DNA of 64,000 nt from a bacterium. GTDB lineage: Bacteria; Patescibacteriota; Minisyncoccia; Phycocordibacterales; UBA9973. Shown here in pieces: positions 1 through 64,000 of the stretch. Every line of letters starts with the position of its first letter. Within the stretch, counting starts at the first letter, position 1. Below the pieces are notes generated by a model. That model was given only the letters and a program-made list of their open reading frames with translations, ran no database searches and was not told the DNA's origin. A program made the position numbers and the translations under genes. Where the stretch lies: assembly GCA_021824345.1 (NCBI GenBank), contig JAKAKW010000006.1, positions 10,257 to 74,256 on the forward strand, written 5' to 3'.

Positions 1-2
1 AG

Positions 3-1580
3 TATGTCACTCCTTCTTCGGACATATATGAGCGCGGCACCATTTATTTCACTCAAAAAGACGGAGGACTGGTCACTGCGGCCGTACAGGCGTCGGGATA
101 CAAAATCGCCATCGCCCCGAACAAGCTGAAGGATCCGGAAACGGCATATCAAAAAATTTCACAGATTGTTTCCATCGACAAGGCATCTTTTTTGGACAAA
201 GCCGGAAAGAAAAACGATCCGTATGAAGAGGTTGCCGATCGCTTGACCAGGGAACAAGCAGACGCTGTTTCCGCCCTGGACCTTTCCGGTGTTTCAATAT
301 ACAAGGAAAAGTGGCGCTTCTATCCGGGCAAGGATCTCGCTTCGCACGCTCTGGGCTTTGTGGGATACATTGGAAACGCTCTTGCCGGACGGTACGGGCT
401 TGAAAGGCAGTATGAAAACGTTCTATCTCGGGGGCAGAATAATCCCTATGTCAATTTTTTTGCTGAAGTGTTTTCCGATATAAACAAGACTCTGCTGGGG
501 AAGGGAAACATGCAGGGAGACGTGGTGACCTCCATCGAGCCGGAGGTGCAGGGGTTTCTGGAAAACACTCTCTCCGGCGTGAAAGATAAATACAACGCCA
601 ATTCGGTCGGCGGAATAATCATGAACCCGGAAGACGGATCGATTTATGCCATGGCCGCCAGGCCGGATTTTGATCCAAACAACTTTTCGGACGCGAAAAG
701 CAACAGCGTCTTTTCCGATCCGCTTGTGGAAAGCGTCTTTGAATTCGGTTCAGTGGTGAAGCCCTTGGTCATGGCTGCCGCCCTGGATAAGGGCGTAGTA
801 ACTCCCGAAACTACATATTACGATCCCGGCCACGTTACAGTGGACAGCAAAGTAATTTACAATTTCGACAAAAAAGGCAGGGGCACGGCCAGCATGCAGG
901 AGGTGCTTACCCAGTCCTTGAACACCGGCATGGTGTACGTGGCCGGCAAGCTCGGGCATCAAAACATGCGGGACTATCTTTTGGGATACGACATAGATAA
1001 AAAAACCGGCATTGATCTTCCGAACGAAACAAGCGGTCTCGTTTCCAACTTGAACAGTCCGCGCGATTTGGAATATGCAAACGCCGCCTTCGGACAGGGA
1101 ATCGCTTTTACTCCGGTGGAGCTGGTGCGGGCGCTGTCTTCGCTCATAAACGGGGGAAAGCTGGTGGTTCCGCATCTGGCCAGCGAGATCAAATATGACG
1201 ACGGGCTGACAAAAACAATTGCCTATTCCTCCGGACAGGCGAAGATAAGCAAAGCGACGTCCGAAGAGATAGCCGGAATGATGGTAAAAGTAATGGACCA
1301 GGGGGTGAACAAAAACGATCCCGCCGGCTTGTCGCATTACAGCATAGGGGTAAAGACCGGCACCGCCCAAGTTCCGGATCCTTCAACCGGAGGATATTAT
1401 CCGGACCGGTATATGCATTCTTTCGTCGGATTTTTCCCTGCTTACGATCCGAAATTCATAATCTTTTTATACGCTCGGGATCCGAAAGGGGTGCAATATT
1501 CCGCCGAAACTTGGACTCAGCCGTTTGAAAGCATTGCTAAGTTTCTGATAAACTATTACCAAGTTCCTCCGGACAGGTAA
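3..1580 (+). CDS. ftsI: Class B penicillin-binding protein (FtsI/PBP2-like transpeptidase), 5'-partial
   Basis: Frame is open from position 3. Transpeptidase motifs SxxK (GSVVKP), SxN (SLN) and KTG (VKTGTAQ); lies directly upstream of murF. Confidence 0.85.
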   Translation, partial: YVTPSSDIYERGTIYFTQKDGGLVTAAVQASGYKIAIAPNKLKDPETAYQKISQIVSIDKASFLDKAGKKNDPYEEVADRLTREQADAVSALDLSGVSIYKEKWRFYPGKDLASHALGFVGYIGNALAGRYGLERQYENVLSRGQNNPYVNFFAEVFSDINKTLLGKGNMQGDVVTSIEPEVQGFLENTLSGVKDKYNANSVGGIIMNPEDGSIYAMAARPDFDPNNFSDAKSNSVFSDPLVESVFEFGSVVKPLVMAAALDKGVVTPETTYYDPGHVTVDSKVIYNFDKKGRGTASMQEVLTQSLNTGMVYVAGKLGHQNMRDYLLGYDIDKKTGIDLPNETSGLVSNLNSPRDLEYANAAFGQGIAFTPVELVRALSSLINGGKLVVPHLASEIKYDDGLTKTIAYSSGQAKISKATSEEIAGMMVKVMDQGVNKNDPAGLSHYSIGVKTGTAQVPDPSTGGYYPDRYMHSFVGFFPAYDPKFIIFLYARDPKGVQYSAETWTQPFESIAKFLINYYQVPPDR

Positions 1581-1586
1581 AAAAAA

Positions 1587-2909
1587 ATGAAAGAAATTTT
1601 CAAACATATAATAATGTACATCCTGCAAGCCGAATCAAGGCTGGTTCTTTGGAGGTACAAGCCCAAGGTGGTGGCCATTACCGGCAGCGTGGGCAAGACT
1701 TCCACCAAAGACGCCGTATACTCGGCTCTGTCCGGCATGACCCATGTGCGCAAGAGCGAAAAGAGCTACAACAGCGAATTCGGCCTTCCGCTTACCATTC
1801 TCGGCATGCCGACCGGCTGGAGCAATCCGTTCCTATGGATTGCGAACGTTGCCAAAGGATTGTGGCTTTTCCTCTGGCCGCATCGCTACCCAAAATGGCT
1901 GGTGCTTGAGGCGGGAGTAGGCAAGCCGGGAGACATGAAGCGCACCGCGGGCTGGATCAAGACCGACGCGGTGATCGTCACCGCCATAGGGGAAACGCCG
2001 GTGCACATAGAATTTTTTGAATCCCGCAAACACCTCATTGAAGAGAAGAGCGGGCTTATCAAAACCTTGAAGCCCGACGGAGTTTTGATTTTGAACGCGG
2101 ACGACGAAGCGGTGCTTTCCATGAAAGAAAAAACGAAATGCCGGGTGAAAACTTACGGCTTCGGAGACAAAGCGGAACTCAAAGGTTCCGGCGAAAATAT
2201 TTATTACGACGAAAGCGGAGTGCCCCGCGGAACTCTTTTCCGGGTGGATGAAGAGGGCACCAGTCTTCCGGTGGTAATAGAGGGCGTGTTCGGCAGTAAT
2301 CATGTTTATGCCGCCATGGCCACGCTTGCCCTGGCCAGCGCGCTCGGTTTGAATATGATTGAAACGGCGGACGCTCTCAAGAAATATGATCTTCCTCCGG
2401 GCCGGATGCGGCTCCTCCGAGGGATAAACGGATCGCTTATCATAGACGATACCTACAACTCTTCTCCCTTCGCCTGCAAGGCGTCTCTTGAAACTCTCGG
2501 GCAAGTAAAGACGTCCGGCAGGAGAATCGCGGTTCTCGGGGACATGCTGGAGCTCGGCAAGCATACGGAAGACGAGCACAGAAAAATAGGGGAGATCGCC
2601 CGGGAAAATGCAAATGTTCTTCTTGTGGTGGGACAGAGGGCGGAGAAAATAAAGGAAGGGGCGCTTTCGGCCGGCATGCAGGCGGGGGCAATTGAGCAGT
2701 TTCCGAATTCATACTCCGCCGGAGATTTTTTGAAGACTTTTGTCCAGCCCGGAGACCTGGTTTTGATCAAGGGTTCCCAGGGCATGCGCATGGAGAGGGC
2801 AGTGGCCGCCATTTTGGATGAAAGTACAGGCAGTGACGGCAACGGAGGAAAACAGGACAGAAAAAAACTCCTCGTCCGGCAGGACAAGGAGTGGTTGAGG
2901 AAGAAGTAG
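1587..2909 (+). CDS. murF: UDP-MurNAc-tripeptide:D-Ala-D-Ala ligase
   Basis: ITGSVGKTSTK P-loop, DDTYNSSP, LGDMLELG and KGSQGMRME motifs. Confidence 0.93.
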   Translation: MKEIFKHIIMYILQAESRLVLWRYKPKVVAITGSVGKTSTKDAVYSALSGMTHVRKSEKSYNSEFGLPLTILGMPTGWSNPFLWIANVAKGLWLFLWPHRYPKWLVLEAGVGKPGDMKRTAGWIKTDAVIVTAIGETPVHIEFFESRKHLIEEKSGLIKTLKPDGVLILNADDEAVLSMKEKTKCRVKTYGFGDKAELKGSGENIYYDESGVPRGTLFRVDEEGTSLPVVIEGVFGSNHVYAAMATLALASALGLNMIETADALKKYDLPPGRMRLLRGINGSLIIDDTYNSSPFACKASLETLGQVKTSGRRIAVLGDMLELGKHTEDEHRKIGEIARENANVLLVVGQRAEKIKEGALSAGMQAGAIEQFPNSYSAGDFLKTFVQPGDLVLIKGSQGMRMERAVAAILDESTGSDGNGGKQDRKKLLVRQDKEWLRKK

Positions 2910-2975
2910 AAAAGGAGAGTAGAAGGTAAAATAAAAAGCGCAGAGGTATCAAGGGATACTTGCGCCGGCATTTGC

Positions 2976-3122
2976 CTAAAGTTTATCAAATTTGTGCAAT
3001 ATCTTTCCTAGGAGATATGAATTTCTCCTGTAAAAAAATTTACGCATCGCAAAGGTGAATAAAAGTATCAAGGATAAACCGATCATTAAAAACAATATGA
3101 GCCCAATGTCTCCAGTCTCCAT
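2976..3122 (-). CDS. Small single-TM membrane protein (48 aa), not in the ORF track
   Basis: METGDIGLILFLMIGLSLILLFTFAMRKFFYRR...: hydrophobic stretch followed by basic residues, with a purine-rich RBS and a consensus promoter upstream. Confidence 0.55.
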   Translation of the reverse strand: METGDIGLILFLMIGLSLILLFTFAMRKFFYRRNSYLLGKILHKFDKL

Positions 3123-3156
3123 GACTTTTTCCTTTCCTGTTTATATATTTCTTATC

Positions 3157-3184
3157 ATTATACACAAGTCTTGTATTTTGTCAA
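3157..3184 (-). promoter_or_regulatory. Consensus sigma70 promoter TTGACA-N16-TATAAT
   Basis: Minus strand reads TTGACAaaatacaagacttgtgTATAAT and points to the 48-aa ORF. Confidence 0.65.
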
Positions 3185-3222
3185 GTATTTTCGCTGTTTA
3201 AAAGTAAGCATATAATATCCGT

Positions 3223-3759
3223 ATGACTGAAGAATTTAAATTGCCGTACAAGAGGCCGGAAGAAAAGGATTTGGGCGCTCATGAAATAAAGTGGACATAT
3301 AATAAAAAAGCAAAGGCTGTTTTTTATCTGCGCGATCTTTCGGAAAAAAAGCTTGAGGAAATATATAAGGAATATGCCGATAGCCCCGAGATGAACAAAG
3401 CAATTGATGATTTGCTTGCCATCTGGGAAAAGAATGACGTCTATAAAGAAACTTTGCCGTTGGAGATCGTGAATTTTATGGTAGACCCGCTGTATGAAGA
3501 AGATTACATATCAGCATCGGACAAGTCTGCACTGGAAGCGGCGCTTATAAGACTGCGTAATGCCGAGGAAAGCATAAAAGAATTGCAAAACGGGATATTT
3601 AAAGAAAGGAATTGGTTTGAAACAAAGAATAGAGGAGGTATGTATAACAGAGTTATTGTTTACCTGAAGGCGCAAATCGCCGAAGGGGATATGTATTTAG
3701 TGAGAATAGGCGATATTACTAACAAGATGAAAAGAAGGATCAAAGAATTATCGAAGTAA
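3223..3759 (+). CDS. Hypothetical helical protein
   Basis: 178-aa ORF with TATAAT 6 nt upstream of ATG; no recognised motif. Confidence 0.7.
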   Translation: MTEEFKLPYKRPEEKDLGAHEIKWTYNKKAKAVFYLRDLSEKKLEEIYKEYADSPEMNKAIDDLLAIWEKNDVYKETLPLEIVNFMVDPLYEEDYISASDKSALEAALIRLRNAEESIKELQNGIFKERNWFETKNRGGMYNRVIVYLKAQIAEGDMYLVRIGDITNKMKRRIKELSK

Positions 3760-3776
3760 TTCCTTTACAATTTATT

Positions 3777-3787
3777 TGGTGACCTTA
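3777..3787 (-). repeat. att junction: displaced tRNA-Glu 3' end including CCA
   Basis: Minus strand TAAGGTCACCA matches the tRNA-Glu 3' end (TAAGGTCA) plus CCA. Confidence 0.8.
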
Positions 3788-3988
3788 ATGTTACCTAACT
3801 TAAAACTCTATGTAAATACATTCAGAGAATTGGACAAGATTATCTCCAATTTTGAAAAACCTTTAGTTCTCAACACCTTGCACGCTGATGCTCTTCAGAG
3901 ATCTATCCCTTAATGGTATTTAAATACTTCGTTGTTGTATAAACACTGCTATATACTTGTTGAGTAAACTAATGTATAATGAATCCAT

Positions 3989-4246
3989 ATGGGGCAAAAA
4001 ATTGATAAGAAAAAATTAATTGAATATTTGCAAACTAAGTGGAAAAGTCCTTGCCCTCTCTGTGGTGTGGGAAATTGGAATGTCTCTGATGGTGTTTTTG
4101 AATTAAGAGAATTTAATGAAGGCAATATGATTATTGGCGGAACTCCTATTGTTCCAGTGATTCCAATAACGTGCGGTAATTGTGGAAATACTGTATTAAT
4201 AAATGCTATTACAGCAAGATTTATCGGAACAGACAGCAATAAATGA
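3989..4246 (+). CDS. Small zinc-ribbon protein
   Basis: CPLC...CGNC pairs; stop overlaps the next start (ATGA). Confidence 0.8.
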   Translation: MGQKIDKKKLIEYLQTKWKSPCPLCGVGNWNVSDGVFELREFNEGNMIIGGTPIVPVIPITCGNCGNTVLINAITARFIGTDSNK

Positions 4247-4836
4247 ATGGCAATGATATAAAATATTCCCAAGATTTTGAACTTCTCATGCCTCAAAAAC
4301 AGAAGTCCTATCCAATACCTGTTAATGAATGGTCTGTCTTAAAAAGAAAAATAAATAATATTTCAGAAAATGCAAATTTCTGGCATACATCCGGATCAAT
4401 ATTGATTGGTGTTGCAATCCCATCGTTTATCACTGCACTAACAGGATTCAATGAGTTAATATACTGGGGTGCCTTTGCCGTAACTGCTATTGCAGGAGGA
4501 CTTTGTTTTTATTTTGGCGTTGAACAACGCAACGTCCAAAATGAAAAAAAGGAAGATGTTATTGAATATATGGGGGTTATTGAGGAGAGATTCCGTATAA
4601 ATAATGCTTTATTTATAAACTCTGCTATGTATGGTATTGATGATAAATATATTGATATTACTTCCTCATTAAATTCCCATGTAGCTGATAGCAAGTTGTC
4701 AGTTAAAATATGCAATGAACTAGCTGGTGATGACCCTTATCCAGGAAAACAGAAGGAGTTAAAAATTGAATATACATTAGAAGGATTAAGACAGTCCACT
4801 ACTCTCAGCGAAGGCAGTATCCTTAATTTAGGATAA
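4243..4836 (+). CDS. 2TM membrane protein with C-terminal SUEL/DUF3395-like lectin-type beta domain
   Basis: Two hydrophobic helices, then the pattern SAMYG...DITSSL...GDDPYPGKQKELKIEY. Confidence 0.7.
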   Translation: MNGNDIKYSQDFELLMPQKQKSYPIPVNEWSVLKRKINNISENANFWHTSGSILIGVAIPSFITALTGFNELIYWGAFAVTAIAGGLCFYFGVEQRNVQNEKKEDVIEYMGVIEERFRINNALFINSAMYGIDDKYIDITSSLNSHVADSKLSVKICNELAGDDPYPGKQKELKIEYTLEGLRQSTTLSEGSILNLG

Positions 4837-4919
4837 TATCTTCTTTTTTCCAAAAGATATATTGTAATATTTAATTTCTTTCTGTAGACATTCTGTATTA
4901 GATGTTGTAGTATTACAGA

Positions 4920-5570
4920 ATGTCAATAAATAGAGAAGAACTTACTTCCACGTTTTTAAAGATGAGAGATTTGTTTGTTGCTGACCCAACTAATGCCGTA
5001 AGAAGTAAATCTTTCATTACTGCATTTCAAGACTATTGTGAATACGAATTGAGGGCTAGAAATCTAGAAGTAAATGGGTTTCATATAGAAAAGGAATGGA
5101 AAATTGAGGTTGAAAGGGGGAGAGTAGAAGCAGATGTAGGCATCTTTGATAAAGATAATCAACCTGTCTTAATAGTTGATGTCAGAAGCCAAATGAGTTC
5201 TCTTGGAAAGAATTTTAATAACTATATAAGAATGAAAGCAGGAGAAGTTGAGAGTGTGCATAAAAAATACCCCAATTGTGTTGATGGTCTAGTATACATT
5301 CATCAAGCCGGAGATTTAAAAACAAATGGTAACATAAATCCTGTTGGCGTATTTAATTATAGTAATGCTGTAAAACAATTAGGTCTATTGTCGGGGCGTA
5401 AAGATGCCAATGGTCCTGCAAGCCTTTTTGAACAAGTTGCATATTGTATTATAGATTTCAACAGTCCTGCGCCTAAACTGTCCGACATCCATGATGTTCT
5501 TGATCTTCAGTTAGAGAATTTTTTTGATAATCTAGCGGACACACTCAAAGAACGCACAAACATAGATTAA
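4920..5570 (+). CDS. Putative type II restriction endonuclease (PD-(D/E)xK fold, XhoI/PaeR7I-like motif)
   Basis: ADVGI...VDVRSQMSSLGKNFNNY resembles ExKSQ..S.G.NFNN; convergent with a DNA methyltransferase. Confidence 0.7.
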   Translation: MSINREELTSTFLKMRDLFVADPTNAVRSKSFITAFQDYCEYELRARNLEVNGFHIEKEWKIEVERGRVEADVGIFDKDNQPVLIVDVRSQMSSLGKNFNNYIRMKAGEVESVHKKYPNCVDGLVYIHQAGDLKTNGNINPVGVFNYSNAVKQLGLLSGRKDANGPASLFEQVAYCIIDFNSPAPKLSDIHDVLDLQLENFFDNLADTLKERTNID

Positions 5571-7390
5571 TTTACCAATTGGTATTTCTCAGATAAGAAC
5601 TTGTTGATTTCGTTCTTTTCTCCTAATGCAAGAAGCTTTCTTTTTTCTTCTAATGAGAAGCTTGGAATTGAAAAATTCTTTACATAGTTCTTTGCAAATG
5701 ATTTAAAGCCACCAGAGTAGTTTTTACTCGTCTTTTTAATGTAAAACCACATTAAGTCTGAATTTAAAACTTTTTCTAGTATTCGGAAATCCTCCTGTTT
5801 CTTAGGATAGATTGCATAACCACAGTAAAAAAGAGTTTCTTCTTCTTCAACTACAACAAAAGAAGGTCTGTTACCCATCATTGGCAATATAATTTTCTTA
5901 CCAAAACCATTTAAACCCTGTGTTCTTCCGTAAGCATACCAAGCTTCATACTTCTTTAACCCTTTATCTCTTAGGTCAAGTTCATTTTTTATAGCACACA
6001 AATAATCGTAGGTTTTTGGAAACCTTGATTTTATGTGTGATTCAGGAAGTATTTTTGCTCTACCCTTGTTCCCATATTCATAAGGATATATTATTCTTTC
6101 CTTGTTATTTTTAAGAGTTTCTAAATCCTTAACCTTATTTGGTTTAATTATCTTTTTTGTGAAATCTCGTTCTATTTGATACGTTTTTCCATTATATTCT
6201 TTTAAGAGGTACTTGTTATCATTGTTATCATTTACTAGAAACAAATCATTATTTAAAGTGGCTAATCCGGTTATAAATTTGTCTACATATTTAAATAATG
6301 GTGAACCAGAATTTTCAATTCTGAATATATTTTCAGCATCTTTTTTTGATAAAAATCTCCATTCTTTTTTGCCCAAGAGAAAGTGGTTTAAATTATCAAA
6401 TTTAAGTTTGCTTAGTTCTTTTATTTTTTCTTTTTTATCAACTAAACTGAACTTAATTTCATCAGCTCCTTTTTTATTCAGTATTGTTATGCAAGTATAA
6501 GTTATTGCTCCTTCAAAAATTTGCCATCCATTAAAATCAACTATTTTCTCTAAATATTTGTTTTTGAATATAAATTCACGTACAAGCTGTGCATTAGAGG
6601 ATGTTAAATAAGTGTTTGGAGTTATGAAACCTATTATCCCTGCACTGTGTGTAATATCTACTGCCAATTCAAAAAAGGGAATATACAAATCTACGTTTCC
6701 AAAATTTGCAGTTTCCCATTTTTTAATATTCTGCCTAACACTAAATCTTAAATTTTTTGTTCTAACGTATGGCGGGTTTCCAATAATATAATTGAAACCA
6801 GAAAAAGATGGAATGTGTTTCTTCCAATTGAAATCTAAACTATCGCCTTCAAATATATTGAATTCAAAATCATTATCTTCTCCGCTTGTAATAGCTAACA
6901 AGGATAAAATTATTTTTGTCCTTAAAACACTATTAGGTAAAATATCTACTCCATATATATATTTTTTAAATATTTCTTTAAATGAAAGGTTAAATTTTTT
7001 ATTTAAAAATTTTGATGCCTCAATCAAGAAAGCTCCGCTGCCACATGCAGGATCACATACTGTGCCCAGATCCCTAACGGTTTCTTGAACAATATATGAG
7101 ACCACTCCCGTTGGGGTATAATATGAACCGTTAACCTTTCTATCTTCCTCATTAACATTTAATTCATATAAACCTTCCAATAATTCAATATCAGGAACAA
7201 TTAATCTAGAATCAAACCAGAAGGTAATTCCTTGATTAATATTTCGTTCAATAATTGATTTAATTAGTTTGTTTTTTACTGCCTTTATTCCAGCTTTTTT
7301 AAGAACATTACTTATCACAAAAGTCTCTACATCCTGGAAAGAGTAGCAGGACAATTCTTTACTGATTTTTATAATGGGATAGTCCATCAT
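5567..7390 (-). CDS. N6-adenine DNA methyltransferase, gamma class (Eco57I/TaqI-like)
   Basis: GSYYTP, DPACGSGAFL (motif I), IIGNPPY (motif IV) and a C-terminal target recognition domain. Confidence 0.93.
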   Translation of the reverse strand: MMDYPIIKISKELSCYSFQDVETFVISNVLKKAGIKAVKNKLIKSIIERNINQGITFWFDSRLIVPDIELLEGLYELNVNEEDRKVNGSYYTPTGVVSYIVQETVRDLGTVCDPACGSGAFLIEASKFLNKKFNLSFKEIFKKYIYGVDILPNSVLRTKIILSLLAITSGEDNDFEFNIFEGDSLDFNWKKHIPSFSGFNYIIGNPPYVRTKNLRFSVRQNIKKWETANFGNVDLYIPFFELAVDITHSAGIIGFITPNTYLTSSNAQLVREFIFKNKYLEKIVDFNGWQIFEGAITYTCITILNKKGADEIKFSLVDKKEKIKELSKLKFDNLNHFLLGKKEWRFLSKKDAENIFRIENSGSPLFKYVDKFITGLATLNNDLFLVNDNNDNKYLLKEYNGKTYQIERDFTKKIIKPNKVKDLETLKNNKERIIYPYEYGNKGRAKILPESHIKSRFPKTYDYLCAIKNELDLRDKGLKKYEAWYAYGRTQGLNGFGKKIILPMMGNRPSFVVVEEEETLFYCGYAIYPKKQEDFRILEKVLNSDLMWFYIKKTSKNYSGGFKSFAKNYVKNFSIPSFSLEEKRKLLALGEKNEINKFLSEKYQLVN

Positions 7391-7707
7391 ACAGTTAATT
7401 ATAACTTACTTTTCCTAAAATAGTTAACATATTTATATCCTTATTTCTCAACATAATCTGTTTGTTTTTTATAAAGGTATTTTTATATTTAATATAGTTT
7501 TGTTAAGAAATAGCGAACATTCACAATATCTATTAAAAATATGTTGGAAAATAAAGATACTAATAAATAAATGGGCAATTATCATTGTTTTTGGTTTTTG
7601 GGTTAAAAACCAACTTTTCATCAACTTTGTTTATAAGTTTAAACAAAGTTTTTTCTGTGGGCATAAATTTATGGTTTTTTGGTATAAACCATCTTTTCAC
7701 AGAATTC

Positions 7708-7827
7708 CTAGAACCATTTTATACCTACCTTAAAGGCAATGCTTATTACTAAAATTAAAATGGTTACTAAAAGAATCACAATCCAGTTAAATGCGTTTTT
7801 GAATGATTTGTAGTCTTGGTCATCCAT
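7708..7827 (-). CDS. 39-aa single-TM peptide (type I toxin/kil-like)
   Basis: MDDQDYKSFKNAFNWIVILLVTILILVISIAFKVGIKWF; lies immediately downstream of the structured RNA. Confidence 0.45.
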   Translation of the reverse strand: MDDQDYKSFKNAFNWIVILLVTILILVISIAFKVGIKWF

Positions 7828-7857
7828 AATCTTGATTGATTTAGCTGACCAGAAACC

Positions 7858-7945
7858 AAAAAGCTCCTAGCCAGACATACAGGTTTCCCTGTAAGGCACG
7901 GTCAGTGCAAACTCTGACTAGGAGTTTTTTACCACTGACCGTGTC
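7858..7945 (-). ncRNA. Structured RNA, c4/CI antisense-like
   Basis: Closing stem 7864-7875/7913-7924, inner UACAGG-GAAA-CCUGUA hairpin, and an 11-nt loop complementary to 7933-7943. Confidence 0.5.
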
Positions 7946-8080
7946 TCACATTCACCATGCCTCTATTGCTAAAGGTTTAGGCTACTTTGTATTAAATTGT
8001 ATGTAGTGATTTTACCTCTTTTGCTTGTAAAAACAAAGTAGGTTATTTGTTTTCTTGATTATAGCGTGTAGAATAAGGAC

Positions 8081-8794
8081 ATGAAAGGGGTTAATGAAAC
8101 AAAGAAATATAACAATCTGATTGAATCAGGACTGGAACTATTATCAAAAGCCCAAAGCTATATAGATACTTTTGACCACAACAGAGTGTATGGTCCTTCT
8201 GATTTAGAAGAGGTGAGTTCGTCTTTTGACATAGTAGAGGAATATCATAATTGGGTGAAAAGCATAATTAAATTTTATAAGTCAGATGATGATAAAGATA
8301 AGATTCTTACCTCTTTCTTTAAGGAAGTAGATGGTGTTCCTACTTTGGACTGGCTAGAGGATAATCACTATATGGAAGGTGATCCAATGCCAGCTAGTAT
8401 TGCTACTTCAATTCTAACTGAGGGGAAGAAAAAGCTAGAATATATCAGAAAAATATATGGCACAGAAAATGTTGGTAATGATAAGAAAATAATTCTGCTG
8501 GTAAATAAGAAAACAAATGAAATTACAGTGAAGGATAAAAATCATTTAAAGCATTCCTTCCGCAGGACATATGGAATAAACAAACGTCTTGGATATTTAA
8601 TCAAGATATACAAAACTCCAAAGATTGGTGGGGCTGTTTTAGCAGGTACTCCTAAGTTACAAAACATTAGTAAAGAATTGAAGAAAATCAATGCTGACTT
8701 AATGGAAGATTTGGATTTGCAGGATAATGTGATTATGAATGATAACAACTCCGGCTACTACATAAACCCAAAATACATTTTTGAATTTACTTAA
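8081..8794 (+). CDS. Hypothetical protein, possible C-terminal winged-helix DNA-binding domain
   Basis: 237 aa; C-terminal helix plus NNSGYYIN wing-like ending. Confidence 0.65.
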   Translation: MKGVNETKKYNNLIESGLELLSKAQSYIDTFDHNRVYGPSDLEEVSSSFDIVEEYHNWVKSIIKFYKSDDDKDKILTSFFKEVDGVPTLDWLEDNHYMEGDPMPASIATSILTEGKKKLEYIRKIYGTENVGNDKKIILLVNKKTNEITVKDKNHLKHSFRRTYGINKRLGYLIKIYKTPKIGGAVLAGTPKLQNISKELKKINADLMEDLDLQDNVIMNDNNSGYYINPKYIFEFT

Positions 8795-8837
8795 ACAAGA
8801 TTTCTTAGTAAACCTTTTGTTGTTGTTAACCTAAACT

Positions 8838-8868
8838 AAACAAACCTTACCTACAAAGGTTTGTTTTC
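8838..8868 (+). terminator. Hairpin downstream of 8081-8794
   Basis: AAACAAACCTT...AAGGTTTGTTT inverted repeat. Confidence 0.45.
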
Positions 8869-8927
8869 ATTTTAACCCTACATAATTATAACTATTTTTG
8901 CGTACTTCTTTTTTCTAAAGTTAGGAT

Positions 8928-9128
8928 GTGAAGCCAGAAATAGAAAAAATAATTGAACTCTTGCAACAGATAGAACCAGAAGCAAGCAAGGAAGAATTAG
9001 AGGCAAAAGCCCAGAATATTTGGGAAATTGCCCTTTTCTTGGTTCAGCTGAAGCTTAGAGAGCACTCTAAACAGCCAAAACCAATGGATTTGAGGACTTT
9101 GCCAGAAAATAGGGGGAATTCACCTTAG
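8928..9128 (+). CDS. Small hypothetical protein upstream of the integrase
   Basis: 66-aa GTG-start ORF with AGGA RBS; charged helical sequence. Confidence 0.5.
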   Translation: MKPEIEKIIELLQQIEPEASKEELEAKAQNIWEIALFLVQLKLREHSKQPKPMDLRTLPENRGNSP

Positions 9129-9238
9129 TTATGGAAAGTCGTGCTTATAACAAATATTACAAGTTTTCGGATTCTAATTATTAGTAATGAGATTTTGAGA
9201 TTATAAAATTAAGAGGTTTACTTAAAGTAATAAGATAT

Positions 9239-10786
9239 ATGAAGAACAAAAAAAATATTAGCAAGCCCAATAATGACATCATCTACATCAGGGTAAGCTC
9301 AAAAGAACAGATTGAGAATTTTTCTTTGGACAATCAAGAAAAGTTCTGCAGAGAGTTTTGCAGGAGAACTGAACATAATGTATTGGCAGTTTTCAGAGAG
9401 GAAGGAGAATCAGCCAAGACAGCAGCCAGAACTCAACTGCAAAAAATGATAAGGTTTTGTGAGGTAAACAAAAAGCAGGTTGATAGGGTTGTAATTTACA
9501 AGGTAGATAGATTCTTCAGGAATGCTGGAGAGCACCTTGCTCTAAGAGCCACATTAAGAAAATTAAATATTTCTCTTGTGTCCGTTACTGAAGCATTTGA
9601 TGATACTCCAAGTGGCAAACTTCAGGAAACAATGTTGGCAGCCTTTGCCCAATTTGACAATGATGTCCGATCTCAAAGGACATATGAAGGCATGAGAGCA
9701 AGAGCCTTGAAAGGATTATGGCCAAATATTGCACCATGGGGCTATGTTAATACCAAAGATAAGTCAGGCAATAAAATTATTGCACCTCATCCTGAAAGAG
9801 CTCCTGTTGTGAAAATGATTTTTCAGGCTTATGCCACTGGAAAGTATAGTTTTAAGGAAATAGCATCTATGGCAAACAAATCTGGGCAGAAATCAAGGCA
9901 TGGATTGAGAATGAGCAAACAATTGGTTGTAAAAATAATTAAGAACCCAATTTACTATGGAAGAATTGCCATTCAGAAGCTTGATGTTGATGTGCAGGGA
10001 AGCCATGAGCCAATAGTTTCTAAGGAGTTATATGATGAAGCAAACTCTGGCAAAAGAAGTATTCATGGTCGGAAAATGCCCAGGAACAGGGATAGTCCCA
10101 CTTTTCCCTTGCGTGGGATTAAGTGCGGTGGTTGCTACAAAAGCATAACTGGTGGAAAGACCAGAAGTAAAACAGGCAGGTATTATCAATACTATGGCTG
10201 TTTTTGTGGTGATTGTTCCAAAAGGACCGCCATTCCCAAAGAGGATTTTGAGAATGAGTTTACAAAGTTCCTCTTTAAAATTACTCCTAGTGATAAACAC
10301 CTTAATGTATTAGGGGAGGCAATTAAGCTTGCCCACAAGAGTGAATTTAACTACATTCTGAATGAGGAAAAAAGATTGAACAACAGAATGGAGGAATTAA
10401 AGGAAAGGAAGGACAAGCTGTTGGATTTGAGAATTGAAGGGAAAATAAATGATGAAGATTTTACTCCTGCCAATGATAAATTGAAATTACAGATCGGAGA
10501 AGTTGAAAAAGAATTGAGTGAGCTGTCTTCTCCTGAACTTGAAATAGATAATGTGGTTGATTCCGGAATAAGTTTTATAAAGAATTTTCCTTATATATGG
10601 AGAAAACTGCATCCAAAGGATTTGAGAGTTTTAAGAAACCTTCTTTTCATGGGAAATCTTGTTTATCATTATCCAACTATCAAAACCCCTGAAGCATCCT
10701 GTATCTACAAGGTAAAACCTGAATTATTGGATGATAAGAATCGTTTTGTGACCTTACCGGGAATCGAACCCGGATTACTTGCTTGA
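9239..10786 (+). CDS. Large serine recombinase (integrase)
   Basis: YIRVSS catalytic Ser, VYK/DRFFRN, recombinase domain, Zn ribbon (CGGC...C..C) and coiled coil. The last codons lie antisense within tRNA-Glu. Confidence 0.95.
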   Translation: MKNKKNISKPNNDIIYIRVSSKEQIENFSLDNQEKFCREFCRRTEHNVLAVFREEGESAKTAARTQLQKMIRFCEVNKKQVDRVVIYKVDRFFRNAGEHLALRATLRKLNISLVSVTEAFDDTPSGKLQETMLAAFAQFDNDVRSQRTYEGMRARALKGLWPNIAPWGYVNTKDKSGNKIIAPHPERAPVVKMIFQAYATGKYSFKEIASMANKSGQKSRHGLRMSKQLVVKIIKNPIYYGRIAIQKLDVDVQGSHEPIVSKELYDEANSGKRSIHGRKMPRNRDSPTFPLRGIKCGGCYKSITGGKTRSKTGRYYQYYGCFCGDCSKRTAIPKEDFENEFTKFLFKITPSDKHLNVLGEAIKLAHKSEFNYILNEEKRLNNRMEELKERKDKLLDLRIEGKINDEDFTPANDKLKLQIGEVEKELSELSSPELEIDNVVDSGISFIKNFPYIWRKLHPKDLRVLRNLLFMGNLVYHYPTIKTPEASCIYKVKPELLDDKNRFVTLPGIEPGLLA

Positions 10787-10820
10787 GAAGCAAGTGTCCT
10801 AACCGTTAGACGATAAGGCC
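10749..10820 (-). tRNA. tRNA-Glu(CTC)
   Basis: GGCCTTA...TAAGGTC acceptor stem, CTTGC-TTCTCAA-GCAAG anticodon arm, GGTTCGATTCC T arm. Confidence 0.95.
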
Positions 10821-11132
10821 GTCGGGAAAATATTAGCATTTATTTGGACAATAAAAAAGCACGTCAGCCGTCGGGACGTGCAATGAAAATTCATACATAC
10901 AGAACACCTGCCTTGCGCCGCTATCACCACCTCCTTTCACTTTGACGGACGGCTTCAGTGAACTTCAGGTAAAGATTATATTAACAGTAATGAAAGTCAA
11001 GAAAATCTGTTGAAAAATAAAACGGCCCTGAACTAGTGGCATCTAGTCAGGGCTTTAATTATTTGCCACTTAAGTGGCGAGGATACAATACACCCTAAAA
11101 TTTTGTTTTTTCAATTATGTCAGGACAAAACG

Positions 11133-11243
11133 CTAGGGAGGCTTTGATTCCATTGGGATAGAATCATCACCATTTGAGAAAGTTTTCCAGGGATTGTACT
11201 CGCCCTGAAAGGAGGTGACAGGAACGTACGGAATATAAATCAT
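11133..11243 (-). CDS. Putative 36-aa peptide behind a structured leader
   Basis: GAGGTG RBS, then MIYIPYVPVTSFQGEYNPWKTFSNGDDSIPMESKPP; TTGACA at 11461-11466 upstream. Confidence 0.35.
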   Translation of the reverse strand: MIYIPYVPVTSFQGEYNPWKTFSNGDDSIPMESKPP

Positions 11244-11497
11244 TCTCACCTCTCAATTTTTAAAATTTTAAAAATAACTTTAATTCTGAGCCCGACTTGT
11301 GTCGAACCTTTTGTTACTCTAGGCAACATAACAGCATTTTATGACGTCTAGCGCCTAGGTTAAGAATGCTTTCCGATTTGCTATTTAGGAAATACTTACT
11401 TTTTTTTATTTTAAAATAACAAGTCAGGCTCGGGTATTACCTTACAACTTCCACAAGAAGTGTCAATACAAACAGTGGAAAACTTCTGAAAGGCAAA

Positions 11498-11529
11498 GGC
11501 CGGCCTCCGACCCAGGTCGGAGGCCGGCC
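11498..11529. terminator. 15-bp perfect inverted repeat, likely rmuC terminator
   Basis: GGCCGGCCTCCGACC-CA-GGTCGGAGGCCGGCC. Confidence 0.65.
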
Positions 11530-11555
11530 GTCTTTGTTTTCTCTTTTAATTTCCG

Positions 11556-12623
11556 CTAATCTTCCGCCTTCGGCTTTTCCAGGGCGATGGAAGACAGCTC
11601 TGGCGAAGAGCCGGCGATTTTAAGAATGTCTTTGTCTATCTTCTTGAGTTCCTTGCCCGAAGCGTTGTAGTGGTTTACCACAGTGCTAAGCGAACTGCCC
11701 AGCTTCCCATGGTATTCGTCATAGGCTTTCAAATGCCGGCCGAGGTCTTCCACTTTCTTGATGATTTCCTTGGCGGACTCTTCTATGTGCAAGGCTTTCA
11801 GTCCCTGAAGCACAGTCTGAAGGTACGCCAAGAAAGAGGTGGGGGAAGTGATGATCACTTTGTATTTGCCGGCAGCGCGCTCTATCAAGCTCTCCGCGTT
11901 TTCTTCGGAGGTGTTTCCCCCGATCTTGTTTATTAAAAGATCGTAGTAAATCGCCTCGTGCGGGATGAACATAAAAGCAAAATCCGTGGTGCCTTGCTGG
12001 GGTTGGACGTATTTTGCCGTCTCGGCAATCCTATTTTTCAAATCGTTTACGAAAACGGTTTCTAGTTTCTTCTTTTCAGCCGGATCGCGTTCCTCTACCA
12101 TACGGTTGTAGTTTTCCAGAGAGAACTTTGAATCAATCGGTATGATTTTGTCTTTCACGAATACCGCGGCGTCCACGATTGTGCCGTCGGGAAATCCGTA
12201 TTGCATCTGATAGCTTCCGGCCGGCAGGACGTTTTTGAGCACCGTCTCCAAGTAATATTCTCCCAGGATTCCGCGCTGTTTGGGATTCTTAAGAATATCT
12301 TGCAGATTCTGCAATTGGTCGGCGAAGGAAATCACTTGCTTGTTTGTCTCGTCCAAGCGAGTAAGGCGCTCGGTGATGTCTCGAATGATTTTGTTGGATT
12401 CAGAAGAATGGAATTTTAGACTCTCGTTCATCTGCTTGCTTGTTTCGCCGATCTTGGAATCAACCGTCCGGGACAAGTCGTTTAATTGCTGGAGGATCAG
12501 TTGCAGGCCGGTGTCATTTTCCGTTTTTCCCGGCGTATTTTTATTGCCAAGAAAAAGCATAACAGCCAGTCCTCCCGCCATTACCGCCAATATTCCTATT
12601 ATTATCCACAACGCCGTTTCCAT
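11556..12623 (-). CDS. rmuC: DNA recombination protein RmuC
   Basis: N-terminal TM, coiled coil, RGILGE, PIDSKF and FMFIPHE motifs. Confidence 0.92.
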   Translation of the reverse strand: METALWIIIGILAVMAGGLAVMLFLGNKNTPGKTENDTGLQLILQQLNDLSRTVDSKIGETSKQMNESLKFHSSESNKIIRDITERLTRLDETNKQVISFADQLQNLQDILKNPKQRGILGEYYLETVLKNVLPAGSYQMQYGFPDGTIVDAAVFVKDKIIPIDSKFSLENYNRMVEERDPAEKKKLETVFVNDLKNRIAETAKYVQPQQGTTDFAFMFIPHEAIYYDLLINKIGGNTSEENAESLIERAAGKYKVIITSPTSFLAYLQTVLQGLKALHIEESAKEIIKKVEDLGRHLKAYDEYHGKLGSSLSTVVNHYNASGKELKKIDKDILKIAGSSPELSSIALEKPKAED

Positions 12624-12651
12624 TTTTGTTTATTATGACACTTTTTTGAAA

Positions 12652-12672
12652 GTGGGAAGCCTGGCTTTCCAC
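12652..12672 (-). repeat. REP-like palindrome family A, variant
   Basis: GTGGAAAGCCAGGCTTCCCAC just after the stop of the exonuclease gene. Confidence 0.55.
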
Positions 12673-12675
12673 AGG

Positions 12676-13395
12676 CTATTTTTGCAAATAATGCCGCAGG
12701 GTAAAGATCCAGTCTTCCTCTTCCTGCTCGCTTTTTTCTTTTTCACCCAGGAGCCACTCCAGATACGGCCGGTCGGTTTCTGCCACTTCTTCCATTTTCA
12801 TGCCTCGGTACTTTCCGAAATTCATCCGGCGGAAAATGGAAGGCTGGGAGGAAATCTCAACCATTTTTTGCAAGGCTTCCTCTTCGGACAAGTCATATTG
12901 CTCCATTATTTTCTTGCGCAAGCGCTCAAAAAGTTTTTCCAAAACCAGGACATCGCCCATGGCGTCATGAGCCGTGGCGTCAATGTCAATATCCAAAGCA
13001 TAGCGCAGATATTGCAGTTTGTACTGCGAAAGTTTTTCCTCCGGATCCAGATACCGGGCCACCCGCAGAGTGCAGATGAAGTTCTTCGGCGCGATATCCT
13101 CTTTCTTAATGATCATAAGGTCGAACAAAGCGTTGTGCGCCACAGCTACGGCATTCGGGTCCTCGAATCTTTCCTTGATTTCCGCATATTCATCGCTCTC
13201 CTTGAACGGAATCTTGTCTTCCACCATTTTGTTGGTGATATGATGCACGGCGCTCGCTTCCGGAGGAATGCGGACCGGCGGCTTGTACAGTTCCACAAAG
13301 CTTTCCTTGCCGTCCTTGTACGCCAATTGGCACAGGAAATCCGCTTCGGTATTGCCGGTAGTCTCAGTATCAAAGAAGATTATTTTCGCAGGCAT
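12676..13395 (-). CDS. DEDDh 3'-5' exonuclease (ExoX-like)
   Basis: DTETTG, AHNALFD, HDAMGD and a C-terminal MNFGKYRG module. Confidence 0.9.
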   Translation of the reverse strand: MPAKIIFFDTETTGNTEADFLCQLAYKDGKESFVELYKPPVRIPPEASAVHHITNKMVEDKIPFKESDEYAEIKERFEDPNAVAVAHNALFDLMIIKKEDIAPKNFICTLRVARYLDPEEKLSQYKLQYLRYALDIDIDATAHDAMGDVLVLEKLFERLRKKIMEQYDLSEEEALQKMVEISSQPSIFRRMNFGKYRGMKMEEVAETDRPYLEWLLGEKEKSEQEEEDWIFTLRHYLQK

Positions 13396-13427
13396 GGTTA
13401 CATTTTATCACAGTTTTGATATACTGG

Positions 13428-13630
13428 TGGCGGAGGCATGAATAGTTCCTGAGAAAAGCCTTGGTAGGCGCGTCGGCGCCGGACGGAGCAAAAGCAAACT
13501 GCTTTGCTTTTGCTCCGGTTCGGCTTTGCCGAAACTGCCGTTGCGAGTCTCAGACGAGCAGGCAGTAGGCGGAAATTTTTCAGCAGAAAAATTTCGTGCT
13601 TTTCGAGGGAAGCTATTCATGCCTCCGCCA
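13428..13630. repeat. Long fold-back element with 18-bp terminal inverted repeats
   Basis: TGGCGGAGGCATGAATAG 13428-13445 pairs with CTATTCATGCCTCCGCCA 13613-13630; internal hairpins present. Confidence 0.75.
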
Positions 13631-13639
13631 TGTGCATTT

Positions 13640-14089
13640 ATGATTCAAGAAAATATAAAAAACGGAATAAAGGAAGCCATGCTTGCGAAGGATACGGTGC
13701 GTTTGGAAACTCTGCGATTCGTTTCGGCCGCTTTTACCAACGAGTTGGTGGCCAGGGGACGCAAGCCCGACGGAGAGCTTTCGGACGAAGAATCCACGGC
13801 TGTCATCGCGCGCCTCGCCAAGCAAAGAAAAGATTCCATAGAGCAGTTCAAAAAAGGCGGGCGGGATGACTTGGTAAAAGAAGAGGAGGCCCAGCTTTCC
13901 GTCCTGGAAGGATTCCTGCCAAAGATGATGGACGGCGCCGAGATTGAGAAAATCGCCAAAGCGAAAAAAGAAGAGCTCGGACTTTCCGACCCGAAGGATA
14001 AGGGAACCTTGATGAAGGAGCTTATGAAAGAATTGAAAGGCAAGGCCGACGGATCGGCGGTAAAGGCGGCGGTGGACGGGCTTTTTTAA
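13640..14089 (+). CDS. yqeY: GatB/YqeY domain protein
   Basis: KEAMLAKD..RLETLR and KQRKDSIEQFKKGGRDDL; start moved to the ATG at 13640. Confidence 0.9.
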   Translation: MIQENIKNGIKEAMLAKDTVRLETLRFVSAAFTNELVARGRKPDGELSDEESTAVIARLAKQRKDSIEQFKKGGRDDLVKEEEAQLSVLEGFLPKMMDGAEIEKIAKAKKEELGLSDPKDKGTLMKELMKELKGKADGSAVKAAVDGLF

Positions 14090-14092
14090 GTT

Positions 14093-14731
14093 ATGCATTC
14101 AGTTGAAATTCTAACCAGACTGGTTGAACATCACGAGGTATGGGCATACATTGTCATATTCCTCGGCCTTGTTTTTGAAGGGGAGGTGGTGGTGATCACT
14201 TCCGGAGTCTTGGCCTATCTTGGAGCTCTGGATTTCACCGCAGCTCTTTTCTTCATTCTGGCAGGCGGATTCACCAAGACATTGTCCTGTTATTACCTCG
14301 GCACTTTGATTCGCAGGAAGTGGCAAGGAAACAAATACATCCGTTACATAGAAAAGCGGGCGCTGTACCTCATGCCGAATTTCGAGCGCAAGCCCTTTTG
14401 GTCAATTTTCATTTCCAAATTCATCAACGGGGTGAACTATATTGTAACCATCTTTTCCGGATACAAGAAGGTGAATTTTAAGACATACCTCAAAGCGGAA
14501 ATATTGTCTACCATAATTTGGGCGCCCCTTCTGCTTTCTTTGGGATATTTTTTCAGCCATACCGCCCTGCGGGTGAGTCGGGATATCAGCCGTTTCTCTT
14601 TTGTAATAATTCTTCTCTTGGCTGCTTTCCTTTTGTTTGATAAGATAGCGGCTGGGCTTTATGAATTTTGGGAATATTTGAAGGACGGCATTTTGGGCAA
14701 CGGGAGCGACGAAAACAATGGAAAAGAATAG
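14093..14731 (+). CDS. DedA/VTT family membrane protein
   Basis: EGEVVVITSG and ISKFINGV; TM pattern. Confidence 0.85.
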   Translation: MHSVEILTRLVEHHEVWAYIVIFLGLVFEGEVVVITSGVLAYLGALDFTAALFFILAGGFTKTLSCYYLGTLIRRKWQGNKYIRYIEKRALYLMPNFERKPFWSIFISKFINGVNYIVTIFSGYKKVNFKTYLKAEILSTIIWAPLLLSLGYFFSHTALRVSRDISRFSFVIILLLAAFLLFDKIAAGLYEFWEYLKDGILGNGSDENNGKE

Positions 14732-14754
14732 CGCAAAGCGAAGAAAGCGGGAAT

Positions 14755-14791
14755 GCGGAGGGTTATCCCTGCCTGCCGGCAGGCTCCGCCC
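14755..14791 (+). repeat. REP-like family B with nested CCTGCCTGCCGGCAGG
   Basis: GCGGAGGGTTATCC[CTGCCTGCCGGCAGG]CTCCGCCC. Confidence 0.65.
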
Positions 14792-14806
14792 TGGACAGAT
14801 TATTAA

Positions 14807-15712
14807 ATGCATTTTATGAATAATACGATCAAAAAAATTATAACCCATAACGGATCCTTCCACGCGGATGATATTTTTTCTTGCGCGGCCGTTTCGCTCA
14901 CGCTTGAAAAGAAGGGGGAAGATTTTGAAATCGTGCGGACCCGCGACGAAGAGGTCATTGCTTCCGGCGACTACGTGTTCGATGTCGGCGGAAAATACGA
15001 CGAAACAATGAATCGATTTGACCACCATCAGCGCGGGGGAGCCGGCAAGCGGGAGAACGGAATTGAATATGCTTCCTTCGGCCTTGTTTGGAAGAAATTC
15101 GGGACAGAACTCTGCGGATCCGCCGAGGCGGCAAAAATGATTGATGAACGCCTGGCGTCTCCCGTAGACGCGTTTGATAACGGCATCGACTTGGTGGAAC
15201 TTAAGCGGGGAGTTTATCCGTACATGATACAGTTCGCCTTCACTGCCATGGAACCGACCTGGCGAGAGAAGGATTTGAACAATGACGATATGTTCAAGAA
15301 AAGCGTGGAAATGGCCAAAATGGTTTTGAAGAGAGAAATAAAGCATGCCCAAGATGCGCTGGAGGCAGACAAGGCGGTTCGAGAAATTTATGAGCACGCG
15401 GAAGACAAGCGCATAATTATTCTGGACAAGGATTATCCTTCCGATTTTCTTGAAAATGATTTCCCCGAATCTTTTTTCGTGGTATATCCGAGAAGCGACG
15501 GCACCTGGGGCGCCAAGACGGTGCGCCCGGAGGCGGACAGCTTCAGGAACCGGAAAGATTTTCCTTCAGCCTGGGCGGGGCTTCGGAACGAGGAAGCCGC
15601 AGAAGCCACCGGGGTGCCCGATGCGATTTTTTGCCACCGGGCGCGCTTCATGGCCGTGGCCAGATCTCGGGAAGGCGCCATAAAGCTGGCGGAGCTGGCG
15701 CTAGAAAGCTAA
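14807..15712 (+). CDS. MYG1 family exonuclease (DHH-like)
   Basis: THNGSFHADD, DVGG, FDHHQ and AIFCH motifs. Confidence 0.92.
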   Translation: MHFMNNTIKKIITHNGSFHADDIFSCAAVSLTLEKKGEDFEIVRTRDEEVIASGDYVFDVGGKYDETMNRFDHHQRGGAGKRENGIEYASFGLVWKKFGTELCGSAEAAKMIDERLASPVDAFDNGIDLVELKRGVYPYMIQFAFTAMEPTWREKDLNNDDMFKKSVEMAKMVLKREIKHAQDALEADKAVREIYEHAEDKRIIILDKDYPSDFLENDFPESFFVVYPRSDGTWGAKTVRPEADSFRNRKDFPSAWAGLRNEEAAEATGVPDAIFCHRARFMAVARSREGAIKLAELALES

Positions 15713-15729
15713 AGTTGGTTCCGGAGCCG

Positions 15730-15750
15730 GTGGGAGGCAAGGCCTCCCAT
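15730..15750 (+). repeat. REP-like palindrome family A
   Basis: GTGGGAGGCAAGGCCTCCCAT; also at 31010 and 43813. Confidence 0.7.
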
Positions 15751-15767
15751 CTCACACTGATATAGCA

Positions 15768-16793
15768 ATGGCATTTATTGATGAAATTAAAATACACGCA
15801 GAAGCCGGGCGCGGCGGCGACGGAGTGGTGCGCTGGCGGCATGAAAAATTCATTCCACGAGGGGGACCGGCGGGCGGAGACGGAGGCCGGGGCGGAGATT
15901 TTTACGCCAAGGCGGTACTCGATATAAACGCTCTTGCCCGTTACCATGCCAAAAAAGAATTCTCCGCCGAACGGGGAGAAGACGGACACGGCAAAAGCCT
16001 GCATGGAAAGAAGGGAGACGATTTCTTTTTGGAACTGCCTGTGGGATCGGTGATAACCAATCTGGATACGGAGGAAAAGTGGCAGCTCCTGAATGAAGGA
16101 GAAACGGTCATGCTCTTGCGCGGAGGCTACGGCGGATACGGCAACGAGCATTTCAAAAGCCCTTCCAATACCACTCCTCGCGAGTGGAATCCCGGCAAGG
16201 AAGGAGAAGAAGGAAATTTTTTCATTGAACTTGAACTTTTTGCGGATCTCGGATTGATCGGCCTGCCCAGCGCCGGAAAGTCTTCTCTTTTAAACGCTCT
16301 GACTAAGTCTCGCGCTAAGGTGGGGGATTACGATTTCACAACATTGGATCCGAATCTTGGAGATTTTTACGGTTATATAATTGCCGACATTCCCGGGCTC
16401 ATAGAAGGAGCGAACGAAGGCAAAGGACTGGGAGTGAAATTCCTTCGGCATATACGCCGGACCAAAATGCTGGCGCATTTGGTCTCGTTTGAAAACATGG
16501 CCAAAGGTCCCGGCGGCGCAGCCGGCATGATTAAAGCGTACGAAGACGTGCGCGGAGAACTGGAAAAATATGACAAGAAGCTTGGGCTCGGCGACGACGG
16601 CCTGGCGAAGAAAAGGGAACTGATAATTCTTTCAAAAACGGATACCGTGAAGGGCGAGAAAGAGATAAAAGATGCCGTAAAAAAATTTCAAAAGCTTTGC
16701 CCGGATGTTTTTACCGTTTCCCTTTTTGACGATGAATCGGTAAAGCAACTTTCAGATAAATTTTCTGATATTTTAAAAAAGGCGAAAGTATAG
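15768..16793 (+). CDS. obgE: GTPase ObgE/CgtA
   Basis: Gly-rich Obg fold, GLPSAGKS and DIPGLIEGA. Confidence 0.96.
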   Translation: MAFIDEIKIHAEAGRGGDGVVRWRHEKFIPRGGPAGGDGGRGGDFYAKAVLDINALARYHAKKEFSAERGEDGHGKSLHGKKGDDFFLELPVGSVITNLDTEEKWQLLNEGETVMLLRGGYGGYGNEHFKSPSNTTPREWNPGKEGEEGNFFIELELFADLGLIGLPSAGKSSLLNALTKSRAKVGDYDFTTLDPNLGDFYGYIIADIPGLIEGANEGKGLGVKFLRHIRRTKMLAHLVSFENMAKGPGGAAGMIKAYEDVRGELEKYDKKLGLGDDGLAKKRELIILSKTDTVKGEKEIKDAVKKFQKLCPDVFTVSLFDDESVKQLSDKFSDILKKAKV

Positions 16794-16805
16794 TATCATT
16801 TCTGC

Positions 16806-18236
16806 ATGGACAAGAAATACTACCCGACAATCGGCCTGGAAATTCACGCGGAATTGAAGACTGAAAGCAAGATGTTCTGCTCCTGCAAGAATGATCCGGA
16901 CGAGCGGGAGCCCAACAAAAACATCTGCCCGGTATGCATGGCGCATCCCGGATCCTTGCCGGTGGTCAATAAAAAGGCGGTGGAACACGTGGTGCGGGTA
17001 GGCCTCGCCGTGGACGGCAATATTGCCGACTTCACCGAATTTGACCGCAAGAACTATTTCTACCCCGACATCCCCAAGGGCTATCAAATTTCACAATACA
17101 AATACCCGATTGTCTCCGGCGGAAGATTGGACGGTTTTGACATTACTCGGGTGCACCTGGAAGAAGACACCGCCAACAACAAGCACGACCGCGGAAATTT
17201 TTCCTTGATTGATTTCAACCGGGCAGGAGTTCCGCTCATGGAGCTGGTGACCGAGCCGAATACTTTTGAGAGCGCCGATGATGCCGCAAAGACCGCTTCG
17301 TCCTTTGCCAAGGAGCTTCAGCTTCTTCTGTGGTATCTTGGCGTTTCCGAAGCGAATATGGAGAAAGGAGAGATGCGGGTGGAAGCGAATATTTCTGTTT
17401 CGCCGGAAAAGGGAAAGCTTGGCACAAAAGTGGAAGTAAAGAACCTAAACTCCTTCAAAAGCGCGGAAAGAGCGGTAAAATTTGAACTGGATAGGATGAT
17501 AAAACTCTGGGAGGAAGGGAAGCAGGAAGAAATCGTGCAGGAAACGCGCGGATGGGACGAGGCCAAGCAAAAGACTTTTTCTCAGCGCAAAAAAGAATCC
17601 AGCCACGATTACCGGTATTTCCCCGATCCGGATATTCCCAAGTTCAAGTTACACGAGCTGTTTGATTTGGAAAAAATGAAAAAGGAACTGCCGGAATTGC
17701 CGGCGCAGAAACGCGATAGATATCGCAAGGATTTCGGCATTAAAGACGAGGACATAGAATCATATGTAAACGATCCGGAGCTCGGAAAATGGTTTGAAGA
17801 AGTTGCGGAAATATTGAAAGACAAAAACAAAATAAAAACCGCTTCCAATTACATTACTTCCGATTTTGCCGGATTAAAGAAGGCGGACAGCGGAGTAAAA
17901 ATGCCCGCGGCGGAGAATTTTGCTGAGCTCGCGGAAATGGCATCGTCTGGAGAGATTTCTTCCCGCGGGGCCAAAGATATTCTGGCCATAATTGTAAAAA
18001 AGGACGATTCTCCCAAAAAAATCGCCGAAGAAAAGGGGCTTCTGCAAAAAAACGATCCTGAAGAGCTGAAGAAAATCGCGCAAAAAATTATTGAGGCCAA
18101 TCCAAAAATCGCGGACGATTACAAAGGCGGAAAGCAGAATGCCCTGCAATTCTTGATCGGGCAAGTAATGAAGGAAACCAAGGGCTCCGCCAACCCCGCG
18201 GCGGCTAAACAACTTTTGGAAAGTTTGTTAAAATAA
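16806..18236 (+). CDS. gatB: Asp/Glu-tRNA amidotransferase subunit B
   Basis: IGLEIHAEL, RKNYFYPD, HLEED and YRYFPDPD motifs. Confidence 0.97.
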   Translation: MDKKYYPTIGLEIHAELKTESKMFCSCKNDPDEREPNKNICPVCMAHPGSLPVVNKKAVEHVVRVGLAVDGNIADFTEFDRKNYFYPDIPKGYQISQYKYPIVSGGRLDGFDITRVHLEEDTANNKHDRGNFSLIDFNRAGVPLMELVTEPNTFESADDAAKTASSFAKELQLLLWYLGVSEANMEKGEMRVEANISVSPEKGKLGTKVEVKNLNSFKSAERAVKFELDRMIKLWEEGKQEEIVQETRGWDEAKQKTFSQRKKESSHDYRYFPDPDIPKFKLHELFDLEKMKKELPELPAQKRDRYRKDFGIKDEDIESYVNDPELGKWFEEVAEILKDKNKIKTASNYITSDFAGLKKADSGVKMPAAENFAELAEMASSGEISSRGAKDILAIIVKKDDSPKKIAEEKGLLQKNDPEELKKIAQKIIEANPKIADDYKGGKQNALQFLIGQVMKETKGSANPAAAKQLLESLLK

Positions 18237-18240
18237 AAGG

Positions 18241-19131
18241 ATGAAAACTCTTAGAGAATGCATCAAAGAAGCCGAAGAGAAGAAAGTCGCCATCGGCCAT
18301 TTCAATATATCAAATCTTGAGGCATTGCACGGCATTTACGCCGCCACCAAGCAGGTGTCCGAGCTTGCCGGTTATCAAGTGCCGGTGATTATCGGCCTCT
18401 CTGAGGGCGAGGAAGAATTTGTGGGCAGGCATGAAGCGGAAGCGCTCATTGCGGAGATAAGGGAAAATGATAATTATCCCATCTTTGTAAACGCGGATCA
18501 TCATCACAGTTTCGAGAGATTTAAAGAAAGCATTGATGCGGGCTATGACATGGCCATTATTGATGAAGTAAAGCTTTCCATTGAGGAAAATGCGGCCATC
18601 GTAAAGCAGTGCGTGGCATATGCAAAGGAAAAATCCAAGGAAGATAATCGCGATATCTTGGTGGAAGCGGAACTCGGCTTCATAGGTTCGTCTTCCAAGA
18701 TCAGGGACAAAATTCCCGAAGGCGTGAGCGAAGCAACAATGACCAAGCCCGAGGATGCCAAACATTTTGTGCAAGCCACCGGCATAGATCTTCTTGCTCC
18801 CTCGGTAGGTAATGTGCACGGCATGGTGAAAGGAGGCAATCCGAAATTGCATCCGGATAGGATAAAGGAAATAAAAGAAGCGGCAGGTGTGCCTCTTGTT
18901 CTTCACGGCGGTTCCGGCATTGCCGATGAGGATTTCACCGAGGCCATTGCGGCCGGCATCAGCGTGATTCACATAAATACCGAGATCAGGGTGGCGTACC
19001 ACGATGCCTTAAAAAAATTCATGGAAGAAAACCCAGACGAAACAACCCCATATCGCTTTCTTCAGCCCGGCGTAGAAGCCATTCAGAAGGTGGTGTTTGC
19101 GCGCATGAAGCTTTTCAATAACATGAAGTAA
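18241..19131 (+). CDS. fba: Class II fructose-bisphosphate aldolase
   Basis: DHH, EAELG, GNVHG, LVLHGGSG and INTE motifs. Confidence 0.9.
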   Translation: MKTLRECIKEAEEKKVAIGHFNISNLEALHGIYAATKQVSELAGYQVPVIIGLSEGEEEFVGRHEAEALIAEIRENDNYPIFVNADHHHSFERFKESIDAGYDMAIIDEVKLSIEENAAIVKQCVAYAKEKSKEDNRDILVEAELGFIGSSSKIRDKIPEGVSEATMTKPEDAKHFVQATGIDLLAPSVGNVHGMVKGGNPKLHPDRIKEIKEAAGVPLVLHGGSGIADEDFTEAIAAGISVIHINTEIRVAYHDALKKFMEENPDETTPYRFLQPGVEAIQKVVFARMKLFNNMK

Positions 19132-19132
19132 A

Positions 19133-20857
19133 ATGCCGGCGAGCAAGACTCCTAAATTTGACGCGCTGATTGATAAAATTTTGGACGATCTCGTTCAGCA
19201 TGAGCGTGTTTGCGCGGACTGCGGCAAAGAATTCAAAATAGAGGCGGAAGATATTACGTTTCTAAAAATGTTCAGAGTTCCACCTCCGAAACTTTGCCCA
19301 CAGTGCAGGCAAAGGCGTCGGCTTTCTTTCGTAAACTATTCAAATATATATAAACGCAAATGCGATGTGCCCGGACATAGTGAAACAATGATTTCCCAGA
19401 CTGCCCCGGTGATGCCCTGGGTCACATATGACCACGATACTTACTATTCCGATTCCTGGGACCCTTTCTCTTATGGAATGGATATAAAGACAGGCGAGCC
19501 GTTCTTGGGGCAATTCCTTGAACTTTTGAGAGTGGTGCCTCAGCCAGGAGTCCGGCGCGGTTCTGAATCGCCGAACAGCGATTACAGTTTCTACGGGAAG
19601 CATATGAAGGATTGCTATTATGTCTTCGGAGGACGCCGTTCGGAGGACATCATGTACGGCTCGGCAATTTATGACTCAAGACATATAGTTGATTCATATT
19701 TTGTACGAAACGTGGAACTTTCCTACGACAATGTGAGCACAAACAATTGCCACAAATGCAAACATGCGTATTTTTCTTCCGATTGTATTGATTGTGATTT
19801 CATTTATGACTGCCGCAATTGCCAGAATTGTTTCGGGTGCGTGAACCTGCGAAACAAGAACTACTGTTGGTATAATGAACAGCTTTCCAAGGAAGAATTT
19901 GAAAAGAGAAAGAAAGAATCAGGCCTGAGTAGGCGATCATCTTCTATAAAATATTCCAAGGAGTTTTGGAAATTAGTAAAGAATAATCCGGTCAGGGCGT
20001 CCAGAGTGTTTCAGTCGGAAAACGTTTCTGGTAACGATATCAAGCGTTGTCGAGACTGCCGGGATGTTTTTCAGATTGAAGATTCTGAAAATGTCAGGCA
20101 TTCAGGGTTTGTGCTGGTTTTTGTGAAAGATTCCATGGACATGAGCCTAAGCGGGCATGTGGAACGGATTTATGACAGTCAGAATGTCGGTACGACCGAT
20201 GTGAAATTTTCCTTTGGCGTGAAGGGGTCCTCGGAATGTGAATATTCGATGAACCTGAATGATTGCCAAAATTGCTTTGGATGTATTGGATTAAGGAGCG
20301 CCTCGTATAGCATATTTAATAAAAAGTATTCTCCAGAAGAATACTGGAAAAAGCTGGATGACATAAAGTCTGACATGTTGGAGCGAGGAGAATACGGCGA
20401 GTTCTTTTCCATGCCCTTTTCTCCTATGGCGTATAACAGCTCTCTGGCGCATATTCTTTATCCCATGAGTGAAGAAGAAGCGAAAAAACGCGGGCTGTAT
20501 TGGCAGGAAGAAACAGACGTAGATACGAAAGGACTAAACGCTACAAAGGCGGATGAACTTCCGGACGATATAGCGAATGCGAACGCTGACGTATGTAAAT
20601 TGGCAGTAATCGGGGAAGTTTCAGGCAAGCCGTTTCGGATAACCCAAAGAGAGCTTGAGTTTTATAAGCGGGAAAATGTTCCGCTTCCAACTGATACTCC
20701 ATATCAGAGAATACTGGATAGGTTTGCCATATTGAACAATTTTCAGACATTTTCAGAAAAATGTTTTTCCTGCGGCAAGACAATTGATTCTTCCTATCGC
20801 ATCTCGGAAGGCTGGAAGCCGTATTGTGAGGAATGCTTCAGAGAAGAAGTGTTATAA
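19133..20857 (+). CDS. Cys-rich ~575-aa protein of unknown function (paralog 1)
   Basis: CPQCRQRRR, repeated CxNCFGC motifs, GEFF and YCEEC; clearly homologous to 40301 and 42058. Confidence 0.85.
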   Translation: MPASKTPKFDALIDKILDDLVQHERVCADCGKEFKIEAEDITFLKMFRVPPPKLCPQCRQRRRLSFVNYSNIYKRKCDVPGHSETMISQTAPVMPWVTYDHDTYYSDSWDPFSYGMDIKTGEPFLGQFLELLRVVPQPGVRRGSESPNSDYSFYGKHMKDCYYVFGGRRSEDIMYGSAIYDSRHIVDSYFVRNVELSYDNVSTNNCHKCKHAYFSSDCIDCDFIYDCRNCQNCFGCVNLRNKNYCWYNEQLSKEEFEKRKKESGLSRRSSSIKYSKEFWKLVKNNPVRASRVFQSENVSGNDIKRCRDCRDVFQIEDSENVRHSGFVLVFVKDSMDMSLSGHVERIYDSQNVGTTDVKFSFGVKGSSECEYSMNLNDCQNCFGCIGLRSASYSIFNKKYSPEEYWKKLDDIKSDMLERGEYGEFFSMPFSPMAYNSSLAHILYPMSEEEAKKRGLYWQEETDVDTKGLNATKADELPDDIANANADVCKLAVIGEVSGKPFRITQRELEFYKRENVPLPTDTPYQRILDRFAILNNFQTFSEKCFSCGKTIDSSYRISEGWKPYCEECFREEVL

Positions 20858-20864
20858 TAAAAGG

Positions 20865-22553
20865 ATGGTAATGAAAGAAGAAATTCAGAAATTTTTCAAA
20901 GGAGAGATAGCGGACGACGAAGAAACCTTAATTAAATATTCCAGAGACGCCAGCTTGTTTATCATCCGACCCAAGCTGGTGCTTTTTCCGCAAGATTCGG
21001 AGGATGTACAGAATCTGGTGAAATGGGTGGGAGACAACAAGAAAAAATATTCGGAGCTTTCCATTACGGCGCGCTGCGCGGGTACGGATATGTCCGGAGG
21101 CGCGATAAATGAGTCATTGATAATAGATTTTACCAAGCACATGAACAAGCTGATTTCAGGCCCAAGCGCTGTCGGTCCCGACGGATATGCCACTATCACA
21201 GTACAGCCCGGAATGTTTTATCGCGATTTTGAAAAGATTACTCTTAAACACGGACTCATCTTGCCGTGCTTTACCGCCTCCAAGAGCTTGAATGCCATGG
21301 GAGGAATGTTCGGTAACAATTCCGCGGGAGAGCGCACTCTCAAATACGGCAAAACCGAAGACTACGTGGCCGGGGCGAAAGTGGTATTTTCCGACGGAGT
21401 GGAAAGGGAAGTAAAGGAGCTTTCCAAAGAAGAATATGCGAAAAAAGCCGGGCAGAAAGATTTTGAAGGAGATGTGTACAGCGGAATCGGCAAGCTCATA
21501 GATGCCAACAAAGAGGAGATCATGAAAGCCAAGCCGAACGTGCACAAGAATTCCGCCGGGTATTATCTCTGGAACGTAGAAAGACCGAACGGGGATTTTG
21601 ATTTGAATCGTGTCCTTATAGGTTCCCAGGGCACGCTTGGCATTGCCACCGAAATCACTTTCAAGATTTTGCCGGTTCCTAAACATACGCGTTTATTAGT
21701 GGTATTTCTTCGGGACATCAGCATATTGCCGGACCTGGTGAACAAAATATTAAAGTACAAGCCGCAAACGCTGGAATTCTACGATGACAAAACTCTGCTT
21801 TTGGTTTTTAAGTATATCTGGAGTTTTGCCAAGCTCTTGGGCATCCAGCATTTTTTCCGGCTCATTGCGAGCTTCTGGCCCGAGGCCTTGATGACACTTC
21901 GGCACGGCTTCCCGCGCATAGTGCTTCTGGTGGAGTTTACCGGCGATACTGTCGAAGTCGCGGACGGCTTGGCGAAAAAAACTATGGAAGAACTAAAAAC
22001 TGTAAAAGGCATCGGTTTCCGTCTGACCAGGAACAAGTTTGAATCCGAGAAATATTGGACCATCAGGCGGCAAGCTTTCAACCTTATCCGTTTTCATCTG
22101 AAAAAGATGAAATCCGAGCCATTCGTGGACGACGTGATTGTACGGCCGGAAAAATTGCCCGAGTTCTATCCGGCTCTTTATAAAATATTGAACGAATACA
22201 AGGGAGAGATGACTTTCGCAGTGGGCGGACATTCCGGAGAAGGGAACATGCATATTTACACCCTGCTTGATCCGAGAGACCCGCATCTGAAGGAGATCGT
22301 GCTCAAAGTTTCAAGCGAAGTGTATTCCTTGGTGGTAAGGCTCGGAGGTTCCATTACCGCCGAGCACAACGACGGCCTGGTGCGCACGCCATTCTTGCCT
22401 GAAATGTACGGAGAAAAAATCATGGCGTTATTCAAGCAAGTAAAGGATATCCTTGATCCGAAAGATATCTTCAATCCCGGCAAAAAAATCGCCGTTCCCG
22501 GCGGTCCGGGCACCAAGGAGTATCTAAAAGCTCATATTGCGGTAGGAAAATAG
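20865..22553 (+). CDS. FAD-linked oxidoreductase (GlcD/D-lactate dehydrogenase family)
   Basis: AGTDMSGG, GSQGTLG, GEGNMH, EHNDG and DPKDIFNPGK motifs. Confidence 0.9.
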   Translation: MVMKEEIQKFFKGEIADDEETLIKYSRDASLFIIRPKLVLFPQDSEDVQNLVKWVGDNKKKYSELSITARCAGTDMSGGAINESLIIDFTKHMNKLISGPSAVGPDGYATITVQPGMFYRDFEKITLKHGLILPCFTASKSLNAMGGMFGNNSAGERTLKYGKTEDYVAGAKVVFSDGVEREVKELSKEEYAKKAGQKDFEGDVYSGIGKLIDANKEEIMKAKPNVHKNSAGYYLWNVERPNGDFDLNRVLIGSQGTLGIATEITFKILPVPKHTRLLVVFLRDISILPDLVNKILKYKPQTLEFYDDKTLLLVFKYIWSFAKLLGIQHFFRLIASFWPEALMTLRHGFPRIVLLVEFTGDTVEVADGLAKKTMEELKTVKGIGFRLTRNKFESEKYWTIRRQAFNLIRFHLKKMKSEPFVDDVIVRPEKLPEFYPALYKILNEYKGEMTFAVGGHSGEGNMHIYTLLDPRDPHLKEIVLKVSSEVYSLVVRLGGSITAEHNDGLVRTPFLPEMYGEKIMALFKQVKDILDPKDIFNPGKKIAVPGGPGTKEYLKAHIAVGK

Positions 22554-22560
22554 GCAATAA

Positions 22561-22715
22561 GGAAGGGCGAATATTTGCCTATGAGCGGGTTGTGAGCGCG
22601 AGCGGGCATGGTTCGAGCGGTAGCGAGAGAGCGAGCGCGAGCCCTCGAGCCGCCTCGCTGGGGCGGCGAGAAAAGCGAAGAGGCAGAATATTTGCCCTGC
22701 CTGCTTTGCATTTCC
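22561..22715 (-). repeat. ~155-bp structured repeat, copy 1
   Basis: Its reverse complement aligns along its length with 25121-25277. Confidence 0.8.
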
Positions 22716-22740
22716 GGCATTTTCTGCTAGAATGGGCGCT

Positions 22741-23415
22741 ATGTTAGCTATAAAGGCAAAAAGCCGGTCTGCCGGCAAGAAATTGGACGAGCTTCGAGAG
22801 TCGGGAGAAATGCCCGCTGTTTTTTACGGCGCAGGCAAGCCTTCCACCCCGATTTCCGTCAATCTTATTGATTTCAAGAAAATTTGGAAGGAGGCCGGAG
22901 AATCCTCCGCTGTGAAGGTAAGCACCGAGACTGGTGATGTAGACGCCCTGATTCACGAGGTGCAGACTGATCCGGTCACTGACGAGCCTCGGCACGCGGA
23001 TTTTCTGGTTATTGACATGAATAAAAAGATTCAGGTGAATGTTCCGCTTGAATTCGTCGGAGTTTCCGGAGCGGTTAAAAACGGAATCGGAAACATGGTG
23101 AAAGTTTTGCATGAAGTGGAGATTGAAGCTTTGCCAAAAGACCTTCCTCACTCTATTTCCGTGGATATTACCGCGCTTGAGAACGTTAAAGACCAAATTA
23201 CCGTCGAACAGATCAAGCTTCCGGCCGGCGTAACGATGATTACCGATCCGAAAGAAATCGTAGTGGCCGTAACCGAGCAACGCGAAGAGAAAGAAGAGGA
23301 GCCGGCTCCGGATCTGTCTCAAATAGAGGTTGAAAAGAAGGGCAAGCAGGAGGAAGAAGGCGGCGAAGGAGAATCAGCGAAGGGTGATTCCGCCTCTTCT
23401 GAGGAAAAGAAATAA
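22741..23415 (+). CDS. rplY: 50S ribosomal protein L25/Ctc
   Basis: PAVFYG, HADF, the Ctc beta domain and an acidic tail. Confidence 0.95.
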   Translation: MLAIKAKSRSAGKKLDELRESGEMPAVFYGAGKPSTPISVNLIDFKKIWKEAGESSAVKVSTETGDVDALIHEVQTDPVTDEPRHADFLVIDMNKKIQVNVPLEFVGVSGAVKNGIGNMVKVLHEVEIEALPKDLPHSISVDITALENVKDQITVEQIKLPAGVTMITDPKEIVVAVTEQREEKEEEPAPDLSQIEVEKKGKQEEEGGEGESAKGDSASSEEKK

Positions 23416-23457
23416 TATTGCCTTCCGTTATATCTATATATGCTATAATGTCTTAGC

Positions 23458-24852
23458 ATGAAAAAGACGGCTTCCTTTGTTATTGCTTTCATGTTGGCAG
23501 TTTCCTTTTTTGCTCTACCCCAAGACACGAGAGCTGCTTTTGATTGCATGACTCTCACTCCCTCGTCCTCCCAGGCAAACAAGGATTATTGCAAACAGGA
23601 ACTTGCCGTCATTGAAGCCCAATTGCAGGAACTTCTTGCAAAGCAGGCGGCTCAGCAGAAGCAAACAGGCACTCTTGCGGGAGACGTGAGCTATTTGACC
23701 AGCCAGATAAACGCCTTAAAAAAGAAAATCCAGGCTCGGTCTTTGGCAATAGCCCAATTGCAGGTTTCCATTTCGGAGAAAAACAGCACCATCAAATCTC
23801 TTTCCGACAAGATAGACAGAGAACATGAATATCTGGCAGAGCTACTGCGCGATACGAACGAATTTGATCAGAAAGGCATGGTAGACATACTGCTTTCTTC
23901 CGGAAGCATTTCCAATTTTTACCAGGATCTCCAGTCGTATACCTCCATCAAGCAAGCCATCCAAAATTCCATTGATCTGATAAACGGGACAAAGACGGAA
24001 ACGGAGTCTCAAAAGCAAAGCCTCCAACAAAAACAAAATGCGGAAACGGATGCCAAGGCAGAATTGGTGAGCGCCCAGAGCCAAGTCGCCAAAAGCGAGG
24101 CGGACAAGCGCGCGCTTCTGGCCATCAGCCAGCAGAAGCAGAATGAATATGAAAAGCTGGCCGCCGAGAAGCGGGCCCAAGCGGAGAGGATTCGCGCCGC
24201 GCTGTTTCCTCTCGCCGGCACTTCCACAAAAATAGACTTCGGCACGGCCTTGCAGTATGCCACTGAAGCTCAGAGGCTTACCGGCATAGACCCGGCGTTT
24301 CTTTTGGCAATTCTTACCCAGGAAAGCAATCTCGGAGCAAACGTGGGGCAATGCTATCTTACTCACACGGACGGCCCGATGGCCGGCTACGGAGCGAATA
24401 TTAATTCCGGAAAAGTTTGGCCGAACTTGATGAAGGCCTCCAGGGATGTTCAGCCATTCTTGGATATTACTTCCAAGCTTGGTATTGATCCGCTGAAAAC
24501 CCCGGTGTCTTGCCCGATAGCCGGAGTAGCCGGATACGGAGGCGCCATGGGGCCGGCTCAATTTATCCCGTCCACCTGGGCGCTGTTTGTGGGCCGGTTG
24601 AAAAATCTTTTGGGATATGACGCGGACCCGTGGAGGCCGCGGGACGCGTTTATGGCTTCAGCCCTTTACCTAACCGATCTTGGGGCAATCGGTTCAAGCC
24701 AGTCCGCGCAAAATCGCGCCGCCTGCCGATATTACGGTTCGGGAGGGTCCAGCTGTTCTTATTCCCGGAGCGTAGCCAGCCTGAAGAGCGGAATCCAGGC
24801 CAATATAGATTATATTAACCAATACGGGGCCGCGCCTTCAAATAAGTCATAA
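23458..24852 (+). CDS. Secreted coiled-coil lytic murein transglycosylase
   Basis: Signal peptide, long coiled coil, ILTQES catalytic Glu and GAMGPAQFIPSTW. Confidence 0.85.
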   Translation: MKKTASFVIAFMLAVSFFALPQDTRAAFDCMTLTPSSSQANKDYCKQELAVIEAQLQELLAKQAAQQKQTGTLAGDVSYLTSQINALKKKIQARSLAIAQLQVSISEKNSTIKSLSDKIDREHEYLAELLRDTNEFDQKGMVDILLSSGSISNFYQDLQSYTSIKQAIQNSIDLINGTKTETESQKQSLQQKQNAETDAKAELVSAQSQVAKSEADKRALLAISQQKQNEYEKLAAEKRAQAERIRAALFPLAGTSTKIDFGTALQYATEAQRLTGIDPAFLLAILTQESNLGANVGQCYLTHTDGPMAGYGANINSGKVWPNLMKASRDVQPFLDITSKLGIDPLKTPVSCPIAGVAGYGGAMGPAQFIPSTWALFVGRLKNLLGYDADPWRPRDAFMASALYLTDLGAIGSSQSAQNRAACRYYGSGGSSCSYSRSVASLKSGIQANIDYINQYGAAPSNKS

Positions 24853-24889
24853 ATTTGCAAAAAAGTCGCAAATGGGTTAATATGCACGC

Positions 24890-25120
24890 ATGAAAAAAGA
24901 TATCCATCCGAAATACAATCTGAAAGCTAAAGCGACCTGCGCCTGTGGAGCCGTTTTTGAAGTCGGCTCCACTATGCCGGATATTCACGTGGAAATCTGC
25001 AGCCAGTGCCATCCTTTCTATACGGGAAATGAAAAGGTGATGGATACGGCCGGACGCGTTGAGCGCTTCAAGAAGCGCCAGGCTGCCGCCGTAAAAGCCA
25101 AGACTAAAGTAAAGAAATAG
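24890..25120 (+). CDS. rpmE: 50S ribosomal protein L31
   Basis: [13 protein letters not shown] and [10 protein letters not shown]. Confidence 0.97.
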
Positions 25121-25277
25121 GGAAATGCAAAAGGCAGGACAAGCATTCTGCCTTTTCGCTTTCCTCGGCCGTCCCGGCGAGACGGCCTCAGGGATGCGGC
25201 CTGCGCTCTTTCGCTACGCGAAAACCGTGCCCGCTTCGGCCCCATAACCCGCTCAAAGGCAAATGCTTGTCCCGCCC
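25121..25277 (+). repeat. ~155-bp structured repeat, copy 2
   Basis: Homologous to 22561-22715 in inverted orientation, with compensatory stem changes. Confidence 0.8.
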
Positions 25278-25306
25278 AAAGCGTTAGAATGGTATAATTT
25301 TAAATC

Positions 25307-26269
25307 ATGGACTTAGACGAGCTGAAAAAGAATCATAAGACGAGCTATCTGGCGGAAATGCTGGAGAATTTGGCGCGCAAGGAAGAGGAAGTGCGGGAGA
25401 TGATGGAAGGGGATGACGACCTTCATGAATTGGCTTCTCAGGAGCTGAAATCTTTGCAGGCAGAGCGCGAGAGCATAGAAAAGCAAGTGAGTGATATTCT
25501 TGAGAAAGAAAACGAGGAAGAAGAATTTCCGAATGAAATAGTCATGGAAGTGCGGGCCGGTGCTGGCGGAGACGAAGCCTCGCTTTTCGCCTGGGAGATT
25601 GCGCATATGTACGAAAAGTATGCGGACAGCCAGGGATGGCAGTGGAAAGTAGACTACGAATCCAAGAATGAGATAGGCGGATACAAGGAGGCCAGCTTTG
25701 AGATAAAAGGCAAAGACGTGTACAAAAAGATGCGCTATGAAACGGGAGTGCATCGGGTGCAGAGAGTGCCAGCTACGGAAAAAAACGGCCGGGTGCATAC
25801 TTCCACCGCCTCGGTGGCGGTTCTGCCTATCCGTAAAAAAGTTAAATTTGAAATCAATCCGGCTGACATTGAAATTGAATATTCGCGTTCAGGAGGGAAG
25901 GGCGGGCAGAATGTAAACAAAGTGGAAACGGCCGTGCGCTTGATTCACAAGCCCACCGGTTTGGACGTTCGTTCCACTAACGAGCGCAGCCAGAACGCCA
26001 ACCGCGAAAAGGCCATGATGATTCTGACCGCCAAACTTCAGCAGATAAAAGAGGAAGAAGAGGCGAAGAAATATGCCGGCGAGCGCAAGGAACAGATAGG
26101 CACCGGCGACCGCTCCGAAAAAATCCGTACATACAATTTTCCGCAGGACCGCCTTACAGACCACCGGATTAAAATGTCCTGGCATAATCTGCCTAAAATA
26201 ATGGAAGGGGAGATTGACGATATAATTGAAGCCTTGGAATCGGGAAAGACAGGTTCAGAGGAAGAATAA
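25307..26269 (+). CDS. prfA: Peptide chain release factor 1
   Basis: PxT (PAT) specificity motif and GGQ. Confidence 0.96.
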
Positions 26270-26450
26270 ATCCAAAAACATTGCTTTTTATTTCATTTGT
26301 GTTATCATTTGCCCCGTAGTTTCTCAATAGGCTTAATGTTAGATTGTGAGTTTGGTTTACCGGGCAAACAATTGATTCAAGCGGCGCGAGTATCTACAGT
26401 TTATCAATAGTTTTTGCCCGATTTTTTTGAAAACGGGAGAAAATAAAAAT

Positions 26451-26768
26451 ATGGCTACTAAGCTATATGTGGGAGGAATTCCCTACAACACGCAGGAGGA
26501 CTCTTTGAAAGAGTACTTCAGCCAGGCCGGAAATGTCGTTTCCGCCGTCATTATCATGGACAAGATGTCCGGACGCTCCAAGGGTTTCGGTTTCGTAGAA
26601 ATGGAAACCAAAGAGGAAGCTGACAAGGCCATTGAAATGTTCAATGATAAGGAATTCGAGGGACGCAAGCTGACGGTCAACGTCGCCCGTCCTATGGAGC
26701 CTCGTCCGGCCAGATCCGGATACGGTTCCGGCAACGGAAACGGCTACGGTGGCGGCAGGGAATACTAA
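26451..26768 (+). CDS. RRM RNA-binding protein
   Basis: RNP2 LYVGGI, RNP1 KGFGFVEM and a Gly-rich tail. Confidence 0.93.
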   Translation: MATKLYVGGIPYNTQEDSLKEYFSQAGNVVSAVIIMDKMSGRSKGFGFVEMETKEEADKAIEMFNDKEFEGRKLTVNVARPMEPRPARSGYGSGNGNGYGGGREY

Positions 26769-26787
26769 ATTTCGCCTGTTTCCAAAA

Positions 26788-26818
26788 ACAAAAAATCCCC
26801 TTCGGGGGATTTTTTGTT
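26788..26818 (+). terminator. Rho-independent terminator
   Basis: AAAAATCCCC-TTCG-GGGGATTTTT. Confidence 0.85.
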
Positions 26819-26900
26819 TGCCCGCGCAGACATTTTCTGGTATATTTTTCAGTGTTTCCCTGGCTGCCGGCAGGCAGGGAACGCTGTCCTTAGTTGATAA

Positions 26901-26972
26901 GCGTGTGTAGTTCAGTGGTAGAACGCTGTCCTGATAAGACAGAGGTCCTTGGTCCGATTCCAAGCACACGCA
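26901..26972 (+). tRNA. tRNA-Ile(GAT)
   Basis: GCGTGTG/CACACGC acceptor stem; CTGTC-CTGATAA-GACAG anticodon arm; T loop TCCGATT. Confidence 0.92.
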
Positions 26973-27048
26973 CATTTGCATAAGTAAATATTTTCCTTTA
27001 TACTATGCGCATAAAGCCTTTTCTGGCTTTGTTTTCGTGGAGGACAAC

Positions 27049-27360
27049 ATGAACAATCAAGGCAAGGGGGGTCCCTGGTGGAGAGAGGCCGCTTTTCTTT
27101 TTAGCGAAATTTCCGCCTGGATTGTGTTTCCCATAGTTGCGGCCCTTGTGGCCGGGAAAGCCCTTGATGCCAAATATGGCACATCGCCCTGGCTGTTCAT
27201 AACAATGGCGGCTTTTGGTTTCTTAATTACCGCCTACGGGATAGTGCGGTCGGTAAAAAAATATTCCAGCATATCAAAGATAAAGAAAGAAGACTGGAAG
27301 ATGCTTAAGAAAATCCCGAAGGAAGATTCCGACACTGAACAAGAAAAAAAGAGCATATGA
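27049..27360 (+). CDS. atpZ: AtpZ/AtpI family protein
   Basis: Two TMs with LDAKYGTSPW; first gene of the atp operon; GGAGG RBS. Confidence 0.8.
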   Translation: MNNQGKGGPWWREAAFLFSEISAWIVFPIVAALVAGKALDAKYGTSPWLFITMAAFGFLITAYGIVRSVKKYSSISKIKKEDWKMLKKIPKEDSDTEQEKKSI

Positions 27361-28217
27361 ATTTTATCCAAGAAATAAGCCTGTTTGCCGAACCGGTTGC
27401 GCATATAGGAAAATATGTGATCACCAACTCCATGCTGTCCAGCTGGCTGGCCGTGATTATCATCGTCGCGCTGTCTCTTGTTTTACGTTCAAAAATTAAT
27501 GAAATTCCCCGCGGAATCCAGAATCTTTTTGAAATGATAGTGGAAAGCTCGCTTTCTCTCATTGACCAGGTTACGGGAAGCCGAAAGCTCTCGGAAAAAG
27601 TTTTTCCCATAGCCCTTCCGCTTTTCCTTTTTATACTCTTAAACAATTGGATCGGCCTTTTGCCGTTGGGCTGGATGGGCCAAGTTGAGCATGTAAAGGA
27701 GGGTTTTGCCTTCATTCCGTATCTGCGCGGCGGCTCGGCCGACGTGAATACTACAATCGCCCTGGCTGTGATGTCCGTGGTGGCTGCCAACCTATTCGGA
27801 GTGCTTTCCATCGGCATTTGGAAAGTGTTCAACAAGTATGTTAATATCAAGGTGCTTAGCACTATCCCAAGCAAGATAAAAAAGGATCTGACCGTGATTA
27901 TCGTGGCCCCGATCACTTTTTTCGTGGGATTGATTGAAATAATAGGAGAGATCGCCAAAATGGTTTCCCTGGCTTTCCGTCTTTTCGGAAACATTTTTGC
28001 CGGAGAAGTGCTTTTGGCGTCCATGGCGGCTCTTATCCCGTATCTGGTGCCCGTGCCCTTCGTTTTCCTGGAGCTTCTTATGACCTCTATCCAAGCCTTG
28101 ATTTTTGCCATGCTGGTTGTGGTATACTTTACGATTTCCTCAAGCGAGCACGGAGAAGAGACGGAAGAAATCAGAGAAGAGCAAGAGGAAATCAGAGAAG
28201 AGCTGTCATCGGCATAA
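27357..28217 (+). CDS. atpB: ATP synthase Fo subunit a
   Basis: PRGIQN, SLAFRLFGNIFAGE and IQALIF motifs. Confidence 0.96.
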   Translation: MNFIQEISLFAEPVAHIGKYVITNSMLSSWLAVIIIVALSLVLRSKINEIPRGIQNLFEMIVESSLSLIDQVTGSRKLSEKVFPIALPLFLFILLNNWIGLLPLGWMGQVEHVKEGFAFIPYLRGGSADVNTTIALAVMSVVAANLFGVLSIGIWKVFNKYVNIKVLSTIPSKIKKDLTVIIVAPITFFVGLIEIIGEIAKMVSLAFRLFGNIFAGEVLLASMAALIPYLVPVPFVFLELLMTSIQALIFAMLVVVYFTISSSEHGEETEEIREEQEEIREELSSA

Positions 28218-28229
28218 AAGGCATAAGGG

Positions 28230-28250
28230 GACGGAGGGCAACCCTCCGCC
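28230..28250 (+). repeat. REP-like family B
   Basis: GACGGAGGGCAACCCTCCGCC. Confidence 0.6.
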
Positions 28251-28331
28251 AAGAAAAATGACGAATTCAAACGAAACAATGCAAAGGTCAATATTATCAG
28301 CCACCTCGCGCCAAAGCGAGAGTTAACATAA

Positions 28332-28547
<216 letters not shown>

Positions 28548-28613
28548 TTGGATGCTGGGGATTAGGTTCCAGAATACTGGAACCTAGAACCCAGTACCTA
28601 AAGCAAAAAAGGC

Positions 28614-29105
28614 ATGGATTCAATAATTTCAACATTTCACATAGACGTAAAGACGCTGATAACCCAAGCGGTCAATTTCAGCATTGTGCTCGTGGTCCTA
28701 TACATGTTCGCCTTGAAGCCCATTCAGAAAATCATGCGCGAACGCACGGCCAAGATAGAGAAAGGCATTGAGGACGCGAAAAAGAACGAAGAGATGCTCA
28801 GGAAGAGCAAAGAAGATTACGATCAATCCATGGCCAAGGCCAAGGCGGAAGCGAACGATCTGCTTAAGGACATGAAGAAGGAGGTTTCGGAAAAGCGTTC
28901 AGCCATGCTGGAAGATGCCAAAACGGAAGTGGCTGCCGCGATAGCCGCAGGAAAACAGAGCTTGGAAAGCGAAAAGCAGAAAATGCTTTCCGATGCCAAA
29001 AAAGAGCTGGCGGCCCTCGCCATCCAGGTTACGGAAAAGGTTTTGGGAGAAAAAGTGGACGCTTCATACCAAGAGAAGGCGGCCAAGGAAGTAAGCAAGA
29101 TATGA
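28614..29105 (+). CDS. atpF: ATP synthase Fo subunit b
   Basis: QAVNF TM followed by a coiled coil. Confidence 0.94.
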   Translation: MDSIISTFHIDVKTLITQAVNFSIVLVVLYMFALKPIQKIMRERTAKIEKGIEDAKKNEEMLRKSKEDYDQSMAKAKAEANDLLKDMKKEVSEKRSAMLEDAKTEVAAAIAAGKQSLESEKQKMLSDAKKELAALAIQVTEKVLGEKVDASYQEKAAKEVSKI

Positions 29106-29497
29106 AAAAAGTTGAATCATACAGCGACATAGCGGAAGCCATTTTGGAAAGCGCCAGAGGAAAAGGAACGGAAGGGGCGCGCAGCGTCGCGCGTTTCCTG
29201 GCCAAAAAAGGCTTGCTTCGAGAGTCGGAAAATATTCTGGCAGAGGCGGAAAAAATAGAGAACAGGAAAGAAGGCAAGGTCCCGGCAAAACTTTTTTCTC
29301 CCCATGCGCCGTCTACGCATTTAAAGCACGAGCTTTCGGAAATGCTCCGCAAGCGATATTCCGCCAAAGAAATTGAATGGCATGAATTTCTTGACCCCGC
29401 CTTGCTCGGAGGATTCAGGATTGAGGCCGAAGGGGAAGTGATAGACGCCACCATAAAAGGAAAAATTAAAAAATTACAAGCATATTTAACAAATTAA
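29102..29497 (+). CDS. atpH: ATP synthase F1 subunit delta (short)
   Basis: [18 protein letters not shown]; operon position. Confidence 0.85.
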
Positions 29498-29501
29498 AAA
29501 G

Positions 29502-31001
29502 ATGAGCACCATCGTAGAAAATTTAAGAAAAGAGATAGAGGGATTCAAGGCGGAACTTCGGGCGGAAAAGGTAGGGCATGTGCTGGAAGTATTTGACGGC
29601 ATCGCTCTCGTTTCGGGACTTTCCGACGTTCGATCCTCGGAAATGATCGAATTTTCCGGCGGAGAAATGGGAGTGGCGCTCAATCTTGAAGAAGACACTG
29701 TGGGGGTGATCATCCTCGGCGATTTTTCCAAAATCAAAGAGGGCGACGAAGTGCGGGGTACGGGCAGAATTTTGGAAGTGCCCGTATCAGAGGCTTTCCT
29801 GGGAAGAACGGTAAATCCGCTTGGAGAGCCGGTGGATGGAAAAGGAACAATTAAATCTGAAAAGGCTTACCCCATTGAACGCATCGCCCCCGGAGTCATT
29901 ACCCGCCAGGGAGTTTCAGAACCGGTGGCCACCGGCATAAAAGTGATAGATGCGATCATACCGATCGGCCGCGGGCAGCGCGAACTTATCATAGGGGATC
30001 GCCAGACGGGCAAAACCGCAATCGCCATAGATACCATATTGAACCAGAAAGGGCAGAACATGATTTGCGTATATGTTTCCATAGGACAAAAAGATTCCAA
30101 ACTGCGAAAGATTGAAAACAGACTGCAGGAAGGAGGAGCCATGGAATACACGGTAATCGTAAAGGCGTCCGCCTCTGAAGCGGCTTCACTGACCTATATT
30201 GCTCCGTATGCCGGAGTTTCCATAGCAGAATATTTCATGGATCAGGGCAAAGATGTACTCATCATTTACGATGACCTTTCCAAGCACGCCGTGGCTTATC
30301 GCGAAATTTCCCTGCTTCTGCGAAGACCGCCCGGCCGCGAGGCGTATCCGGGAGATGTTTTTTATCTTCACTCCAGGCTCTTGGAGCGCGCCTGCCGAAG
30401 GAACAAGGAATACGGAGGAGGTTCCATCACCGCCCTGCCGATAATCGAGACTCAAGCCGGCGACGTTTCCGCTTACATTCCGACCAACGTGATTTCCATC
30501 ACCGACGGACAGATATTCTTGGAGACTGATCTTTTTTATAAAGGCATTCGACCGGCAGTAAACGTCGGACTTTCCGTTTCCCGTGTCGGCTCTTCCGCTC
30601 AGATCAAAGCCATGAAAAAAGTTGCCGGGACTTTGAAATTGGACCTGGCCCAATACCGTGAATTGGAAGCTTTCGCTCAATTCGGTTCCGACCTGGACGA
30701 GGCCACCAAGGTGCAACTGGAAAGGGGAAAACGCTCCATTGAAGTACTAAAACAACCCCAGTATCAGCCGGTTCGCATGGACAGGGAAGTGATCGCCATT
30801 TATGCGCTTTCCAAAGGGTACATGGATGACGTCCCCGTTGAGAAAGTGCGCGAATTCGAAGAAGGATTGCTTGATTATGCGGATACCAACGCCAAAGGCT
30901 TTCTGAAGGAAATTCAGACGGAAAAAATGTGGACCGACAAAGGCGAGGCGGAGCTGAAGCAGGCGATTGAGGAGTATAAAAAAATATTTCTTGCGAAGTA
31001 G
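29502..31001 (+). CDS. atpA: ATP synthase F1 subunit alpha
   Basis: GDRQTGKT and [13 protein letters not shown]. Confidence 0.98.
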
Positions 31002-31009
31002 GCAGCAGA

Positions 31010-31030
31010 GTGGGAGGCAAGGCCTCCCGC
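31010..31030 (+). repeat. REP-like palindrome family A
   Basis: GTGGGAGGCAAGGCCTCCCGC. Confidence 0.7.
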
Positions 31031-31062
31031 TAAATGAAAATGTGGCATAATAAATAATTCAA

Positions 31063-32007
31063 ATGGCAGGAACAAAAGAGATTAAAAGGAGAATAAAAAG
31101 CATTGGCAACATCAAGAAAATTACAAAAGCGATGGAGCTGGTGGCTGCCGCCAAAATGAAGAAGGCTGTATCCAATGCCCTGGCCTCCCGCCTGTACGCC
31201 GAATATTCTTGGGAGATACTTTCTTCCATCGGACGGAACGTGGAAAACATTGAACACCCGCTTTTCAATGAGCGCGAAGTAAAAAATGTTCTCCTGATAT
31301 TGATTACCTCCAATCGCGGCTTGTGCGGAGCGTACAATGCCCAAGTGGGCAAAAGCGCCGTTGCATTTCTCAAAAACGCGGAAAGCGATTACCCCGGAGC
31401 TTCTTTGAGCCTTATTACAGTGGGAAAGAAAGGGGAAAGCCTTTTTCGCCGGCTCGGCAAAAATATTGTGGCAAGTTTCCCGGATATGCCGGATAACGTA
31501 ACTCTTCGGGACATTCTTCCCATTTCAAGCCTTGTTCTTGAGGAATACGCCAAGGAAAACTACGACCGCGTGGCGGTGGCGTACACTGATTTTGTGTCTC
31601 CCTTGGTTCAACGGCCAAACATAAAACAAATTGCGCCCGTTTCCAGAAAAGAGCTCAAGGAACTGCTTCAAACTATCGGCGAAGAGAAAAGCAAGATAAA
31701 GTTGCATAACGGCAACGGTAACGGCGAGGCAAAGGCTTCTGTCCAAAAAACGGACTACCTTTTTGAAGGAGATCAGAATGCGCTTATAAGCTCCCTGGCG
31801 GAAAAGCTTCTGCGCATGCAGGTTTACCAAGTGATGCTTGAGTCCAGAGCTTCGGAACAGTCGGCCAGAATGGTGGCAATGAAAAACGCAACCGACGCGG
31901 CCGGAGAAATGATTGAAGATTTCACTTTGGTGTTCAACAAAGCCCGCCAGGCCGGAATTACCCGCGAGATTTCAGAAATATCCGCGGGCATGGCCAGCGT
32001 AAATTAA
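31063..32007 (+). CDS. atpG: ATP synthase F1 subunit gamma
   Basis: KITKAMELVAAAK, RGLCGAYN and NKARQAGITREI. Confidence 0.97.
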   Translation: MAGTKEIKRRIKSIGNIKKITKAMELVAAAKMKKAVSNALASRLYAEYSWEILSSIGRNVENIEHPLFNEREVKNVLLILITSNRGLCGAYNAQVGKSAVAFLKNAESDYPGASLSLITVGKKGESLFRRLGKNIVASFPDMPDNVTLRDILPISSLVLEEYAKENYDRVAVAYTDFVSPLVQRPNIKQIAPVSRKELKELLQTIGEEKSKIKLHNGNGNGEAKASVQKTDYLFEGDQNALISSLAEKLLRMQVYQVMLESRASEQSARMVAMKNATDAAGEMIEDFTLVFNKARQAGITREISEISAGMASVN

Positions 32008-32026
32008 CAGAATTAATTATTAGTAA

Positions 32027-33397
<1,371 letters not shown>

Positions 33398-33404
33398 AAT
33401 TCTT

Positions 33405-33523
33405 TTTGGGGTCTGCGACATTCTTCTCTCCGGGCACGGGATTTTCCCTGCTGGGAAAATCCCTGAAGTTCTCGCGCCGTCGCGCTCGAAACCCCCTCCG
33501 ATAAGAATGTCGCAGACCCCAAA
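33405..33523. repeat. Fold-back element with 21-bp perfect terminal inverted repeats
   Basis: TTTGGGGTCTGCGACATTCTT pairs with AAGAATGTCGCAGACCCCAAA; inner GGGATTTTCCC-TGCT-GGGAAAATCCC hairpin. Confidence 0.8.
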
Positions 33524-33543
33524 CGAGTTTTCAATTAAATATT

Positions 33544-33987
33544 ATGAAAAAGTTAAAACTAAAAGTCATCACTCCTGAAAAACTGATTCTTGAGGAAGAG
33601 GTTGATCAGGTAAGTTTGCCCACCACCATGGGAGAAATTACCGTTTTGCCTGATCACGTTCCGCTTATCGCGAATCTCGCTTCGGGAGACATCGTGGCCG
33701 TGTCCGGCGGCGAGCACGTACCTATGGCCGTGGCCGGAGGATTTATTGAAGTAAAGAAAGGCGAAAGCGGAGAAACAAACGTGGCCGTTTTGGCCGATTT
33801 TGCCGAGCAAGTTGCGGAATTGACAGAGGAAGCCGTTGAAAAGGCAAAGGCTCGAGCCGAGGACTTGCGGAAAAAAATGGAGAACAAGGAAACTGTAGAC
33901 TTTGAACACTTCACCGCCGAGCTTGAAAAAACTCTCACTCGCATAAAAATCGCCGACAAGTGGCGGACCAGAAAATATAGAAAGTAG
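33544..33987 (+). CDS. atpC: ATP synthase F1 subunit epsilon
   Basis: VITPEK, GEITVLPDHVPL and GGFIEV. Confidence 0.95.
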   Translation: MKKLKLKVITPEKLILEEEVDQVSLPTTMGEITVLPDHVPLIANLASGDIVAVSGGEHVPMAVAGGFIEVKKGESGETNVAVLADFAEQVAELTEEAVEKAKARAEDLRKKMENKETVDFEHFTAELEKTLTRIKIADKWRTRKYRK

Positions 33988-33988
33988 A

Positions 33989-34684
33989 ATGTCGAAATTT
34001 TACGTTATAGCGACGCCGATAGGGAATCTGGGAGATATCACATATCGGGCGATTGAAACGCTCAAAAGCGTGGATTTGGTGCTTTGCGAGGATACGAGGG
34101 TTACCAAGAAACTTTTAGATAGATACGGCATAAAAGTGCCGACTATGAGCTATCACGCTCAGAGCAAGCTTTCCAAGACGGAAAAGATTTTTGAATTGCT
34201 TGGTGATGAAAAAAACTTGGCATTAGTATCAGATGCCGGTACGCCCGGGATTTCGGACCCGGGGGTTTTGCTTGTTTCAAAAATAAAGGAAAAGTTTGGC
34301 GGGGAATCTGAAGGCTCCGGCGAAGAGGTGCAGATAATTCCAATACCCGGCGCAACCGCGTTCGTTACGGCACTTTCGGCTTCAGGATTGCCCACCCATG
34401 AATTCACATTCCTGGGTTTTTTGCCGCATAAAAAAGGAAGGGAGACATTGTTCAAAGAGATTGCGGAAGCGAAGCGAACAATGGTATTTTACGAATCTCC
34501 GCACCGCATTATGAAAACATTGGAATCTTTGCAAAAATTCTGCCCGGATAAAAAGGTGTGCCTTGCCCGCGAGCTCACAAAAATTTATGAAGAATTCAAA
34601 ACCGGCTCGCCTGCGGAAATTTTCGAGTATCTAAAAAATAATTCTGAAAAGCAAAGGGGAGAATTTACCATCATTGTAGCTTGA
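33989..34684 (+). CDS. rsmI: 16S rRNA C1402 2'-O-methyltransferase
   Basis: ATPIGNLGD, CEDTR, SDAGTPGISDPG and YESPHR. Confidence 0.96.
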   Translation: MSKFYVIATPIGNLGDITYRAIETLKSVDLVLCEDTRVTKKLLDRYGIKVPTMSYHAQSKLSKTEKIFELLGDEKNLALVSDAGTPGISDPGVLLVSKIKEKFGGESEGSGEEVQIIPIPGATAFVTALSASGLPTHEFTFLGFLPHKKGRETLFKEIAEAKRTMVFYESPHRIMKTLESLQKFCPDKKVCLARELTKIYEEFKTGSPAEIFEYLKNNSEKQRGEFTIIVA

Positions 34685-34691
34685 TGTCTGG

Positions 34692-34712
34692 GGCGGAGGG
34701 TAATCCTCCGCC
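34692..34712. repeat. REP-like family B
   Basis: GGCGGAGGGTAATCCTCCGCC between convergent genes. Confidence 0.65.
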
Positions 34713-34730
34713 GTTCGCGTTTTTTGTCAA

Positions 34731-36722
34731 TTAAAGCAAATCCTCCGGGTCAACATTGACGGTATAGTCCGGCGGAAGAGCGAGCAAGCGGAAAAGCAGG
34801 CCTTGATCCAGCGTCGCGTTTGGCACTAGCTCCGGCAAAGACCAGCTTTCAGGGCGCAATTTTATGAGCGCATTTGTCATATACTTGTCCTTCACTTTTG
34901 GCACGAATCCGCTGAAAATTTCCGGTTGGTATCCCAGGAAAGTGTCACCCAAAATTTTTCTGGCGTCGGCAGTTTTCCTCTTGTCCCCGGCATAGCTTAC
35001 CTTGATGAATCTTCGATACGGCGGATATCCCAGGTTCATGCGTTCGTCAAGCTCGTTGCGCACGAATTCCGCCAGGTTGTCGCTTCGCACAGCTCGCATC
35101 TCCGGGGAATCTTCGTTTTTTGTTTCTATGATCAATGTTTTTTCTGTTTTGGACATTATCGATACCAAAAGCTGGATGATTTTTTCGCTCATTCTGAAGT
35201 TCGGGATGCTCCATAAGGAATCAAATGAGGCGATGATGGACGCCGGCACCGAATTGTTCAGGTAGAAAAGCGCTAGTTCTGTTCCGACGAGTATGGCTCC
35301 CTTGCTCTCCTCAAATTCCTTCGCAGTTTTTTCCGCCTGCTTGCCCGTTTTTACCGTTTCCCTGTCCAGCTTGAATATTTTTACCCGTTTCTTCTTTCCC
35401 CCGAAAATATTGCGGAGTTCTTCTTCCACAGTATCTGTCCCGATGCCGAGCGGCGCCAGATTCCATCCACCGCAATTCGGACATACTGTATCCGGGCTCT
35501 TTTCGCTCCGGCAGCGATTGCATACAAACATTCGCTTGTTTCCGCTTTTTGAAACGTACAGTACCACCGGAGAAAGGCAGTGATCGCAAGAAAGGGATTC
35601 ACCGCAGTCCCGGCAGACGGTAAATGTGGCCAAGCCTTTTCTCAGGGAAAAAACGAAGACATTTTTTCCATGTTCAACGGACTCTTTTATTTGTCTGACG
35701 CTTCTATCCGAAAGGATTCTGAATTTTGCGCCCGCCGCCGCGCCTGATGAATTTTCTTCTGTATCGGCGCCATCCTTCCTTTCGCCCCTTTGGGAAATGA
35801 CCAAATCTCCTTCAAAATTTGTGCGAAAAGACAAGGGGCGGATTTCCGTCCAGCCGGTAACCTCCTTCTTTGCGATGCTTTCAAATCGAAGCATGGAATC
35901 TCCCAAAATGAATTTGGCCCCGGCTTTTCCCGCGAATATTTCGGCAAATATGCGCATATCTAGATAGGGTCTTGCCAGAGTTTTGTAAGCCGTACTGTTT
36001 TCATGTTCCACCACAATTGCGCCTAGGCGCGGAATGGGCACGGACAAATATGGTGCTGTGCCGAAAATCAAAAGGGGATGGCTTGAGGAAACAATTTTTT
36101 CGTAATTTTCCAGCAATTTTTTCGGCTTTGCTCCTCCGTGCATGGAAAAGGAGAATTTCTCAATGCCGCGCGAAAGGAAAGAAGAAAAAATTTCAATGTC
36201 CCGCTCTGTGGGCAAGCAGATAAAAACAGACTTCTTTTCGGCAAAGGAGCTCCGCACCATATTCTTGTAAAAGGAAATCCTGTCATCAAACGGCGCCTGG
36301 AATATCATTTTTTCCGGCCGGATATTTTGAGAACTATCCGGCTTGTCGGCGTTTTCGGGACTTTTCCCGATTTTTGCCAAGGCATCGTAGTTTTCCCGAA
36401 AAATGGCTGGAAGAAGAGCGGCCGCAACGGAACTTTTGCGCGAAGCGAAGTATTCGGCAGATCGAAAAACGGCATTTAAAAATTCTTCCCGCCACACCGA
36501 GGGTCCCTTGTCTTCGGTTATTTTTTTCAGATTGAATGCCGCCCCCTTCAGGCCCGCTTTCAGAATACTTGCCTCCTCTACGGATACTGCCAGGCTCAGA
36601 GCCTTCTTGCCTCTTATGGGCGTTTCAACGATATTCCCGACCGCGATATTTTTTGAGGTGAAATATGTCAAATCGTCCCGGAACATGCCTTTTTTGAGCG
36701 GAATTACGGTGACGATTTTCAT
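34731..36722 (-). CDS. priA: Primosomal protein N' (helicase motifs degenerate)
   Basis: 3'-DNA-binding domain, four CxxC pairs, GIGT and YPP; Walker A and DExH are not recognisable. Confidence 0.85.
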   Translation of the reverse strand: MKIVTVIPLKKGMFRDDLTYFTSKNIAVGNIVETPIRGKKALSLAVSVEEASILKAGLKGAAFNLKKITEDKGPSVWREEFLNAVFRSAEYFASRKSSVAAALLPAIFRENYDALAKIGKSPENADKPDSSQNIRPEKMIFQAPFDDRISFYKNMVRSSFAEKKSVFICLPTERDIEIFSSFLSRGIEKFSFSMHGGAKPKKLLENYEKIVSSSHPLLIFGTAPYLSVPIPRLGAIVVEHENSTAYKTLARPYLDMRIFAEIFAGKAGAKFILGDSMLRFESIAKKEVTGWTEIRPLSFRTNFEGDLVISQRGERKDGADTEENSSGAAAGAKFRILSDRSVRQIKESVEHGKNVFVFSLRKGLATFTVCRDCGESLSCDHCLSPVVLYVSKSGNKRMFVCNRCRSEKSPDTVCPNCGGWNLAPLGIGTDTVEEELRNIFGGKKKRVKIFKLDRETVKTGKQAEKTAKEFEESKGAILVGTELALFYLNNSVPASIIASFDSLWSIPNFRMSEKIIQLLVSIMSKTEKTLIIETKNEDSPEMRAVRSDNLAEFVRNELDERMNLGYPPYRRFIKVSYAGDKRKTADARKILGDTFLGYQPEIFSGFVPKVKDKYMTNALIKLRPESWSLPELVPNATLDQGLLFRLLALPPDYTVNVDPEDLL

Positions 36723-36759
36723 GCTTTTATTTTAACACATTTGTGCTATATTACTTCCG

Positions 36760-37773
36760 ATGGGAATTTTTTCCAGAAAATTGGGAATTGATCTCGGCAC
36801 AGCCAACACGCTGGTTTTTTTGCCGGGAAAGGGGATAGTGCTCAATGAGCCCTCGGTGGTCGCCGTATCGGAGCAAGGAAACAAGATTTTGGCCATAGGA
36901 GTGGAAGCCAAGGACATGATAGGCAAGACGCCGGAGGCCATTATCACTTACCGGCCCATGAAGGACGGAGTTATCGCCGATTACAGGGTAACCCAGGCCA
37001 TGCTCCACTATTTCATCAATAAATCTCTCGGGAAATTCAATTTAATGAAGCCGGACGTGATGGTTTCAGTGCCCGCCGGAGTAACTTCCACGGAGCGCAG
37101 GGCGGTGGTTGAAGCGGCCATCAGAGCGGGAGCAAGAAACGCCTACGTGGTAAAAGAGCCGATTCTGGCCGCCATAGGTGCGGGTATTCCAATTTACGAA
37201 TCAAAAGGATACATGGTGGTGGACATTGGCGGGGGTACCACGGATGTGGCGGTCATATCCCTGGGAGGAATCGTGTCCTCTACGTCTGTAAAATGCGCTG
37301 GCAACAAGATTGACCAAGCTATTGCCGATTACATAAAGAAAACTTTCAATCTTGCCATAGGCGAACGCACTGCGGAAGAAGTGAAGATTAAAATAGGCGC
37401 GGCTGTTCCCCTTGAAGAAGAACTGCGGGTCACAATCAAAGGCCGAGATTTCATTCAAGGACTTCCGCGTTCCGCCCAAGTCGGCACCAATGAAATAGTG
37501 AAAGCGATTGACGTGGAACTCCGACAGATCATCAAGGCCATCAAGGACGTTTTGGCTGAAACACCGCCCGAATTGGCATCGGACATCATGGACTACGGCA
37601 TAATTATGACCGGAGGATCATCTCAGTTGCGGAACCTTACCGATCTCGTCTACAGGCGCACCGGGGTAAAGGCCTCCTTGGCCGAAGACCCGCTTTTCTG
37701 CGTGGCAAAGGGCACCGGCATCGCCTTGGAGCATCTGGATGTTTACAAGAAGGCAATCTTGAGCAAAAAATGA
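36760..37773 (+). CDS. mreB: Rod shape-determining protein MreB
   Basis: GIDLGTANT and DIGGGTTD. Confidence 0.97.
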   Translation: MGIFSRKLGIDLGTANTLVFLPGKGIVLNEPSVVAVSEQGNKILAIGVEAKDMIGKTPEAIITYRPMKDGVIADYRVTQAMLHYFINKSLGKFNLMKPDVMVSVPAGVTSTERRAVVEAAIRAGARNAYVVKEPILAAIGAGIPIYESKGYMVVDIGGGTTDVAVISLGGIVSSTSVKCAGNKIDQAIADYIKKTFNLAIGERTAEEVKIKIGAAVPLEEELRVTIKGRDFIQGLPRSAQVGTNEIVKAIDVELRQIIKAIKDVLAETPPELASDIMDYGIIMTGGSSQLRNLTDLVYRRTGVKASLAEDPLFCVAKGTGIALEHLDVYKKAILSKK

Positions 37774-38480
37774 GCATCAGGGATAACCTGGACAAAGAGA
37801 ATTTGCACCACGCGTACCTCATTGAAGGCGGAAAGGAAGAAGCGTCGGTTGAAATATTGGAATGGCTGGAGGAAGCAGGAATCGAAACCAGGGGCAATCC
37901 GGACTTTGTTCGCATCTCCTTGGACAGCCTAAAAATTGAAGACGCATTTAATCTGCGAGAAATGGCGTCCGAGAAAAGCTTCTCGGGAGGAAAAAAAATT
38001 TTTTTGCTCTCCGTCAATTCCATTACCGGAGATGCGCAAGGAATACTGCTCAAAGCCTTTGAAGACCCGGCTGCGGACACCCACTTTTTTATGATCGTGC
38101 CGGATGCTTCGGCGCTGTTTCCGACCCTGCTTTCAAGGTTTTACGTAATTTCAGGAAGAGAAAACGGAAGTTCTTCCCTGGGTAATGCGGAAAAAAAAGA
38201 GGCAGAGGAATTTTTGGCCATGCGCCCCGCCCAAAGGATAGATTTTTTGAAGGAATTTTTAAAGGAAGAGGATAACGAGGACGAGGAATCTGCCGATTCT
38301 TCCCGAGCGCGCGCCGGCAGGTTTTTGAATGTTCTTGAGACGGTGCTTCATAAAAAACTCAGTCCGGAAACGGCGCCGGTCTTTGAACGCATATTCAGCG
38401 TCAGGCAATATCTGCGCATGCCGGGATCTTCGGTAAAAAATCTTATGGAATCCGTAGCCTTGGCTATACCAAAACAGTGA
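37770..38480 (+). CDS. holB: DNA polymerase III delta' -like protein
   Basis: HAYLI, AQGILLKAFEDP and PTLLSR. Confidence 0.75.
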   Translation: MSIRDNLDKENLHHAYLIEGGKEEASVEILEWLEEAGIETRGNPDFVRISLDSLKIEDAFNLREMASEKSFSGGKKIFLLSVNSITGDAQGILLKAFEDPAADTHFFMIVPDASALFPTLLSRFYVISGRENGSSSLGNAEKKEAEEFLAMRPAQRIDFLKEFLKEEDNEDEESADSSRARAGRFLNVLETVLHKKLSPETAPVFERIFSVRQYLRMPGSSVKNLMESVALAIPKQ

Positions 38481-38503
38481 TTTTTCTGGTACAATAGGGC
38501 TAT

Positions 38504-39055
38504 ATGCAATACAATTTTTCATCCTTTAAGGAAAAGCTTAAAAAAGTTGAAGAGTTTCTGGCGAAAGAATATCGCGAGCTTAATATCGGCCGGGCGTCTC
38601 CGGCGGTGCTGGACGGCGTCTTTATTAATTCATATGGATCCAAAGTTCCGCTTAAAAATTCCGCTTCCATAGCCATCGAGAATCCAAAAACCCTGCGGGT
38701 TATTCCCTGGGACAAAAACCAGATTAAAGACATTGAAAAAGCCATAGTTGCTTCCAATCTCGGTCTCTCAACGGCGGCGGACGATGCGGGTATTCGTATA
38801 ATTTTCCCTCAGCTGACTTCCGAGAGCCGGGAAAAACTGATTAAGGTGCTGAAAGAAAAGCTGGAAGAGGCGCGCATAACAGCCAGGCGAGAACGTGAAG
38901 AAGTATGGGACGACATTCAAAAAATGGAAAAAGAAGGAAAACTTACCGAGGACGAGAAATTCAAAGCAAAAGACGATTTACAAGAACTTATGGACGAGAC
39001 AAACAGTAAATTGGAGGAAATTTTCGCAAAAAAAGAAAAAGAAGCTAGAGGATGA
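38504..39055 (+). CDS. frr: Ribosome recycling factor
   Basis: GRASP, IPWD and FPQLTSESR. Confidence 0.96.
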   Translation: MQYNFSSFKEKLKKVEEFLAKEYRELNIGRASPAVLDGVFINSYGSKVPLKNSASIAIENPKTLRVIPWDKNQIKDIEKAIVASNLGLSTAADDAGIRIIFPQLTSESREKLIKVLKEKLEEARITARREREEVWDDIQKMEKEGKLTEDEKFKAKDDLQELMDETNSKLEEIFAKKEKEARG

Positions 39056-39061
39056 TAGAAA

Positions 39062-40177
39062 ATGAGCGTAATAATATTTTTTATCATACTAATAGTCCTT
39101 GTCCTTGCCCACGAATTCGGGCATTTTTCCGCCGCTAAGGGATTCGGCATCCGGGTGGACGAATTCGGATTCGGTTTTCCGCCGAAGCTTTTCGGCAAAA
39201 AATTCAAGGGCGGGGAGACGGAATATTCAGTCAACCTTCTTCCATTCGGCGGATTCGTAAAGATATACGGGGAGAATCCGGACGAAGAAAATACCAGCGG
39301 CCCCGACGGCGCTCGAAGCATGGTAAACAAGCCGAAGTGGAAACAGGCCATAGTGCTTTTTGCCGGCGTGTTTGCAAACTTTGCCCTTGCCTGGCTCCTT
39401 TTTTCCATTTGTCTTATGTCCGGCCTGCCCGCCTCGGCCGGCAGCGCGCCGGACGGATACAAGCTGAGCGATTCCTCACTGGTGGTCATGTCAGTACTTC
39501 CAGGTTCTCCTGCAGAAAAGGCCGGGTTGGCCCAGGGAGACAAAATACTTTCTCTCAAAAGCGATCTTCCTTACGGACGGACAGACGTGCTGTCTGAAGT
39601 CAGCCCTGAAGGTTTGAAAGCTTTCATTATTTCCCACAAAGATGACCAGATTAAGATCGGTTACACCAACGAAGGCGTTTTAAAAGAGGTTACCGTAACT
39701 CCGGCACCGGATATTGTGGGAGGAAATCCGGGAATCGGCATAAGCATGGATGAGATAGGAGTGATAAAGCTTCCTTTTTTTCCGGCGCTATGGGCCGGGC
39801 TTAGGCTTGATTGGAGCACCGCTTCTGCCACAGCCGTCGGCCTTTATAATCTGATTGCAAATAGCATAGCCGGACACGGCAATTTTTCTTCGGTGGCCGG
39901 GCCGGTCGGGCTGGTGAATATAGTGGGGGAAGCTTATCGTTTCGGCTTTGTGTACTTATTGTCCTTCACCGCCCTTATTTCCGTGAATCTGGCAATTATA
40001 AACCTCGCGCCTTTTCCCGCCTTGGACGGAGGACGCTTGCTGTTCCTTTTGGTTGAAAAGATAAAAGGCTCAAGATTGAATCCTAAATTCGCCAATGCGG
40101 CCAATATGATCGGCTTTGCTCTGATCATTATATTGATGCTGGTAGTGACATATCACGACATAGTTCGCTTAATGTAA
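39062..40177 (+). CDS. rseP: Site-2 intramembrane metalloprotease RseP
   Basis: HEFGH, PDZ domain and NLAPFPALDGG. Confidence 0.94.
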   Translation: MSVIIFFIILIVLVLAHEFGHFSAAKGFGIRVDEFGFGFPPKLFGKKFKGGETEYSVNLLPFGGFVKIYGENPDEENTSGPDGARSMVNKPKWKQAIVLFAGVFANFALAWLLFSICLMSGLPASAGSAPDGYKLSDSSLVVMSVLPGSPAEKAGLAQGDKILSLKSDLPYGRTDVLSEVSPEGLKAFIISHKDDQIKIGYTNEGVLKEVTVTPAPDIVGGNPGIGISMDEIGVIKLPFFPALWAGLRLDWSTASATAVGLYNLIANSIAGHGNFSSVAGPVGLVNIVGEAYRFGFVYLLSFTALISVNLAIINLAPFPALDGGRLLFLLVEKIKGSRLNPKFANAANMIGFALIIILMLVVTYHDIVRLM

Positions 40178-40210
40178 GCCGAGGAGACAGGGTTTGAAGC
40201 ACTGAGTAGT

Positions 40211-40266
40211 GGGCGGAGGGTTGCCCCTGCCTGCCGGCAGGCAAGGCTGACAGGCAGGCTCTGCCC
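40211..40266 (+). repeat. REP-like family B with doubly nested CCTGCCTGCCGGCAGGCA
   Basis: GGGCGGAGGGTTGCC[...]CTCTGCCC. Confidence 0.65.
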
Positions 40267-40300
40267 TAGATTTTTTCGATGGGCGTGGTACTATTTAAAC

Positions 40301-42055
40301 ATGACGACAGAAACCCAGCAATGCCAGAATTGTAAAAATGATTTCACCATTGAACCGGAAGACTTCGGTTTCTACGAAAAAATCAAAGTGCCTCCGCCCA
40401 CTTGGTGCCCGGAGTGTCGCTTGGTTCGACGCTTGATCTGGCGCAATGAGCGCGAGCTGTATAAAAGAAAATGCTCAATGTGCGGGAAGGACATGATTTC
40501 CATTTGCGGTCCATTTAATACTTCGACTGTATATTGCAAAGATTGCTGGTGGAGCGACAAATGGGATCCGATGTCGTACGGTGCTGAATATGATTTTGGA
40601 AAAGATTTTTTTACTCAATTCCAAGACCTCATGAGAAAAGTTCCCTTAATTAGCCTGTTCACCGGGGGAACGCAAGTGAACTCAGATTATACGAACTTTA
40701 CTGCCAGTAACCGGGACAGTTATTTGGTTTTTGGCGGAAATGAAAATGAACAAGTGACTTATGCCAAGAATGCCTCATATTCAAAAAACTCCTCAGATAT
40801 TTTGAGCGGGGATAAGCTGGAATTATGCTATGAGGACATTGAATGTATTAATTCTTACCGTCTATCTTTTAGCCGGCAATGCGAGAATTGTACGGACTCC
40901 GTCTTTCTTTTTGACTGCAGAAACTGCCAAAACTGTTTTGCCTGCGTCAATTTGCGCAACAAAAGTTATTGCATTTGGAACACGCAGTACAGTAGAGAAG
41001 ACTACCTGAGAAAGATAGAGGAAATGAAACTGGGCAGCAATTCGTCGCTGCAGAAAACAAAGGCGCAATTTAAGGATTTTTCAGAAAAGGCAATTTGCAA
41101 ATATGCGCATATGCTGAACACAAAAGGCTCAACGGGCAACAATCAGGAAAATACCAGGAATTGCAGATCGTGCTTTGACGTGTTCGGCGACGGGTCGGAG
41201 AACAGCAAATATTCCCATTATGTAGTCAAAGGGATAAGCGATTCTTATGATAATTATGGCGTGAAAAGGGCTGAAAGGGTATATGAGACTATTGCCATAG
41301 GATTCGAAATGAACGAGAATTCCGATTATTATTTTGATTTTTTCGTAAAAGGGTGCAGCCGGGCATATTATTCCAGCAACTGCATATCCTGCGACGATAT
41401 ATTCGGATGCGCCAATTTGCGGAAAAAGCAATATTGCATTTTAAATCGCCAGTATTCCAAAGAAGAGTACGAAGCACTTTTGCCGAAAATAATAAAGCAG
41501 ATGGGCGATATGCCCTATACGGACAAGACAGGGAAAGTATATAGATTTGGCGAATTTTTCCCTCCTGAATTTTCTCCTTTTGCGTACAACGAGGCTATCG
41601 TGCAGGAATATTTTCCACTGGACGAAAAGAGAGCGAGTGAACGTGGTTTTGCCTGGAGAAAAAGAGAGGAGCGTGATTATAAGATTGACATTGAATATGA
41701 AAAGCTCCCTGACGACATAAAAGATTCTGCCGACGATATTGCCGGCAAAGTTATTGAATGCGCACACAAAGGAGAGTGTGATGAGCAATGTACGGAAGCG
41801 TTTAAGATTCTTCCCAAAGAACTAGTCTTTTATAGACAAATTGGTGTTCCATTGCCGCGTCTTTGCCCTAATTGCCGGCATTACGAAAGACAGAAGCAAA
41901 GGAATCCTATGAGGCTTTGGCATCGCTCCTGCATGTGTGACAAGCAGAATCATGGTCACCAAGGTGCTTGCCCCAACATTTTTGAGACCAGCTATGCTCC
42001 CGAACGGCCCGAAAAAATATATTGCGAAGAGTGCTACAACAAAGAGGTATATTAG
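40301..42055 (+). CDS. Cys-rich protein of unknown function (paralog 2)
   Basis: CPECRLVRR..RNERELY, CxNCF repeats and YCEECYNKEVY. Confidence 0.87.
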   Translation: MTTETQQCQNCKNDFTIEPEDFGFYEKIKVPPPTWCPECRLVRRLIWRNERELYKRKCSMCGKDMISICGPFNTSTVYCKDCWWSDKWDPMSYGAEYDFGKDFFTQFQDLMRKVPLISLFTGGTQVNSDYTNFTASNRDSYLVFGGNENEQVTYAKNASYSKNSSDILSGDKLELCYEDIECINSYRLSFSRQCENCTDSVFLFDCRNCQNCFACVNLRNKSYCIWNTQYSREDYLRKIEEMKLGSNSSLQKTKAQFKDFSEKAICKYAHMLNTKGSTGNNQENTRNCRSCFDVFGDGSENSKYSHYVVKGISDSYDNYGVKRAERVYETIAIGFEMNENSDYYFDFFVKGCSRAYYSSNCISCDDIFGCANLRKKQYCILNRQYSKEEYEALLPKIIKQMGDMPYTDKTGKVYRFGEFFPPEFSPFAYNEAIVQEYFPLDEKRASERGFAWRKREERDYKIDIEYEKLPDDIKDSADDIAGKVIECAHKGECDEQCTEAFKILPKELVFYRQIGVPLPRLCPNCRHYERQKQRNPMRLWHRSCMCDKQNHGHQGACPNIFETSYAPERPEKIYCEECYNKEVY

Positions 42056-42057
42056 CC

Positions 42058-43797
42058 ATGCCGCCCGAGACCAAACAATGCCAAAATTGCAAGGGGAGCT
42101 TCATCATTGACCCCGAAGATTTCTCATTTTACGAAAAAATCAAAGTGCCTCCGCCGACATGGTGTCCGGAATGCCGGATGCAAAGGCGATTGCGATTCAG
42201 AAATGAAAGAGAATTGTATCACTTTACTTGCGGACTCTGCGGGAAGAGGGGTATTTCAATGTACAAACCGGAATCTCCCTTTCCCATATATTGCGTGAAC
42301 TGCTGGTATTCTGACAAATGGGATGAGCTCTCTTGCGGTGCGGATTATGATTTTTCCAAGCCATTTTTTGAACAAATGAACGATCTGTTTAAAAAAGTTC
42401 CGCGAGCCAATATTTTTCTGAGGAATATAGTGAACGGGGAATATTCAAACATCAACGGAGAAAGTAAAAACGTGTATCTTACGTATTCGGCCAACGGATC
42501 GGAAAATGCGTATTACTCCAAAGCCGTAGATAAATCCAAAGGCGTTTTTGATTGTTTGAATACCGTAAGCTGCGGAAACTGCTACGAAGTCGTACGCGGA
42601 GAAAATAATTACAACTGCAGCTTTTTGACTTTGTCTCGCAATTGCATAGACTCTTCTTTTCTTTACGATTGCTCGGATTGCAGCAACTGCTTTTTATGCG
42701 CTGGATTGTGCAGTAAGAAATTCTGCATTGAAAACAAGCAATATTCCGAATCTGAATATAACGACAAGGTGAAGCACATGAATACGAGAAGCAGGGCAGG
42801 AGTAAAAAAAGTTAAAGAAAAGTGGACAGAACTTATTCTTAAGTTTCCGCATAGATACGCATATATAATGCGGTCTGTGAACAGCACCGGGGACGATTTG
42901 GAAGGCGATAAAAATGTAAAATTATCTTTTGAAATATATAACAGCGAAAATACCAAGTTCCTCCTTCGATGCTTTGGAGCCAAGGATTCATACGACGGAA
43001 ATAATATTGCGAACTCCGAAATGGTGTACGAGTTTGCGGGCGGGGGCGCGAATGACAGCTCGCGCCTCTTGTTCTCCAGCAATGGAATAAAAAACCTAAG
43101 AAATGCCGAATATACAGATTACTGTTTCTCTTCTTCAGACGTATTCGGCGGAATATCCTTAAGAGGGAAGAAATATTGCATTTTGAACAGGCAATATTCA
43201 GAGCAAGAATACAAAAGATTGCTGCCGAAGGTGATTCAGCACATGAATAACATGCCGTACAAAGACGCAAGCGGGAATGTTTACAAATACGGGGAATTTT
43301 TCCCGCCTGAACTTTCTACGTTTTGTTACAACGAGTCTTTAGCTCAGGAGTATTTCACTTTAACCAAAGATGAAGCGGAAAAACGCGGATATTCATGGAA
43401 GGACAGGGAAGAGAGAAATCTTGACATTAATATCAAATACGAAGATATCCCGGATGATATCAAGAATGTGAATGAAGAAATTGTCGGCAAGGTCATTGAA
43501 TGCGGGCACAGGGGCGCATGCAATGAAAGATGTACAGGGGCTTTCAAAATAATCCAAGAAGAATTTTACTTTTATATAAAAGCTGGAATTCCTTTGCCTG
43601 GCCTCTGCCCTAATTGCCGGTATTATGAAAGGCTAAAACAAAAAAACCCTATAAAGCTCTGGCACAGGGCATGCATGTGCGAAAACATGAGTCATGGCCA
43701 CAAGGAAAAATGCCAGAACGAGTTTGAGACTCCATATGCCCCTGAGCGGCCCGAAAAAATATATTGCGAAGAGTGCTATAACAAAGAAGTTTATTAG
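42058..43797 (+). CDS. Cys-rich protein of unknown function (paralog 3)
   Basis: Tandem paralog; ATG lies 2 nt after the previous stop. Confidence 0.87.
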   Translation: MPPETKQCQNCKGSFIIDPEDFSFYEKIKVPPPTWCPECRMQRRLRFRNERELYHFTCGLCGKRGISMYKPESPFPIYCVNCWYSDKWDELSCGADYDFSKPFFEQMNDLFKKVPRANIFLRNIVNGEYSNINGESKNVYLTYSANGSENAYYSKAVDKSKGVFDCLNTVSCGNCYEVVRGENNYNCSFLTLSRNCIDSSFLYDCSDCSNCFLCAGLCSKKFCIENKQYSESEYNDKVKHMNTRSRAGVKKVKEKWTELILKFPHRYAYIMRSVNSTGDDLEGDKNVKLSFEIYNSENTKFLLRCFGAKDSYDGNNIANSEMVYEFAGGGANDSSRLLFSSNGIKNLRNAEYTDYCFSSSDVFGGISLRGKKYCILNRQYSEQEYKRLLPKVIQHMNNMPYKDASGNVYKYGEFFPPELSTFCYNESLAQEYFTLTKDEAEKRGYSWKDREERNLDINIKYEDIPDDIKNVNEEIVGKVIECGHRGACNERCTGAFKIIQEEFYFYIKAGIPLPGLCPNCRYYERLKQKNPIKLWHRACMCENMSHGHKEKCQNEFETPYAPERPEKIYCEECYNKEVY

Positions 43798-43812
43798 ACC
43801 ACACATTAAAAA

Positions 43813-43832
43813 GTGGGAGGCAAGGCCTCCAG
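43813..43832 (+). repeat. REP-like palindrome family A
   Basis: GTGGGAGGCAAGGCCTCCAG. Confidence 0.65.
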
Positions 43833-43863
43833 CTTTTGGATATGTGGTAAAATTAATGGCAAT

Positions 43864-44598
43864 ATGAAAACCAAGCTGATTCACGAGGTTCGGGCGGTAA
43901 AAACAAAAAAAGAGCTTGCCAATATCATCAAGGCGCAAAGAATAAGCGAGGAGGTGCTGAAAGATGCTCTTAAGCACTTGCATACAGGCATAAACGAGAA
44001 AGAAATGGAAGCCTTCATTAGGCGCGCCTTTGTCAGGCATAAGGCTCATGTGCTTTCCTTTGAGCCGATTGTGGCCTTTGGCAGGGGAAGCGCCGATATC
44101 CATCACGCGCCCGGCAAATATAAATTAAAATCCGGCGACATTATCATGTTTGATTTCGGCACAACAGTGAACCATTACTGTTCCGACATGACCCGTACAT
44201 ATTTTTGGAGCAAGCCGACCAAGCGGCAGGAAAAAATTTACAAGGCCGTGCTTTTCGCGCAGGAAAAGGCAATAGAGAAAATTGCAAAAGGAGAGAAACG
44301 GGCATGGATAATTGACCGCTCCGCAAGGCAATTTCTTGCAAGCAAGTTCGGCAAGGATAATTTTCGGCACGGTCTCGGACACGGAGTGGGAACGGTAATC
44401 CATGAATGGCCCGGGCTTACCCCAAAGAGCAAAGACATCTTGCCAGTCGGATGCGTTATGACAGTCGAGCCAGGCCTGTATTTCAAGGGCTGGGGCGGAA
44501 TACGCATTGAAGACATGGTTTTGGTGACCAAATCGGGCTGTAAAAACCTCACCAAAAGCTCTAAAACGCTTGAGAATGCAATATTAAATGAGAAATGA
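43864..44598 (+). CDS. M24 family Xaa-Pro peptidase (catalytic domain only)
   Basis: DFG..YCSDMTRT, HGLGHGVG..IHE, EPGLY and RIED motifs. Confidence 0.92.
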   Translation: MKTKLIHEVRAVKTKKELANIIKAQRISEEVLKDALKHLHTGINEKEMEAFIRRAFVRHKAHVLSFEPIVAFGRGSADIHHAPGKYKLKSGDIIMFDFGTTVNHYCSDMTRTYFWSKPTKRQEKIYKAVLFAQEKAIEKIAKGEKRAWIIDRSARQFLASKFGKDNFRHGLGHGVGTVIHEWPGLTPKSKDILPVGCVMTVEPGLYFKGWGGIRIEDMVLVTKSGCKNLTKSSKTLENAILNEK

Positions 44599-44610
44599 TA
44601 TACTTTCCCC

Positions 44611-45672
44611 ATGTCTAAAAAACGGATCAAGGTGGGCGTGATTTTCGGCGGTAAATCGGCTGAGCACGAGGTGTCCCTGCAGTCCGCACGGAATGTTATA
44701 AACGCGCTGGACAAGAAAAAGTATGAAGTGGTACCCATAGGCATTAGTAAGGACGGAAAATGGTTTTTGGGCGACAGTAGAAAATATCTATTAAACGAAA
44801 GTAATCCAAAACTCATTAGGCTGAATAAATCAAATAAGGAGGTTGTTTTGTTCGGAGAAAGGGCCGGTCCTGCTGGGAGATTGGATGTGGTGTTTCCGGT
44901 GCTTCACGGTCCCTACGGTGAGGACGGAAGCGTGCAAGGCATGCTCAAGCTGGCGGGTATTCCGTTTGTCGGTGCAGGCGTGCTTGGTTCTGCTGTCGGC
45001 ATGGACAAAGATACTGCCAAAAGGCTTTTGCGCGAGGCCGGCATAAATGTCGCCGACTATCTTGTATTTCAGGGCAAAAACAAAATCCGCCCTACTGAGA
45101 TTTATAAGAAACTTGGCAGGCCGGTTTACGTGAAGCCGTCTAACATGGGCTCATCCGTCGGTGTTTCAAAAGCGGAGAATGATGCCGAGCTCCGAAACGC
45201 AACAAAGGAGGCTTTTAAGTTTGATACAAAAATAATTATTGAAGAAGAAATAAAAGGCAGGGAAATTGAATGCTCCGTCTTGGGCAACGAAAAACCGATT
45301 GCCTCCTTGCCGGGCGAGATCATTCCCGATGATGAATTTTACTCTTACGACGCAAAATACATAACTGAAGGAACCCGGCTGGTTGTTCCCGCCAAGCTCT
45401 CAAAGAGCCTTATTAAAAAGGTGCAGAACACTGCCGTCCAGGTCTTCAAAACACTGAACTGCGAGGGCATGGGCCGGGTTGACTTTTTCCTTACCCAAAA
45501 GGGGAAATTGTACGTAAACGAGATTAATACCATTCCGGGTTTTACCAATATCAGCATGTATCCAAAGCTTTGGGAAGCCAGCGGGATTTCTCAACCCGAA
45601 CTTTTTGATAGGCTAATAGGACTTGCCCTGGAAAGGCACAGGAAGGAGAAAAAACTGAAGAGCTCCGTATAG
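44611..45672 (+). CDS. ddl: D-alanine-D-alanine ligase
   Basis: GGKSAEHEVS, LHGPYGEDG, GSSVG, YDAKY and EINTIPG. Confidence 0.97.
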   Translation: MSKKRIKVGVIFGGKSAEHEVSLQSARNVINALDKKKYEVVPIGISKDGKWFLGDSRKYLLNESNPKLIRLNKSNKEVVLFGERAGPAGRLDVVFPVLHGPYGEDGSVQGMLKLAGIPFVGAGVLGSAVGMDKDTAKRLLREAGINVADYLVFQGKNKIRPTEIYKKLGRPVYVKPSNMGSSVGVSKAENDAELRNATKEAFKFDTKIIIEEEIKGREIECSVLGNEKPIASLPGEIIPDDEFYSYDAKYITEGTRLVVPAKLSKSLIKKVQNTAVQVFKTLNCEGMGRVDFFLTQKGKLYVNEINTIPGFTNISMYPKLWEASGISQPELFDRLIGLALERHRKEKKLKSSV

Positions 45673-45711
45673 CTTGCAAATTAAAGCGATTTATAGTAAC
45701 TTATATCCATT

Positions 45712-45870
45712 ATGTCACAAGATAGACTTATAAAACTGGCTTGCGGAAACTGCAAGAGAATTAATTATTGGTCAAGCAAAAACAGGAAGACGGTGACCAA
45801 GAAAATAGAGCTCAATAAGTACTGCAAGTGGTGCAAGAAAAGTACCAAACACAAGGAAATTAAGAAATAA
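45712..45870 (+). CDS. rpmG: 50S ribosomal protein L33 (Zn-binding form), not in the ORF track
   Basis: MSQDRLIKLACGNCKRINY...KYCKWCKKSTKHKE. Confidence 0.95.
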   Translation: MSQDRLIKLACGNCKRINYWSSKNRKTVTKKIELNKYCKWCKKSTKHKEIKK

Positions 45871-46034
45871 TCCTTGCGCGGACCGTATTTGTGGCGGGTG
45901 TTTCCGCCAAATGTTACAATTGATGTGCGGCAAGCGTTTGCCGCGCGTTCTTTGCATTAAAGAGGCATTATTATCAATTTTTGCCTCCTTTACCTCTCCG
46001 GTTTTCCGCTATATGGCGGACCGGAGAGGGGATA

Positions 46035-46105
46035 GGGCGATTAGTTAAGTGGTATAACTTCGGTCTCCAAAACCGATGTCGGGGGTTCGATTCCCTCATC
46101 GCCCG
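46035..46105 (+). tRNA. tRNA-Trp(CCA)
   Basis: GGGCGAT/ATCGCCC acceptor stem; TCGGT-CTCCAAA-ACCGA anticodon arm. Confidence 0.94.
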
Positions 46106-46974
46106 CCCTTCCATTTTATTTCCTTATCACGTTTGAACCATTGCATCTGCCGCTTGGCGTAGCGCCAGCTTTCGGTTTTGATTTTTGAGAGCATTTCCTC
46201 TCTGCTGATTTTCTTTTGCAGGTATTGCGCCACATACCGGTACTCAAGGCCGAGCTCTTCCAGGCGTCTCCAGGAAAGGCTGTCCTCATGCAGTTTGCGC
46301 ACCTCTGATACCATTCCCTCTTTCATTCTGGCCAAAAGACGCTTTTTAATTTTTCTCTTTAGTTCATTTTCCGGCAATTTCAGGCCTATTTTCATAAACT
46401 CATATTTGGACGCAGGGTTACCCTCCGCCCTAGACGGCAGGGGAGGCACACGGCCCAATTTTTTAGCAATCTCAATGGCTCTCACCAGGCGCACTTTGTT
46501 TTTTGCATCAATATTTTTTGCACGTTTCGGATCTATTTTCCTGAGCAGTTTAAAAAGCTCGTCAGCTCCCTTTTTTTCAAGGAGATTGCGCATGGCCTGA
46601 TTCGGCGGGACCTCGGGAAAAACGATGCCCTTGGTTATAGAATCAATATACAATCCGGTGCCTCCGCAAATTATTGGAGTTTTACCGCGGGCCAAAATTT
46701 TTTTAATGGCTGCCATTGCCAGCTTCTGGTATTGCGCCGCTGTAAACCTGCGTTTCGGGCTCGCAACATCCAAAAGATGGTGCGGCACCCCGCGCATTTC
46801 TTTTTTTGTAATTTTTCCGCTGCCAATATCAAGCCCTTTGTAGACCTGTCTTGAATCGGCCGATACCACTTCTCCGCCGATTTTTCGCGCCATTTTTACC
46901 GCCAAAGCGCTCTTGCCTGCGGCAGTCTGTCCCAGAATGACAATAATTTTTTGCTTATTTGAATAAACGGACAT
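46096..46974 (-). CDS. miaA: tRNA dimethylallyltransferase
   Basis: GQTAAGKS, SADSRQVY, GGTGLY and YAKRQ; stop overlaps the tRNA-Trp 3' end. Confidence 0.96.
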   Translation of the reverse strand: MSVYSNKQKIIVILGQTAAGKSALAVKMARKIGGEVVSADSRQVYKGLDIGSGKITKKEMRGVPHHLLDVASPKRRFTAAQYQKLAMAAIKKILARGKTPIICGGTGLYIDSITKGIVFPEVPPNQAMRNLLEKKGADELFKLLRKIDPKRAKNIDAKNKVRLVRAIEIAKKLGRVPPLPSRAEGNPASKYEFMKIGLKLPENELKRKIKKRLLARMKEGMVSEVRKLHEDSLSWRRLEELGLEYRYVAQYLQKKISREEMLSKIKTESWRYAKRQMQWFKRDKEIKWKGGR

Positions 46975-48489
46975 TTATATGCCGCGCAGTATCTTAATAT
47001 CCGCGCCGATTTTATTGAACCGTTCGGCGATTTCCTCGTATCCGCGATTGATCATGTATACGTTTCGAAGCACTGAAGTGCCCGGCGCGGCCAGCATGGC
47101 TATCATAATTACCATGGAGGGCCGAAGAGCCGGCGGACACACCACCTGGGCGGATTTGAAATCCGTTTTTCCGGTAATATACACGCGGTGCGGGTCGGCC
47201 AGGGTGACGTTCGCTCCCAGGCGGGTAAGCTCTGCCAGATATATGGCTCGATTTTCATAAAACCAGTCGTGAATCAAAGTCGTACCCTCCGCCCGAGCGG
47301 CAATGGGAGCAAAAAAAGGTAAATTGTCGATATTTATCCCCGGGAAAGGATTGGCATGCAGTTTTTCCTCCGGCGCTTTTAACTTGCTTGGAAAAATTTC
47401 AAGATCAACCAATTTTGTGCGGTTATTCTTGAAAAGATATTGTTTAAGCACTTTGTATTTCAGCCCCATTTTTTTCAGCTTGTATAATTCCAAGGTCAAA
47501 AAGTCAATCGGGCATCTTCGAATGATCAGATGCGAATCGGTGGCGATTGCGGCTGAAATAAACATCATAGACTCAATCGGATCCTCGCTGTTCCAATATT
47601 CCGCATTCTTTTTAATTTCCTTTAACCCGTGCACTTTTAAGGTGCCGGTGCCTATACCTTCTATTTTCACACCCAGGGTTTCCAAAAAGTAGCAAATCTC
47701 CTGTACCATATAATTTCCGCTGGCGCATTCAATCACCGTTTCGCCCGGCGTCAAAGCGGCGGCCATAAGGACGTTTTCAGTGGCGGTATCCCCGGATTCG
47801 TACATTACAATTCCCGCAGGCTTGATCTTCTCCGCCGAAACCTCATAGCTGTTGTTGGTAGTTCTAATTTTAATGCCCATTTCCTCCAATGCGTACTTGT
47901 GGGCGCTTATTGTGCGCTTTCCCAGCTTGCATCCTTCGGCATGGGGCAAGGAAAAGCTTTTTAAATAGTGCACCAGGGGCCCCATAAACATTATTATTGA
48001 ACGCGTCTTAAGAGAGGATTCCACGTTAATATTTTTCAACTTGAATGCCTTGGGAGGAGTGACTTCTAGGCAGTTCTTGCCGGTCCATTCCACTTTTACT
48101 CCGATGCTTTCCAAAATTTCGATAACTCGGTATACCTCCTCAATATGAGCAATGCCGTGCAAAACGGTTTTCCCGCGGTTAAGAAGGGAAGCGCACAAGA
48201 GTCCCACTGATCCGTTCTTGGAATATGCGGTGGTAATTTCTCCGTGCAGTTTTTTCCCGCCGTTAATTTCAAAATCCAATGATGTTCCGACCGATACCAC
48301 ATTTCTTTCCAGCACTTCGCCCACTTTCTGCAAGATATCCGTGGTGAAGTTCTGCTGGCCCTTTTCCATGCGGGCCACCGCGCTCTGGGAAGTGCCCAAG
48401 GCCCTGGCAAAATCCCCCTGGGTCATGTCCTTGCGTTCGCGCAATTGCTTGATAAAACTGCCTATCTCTTTTTGTGATGAGTTTTTCAT
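46975..48489 (-). CDS. murA: UDP-GlcNAc 1-carboxyvinyltransferase with N-terminal XRE HTH
   Basis: TQGDFARALGTSQSAVARMEKG HTH, then KN, GCKLGKR, ENR and RGYE. Confidence 0.93.
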   Translation of the reverse strand: MKNSSQKEIGSFIKQLRERKDMTQGDFARALGTSQSAVARMEKGQQNFTTDILQKVGEVLERNVVSVGTSLDFEINGGKKLHGEITTAYSKNGSVGLLCASLLNRGKTVLHGIAHIEEVYRVIEILESIGVKVEWTGKNCLEVTPPKAFKLKNINVESSLKTRSIIMFMGPLVHYLKSFSLPHAEGCKLGKRTISAHKYALEEMGIKIRTTNNSYEVSAEKIKPAGIVMYESGDTATENVLMAAALTPGETVIECASGNYMVQEICYFLETLGVKIEGIGTGTLKVHGLKEIKKNAEYWNSEDPIESMMFISAAIATDSHLIIRRCPIDFLTLELYKLKKMGLKYKVLKQYLFKNNRTKLVDLEIFPSKLKAPEEKLHANPFPGINIDNLPFFAPIAARAEGTTLIHDWFYENRAIYLAELTRLGANVTLADPHRVYITGKTDFKSAQVVCPPALRPSMVIMIAMLAAPGTSVLRNVYMINRGYEEIAERFNKIGADIKILRGI

Positions 48490-48521
48490 ATAATATTTCT
48501 TATTGCTAAGAATGGATATTA

Positions 48522-48539
48522 TATATCATATATGATATA
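48522..48539. promoter_or_regulatory. 18-bp palindrome, candidate operator
   Basis: TATATCATATATGATATA between the divergent murA and NUDIX genes. Confidence 0.5.
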
Positions 48540-48547
48540 ATGCAAGT

Positions 48548-49021
48548 ATGAATAGGCCGGACTTTAAAGTTAGTGTGTTTGGAATCATAATCAATGATCA
48601 AGACCAAGTACTTCTGTGCTTGCGAAATGATTATGACGTTTGGAATCTACCCGGAGGCGGGCTCGAAAAAGGTGAAGCACCATGGGAAGGTGTAATCAGG
48701 GAAATAACAGAAGAAACCGGGATAAATGTAAATGTATCTAGACTGGTTGGAGTTTATAGTAAGCCTCAAAAAGATGAAATCGTCTTCATATTTGAATGCA
48801 GTGTTGTTGGTGGTAAATTAACTTTGACTGACGAGGCCCGTGACATTAAATATTTTTCCAAGGAAAAAATACCCTCAAATACAGTTGAAAAACAAGTAGA
48901 ACGAATTAATGATTATTTTAATAGTGCTGTGCTAACACTTAAAAAGCAGACAGGACCCTCGTTCTTGGAAACTATTCAGAAAGATAAATTACCATCTCCT
49001 AAAGAGACGCCCGTTACGTAG
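48548..49021 (+). CDS. NUDIX hydrolase
   Basis: PGGGLEKGE..REITEETG Nudix box. Confidence 0.92.
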   Translation: MNRPDFKVSVFGIIINDQDQVLLCLRNDYDVWNLPGGGLEKGEAPWEGVIREITEETGINVNVSRLVGVYSKPQKDEIVFIFECSVVGGKLTLTDEARDIKYFSKEKIPSNTVEKQVERINDYFNSAVLTLKKQTGPSFLETIQKDKLPSPKETPVT

Positions 49022-49058
49022 GATAGTACAATTTTATCATTGATATGCACCATTTAGG

Positions 49059-49142
49059 TGCCGGAGGTGGGACTTGAACCCACAAGAGGTTGCCCTCGCG
49101 CGATTTTGAGTCGCGAATGTTTACCAATTTCATCACTCCGGC
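49059..49142 (-). tRNA. tRNA-Leu(CAA)
   Basis: GCCGGAG/CTCCGGC acceptor stem, CGCGA-CTCAAAA-TCGCG anticodon arm and a long variable arm. Confidence 0.95.
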
Positions 49143-49246
49143 CTTTCAGCAAACTTTTGCCGCGTTGACGGCAATTCACACATATTACACAGAAATCGCC
49201 CCAAAATCAATTACAAAAAAAGTTTGCGATGTGCTAAAATCAATCC

Positions 49247-50236
49247 ATGTCTAATTTGTATTCAAATTCGATTTTCTGGATTGATACTGACAAGATCAAG
49301 CCGAATCCCTACCAGCCCAGGAGGGATTTTGACGAGGAGCGCCTGCGCGACCTGTCTGATTCAATAAAGCAATACGGAGTACTTCAGCCCCTGACTGTTT
49401 CTCGCTTGGAAATTGCCAAGGAAGACGGAGGGATTTTGGCTGAATACGAATTAATTGCCGGCGAACGCAGATTGCGGGCCGCAAAGATGGCCGGGGTTTC
49501 CCAAGTACCTGTAATAATCCGAGTCGGAGACAGCTCCATGATGAAACTGGAGCTTGCCATACTGGAGAACCTGCAGCGCGAGGATCTGAACGTGGTGGAT
49601 CGCGCCCGCGCTTTTTTCCGCCTTGCCAACGAATTCAAATTCACCCACAACGAGATCGCCAAGAAGCTCGGCCGAAGCAGGGAATACGTTTCAAACTCTC
49701 TCCGCATTCTTGCCTTGCCGGAGGAAATCCTGAATGCAGTTTCTGCCGGAAAAGTCACGGAAGGGCATACCAGGCCATTGCTCATGCTTGCAGATCATCC
49801 TGAAGAGCAAACGGTTCTATTTAAGGAAATACTATACAAGCGAATTACCGTCCGCGAAGCGGAAAGGATTTCCCGCAAGATTGCCACCGACCGGGTGCGC
49901 AAGAAGGAATTCATGCCCGATCCGGAGATTACCGAACTTGAGGGGGAATTTCAGGAAAAGCTCGGTACAAGAGTGCATATCGATAGGAGCGAAATCGGAG
50001 GACAGGTAAAAATTGATTTTTTTTCCACAGAGGATTTGCGCACTATTCTGGAAATGATAAGGAAAACCGAAGAATCAAAAAAGCCTTCCGAAATGCTGGA
50101 TAATCACATAGCAAGGGAATCAGGCCTTAATAACCCCGAAGGAAATCCCGATCAAGAAGCCGCAGAGGATAAGCCCTCCGAACCGCTCGGCCCGGATGAC
50201 TCCGGATTATACGACATATCGAGTTTCAGCATATAG
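49247..50236 (+). CDS. parB: ParB/Spo0J partition protein
   Basis: PYQPRR, AGERRLRA, ENLQREDL and an HTH. Confidence 0.94.
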   Translation: MSNLYSNSIFWIDTDKIKPNPYQPRRDFDEERLRDLSDSIKQYGVLQPLTVSRLEIAKEDGGILAEYELIAGERRLRAAKMAGVSQVPVIIRVGDSSMMKLELAILENLQREDLNVVDRARAFFRLANEFKFTHNEIAKKLGRSREYVSNSLRILALPEEILNAVSAGKVTEGHTRPLLMLADHPEEQTVLFKEILYKRITVREAERISRKIATDRVRKKEFMPDPEITELEGEFQEKLGTRVHIDRSEIGGQVKIDFFSTEDLRTILEMIRKTEESKKPSEMLDNHIARESGLNNPEGNPDQEAAEDKPSEPLGPDDSGLYDISSFSI

Positions 50237-50243
50237 GCCGGTG

Positions 50244-51710
50244 TTATTTTCCCCGGCCCAAAGATTTTAATTTTGCGAGCAGGCTGTTTTTTTCCAGGTA
50301 AGAGCGCACATGCTTCCGCGCAATATTCGTCCTCGAATGGTCCAGCCACTTGCCGGAAGGGTGAGCGTCCTTTTTTGCGATTATTTCCACGATATCTCCG
50401 TTCTTAAGCTTGGAAAGTATTTGGGACATTTTCCCGTTTATTTTTACCCCGCTTATATGGTCGCCGATGTCGGAATGAATGGCATAGGCGAAATCAACCG
50501 GACTGGAATTTTCCGGCAAGTCTATTACGTCTCCTTTTGGAGTAAAGATGAAAATGCGGTCGCTGAAAAAATCAGTTTTCAAATTTTCAAGGAATTTTTT
50601 CGGCTCCTCGGGCGCGTAATTGAAGGCTTTCAATTCTTCTATCCATTTGAATTTTGATTTTTTATCCAAGGGACTTTTTTTATCGCCTTCTTTGTATGTA
50701 AAATGGGCGGCAATACCATACTCCGCTTCCTGATGCATCTTTTTTGTTTTAATTTGAATTTCGGCTATTCCTCCCGAACCCGTAAAAACGGTGGTATGCA
50801 GGGAACGATATCCGTTAGGCTTAGGAACGGCAATGTAATCCTTTATACGGCCCAAGAGAGGCCGCCACAACGAATGGACTATTCCCAGGATCCTATAGCA
50901 TTCCTCCACTGTATCCACCACAACTCTCAATGCCACGATATCGTATATTTTTTCAATATCCATGTCATGCTTAAGCAGTTTTCTCCAAATACTGTAATTA
51001 TGCTTCAAGCGGTAGGTTATTTCCGCCTTAATCTTGTTAGCCTTCAGTTCTCCCTCGAGCGCGGAGCGGAACTCATTCAGGTTTTTTTCGTAAATCTCCT
51101 TCTTTCCCTTGATAAGTTCCTGAACTTCCGCGTATTCCTTCGGGTATGCGAAGGGGAAAGCGGCATCTTCAAGGTCTCCCTTCAGCCTTCCCATGCCCAA
51201 CCGATCGGCCAAAGGCGCGTATACCTCAATCGCTTCCAAGGCGATTCTTTTGCGTTTGTCCTCACGCACATACTGAAGAGTGCGCAAATTATGCAGGCGG
51301 TCGGCCAGCTTCACCACAACAACCCGGAGATCGTTGGTCATGGCTAAAAAGAATTTTCGCAATGATTCAACATGGCGCTCGTGCCCGCGGTATTTCAGCT
51401 TTCCAAGCTTTGTTACGCCTTCCACTATAAAAGTAATTTCCTCGCCGAAGTTCCGGTCCATTGATTCCTTCGTGACGTTGGCATCTTCCATTACGTCATG
51501 CAAAAGCCCCGCAGATATTGTTTTTGCGTCCATGCCCAGGCGGGCGATGTTTTTTGCGGTTTCAAAAGGGTGAATAAAATACGGCTCGCCGCTCATTCTT
51601 TTTTGCCCTTCGTGAGCCTTTTCAGCGAAGTCATAGGCTTTTGCGATGAGCTTTTTGTCTCTTTCGCTTAGATCGCTGGCCAGGTTTAATATCTCCTGAA
51701 CGTTGGGCAT
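50244..51710 (-). CDS. rel: RelA/SpoT homolog (HD + synthetase + TGS, no ACT domain)
   Basis: LLHDVMED, KLADRLHN, KPNGYRSLHT and TGS FTPKGD. Confidence 0.92.
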   Translation of the reverse strand: MPNVQEILNLASDLSERDKKLIAKAYDFAEKAHEGQKRMSGEPYFIHPFETAKNIARLGMDAKTISAGLLHDVMEDANVTKESMDRNFGEEITFIVEGVTKLGKLKYRGHERHVESLRKFFLAMTNDLRVVVVKLADRLHNLRTLQYVREDKRKRIALEAIEVYAPLADRLGMGRLKGDLEDAAFPFAYPKEYAEVQELIKGKKEIYEKNLNEFRSALEGELKANKIKAEITYRLKHNYSIWRKLLKHDMDIEKIYDIVALRVVVDTVEECYRILGIVHSLWRPLLGRIKDYIAVPKPNGYRSLHTTVFTGSGGIAEIQIKTKKMHQEAEYGIAAHFTYKEGDKKSPLDKKSKFKWIEELKAFNYAPEEPKKFLENLKTDFFSDRIFIFTPKGDVIDLPENSSPVDFAYAIHSDIGDHISGVKINGKMSQILSKLKNGDIVEIIAKKDAHPSGKWLDHSRTNIARKHVRSYLEKNSLLAKLKSLGRGK

Positions 51711-51740
51711 AGTCTGCACATTATAGCATAAACTTAAAGG

Positions 51741-51856
51741 TGCGAAGATCCGGAACATTCCCTCGCGGGGTCGCTGTCTGGCCCTGCTGGGCCAGCGCTG
51801 CCTCTCGGCCCGTCGGCCTGCGAGACACCCCGCTCAGGAAGTTCCTGACCTTCGCA
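51741..51856. repeat. Fold-back element related to 33405-33523
   Basis: TGCGAAG..GGAAC / GTTCC..CTTCGCA ends; inner CTGGCCC-TGCT-GGGCCAG hairpin and a CGTC-capped hairpin. Confidence 0.7.
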
Positions 51857-51862
51857 ATTGAA

Positions 51863-54079
51863 TTACTTGCCTTTCTTGTGAGGATTATGATTCGGGCAGG
51901 CTTTATTGCTGCATCTTTCGGGAATAGTCTTTGTGCCTTCCATCATGAGCGAACCGCACTCGGGGCAGATATTTCCGGTGGGCTTTGCTTTCATTGCGAA
52001 TTTGCAGTCAGGATAGTTGGAACAGGAATAAAAAATTCCAAACCGCCCTCTGCGCTCGGTAATGTCGCCGCTCTTGCATTCCGGACATTGGACCCCGGTT
52101 CTTTTGCGCGCTTCCTCCGCTTCGTCCTTTTTAATAAATTTGCATTTCGGATAACGCGAGCATGATATGAAGGTGCCAGTTCCGTCCCGGCGTTCGCGCA
52201 CGACCAATTTTCCCCCATGTTTTTCTCCGCACTCGGGGCACATTTCCCCGGTTTCCTCCGGTCCTTTAATTTCACTGCCATCCAAGGTCAGCGCTCCGTC
52301 GCAATCCGGATATTTGGAGCACGAATAGAATTTTCCTCCGCGGGACAGCTTGATTATCATCGGACTGCCGCACTTCGGGCATTTAATGTGCTCCGGTGCG
52401 TCGCCGAGATTGGTGGCCTTTTCCAGCTTCTCTTTTGATTTGAGTTCCTTCTGAAAAGGAGTGTAAAAATCGGAAAGCGTTTTTTCATATGCTCGCTCGC
52501 CTCGGGCGATTTCGTCCAACTCGTCCTCCATTTCAGCCGTAAATGTATCGGAAATATACTTTGCAAAGTGATTTTCAAGGAAATCCGAAACCACTTCGCC
52601 GGTATCGGTGGGGAAAAGCGTTCTGCCTTCCTTGCGCACATACTGCCGATCCTCAAGAGTTTTCATAATGGATGCATAGGTGGAGGGGCGTCCTATGCCT
52701 CTTGCTTCAAGTTCTTTCACTAATCCGGCCTCGGTATATCTCCCGGGCGGTTCGGTAAATTTTTCTTCGCTGAATAACTCCAAAAGATTCAAATTTTCGC
52801 CCTCCTTTACCGCCGGCAATTCCACGTCCTCTCCGCGCGCCGCTTTATCCGCGGCAAGCCATCCGGGGAAAATTAGGCGGGAACCATTCGCGACGAAGGG
52901 AGGAATGTCTGGATGACCCTCCGCAATTGCCGAAATTTTTGTTCTTAATAGCCGGGCGTCGGCCATTTGCGAGGAAACGGCTCTTTCCCAGATAAGGCGG
53001 TACAATTTGCGCTGTTCATCCGTTCCGATTTCCTCAATCCTGAAATTGGTGGGGCGGATAGCCTCATGAGCCTCCTGGGCGTTTTTTGATTTGGTTTTGT
53101 AATTTCTCGGCTGCGCATATTCGTCTCCGTATTTTCCTTTTACCAGCGAAATTATCTGCGCCTGCGCAATCGCCGCCAAATTGGTGCTGTCGGTGCGCAT
53201 GTAGGTGATATGGCCGGCTTCGTACAGCTTTTGGGCCACGCGCATGGTTCTGGAAGGGGAGAATCCTAAACGCGAACTGGCGGTCTGTTGCAGGGTGGAA
53301 GTGGTGAAAGGAGCGCGCGGGGAACGTTTTTGCTCGGATTCCTTAACGCTTTCCGCAATCCATTTGCTTGTTCTCCCCATGCTTAGAATTTTTTCAACCA
53401 GTTTTTCATCTCTTGGCTCTTCCGAGCAGGCGAGAACGAGCTGTTTCTTCTTTTCCGTCTCAAAATTTCCCCAAATTTTCCAAAACTTTTCGGGAACAAA
53501 TGCTCGAATCTCGCGTTCGCGCTCCATAATGATACGCAAGGCGGGGGATTGCACGCGGCCGGCAGAAAGGCCGTATCTTACTTTTTTCCATATCAAGCCG
53601 GAAAGATCATATCCCACCAGCCTATCCAAAACCCTTCGGGCCTCCTGCGCTTTGCGCAAATTCGTGTCCACGTCCCTGGGATTTTCCATTGCTTCCGCCA
53701 CCGCCTCTTTTGTAATTTCATTGAATGCAACGCGCTTGATCGGGGCCTTCACTTTTTTGTCATCATGCAGGATGGTCTCAATATGCCAGGCAATGGCCTC
53801 TCCCTCACGATCAGGGTCTGTGGCCAGGTAAATCTCCCTTGCTTTTTCCGCCAGGCCCTTTAGCTCGTGCACCACCTTTTCTTTTCCCTTTGAAATCTCG
53901 TAATGCGGCACAAACCCGGCAGGAATATCTATGGCTTTCTTGTTTGATTTCGGCAAATCACGAATATGTCCCACTGACGCTCGCACGGTAAAATCGTCCG
54001 ATTTTGTTTTGGCCGCGTCTCCGAGATACTTTTCTATTGTCTTCGCTTTTGAGGGCGATTCAACAATCAGTAATTTCAT
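51863..54079 (-). CDS. topA: DNA topoisomerase I
   Basis: IVESPSKAK, DPDREGE, SAGRVQS, ITYMRTDS and C4 zinc fingers. Confidence 0.97.
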   Translation of the reverse strand: MKLLIVESPSKAKTIEKYLGDAAKTKSDDFTVRASVGHIRDLPKSNKKAIDIPAGFVPHYEISKGKEKVVHELKGLAEKAREIYLATDPDREGEAIAWHIETILHDDKKVKAPIKRVAFNEITKEAVAEAMENPRDVDTNLRKAQEARRVLDRLVGYDLSGLIWKKVRYGLSAGRVQSPALRIIMEREREIRAFVPEKFWKIWGNFETEKKKQLVLACSEEPRDEKLVEKILSMGRTSKWIAESVKESEQKRSPRAPFTTSTLQQTASSRLGFSPSRTMRVAQKLYEAGHITYMRTDSTNLAAIAQAQIISLVKGKYGDEYAQPRNYKTKSKNAQEAHEAIRPTNFRIEEIGTDEQRKLYRLIWERAVSSQMADARLLRTKISAIAEGHPDIPPFVANGSRLIFPGWLAADKAARGEDVELPAVKEGENLNLLELFSEEKFTEPPGRYTEAGLVKELEARGIGRPSTYASIMKTLEDRQYVRKEGRTLFPTDTGEVVSDFLENHFAKYISDTFTAEMEDELDEIARGERAYEKTLSDFYTPFQKELKSKEKLEKATNLGDAPEHIKCPKCGSPMIIKLSRGGKFYSCSKYPDCDGALTLDGSEIKGPEETGEMCPECGEKHGGKLVVRERRDGTGTFISCSRYPKCKFIKKDEAEEARKRTGVQCPECKSGDITERRGRFGIFYSCSNYPDCKFAMKAKPTGNICPECGSLMMEGTKTIPERCSNKACPNHNPHKKGK

Positions 54080-54119
54080 ATTCCTCCAAGTATTACACCA
54101 ACATGCGCGATTTGGCAAA

Positions 54120-54986
54120 TCAGCGCAGGCAAATCATTCCCATTTCTTCCTTTATTATTTCTTTGATTTCCATTGCGGAAAGAATAATGTTTGCTCTGGA
54201 AATATTCCAATTTAATCTCCGGATTATTTCATCGCGCGGCAGGGGTTCATGCAGGATTTCGGCTACGGCCTTTTCCTCGGGAGAGAGATCTGACAACGCC
54301 ATTTTTCGCTTTTCCTCATCGTTGGGACGCTCAAAACCCAATGCTTCCAAAACGTCTTCAGGGCAGGTGACCACGATTGCTCCCTGGCGTATCAGGCGGT
54401 TTGTGCCGGCGAAGCCCGGGGTAAAAATCGGACCCGGAATCGCCAAAAGGTCGCGATTGTATTCAAGAGCGAGATTTGCCGTTATTAATGTTCCGGACCT
54501 TTCCGCCGCTTCAATTACCATCGTAGCCCTAGCCATGCCAGCCATCAATCTGTTTCTTTGCGGAAAGCTCCACATTGTTGCCTGGAAATCCGGTTCAAAC
54601 TCGGACAGGAGACATCCTCCCGCGTCAGCTATCTTATTTATAAGATGGGCATTGTTCTTCGGATAGATGGCGGCGCCTGAAAGCCCTGAGCCTGGGAAGG
54701 CGATTGTACGGAGTCCGGCATTCATCGCCGCCTTATGCGCCGCAATGTCAATGCCTAAGGCAAAACCTGAAACAATTATGATCGGATATCCGCGCAGGCC
54801 GGATATGATCCTTTCACACACCTCTCGGCCGTAGGAAGTAATCCTTCGCGAGCCTACCACGCACAAATATATCCAACTGCGTTCGGCTGGAGGAAGGCTT
54901 CCGATTATCCATAAGTCCTTCGGCGGATCCGGAATTTGCATGAGAGCAGCCGGAAAATCCGCTTTTGCAAGTTTTCTTATTTCCAT
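54120..54986 (-). CDS. dprA: DNA-protecting protein DprA
   Basis: VGSR, SGFALGID, FPQRNR and EAAERSGTLIT. Confidence 0.95.
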   Translation of the reverse strand: MEIRKLAKADFPAALMQIPDPPKDLWIIGSLPPAERSWIYLCVVGSRRITSYGREVCERIISGLRGYPIIIVSGFALGIDIAAHKAAMNAGLRTIAFPGSGLSGAAIYPKNNAHLINKIADAGGCLLSEFEPDFQATMWSFPQRNRLMAGMARATMVIEAAERSGTLITANLALEYNRDLLAIPGPIFTPGFAGTNRLIRQGAIVVTCPEDVLEALGFERPNDEEKRKMALSDLSPEEKAVAEILHEPLPRDEIIRRLNWNISRANIILSAMEIKEIIKEEMGMICLR

Positions 54987-55092
54987 ATTGGCTGACGATA
55001 GAATGCGGCGTCGCGCGCCTGGTTTTGTTATTATACGACAATTAATGTATAATTGCTAATACTTAATGTAGACCGCATTTGCGGGTAAAAAA

Positions 55093-56358
55093 ATGTTGGA
55101 CATAAAATTCATCCGGGAGAACAAGGATATAGTGGCGGCCGGAGCAAAAAAGAAAAAAATCAATATCGACTTGGACAAGCTTATCTCTCTGGACGATGAG
55201 CGCTTGAAGATTATGAAAGAAGTGGAGGAACTGCGCAGTGAAATAAACAAGGTATCAAATGATATCGCTCGCGACCAGGACCCGGCTTTAAAGGTTGAAT
55301 TGATTGAAGAGATGCGTTCGGTTAAGGAGGATATCAAGGCAAAAGAGGAGAAACTTAAAGAGGTAATGGACGAGTGGCACAAACTGATGATTGAAGTGCC
55401 GAATGTGCCGGATGTCTCAGTGCCCGAAGGCGAAGATGACAGCCAGAATGCAGAAGTGCGCAGTTGGGGCGAAAAAACAAAATTTGGCTTTGCCCCAAAG
55501 AGCCATGTTCAGCTGCTGGAAGATCTGGATCTCGGTGATCTTGAGAGAGGTGCAAAAGTTTCCGGCTTCCGCGGCTACTTCATGAAAAACGGCGGAGCGT
55601 TGCTTTTCTTCGCGCTTTGGCAGTTCTTTTTGGATTACTTTGTGGAGAAAGGATATACTCCCGTGATCGTTCCTTCTCTGGTGCGAAAGGAAACGCTGTT
55701 CGGTACGGGTTATCTTCCCCAGGGTGAAGCAGACCTTTACAAGACTCAAGACGGAGATTATTTGGCGGGCACTGCGGAGGTGGCCACGATGTCATATTAT
55801 TCCGGAGAAATTCTTCCAAAAGCCTCATTACCGAAAAAGTTTATCGCGTTTTCTCCCTGCTTTAGGCGAGAGGCGGGAGCGCACGGCAAAGACGTGAAAG
55901 GTATAATCAGAGTGCATGAATTTTTTAAGCTGGAGCAGATTGTGCTCTGTGAAGCCAGCCACGAGCTTTCGGCTAAATTGCATGAAGAAATAACCGCTCA
56001 TGTTGAACATTTGATGCAGGAATTAAAGATACCGTATAGAGTGGTGGCAAATTGCGGAGGAGACTTGGGTCTGGGCCAAGTGAAAAAGTATGATATTGAA
56101 GCCTGGATGCCCTCCGAAGAAAAATACAGGGAAACTCATTCTTCCTCATATTTTCATGATTTCCAAACTCGCCGGCTCAATATTCGCTATAAAGACGATG
56201 ATGGAAAAAACAAATACGTACACTCGCTGAATAATACCGCAGTGGCCACCTCTCGATTGCCGGCCGCTATCCTGGAAAACTACCAGCAGGAAGACGGCAG
56301 AGTTCGCATTCCGGAAGTTTTGCGAAAATACATGGGCAATAAGGAATTTATTGGATAA
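55093..56358 (+). CDS. serS: Serine-tRNA ligase
   Basis: MLDIKFIREN, GTAE, CFRREAG and HSLNNT. Confidence 0.97.
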   Translation: MLDIKFIRENKDIVAAGAKKKKINIDLDKLISLDDERLKIMKEVEELRSEINKVSNDIARDQDPALKVELIEEMRSVKEDIKAKEEKLKEVMDEWHKLMIEVPNVPDVSVPEGEDDSQNAEVRSWGEKTKFGFAPKSHVQLLEDLDLGDLERGAKVSGFRGYFMKNGGALLFFALWQFFLDYFVEKGYTPVIVPSLVRKETLFGTGYLPQGEADLYKTQDGDYLAGTAEVATMSYYSGEILPKASLPKKFIAFSPCFRREAGAHGKDVKGIIRVHEFFKLEQIVLCEASHELSAKLHEEITAHVEHLMQELKIPYRVVANCGGDLGLGQVKKYDIEAWMPSEEKYRETHSSSYFHDFQTRRLNIRYKDDDGKNKYVHSLNNTAVATSRLPAAILENYQQEDGRVRIPEVLRKYMGNKEFIG

Positions 56359-56368
56359 GGACGGCAAT

Positions 56369-57235
56369 ATGAGGAAACGCAATGTCCTAAATTCTCCTCG
56401 TCTCCGACAGGTAAAGAAAAAGAAAAGAAAAATTTTCTGGCTGAAGGTTTTGTTTTTTGCCTTGTTGGCCGGATGCGTTTTATCCGGCATAATACTTCTT
56501 GCGCGCTGGCAGAAGCTAAATATCCAATCCGTACAGGTAATCGGGGCGGATGGCGCTGATGCGTCGGCGCTGAAAGGCGCAGTGGAAAAAGAAATTTCCG
56601 GCGATTACCTCCTATTCCTGCCGAAAGCCAATATTTTTATTTATCCTTCCGGCTCCATTCAAAAGAATTTATCCGATTCCTTTAAGATGTTTAAAGACAT
56701 ATCGCTTAAAATTTCCACCTCGGGAGTTTTGGAGGTTTCGGTTACTCCGCGCAAAGGCGCGTATTTATGGTGCGGAGACATGTTTGCCAACGGCGGCGCA
56801 AATCCATGTTATTTCATGGACGATGGCGGATATATTTTTGAGAAGGCTCCGTATTTTTCCGGCAGCGTATATTTTAAGTTCTACGGAAAGCTTGCCAGAG
56901 ATGAAAGCGATCCGGCCGGCGAGAATTATTTATCCGGAATTTTTTCAAAAATCATTTCCTTCAAAAATACTCTTGACCAGATGAACATCAAACCCATGGC
57001 ATTGCAAGGCATGGATAACGGGGAAATGGAGTTCTTTCTGTATTCTCCCAATTCTTCCTCCTCTCTCCCGCCGGCGGTAATTTTTAATTCTTCATCGGAT
57101 TTTACAAAACTGGCGGAAAACCTGCAGACGGCTCTTTCCACTGAGCCTTTAAAATCCGAATACCGGAAAAAATATGCATCTCTTCAATATATTGACTTGC
57201 GGTACGGAAACAAGGTTTATTATAAGTTCAAATAA
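56369..57235 (+). CDS. FtsQ/DivIB-like cell division protein
   Basis: Basic N-terminus, one TM, POTRA-like region and terminal YIDLRY. Confidence 0.75.
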   Translation: MRKRNVLNSPRLRQVKKKKRKIFWLKVLFFALLAGCVLSGIILLARWQKLNIQSVQVIGADGADASALKGAVEKEISGDYLLFLPKANIFIYPSGSIQKNLSDSFKMFKDISLKISTSGVLEVSVTPRKGAYLWCGDMFANGGANPCYFMDDGGYIFEKAPYFSGSVYFKFYGKLARDESDPAGENYLSGIFSKIISFKNTLDQMNIKPMALQGMDNGEMEFFLYSPNSSSSLPPAVIFNSSSDFTKLAENLQTALSTEPLKSEYRKKYASLQYIDLRYGNKVYYKFK

Positions 57236-57244
57236 AGGACAACC

Positions 57245-58222
57245 TTGAATAATTTTTGGCAAAAATTACATAGGCCGTTTTTTGTTTTGGCGCCCATGGC
57301 GGACGTTACAGATTTTGCCTTCAGGAAAATAATAAGCAAATACGGCAAGCCGGATGTATTTTGGACAGAGTTCGTTTCGGCCGACGGTCTGGCGCACCAC
57401 GAAGCCAGAAAAAAACTGCTGATTGACCTGAAATATGAAAAAGGCCAGCATCCTATTGTTGCCCAAATTTTTGGCGGAAAGCCGGAAAATATCCGATCTG
57501 CAGCCAAGCTCTGCGCGGAACTCGGCTTTGACGGCGTGGATATAAATATGGGCTGTCCGGATCGGGCGGTGGAGAAGCAGGGCGCGGGGTGCGGGATGAT
57601 AAAAAGTCCAGAGGTAGCCGGAGAAGTGATCAAGGCGGCCAAAGAGGGGGTGCAAGAAGCGGCCGGCGCAAATGAAAAGGCGATTCCAATTTCGGTAAAA
57701 ACCAGGCTCGGATACAACAAAGTGGAAATGGACTGGATCAGGTTACTTTTAGAACAAAATATCGCCGTGCTCACTGTGCATTTGCGCACCAGGAAGGAAA
57801 TGTCAAAGGTCTCGGCCCACTGGGACTTGATGAAGGATATCGTTGCCATGCGGAATGCATCAGGCAAAAACACTCTCATCATTGGAAATGGAGACGTTGA
57901 AAGTTTGGCTGACGCCAAAAAGAAAGTAAAAGAAACCGGATGCGACGGCATTATGTTCGGCCGGGCCATTTTCGGAAACCCGTGGCTCTTTGCCGGCAAA
58001 AACCCCAATGTAAAGGAAAGGTTGAAGGTGCTTGCGGAACACACTAAGCTTTTTGAAAAAGAATTGGGCAAATACAAGAACTTTTCCATAATGAAAAAGC
58101 ATTTTAAGGCCTACGTGAACGGCTTTGACGGCGCGAAGGAGCTGAGAATGAAATTGATGGAAGCAGAGAATGCAAATGGGGTGAAAAAAATAATTACTGA
58201 TTACCTTAATTGCACCAATTGA
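57245..58222 (+). CDS. dus: tRNA-dihydrouridine synthase
   Basis: LAPMADVTD, DINMGCP, GNGD and GRAIFGNPW. Confidence 0.94.
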   Translation: MNNFWQKLHRPFFVLAPMADVTDFAFRKIISKYGKPDVFWTEFVSADGLAHHEARKKLLIDLKYEKGQHPIVAQIFGGKPENIRSAAKLCAELGFDGVDINMGCPDRAVEKQGAGCGMIKSPEVAGEVIKAAKEGVQEAAGANEKAIPISVKTRLGYNKVEMDWIRLLLEQNIAVLTVHLRTRKEMSKVSAHWDLMKDIVAMRNASGKNTLIIGNGDVESLADAKKKVKETGCDGIMFGRAIFGNPWLFAGKNPNVKERLKVLAEHTKLFEKELGKYKNFSIMKKHFKAYVNGFDGAKELRMKLMEAENANGVKKIITDYLNCTN

Positions 58223-58271
58223 CGAGCATAATAAATAATGTTATAAAATCTGCAAAATAACGGAGGTAAAG

Positions 58272-58715
58272 TTGAAAATAAAAGCGAGAAAACTAAGAAA
58301 AATTCTTAGAAGGCTTATAAAGGATGAGAGGAGTTGGATAAATGATATATTAACCAACCACTCCTGCGATCCAATTAGGCTTGCAAGGATTTCCTTTTTA
58401 AGGAAAATTTTATCAAAAAAAAGATTTGGGTATGTAATTATCCCAAACGACGATAAATCAAAAGGACTCCTCGAAGGATTGATAACCCCAGAGGAAGACG
58501 ATGGAATGGACATGGAAGCGAAGTCAATCGTTGCATATGTAATATTAGATTTGTTTCTTTTGTTTGTTTCATATTTGTCATTGATTCTGAAGCCATTTAA
58601 AGATTCAAAATTGATTATTGTCATTTTGACAATAATCTGGACCTTCTTCACGGTGCTTTTTTTAGTTTTTTATTTTCAAGAAGCAATTCGTGTAAGAAAA
58701 AACAAAAAAATTTAA
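58272..58715 (+). CDS. Hypothetical AT-rich membrane protein
   Basis: TTG start after GGAGG; two C-terminal hydrophobic helices. Confidence 0.5.
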   Translation: MKIKARKLRKILRRLIKDERSWINDILTNHSCDPIRLARISFLRKILSKKRFGYVIIPNDDKSKGLLEGLITPEEDDGMDMEAKSIVAYVILDLFLLFVSYLSLILKPFKDSKLIIVILTIIWTFFTVLFLVFYFQEAIRVRKNKKI

Positions 58716-58784
58716 ATTCCGCCTTGGGTATTTCATTATATCCAAGGCATTTCATTTTTTAGCTCCTCGCGCTATAATCCCCGT

Positions 58785-59873
58785 ATGCCAAAGGCAAATA
58801 GCGGCCATAATAGAAACGGCAATGGAAACCACTCTTCCTTGGCCCTTTACCGTAAATACCGTCCGGAAACCTGGAAAGAGGTGCAGGGCCAGAGCCATAT
58901 AACTGACGTTCTGGAAAGCTCCATAAAGCAGGGGAATGTGTCTCATGCATATCTTTTCGTCGGCTCCAGAGGGCTTGGCAAGACCACTATTGCCCGCATC
59001 TTTGCTCGGGAGCTCGGCGTTTCTGAAAACGACACATATGAAATTGACGCGGCTTCCAATCGCGGTATCGATGATATCCGCGAGCTCCGGGACGGAGTGC
59101 GAGTTCTTCCGCTGGAGTCAAAATATAAGGTTTACATAATAGACGAGGTGCACATGCTTTCCAAGGACGCTTGGGGGGCGCTTTTGAAGACTCTTGAGGA
59201 ACCGCCGGCTCATGTCATTTTTATTCTAGCCACTACCGAATTCCATAAAGTACCCGACACAATCATTTCGCGGTGCCAGGTTTTCAATTTCAAGAAGCCT
59301 TCTGAACAGGTATTAAAAAAAATGATCATGGAGGTGGCAAAAAAAGAAGGGTATGAACTGGACGCCGGTTCTGCCGAACTCCTGGCCATTCTCGGAGATG
59401 GATCATTCCGCGATGCGCTCGGAATCCTGCAGAAAGTGCTGAATTTTTCTCAGAGCAAAAAAATAAAGAGGGAAGAGGTGGAAAAAATCACCGGCGCGCC
59501 GAAAACGGAATTGGTAAATGAAATTATTTCCTCTATTGCAGAGAAAAATCTTGAATCAGGAATCTCCGCCGTGCAAAGGGCGTCAGGGGAGGGAATGGAT
59601 ATGAAGCTCTTCACAAAATTGGTTATTCAAAAATTCCGCATGGCTGTAATTCTAAAATACGCTCCTAAATTGGAAAAAGAGCTTGCGGGAGATTTATCGG
59701 AGAATGATCTGCAATTTCTGAAAGGACTTGTGAAGGAGGACAAGACCGGCATGCTCCGTTCTCCTGCCTTGTCTTTGCTATTGGAAGCGTATCAGAACAT
59801 TGATCGAGCCTTCATCCAGGAACTTCCGCTTGAACTGGCGCTTATTAAAATCCTAGGCGAAGAAGAGAAATAA
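58785..59873 (+). CDS. dnaX: DNA polymerase III gamma/tau
   Basis: LYRKYRP, GSRGLGKTT, IDEVHML and SRC. Confidence 0.95.
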   Translation: MPKANSGHNRNGNGNHSSLALYRKYRPETWKEVQGQSHITDVLESSIKQGNVSHAYLFVGSRGLGKTTIARIFARELGVSENDTYEIDAASNRGIDDIRELRDGVRVLPLESKYKVYIIDEVHMLSKDAWGALLKTLEEPPAHVIFILATTEFHKVPDTIISRCQVFNFKKPSEQVLKKMIMEVAKKEGYELDAGSAELLAILGDGSFRDALGILQKVLNFSQSKKIKREEVEKITGAPKTELVNEIISSIAEKNLESGISAVQRASGEGMDMKLFTKLVIQKFRMAVILKYAPKLEKELAGDLSENDLQFLKGLVKEDKTGMLRSPALSLLLEAYQNIDRAFIQELPLELALIKILGEEEK

Positions 59874-59875
59874 AT

Positions 59876-60736
59876 ATGTCATTCCTATTGCTCACGGCCT
59901 GGGGTGCCACTGTCCTTTTCGGCATAGAGGCAATCATTGAAAAATTGGCCAGCCGGCATATTTTTTCCAACCCCTGGCTTTTCAACTATTTTCTCCGAAT
60001 GTTCGGGGCAGTCGGCATCATAGCCTTGTCCATTTTCTTCGGAGCTGGAATGCCTCACCACTGGAGCTATATTATTCTGGCCGGTATTTTTTCAACGCTT
60101 GGAGGAATTCTATATCTCTTTGCCTTATATAGGCTGGATGTTTCTGTTTTTATACCGCTTTTCAGCTTCAAAACAGTTTTCGCGGTAATTCTCGGCACTG
60201 TCTTTCTGGGCGAAATTCTCATTACCAAGCAATATATGCTTATCGGGGTAATATTTATTTTCGGGTTTTTCGTAAGCGTGGATGAGAATTTTCATTGGAA
60301 ATCTTTTTTTAACAAAAATGTTCTGATTGCTCTTATTGATACTTTATGCTTGGCAATAATGGCGCTGTTTGTAAAGCTGTCTATCGCGGAAACGGGCTAT
60401 TGGGATACTGCTCTATGGATGACCGTGGTGGAGGTGATTCTGCTCCAATTCACTGTCCCGCTTTTTAAAAAGGAGTTTAAAACTGTGAAGCGAGGACATT
60501 ACGGAATCATTGGATTGGTTGCTGTTATCGATCTTGGCGCCGTACTATTGGCAAATGCCGCCTATGGAATAAGCATCAGCATTGCCACGGCCATTATTGC
60601 CGTGCCCGTTTCAATGATTTTCGCCTTTATTTTTTCACGCTACGCGCCGGAGCTTTTGGAAAAGCACACCTTGAAGGTGTATCTGGTTCGCTTTATTTCC
60701 GCCGCTGTCATGATCATCGCGGCGTTGAATCTGTGA
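59876..60736 (+). CDS. EamA/DMT family transporter
   Basis: About 10 TM helices in two repeats; FLGE motif. Confidence 0.8.
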   Translation: MSFLLLTAWGATVLFGIEAIIEKLASRHIFSNPWLFNYFLRMFGAVGIIALSIFFGAGMPHHWSYIILAGIFSTLGGILYLFALYRLDVSVFIPLFSFKTVFAVILGTVFLGEILITKQYMLIGVIFIFGFFVSVDENFHWKSFFNKNVLIALIDTLCLAIMALFVKLSIAETGYWDTALWMTVVEVILLQFTVPLFKKEFKTVKRGHYGIIGLVAVIDLGAVLLANAAYGISISIATAIIAVPVSMIFAFIFSRYAPELLEKHTLKVYLVRFISAAVMIIAALNL

Positions 60737-60800
60737 TATAATATAAGAAAATTATTAATCATTAAGTAGATGGCCTGGAGCTACAGCATAAGTCTGCTTT

Positions 60801-61565
60801 ATGATTTCAAAGAAAGAAGAAAAGAAATTAGCAATCGCATTAAGAAAAGAAGGTAAAACATATTCGGAGATATTGTCTGCTGTACCGGTTTGTAAATCCA
60901 CCTTATCCTTGTGGCTTCAATCTGTGCGTCTCGCGAAGAAGCAAAAACAGAGGATCACTGTGGCAAGAGTAGCCGGGCAGAAAAAGGGCGCAGAGGTAAG
61001 GAGAAGGCAAAGGATTGAAAGACAACAAAAGATTTATGCTGTTTCCAAGCTGGACATTAGTAGTATAACTGCTTAAGAGCTTTTCTTAATGGGCGTTTGT
61101 TTATACTGGGCAGAAGGTTCAAAAGAGAAGAGACAAAAGCCGGGACAAAAATTTGTATTTTGCAATATGGATCCTCGTATGATTCAAATAATGATTGTTT
61201 GGCTTTTGAGAGTGTGCAACATTGATAGAAGTATGATATTCTTCTCCATATATCTTCACGAAAATCATAAGGATAGACTAAAAGAAGTGGAGAAATATTG
61301 GTCGAAAATTACAGGTTTTTCATCGAGTAATTTTAAAAAAACTCTGTGGAAAAAGCACACTACTAAAACAAAAAGGACTAATATATCAGAAAGATATTTC
61401 GGATTATTGCGAATTGAAGTTAAGGCAAGTAATAAACTTGTTAGAAAAATTACCGGTTGGTTTGATGGCATATCTGAAAAAATAATTGGGGGATCGTCTA
61501 ACGGCAGGACATCGGGTTTTGGTCCCGAGAATTTAGGTCCGAATCCTAATCCCCCAGCAGCCTGA
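60801..61565 (+). pseudogene. HTH + LAGLIDADG-like ('LYWAEG') protein interrupted by one in-frame TAA (61074-61076)
   Basis: ORFs 60801-61076 and 61089-61565 share a frame. LRKEGKTYSEI..KSTLSLW HTH and LYWAEGSK; the 3' end runs through tRNA-Gln. Confidence 0.7.
61487..61557 (+). tRNA. tRNA-Gln(TTG)
   Basis: TGGGGGA/TCCCCCA acceptor stem; TCGGG-TTTTGGT-CCCGA anticodon arm. Confidence 0.93.
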
Positions 61566-61591
61566 AGAATTTTTTGTTATATAATCAGCTC

Positions 61592-62032
61592 ATGAGGGAA
61601 AACGCAAAAATCGGCAAATCTGGCGACGGCAGGGAAATGCATTATTCCGCAGGAGTTATTATCGTCTGCGACGGCAAATATTTACTGCTTGAAAGGAAAT
61701 ATCCTCCGCCCGGTTTTGCCTGTCCGGCGGGGCATATTGATAAAGGAGAGGAATCAAAAGAAACCGCCTTGCGGGAATTAAGGGAGGAAACCGGCATAGA
61801 ATTGAACGATATTGAATTTATATGCGAGGAAGAAATAAATCCGGACAAAATCTCGCAATGCCAAAATCTTCCCCATTATTGGTATCTTTTCCGCGCTTCG
61901 GTTGATTCAGAAGATGTGACAATTCAACAGGATGAAGTAAAGTCATTTACCTGGCGCACTCCGAAGGAAATGGGGGATATTCAATTGGAAGAAGTATGGA
62001 CGCATTGGTTCAAAAAACTCGGAATAATTTAA
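61592..62032 (+). CDS. NUDIX hydrolase
   Basis: PAGHIDKGE..ALRELREETG Nudix box. Confidence 0.9.
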   Translation: MRENAKIGKSGDGREMHYSAGVIIVCDGKYLLLERKYPPPGFACPAGHIDKGEESKETALRELREETGIELNDIEFICEEEINPDKISQCQNLPHYWYLFRASVDSEDVTIQQDEVKSFTWRTPKEMGDIQLEEVWTHWFKKLGII

Positions 62033-62064
62033 AGGTAATATGATATATATGATATAATCGTCAT

Positions 62065-62793
62065 ATGCTTAAAGTCCTGTTTGACAATCTATCGGATAAC
62101 GATAAGAACAACGCCATAGCGAATATTATAGAGCACGCGACTCCGCGCTTGGATTTTTTCGTGATGATGATGCTTTCGGTGGCAATGGCCGCTTTCGGCA
62201 TTCTACTCAACAGCGTTGTGATATTGATCGGCAGCATGCTTATTGCGCCGCTTTTGTATCCGGTCCTTTCCCTCGGCCTCGGCATTATCACCGCGGACGG
62301 AAAACTCATGGGCCATTCTTTTTATACAATTTTAAAATCTTCCCTGCTTGCCATCATCGCCAGCTTCGTTATAGGCCTTCTTTTTTCCGGAAGCGGAAGC
62401 GCTGATTTCATACCATATCTCGCCTCCGGCAGTTCGTCGCTTCTAATGTATGTGATAATCGCGGCCATAGCCGGATTCGCCGCCGCATTGGCTGTTGCCA
62501 AGCCATACTTGAACGAAACTTTGCCGGGAGTGGCAATTTCCGTGGCCCTAGTGCCGCCGCTTGCTGTAATGGGAGTCGGACTTTCCACCCTGAAATGGAC
62601 CATGTTTAGCGACGCTCTGCTTATATTTATTGTAAACATTATCGGCATTATGTTTTCTTCCATGATAGTGTTTTCCCTGTTTAAATTTTCAAGAAAGAGA
62701 AAAGTAACAGAGGAAGCTGTGAAGGAGGAGGAAAAAGTGATAAAAAAAGAAAGCAAAGAGAAGGAAATAGGAAAAAATGCCCCCAATAACTGA
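62065..62793 (+). CDS. DUF389/TIGR00341 family membrane protein
   Basis: IGSMLIAPLL and PGVAISVALVPPL. Confidence 0.88.
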   Translation: MLKVLFDNLSDNDKNNAIANIIEHATPRLDFFVMMMLSVAMAAFGILLNSVVILIGSMLIAPLLYPVLSLGLGIITADGKLMGHSFYTILKSSLLAIIASFVIGLLFSGSGSADFIPYLASGSSSLLMYVIIAAIAGFAAALAVAKPYLNETLPGVAISVALVPPLAVMGVGLSTLKWTMFSDALLIFIVNIIGIMFSSMIVFSLFKFSRKRKVTEEAVKEEEKVIKKESKEKEIGKNAPNN

Positions 62794-63193
62794 AATTGCC
62801 CCGCAGAACAATATTCAATCCCAGAGCCCTGTCGAACAAAAGGTTCCCGGGACTTGTCCCGTGTGCCATTTGCCCGTGCAGTCCTCATATTATTTTTGCC
62901 CAAATTGCGGAGCAAAGCTGAATATGGCTCCGCTTTCCATCACTTCTGCAACCCAGGCTTGGATATATGCGCTCAGTTTTATCCTCCCATGGACGGTTTT
63001 TATTTTTATCAAATGGTGGCCGGGAATAAAATATGCAAAATCGCATGATCCAAAGACAAAGCAAATCGGGCAGATTGCCTGGGCCATTTTGATAATCTCC
63101 ACTCTGGTTACCATTTGGTTTGCCTACGTGTGGACCCAAAATACCATAAAATCCACGATCAACAGCATCAACTCGGATATGAGCCTGCCATAG
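62777..63193 (+). CDS. Zinc-ribbon + 2TM protein
   Basis: CPVC...FCPNCG followed by two hydrophobic helices. Confidence 0.8.
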   Translation: MPPITEIAPQNNIQSQSPVEQKVPGTCPVCHLPVQSSYYFCPNCGAKLNMAPLSITSATQAWIYALSFILPWTVFIFIKWWPGIKYAKSHDPKTKQIGQIAWAILIISTLVTIWFAYVWTQNTIKSTINSINSDMSLP

Positions 63194-63206
63194 CGCCGTC
63201 CAAAAA

Positions 63207-63237
63207 GAAAATCCCCGAAACTTAATCGGGGATTTTC
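63207..63237. terminator. Bidirectional terminator hairpin
   Basis: GAAAATCCCCGA...TCGGGGATTTTC between convergent genes. Confidence 0.75.
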
Positions 63238-63251
63238 GCGCAAATCGTTCT

Positions 63252-63650
63252 TTACTGTTTTACCGCGGGTGCGGGAGCCTTGCTTCCGGATTGCGCGCCG
63301 GCGGCTGCGCCATTCGGTGTCGTCTGGAAATAATAATAGCCGGGTCCGCGCATCATGCCATAACCTCCGTCTTGCATCATGTTGTAACCGGCCCCATAAC
63401 CGTGCCATCCTCCGTAATCAGCCCTCATGATTCCCACCAGCTGTCCCAGAGCATATCCGGCCCAGAAGATGAGAATAACCACGAGGATTCTCAGGGCTAC
63501 GCCCAAAAGATAGTGATGCCGTCCATAATGGCCCCAGCAGTATCCGTGGCCGTTCATTCCGCCATGATGGCAGCCGGAACCGCACTGTCCGCACTTTTGG
63601 CAACACTGTTCGCAATTGCCGCATTCATCTTTTTTATCCATGTTTTCCAT
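63252..63650 (-). CDS. Cys/His-rich single-TM protein with Gly-Tyr-Met-rich exported tail
   Basis: CGNCEQCCQKCGQC..CHH, a TM helix and GYGMM motifs. Confidence 0.75.
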   Translation of the reverse strand: MENMDKKDECGNCEQCCQKCGQCGSGCHHGGMNGHGYCWGHYGRHHYLLGVALRILVVILIFWAGYALGQLVGIMRADYGGWHGYGAGYNMMQDGGYGMMRGPGYYYFQTTPNGAAAGAQSGSKAPAPAVKQ

Positions 63651-63781
63651 AACTAACTATTATATTTATTCTAATAAATGATTATTAATATTGACCTTGT
63701 CATATCATTATATACCCAACAAAATTGATTGCAGGCAGACGGTGTGGAAACTCAAATTTTTAATCGTGGTATAATATTTCC

Positions 63782-63943
63782 ATGCACAAGATAAAGATTG
63801 AAAACCATATGTTCGGCGGGGGCCTGTGGATGGCAGCATGGCTGTTTACAGTGGGGTACCTCCAGCTTGGATTTTGGCAGGGAGTGCTTGCCGTGCTGGT
63901 TTGGCCATATTTTCTTGGCGTTCATTTTTTCGTTCTTCCATAA
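63782..63943 (+). CDS. Small membrane protein (53 aa), not in the ORF track
   Basis: MHKIKIENHMFGGGLWMAAWLFTVGYLQLGFWQGVLAVLVWPYFLG...; TGGTATAAT lies 6 nt upstream. Confidence 0.7.
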   Translation: MHKIKIENHMFGGGLWMAAWLFTVGYLQLGFWQGVLAVLVWPYFLGVHFFVLP

Positions 63944-64000
63944 CGGCAAAAAAGACACAAAGAAATTCTTGCGCGGATTCGGCTGAACAAGTTATAATGC

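Follow-up and report, generated by a model that had tools for sequence, protein, structure and literature searches.

The window analyzed here, a stretch of 64,000 nucleotides, contains an AT-rich island of 6,969 bp that lies at the very tip of a tRNA-Glu gene and is bounded by two copies of a 9-nt core. The island, its junctions and its host flanks comprise the following features, in window coordinates.

1587–2909, plus strand: murF-like Mur ligase, host flank
3777–3787, minus strand: distal att junction, with the displaced tRNA-Glu 3′ end and CCA; order chromosome arm, core, tail-coding arm of the element
3788–3913, plus strand: C-terminal tail of 41 codons that completes the integrase in its excised form; conserved across 10 members of the clade
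3989–4246, plus strand: cargo ORF of 85 aa with two CxxC pairs, no family
4243–4836, plus strand: cargo ORF of 197 aa with two hydrophobic segments and a C-terminal PF11875 match at the cut-off
4920–5570, plus strand: probable restriction endonuclease, with an HSDR_N_2 match below cut-off (E 0.0076); convergent with the methylase, its role being suggested by position
5567–7390, minus strand: adenine DNA methyltransferase (Eco57I, N6_Mtase, TaqI_C)
7866–7983, minus strand: LOOT structured RNA (Rfam RF03000; 53.8 bits against a gathering threshold of 46.4)
8081–8794, plus strand: ORF of 237 aa without a family, whose C-terminal half is found again 5′ of the integrase in L011/L088, L090 and L091
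8928–9128, plus strand: conserved 66-aa helical ORF directly 5′ of the integrase, a candidate recombination directionality factor (RDF) or regulator
9239–10786, plus strand: large serine integrase, integrated form, 515 aa (PF00239, PF07508), its last 12 residues antisense of the tRNA
10748–10756, plus strand: proximal att junction within the integrase ORF (V504-T505-L506)
10748–10820, minus strand: tRNA-Glu(CTC), intact, CCA not encoded; the attB arm consists of its acceptor 3′ strand and T-loop
11556–12623, minus strand: rmuC, host flank

The integrase carries an N-terminal resolvase catalytic domain (PF00239, residues 14–160) followed by a recombinase domain (PF07508, residues 185–270), both above cut-off. 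Tyr16, Arg18, Val19 and Ser20 are invariant across 43 alignment rows, the zinc-ribbon cysteines 296, 299, 321 and 326 are nearly so, and long helices at residues 352–428 of the predicted model form an inserted coiled coil. The closest structural matches of the model are the SPbeta and Bxb1 integrases, and NCBIfam scores place the protein outside SCCmec Ccr and XisF (CcrB 144 against a cut-off of 900, XisF 107 against 375). By its domain order, zinc ribbon with coiled coil and att geometry, the enzyme is a large serine integrase. The integrated form is predicted to adopt the full canonical fold, with pLDDT values of 80–95 in most blocks up to residue 490. As alignment of the model with solved integrases stops at residues about 486–500 (SPbeta residue 535 corresponds to 489 here), the tail constitutes an extra element placed directly after the toggle segment.

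The two core copies (3779–3787 and 10748–10756) are the only occurrences of this 9-mer in the 833-kb host genome (G000), and the exact repeat between the junctions is 9 nt long; the pair is absent among the families listed by a repeat finder. The antisense of CCA (3777–3779) precedes the left copy, and the 11-mer that combines core and CCA is unique in the genome; within 7.8 kb, the chance expectation is 0.023 for a 9-mer match and 0.0014 for the 11-mer including CCA. The integrated tRNA-Glu ends one base past its discriminator, and an encoded CCA is found in 7 of the 44 tRNAs of this genome. Rebuilding the empty site in silico yields a 75-nt tRNA-Glu(CTC) with encoded CCA. The first-pass annotation had expected relatives lacking the island to join at this core, and this is the arrangement found in the island-free, same-genus genome G005, in which the murF–tRNA-Glu(CCA)–rmuC site is empty and the tRNA keeps its CCA end. 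The core itself holds up in its two copies and its in-frame reading as V-T-L, but not as the full overlap: the identity block shared by the junctions in relatives is only 6–7 nt or fewer, the true overlap is less than 9 nt, and we infer the crossover at about 10749–10751 and 3780–3782. The junctions, as read from sequence, confirm a small integrative element whose attP lies inside the 3′ end of its own serine integrase gene.

In the integrated ORF the core is read as V-T-L and the protein ends in PGIEPGLLA, as had been annotated. When the circle is rebuilt in silico, the frame stays open past the core for the predicted 41 codons and encodes a 547-aa integrase, with its final 41 residues derived from 3788–3910 and a TAA at 3911–3913. 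Integration thus replaces 41 conserved C-terminal residues with nine that are encoded by the opposite strand of the tRNA gene, and the proposal that an attP within the integrase gene generates two recombination-state isoforms is borne out by the junctions, the empty site and the conserved open tails of relatives. Tail codons up to about 3805 also serve as the attP arm, and tail residues from about 10 to 27 form a predicted amphipathic helix (hydrophobic moment of 0.61). The other two frames past the left core copy are open for just 4 and 2 codons. In 100,000 mononucleotide shuffles of 3788–3988, the probability of at least 41 open codons was 0.047, and an open stretch of 41 codons follows 17% of the positions across the island, those in coding DNA among them. 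With a shuffle probability near 0.05, the open frame at this single locus is only suggestive, and the comparative data carry the case.

We compared 160 related loci. Among the 122 that extend to query residue 470 or beyond, 106 contain, in the frame of the integrase, a T-loop-antisense motif (G/R-x-E-P/L), and ARAGORN places a tRNA on the opposite strand at 77 of these 106. Over all 160 loci, with duplicates between collections kept, the targeted tRNAs are Glu (30), Lys (27), Ala (23) and Val (1). A hexamer of the tRNA T-loop is repeated in the tail-coding arm, displaced outward by 5 bp; for sites chosen by DNA alone, 57 fall at this +5 shift versus 1–9 at each of the other shifts from 0 to 10. 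The motif is common to the tRNA arm and the tail arm only, so that one arm pair carries it and the site is asymmetric. A short identity block with a 5-bp shift is the attP/attB geometry typical of large serine integrases.

The tails themselves are constrained as protein. Among 52 distinct sites chosen by DNA alone, mostly from Acidobacteriota, 33 stop exactly 16 codons past the att arm in the integrase frame, as against 1 and 0 in the other two frames, and the first, second and third codon positions show identities of 0.44, 0.52 and 0.33 (p = 0.0005 by column permutation). This set excludes four rows whose T-loops were mis-called (L027, L128, L149 and L151), which are still counted among the 127 integrated forms considered below. 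In the clade of the present island, all 10 tails are open for 41–47 codons (7 of them for exactly 41), compared with 1 of 20 in the other frames. Codon-position identity is 0.80/0.80/0.52 (p = 0.00075) in this clade, a value inflated by the five tails that were picked by peptide profile; in the first five tails alone the effect is not significant (p = 0.15–0.30). For 36 peptide-picked tails, pN/pS is 0.59 in frame versus 1.21 and 1.40 in the shifted frames. Since the related loci are not independent, all of these p-values overstate significance. The fixed stop, the uniformly open frames and the codon-position pattern nevertheless agree with the earlier expectation that distal tails are more open and conserved than chance. 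The conserved helix face consists of W14/L15 in one clade and F14, F15, L18, I21, I22 and F25 in the other. Profiles built from the tails of each clade could not be aligned with one another (hhalign probability 0.6%), so that a single mechanism common to both is our assumption.

Integrase ends that run contiguously into a tail also occur naturally, in 5 of 158 proteins (P0003, P0016, P0070, P0123 and P0097) and at loci L030 and L043; downstream of the L030 fusion, no tRNA was found over about 39 kb. A model of the P0016 fragment folded without an alignment was poor (mean pLDDT 54.8) and was discarded. Across 301 genomes of the order, the tail profile gave 11 matches, with true tails in G305, G123 and G221 besides the host genome; several of the 11 proved to be tRNA-antisense letters contributed by two padded profile rows. 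For full-length excised-form proteins, a profile search returned 2,239 matches at E ≤0.001, the best 150 of which are 25–191 aa long, and word-index searches yielded just 6 and 2 proteins, all short; fused forms turned up only as fragments. Among plasmids, phages and viruses, the collections searched contained no close excised-form relative (best about 31% identity, plasmids and phages), and a single viral locus was found. Given the open, codon-constrained tails of relatives and the natural fusions, the part under protein-level selection is the excised-form tail, and the tRNA-antisense end is filler.

The first-pass annotation had also called for circle-junction or empty-site joints in the source population. 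None was present in any of four contig sets from one study, and depth was flat; contigs drop rare forms. Some short contigs leave the tRNA end with other flanks, but they carry a mismatch and look like the tRNA-Glu genes of other organisms.

To place the tail on the enzyme, we used complex prediction of the tail with integrase residues 275–506, which scored 0.46, compared with 0.00 for the best of three controls. The contact agreement was at least 74% and the partner pLDDT at least 57, a weak pass that gives no interface. Among 157 solved complexes and 215 mismatches, 116 and 2, respectively, attain the mark used; those that do so with scores of 0.60 or less comprise just 18 solved complexes and both mismatches. 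Two segments of the same gene may also pass because they resemble each other. The model thus weakly suggests that the tail helix may pack on the second DNA-binding domain.

An attP inside an integrase gene has precedents beyond the tyrosine integrases of Mx8 and SSV1 named at first: those parallels stand, but serine-integrase cases are published as well. As described in the accessible text (PMC3146451), DsiB of the Dehalococcoides ssrA islands is a large serine recombinase of ~540 aa whose gene 3′ end always overlaps att and enters a tRNA-like gene at its 3′ end in antisense orientation, in islands that can be tandem. A small recombinase upstream, like DsiA, is present in some relatives here, where it consists of the catalytic (resolvase) domain only. 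The DsiB target is tmRNA, whereas here it is tRNA-Glu, with the host tmRNA on contig C10; the same text identifies no conserved distal tail, and the six-gene dsi module (including dsiA, a recF-like gene, parB, mom and a large ORF) is absent from the island ORFs scanned. In the streptococcal rumA ICEs (Ambroset et al. 2016, PMC4701971), attR lies inside a single serine integrase gene and integration alters the length and sequence of the C terminus; drawing on Mx8 as an analogy, the authors predict that the two forms differ in function. Unlike the present element, these ICEs are large and conjugative, with a protein-gene target and reciprocal exchange of 3′ ends, and the accessible text includes no selection test on the tail. 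Mx8 IntP/IntX (as cited in PMC4701971 and PMC4383910) likewise has attP inside int and a tRNA gene target, and its activity falls when 112 C-terminal residues are replaced by 13; as Mx8 uses a tyrosine recombinase, the present serine integrase may work like it but is no member of its family. SSV-family integrases (PMC7253208), also tyrosine recombinases with attP inside int and a tRNA target, are split into two inactive halves, whereas only a terminal helix lying past the canonical fold is exchanged here. Canonical large serine integrases (SPbeta SprA, Bxb1, LI/A118 and phiC31), as far as the available text of bioRxiv 10.1101/2025.01.03.631226 covers them, share domain order, fold and the 5-bp outward attP motif shift; they are single fixed proteins with a separate RDF switch, and the site here is markedly asymmetric by comparison. 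In the SPbeta enzyme, direction is governed by the far C-terminal end and by an RDF helix located at the hinge (same source). According to Islander (2015), no serine integrase was known to use a tRNA gene as its target, and the part of Integrase-On-Demand (2026) that could be consulted has nothing on such a design. In the openly searchable literature, supplements aside, we came across no account of serine integrases that form a tRNA-targeting family and carry an attP tail under selection.

The likeliest role of the tail swap, judged from sequence and models, would be an activity or directionality switch. In the scheme that we favor, and rate slightly better than even, the integrase targets the discriminator/CCA end of the tRNA gene, and the excised circle would make the complete, integration-proficient 547-aa enzyme, whose amphipathic tail helix would pack on the zinc-ribbon/coiled-coil hinge beside the segment corresponding to the SPbeta directionality toggle. 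Integration would then remove this helix and leave the 515-aa enzyme with its whole canonical fold, a filler end and altered activity or direction: integration would be weaker, and excision would be left to this form, probably aided by the 66-aa ORF. Homologs of that ORF lie upstream of the integrase in most close relatives (29–57% identity); it has no family match, and an atlas search gave nothing above its bars. Antisense transcription of the tRNA across the integrase gene end may add damping. The overall effect would be a recombination-state switch, as in Mx8. A promoter scan was at chance level (32 versus 35.3). A bolder version, which we regard as rather doubtful, makes the tail a covalent directionality element that occupies the RDF-helix pocket at the second DNA-binding domain/coiled-coil hinge, such that integration either turns an integrative enzyme into an excisive one or exposes the RDF site. 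This would apply to thousands of elements that recognize the tRNA T-loop as their binding motif and can thereby target the 3′ tip of many tRNAs in several phyla.

We think it unlikely that the tail is instead needed for any activity, so that the integrated enzyme is dead and excision depends on rescue in trans, either by the tailed enzyme of an incoming or tandem element or by a free tail peptide initiated at the GTG/ATG of the distal junction. These codons lie on the same strand as the upstream host genes, and the tail starts 19 nt past a same-strand ORF here and 22 nt past murF in the orthologous island L096; the GTG, however, is imposed by the tRNA end and is not evidence of a start codon. 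Tandem junctions with several tails (four in L053, three in L079), a tail joined to part of an integrase in L072, the weak pass of the tail as a separate chain and the lack of observed excision in the four contig sets are all in keeping with such rescue, as is the proposal of McMurdie 2011, in the accessible text of PMC3146451, that DsiB attains full function only on the circle or beside and downstream of a neighboring island. Against it, the tailless form keeps the full predicted fold, and solved integrases end at about the same point.

C-terminal AA is a ClpXP signal, and some mycobacteriophages use a C-terminal tag switch. The -LLA end had been put forward as a degron or directionality switch, a suggestion that comparison does not support: integrated ends are set by the tRNA that is hit (VTS, SAN, SAS, LPA, IEL and others), and -LLA occurs in 1 of 127 integrated forms. 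The host genome (99.97% complete) encodes ClpP, SmpB and a tmRNA with a probable tag frame ending in -AFA, but lacks any match to ClpX and any Lon hit above cut-off. With -LLA not conserved, the tail of this island ending in P and no ClpX match, no ssrA-like degron is recognizable here. It is improbable, in our judgment, that the swap acts chiefly by setting enzyme half-life. A degron, if there is any, is more likely to reside on the excised-form tail in the Acidobacteriota branch, where it would limit integrase to a short pulse: of the 33 fixed-length tails, 19 end in -AA and 29 in -A, and -AA ends 88 of the best 150 tail-profile matches, a count biased by the profile. The tails of the present clade end in P, I, T or Y, and a degron alone would leave the conserved helix face unexplained.

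The reading that the gene merely overruns att, with the tail reflecting conserved att DNA or common ancestry, can draw on the single-locus probability of about 0.05, on the constraint of the first nine tail codons as DNA by the +5 hexamer and on the C-terminal divergence of DsiB alignments (integrated forms) in the accessible text of McMurdie 2011 (PMC3146451), but it appears largely refuted and very improbable because, past the att arm, variation at third codon positions far exceeds that at the first two, the stop falls at one fixed codon and pN/pS is low only in frame.

Directionality control is central to large serine integrases, which are widely used in genome writing, and the recombination-state switch that we favor would provide natural paired isoforms that differ by one terminal helix beside a known toggle segment. 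The idea raised for DsiB (2011) and the rumA ICEs (2016) becomes directly testable. In this family, database entries are the truncated, tRNA-tailed integrases, and screens that clone annotated forms may therefore test the wrong protein. Targeting of tRNA 3′ ends by serine integrases occurs on a large scale, and the identity blocks involved are too short for island finders that rely on tRNA fragments. As for the remainder of the element, the LOOT RNA is absent from the seven Acidobacteriota/Nitrospira loci and is present in 8 of 9 related loci of the clade.

The att core is 9 nt long and is present in two copies, with no other copy in the genome (833 kb in 16 contigs).

3779-3787: left core copy, bearing the CCA end of the tRNA
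3788-3913, plus strand: 41-codon tail, the C-terminus of the excised-form integrase
10748-10756: right core copy, the 3' end of tRNA-Glu(CTC), minus strand

The 515-aa integrated-form ORF reads the right core as V-T-L and ends within the tRNA, while in silico reconstruction of the circle yields a 547-aa integrase; the first-pass annotation's description of these elements was reproduced throughout. As it had also anticipated, a relative lacking the island shows a joined site: in G005, a genome of the same genus, murF, tRNA-Glu(CTC) with an encoded CCA and rmuC are adjacent. The integration site is real, as shown by this island-free arrangement in G005 and by a related locus, L096, where another island occupies the murF/rmuC tRNA position. 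No excision joint turned up in contig sets from four sequencing runs of a single study; contigs cannot show absence.

The family sample comprised 80 related loci of genomic origin, another 80 of metagenomic origin and 1 on a viral contig. The match to the query reached residue 470 or beyond in 122 of 160 loci, and in 106 of these 122 the integrase frame runs antisense through a tRNA T-loop (a motif that a few loci may match by chance); for 77 of the 106, a tRNA was called on the other strand. Across all 160 loci, duplicates included, the targets were tRNA-Glu (30), tRNA-Lys (27), tRNA-Ala (23) and tRNA-Val (1). The att-spanning design is real and family-wide. The window's genome has two other large serine recombinases: a distant one (27% identity; C8:14737-16351), which runs antisense through tRNA-Ser(CGA) in a different frame near a contig end and has no assigned distal site, and one on C10 without an overlapping tRNA. 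C10 also carries a tRNA-Ile with anticodon TAT (149501-149575, ARAGORN), which is unusual among bacteria.

Taken alone, the 41-codon open frame of the window is borderline (P = 0.047, shuffling). Since selection by peptide likeness was to be avoided, distal sites were chosen by DNA only, using the central dinucleotide of each locus's tRNA end, 6 of 7 core matches and a T-loop hexamer at variable shift. A shift of +5 accounted for 57 sites and every other shift for 1-9, in agreement with the 4-5 bp attP/attB offset given for serine integrases in the literature. Read in the integrase frame, 33 of 52 distinct sites have a stop exactly 16 codons beyond the att arm, compared with 1 and 0 for the two alternative frames; identity by codon position is 0.44/0.52/0.33, the third positions being the most variable. 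In the window's clade, 10 tails are open for 41-47 codons, 7 of them for exactly 41, with identities of 0.80/0.80/0.52 and a mean DNA identity of 74%; a core match identified five of the ten and a profile the remaining five, and the codon-position effect is not significant in the five core-match tails alone. A tail is present in every close relative with at least 7.5 kb upstream (L004, L009/L085/L089, L011/L088, L096, L099 and, weakly, L012/L098). Thus, the distal tails are more open and conserved than chance, the outcome on which the first-pass annotation had staked its reading, and the codon pattern indicates that the excised-form tail is under selection, although the p-values overstate the significance because related loci are not independent. 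The tails of this clade and of the mainly Acidobacteriota branch do not align with each other; both appear as amphipathic helices. A 25-residue tail profile matched 2,239 representatives.

Natural fusions of integrase end and tail occur, and a tandem junction is the setting of at least one of them (L072). Tail-bearing distal junctions stand in tandem in L053 (four, ∼0.9 kb apart), L079, L055, L028, L042 and L044, and are remnants left stacked up as elements integrated again and again at a single tRNA. In L211 (G305:C1, 12973-14114), tRNA-Glu(CTC) holds an element of 1,068 bp that has an intact tail and both junctions and lacks the integrase gene, making it a deleted or non-autonomous form. Frameshifted integrase genes continue straight into the tail in L030 (G041:C6 near 23960; no tRNA within ∼39 kb downstream) and in L043 near 11516; these may be copies of the excised form that inserted at another place, or may result from misassembly.

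When residues 1-506 were modeled, confidence was good up to ∼490 and the chain was loose beyond, and solved integrases align up to ∼486-500 (SPbeta residue 535 corresponds to 489 here), which places the crossover just past the canonical fold. In SPbeta integrase, the corresponding segment lines the RDF-helix pocket and is required for excision; the tail would be an extra helix joined after its equivalent. A two-chain prediction of the tail with residues 275-506 gave 0.46 versus 0.00 for the best of three controls, with contacts agreeing to at least 74% and a partner pLDDT of at least 57; this is a weak pass giving no interface. Of 157 solved pairs, 18 score at this level, as do the only two of 215 mismatched pairs that passed, and two segments of a single gene may pass through likeness. 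The likeliest reading, which we favor slightly, is that the tail swap would act as an activity or directionality switch.

Ranked second, and rather improbable, is an integrated enzyme that is inactive and depends on rescue in trans. A proteolysis switch is less likely still. The first-pass annotation had proposed the tRNA-encoded -LLA end as a possible degron, a proposal that the data do not support: this end differs by tRNA, -LLA occurs in the window's protein alone among 127 rows, and in the genome ClpX had no match and Lon none above the cut-off. The genome does encode ClpP, SmpB, tmRNA and one 906-aa ClpB/C-like ATPase, and 19 of 33 excised-form tails of the other clade end in -AA. Mycobacteriophages reportedly use a tag switch. 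Neutrality is very improbable in view of the shared stop position and the codon-position pattern of the tails.

Serine integrase genes spanning att, with two isoforms speculated, are described in reports on DsiB at the tmRNA 3' end (PMC3146451) and streptococcal rumA ICEs (PMC4701971); the Mx8 and SSV integrases are further comparison systems. Islander 2015 states that serine integrases targeting tRNA genes were not known, and our search of open-access main texts found no description of serine integrases that form a tRNA-tip family and carry an attP tail under selection. New beyond the papers compared are the targeting of tRNA tips, the geometry of the att sites and the signs of selection on the excised-form tail.

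The 6,969 bp between the core copies are AT-rich (GC 0.24-0.40 versus ∼0.5 in the flanks) and hold genes for an adenine methylase and a probable endonuclease, three unassigned ORFs, the 66-aa ORF and the recombinase gene. Both Pfam domains and fold place the recombinase among the large serine integrases; its scores for CcrB and XisF fell under both cut-offs. Features in and beside the island are as follows.

3157-3184, minus strand: perfect sigma-70-like consensus, in the 2910-3778 stretch
3223-3759: 178-aa ORF without family, in the same AT-rich stretch
7866-7983, minus strand: LOOT RNA, within the island

The conserved 66-aa ORF could be an RDF, so the tail swap need not stand in for one. 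An 11-bp inverted repeat (8838-8866) lies upstream of it, and in some relatives a small second serine-recombinase ORF with a catalytic domain only, resembling DsiA or CcrA, follows it ∼500 nt upstream of the integrase (L009, L085, L087, L089-L093, L095, L096; absent from the window). The LOOT orphan RNA precedes the integrase module by 0.7-1.4 kb. Among nine related loci of the window's clade, eight have it (L004, L006, L011, L093, L095, L096, L100, L212), against none of seven loci from Acidobacteriota/Nitrospira; a role in cis in transfer or replication is possible. The AT-rich stretch at 2910-3778, outside the att-bounded island, shows neither another core nor another tail and is possibly an insertion of greater age. 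At 5305, in the probable endonuclease gene, the window has A and all four contig sets have C. Beyond rmuC, a 14-bp GC-rich hairpin (11498-11529) resembles a bidirectional terminator.
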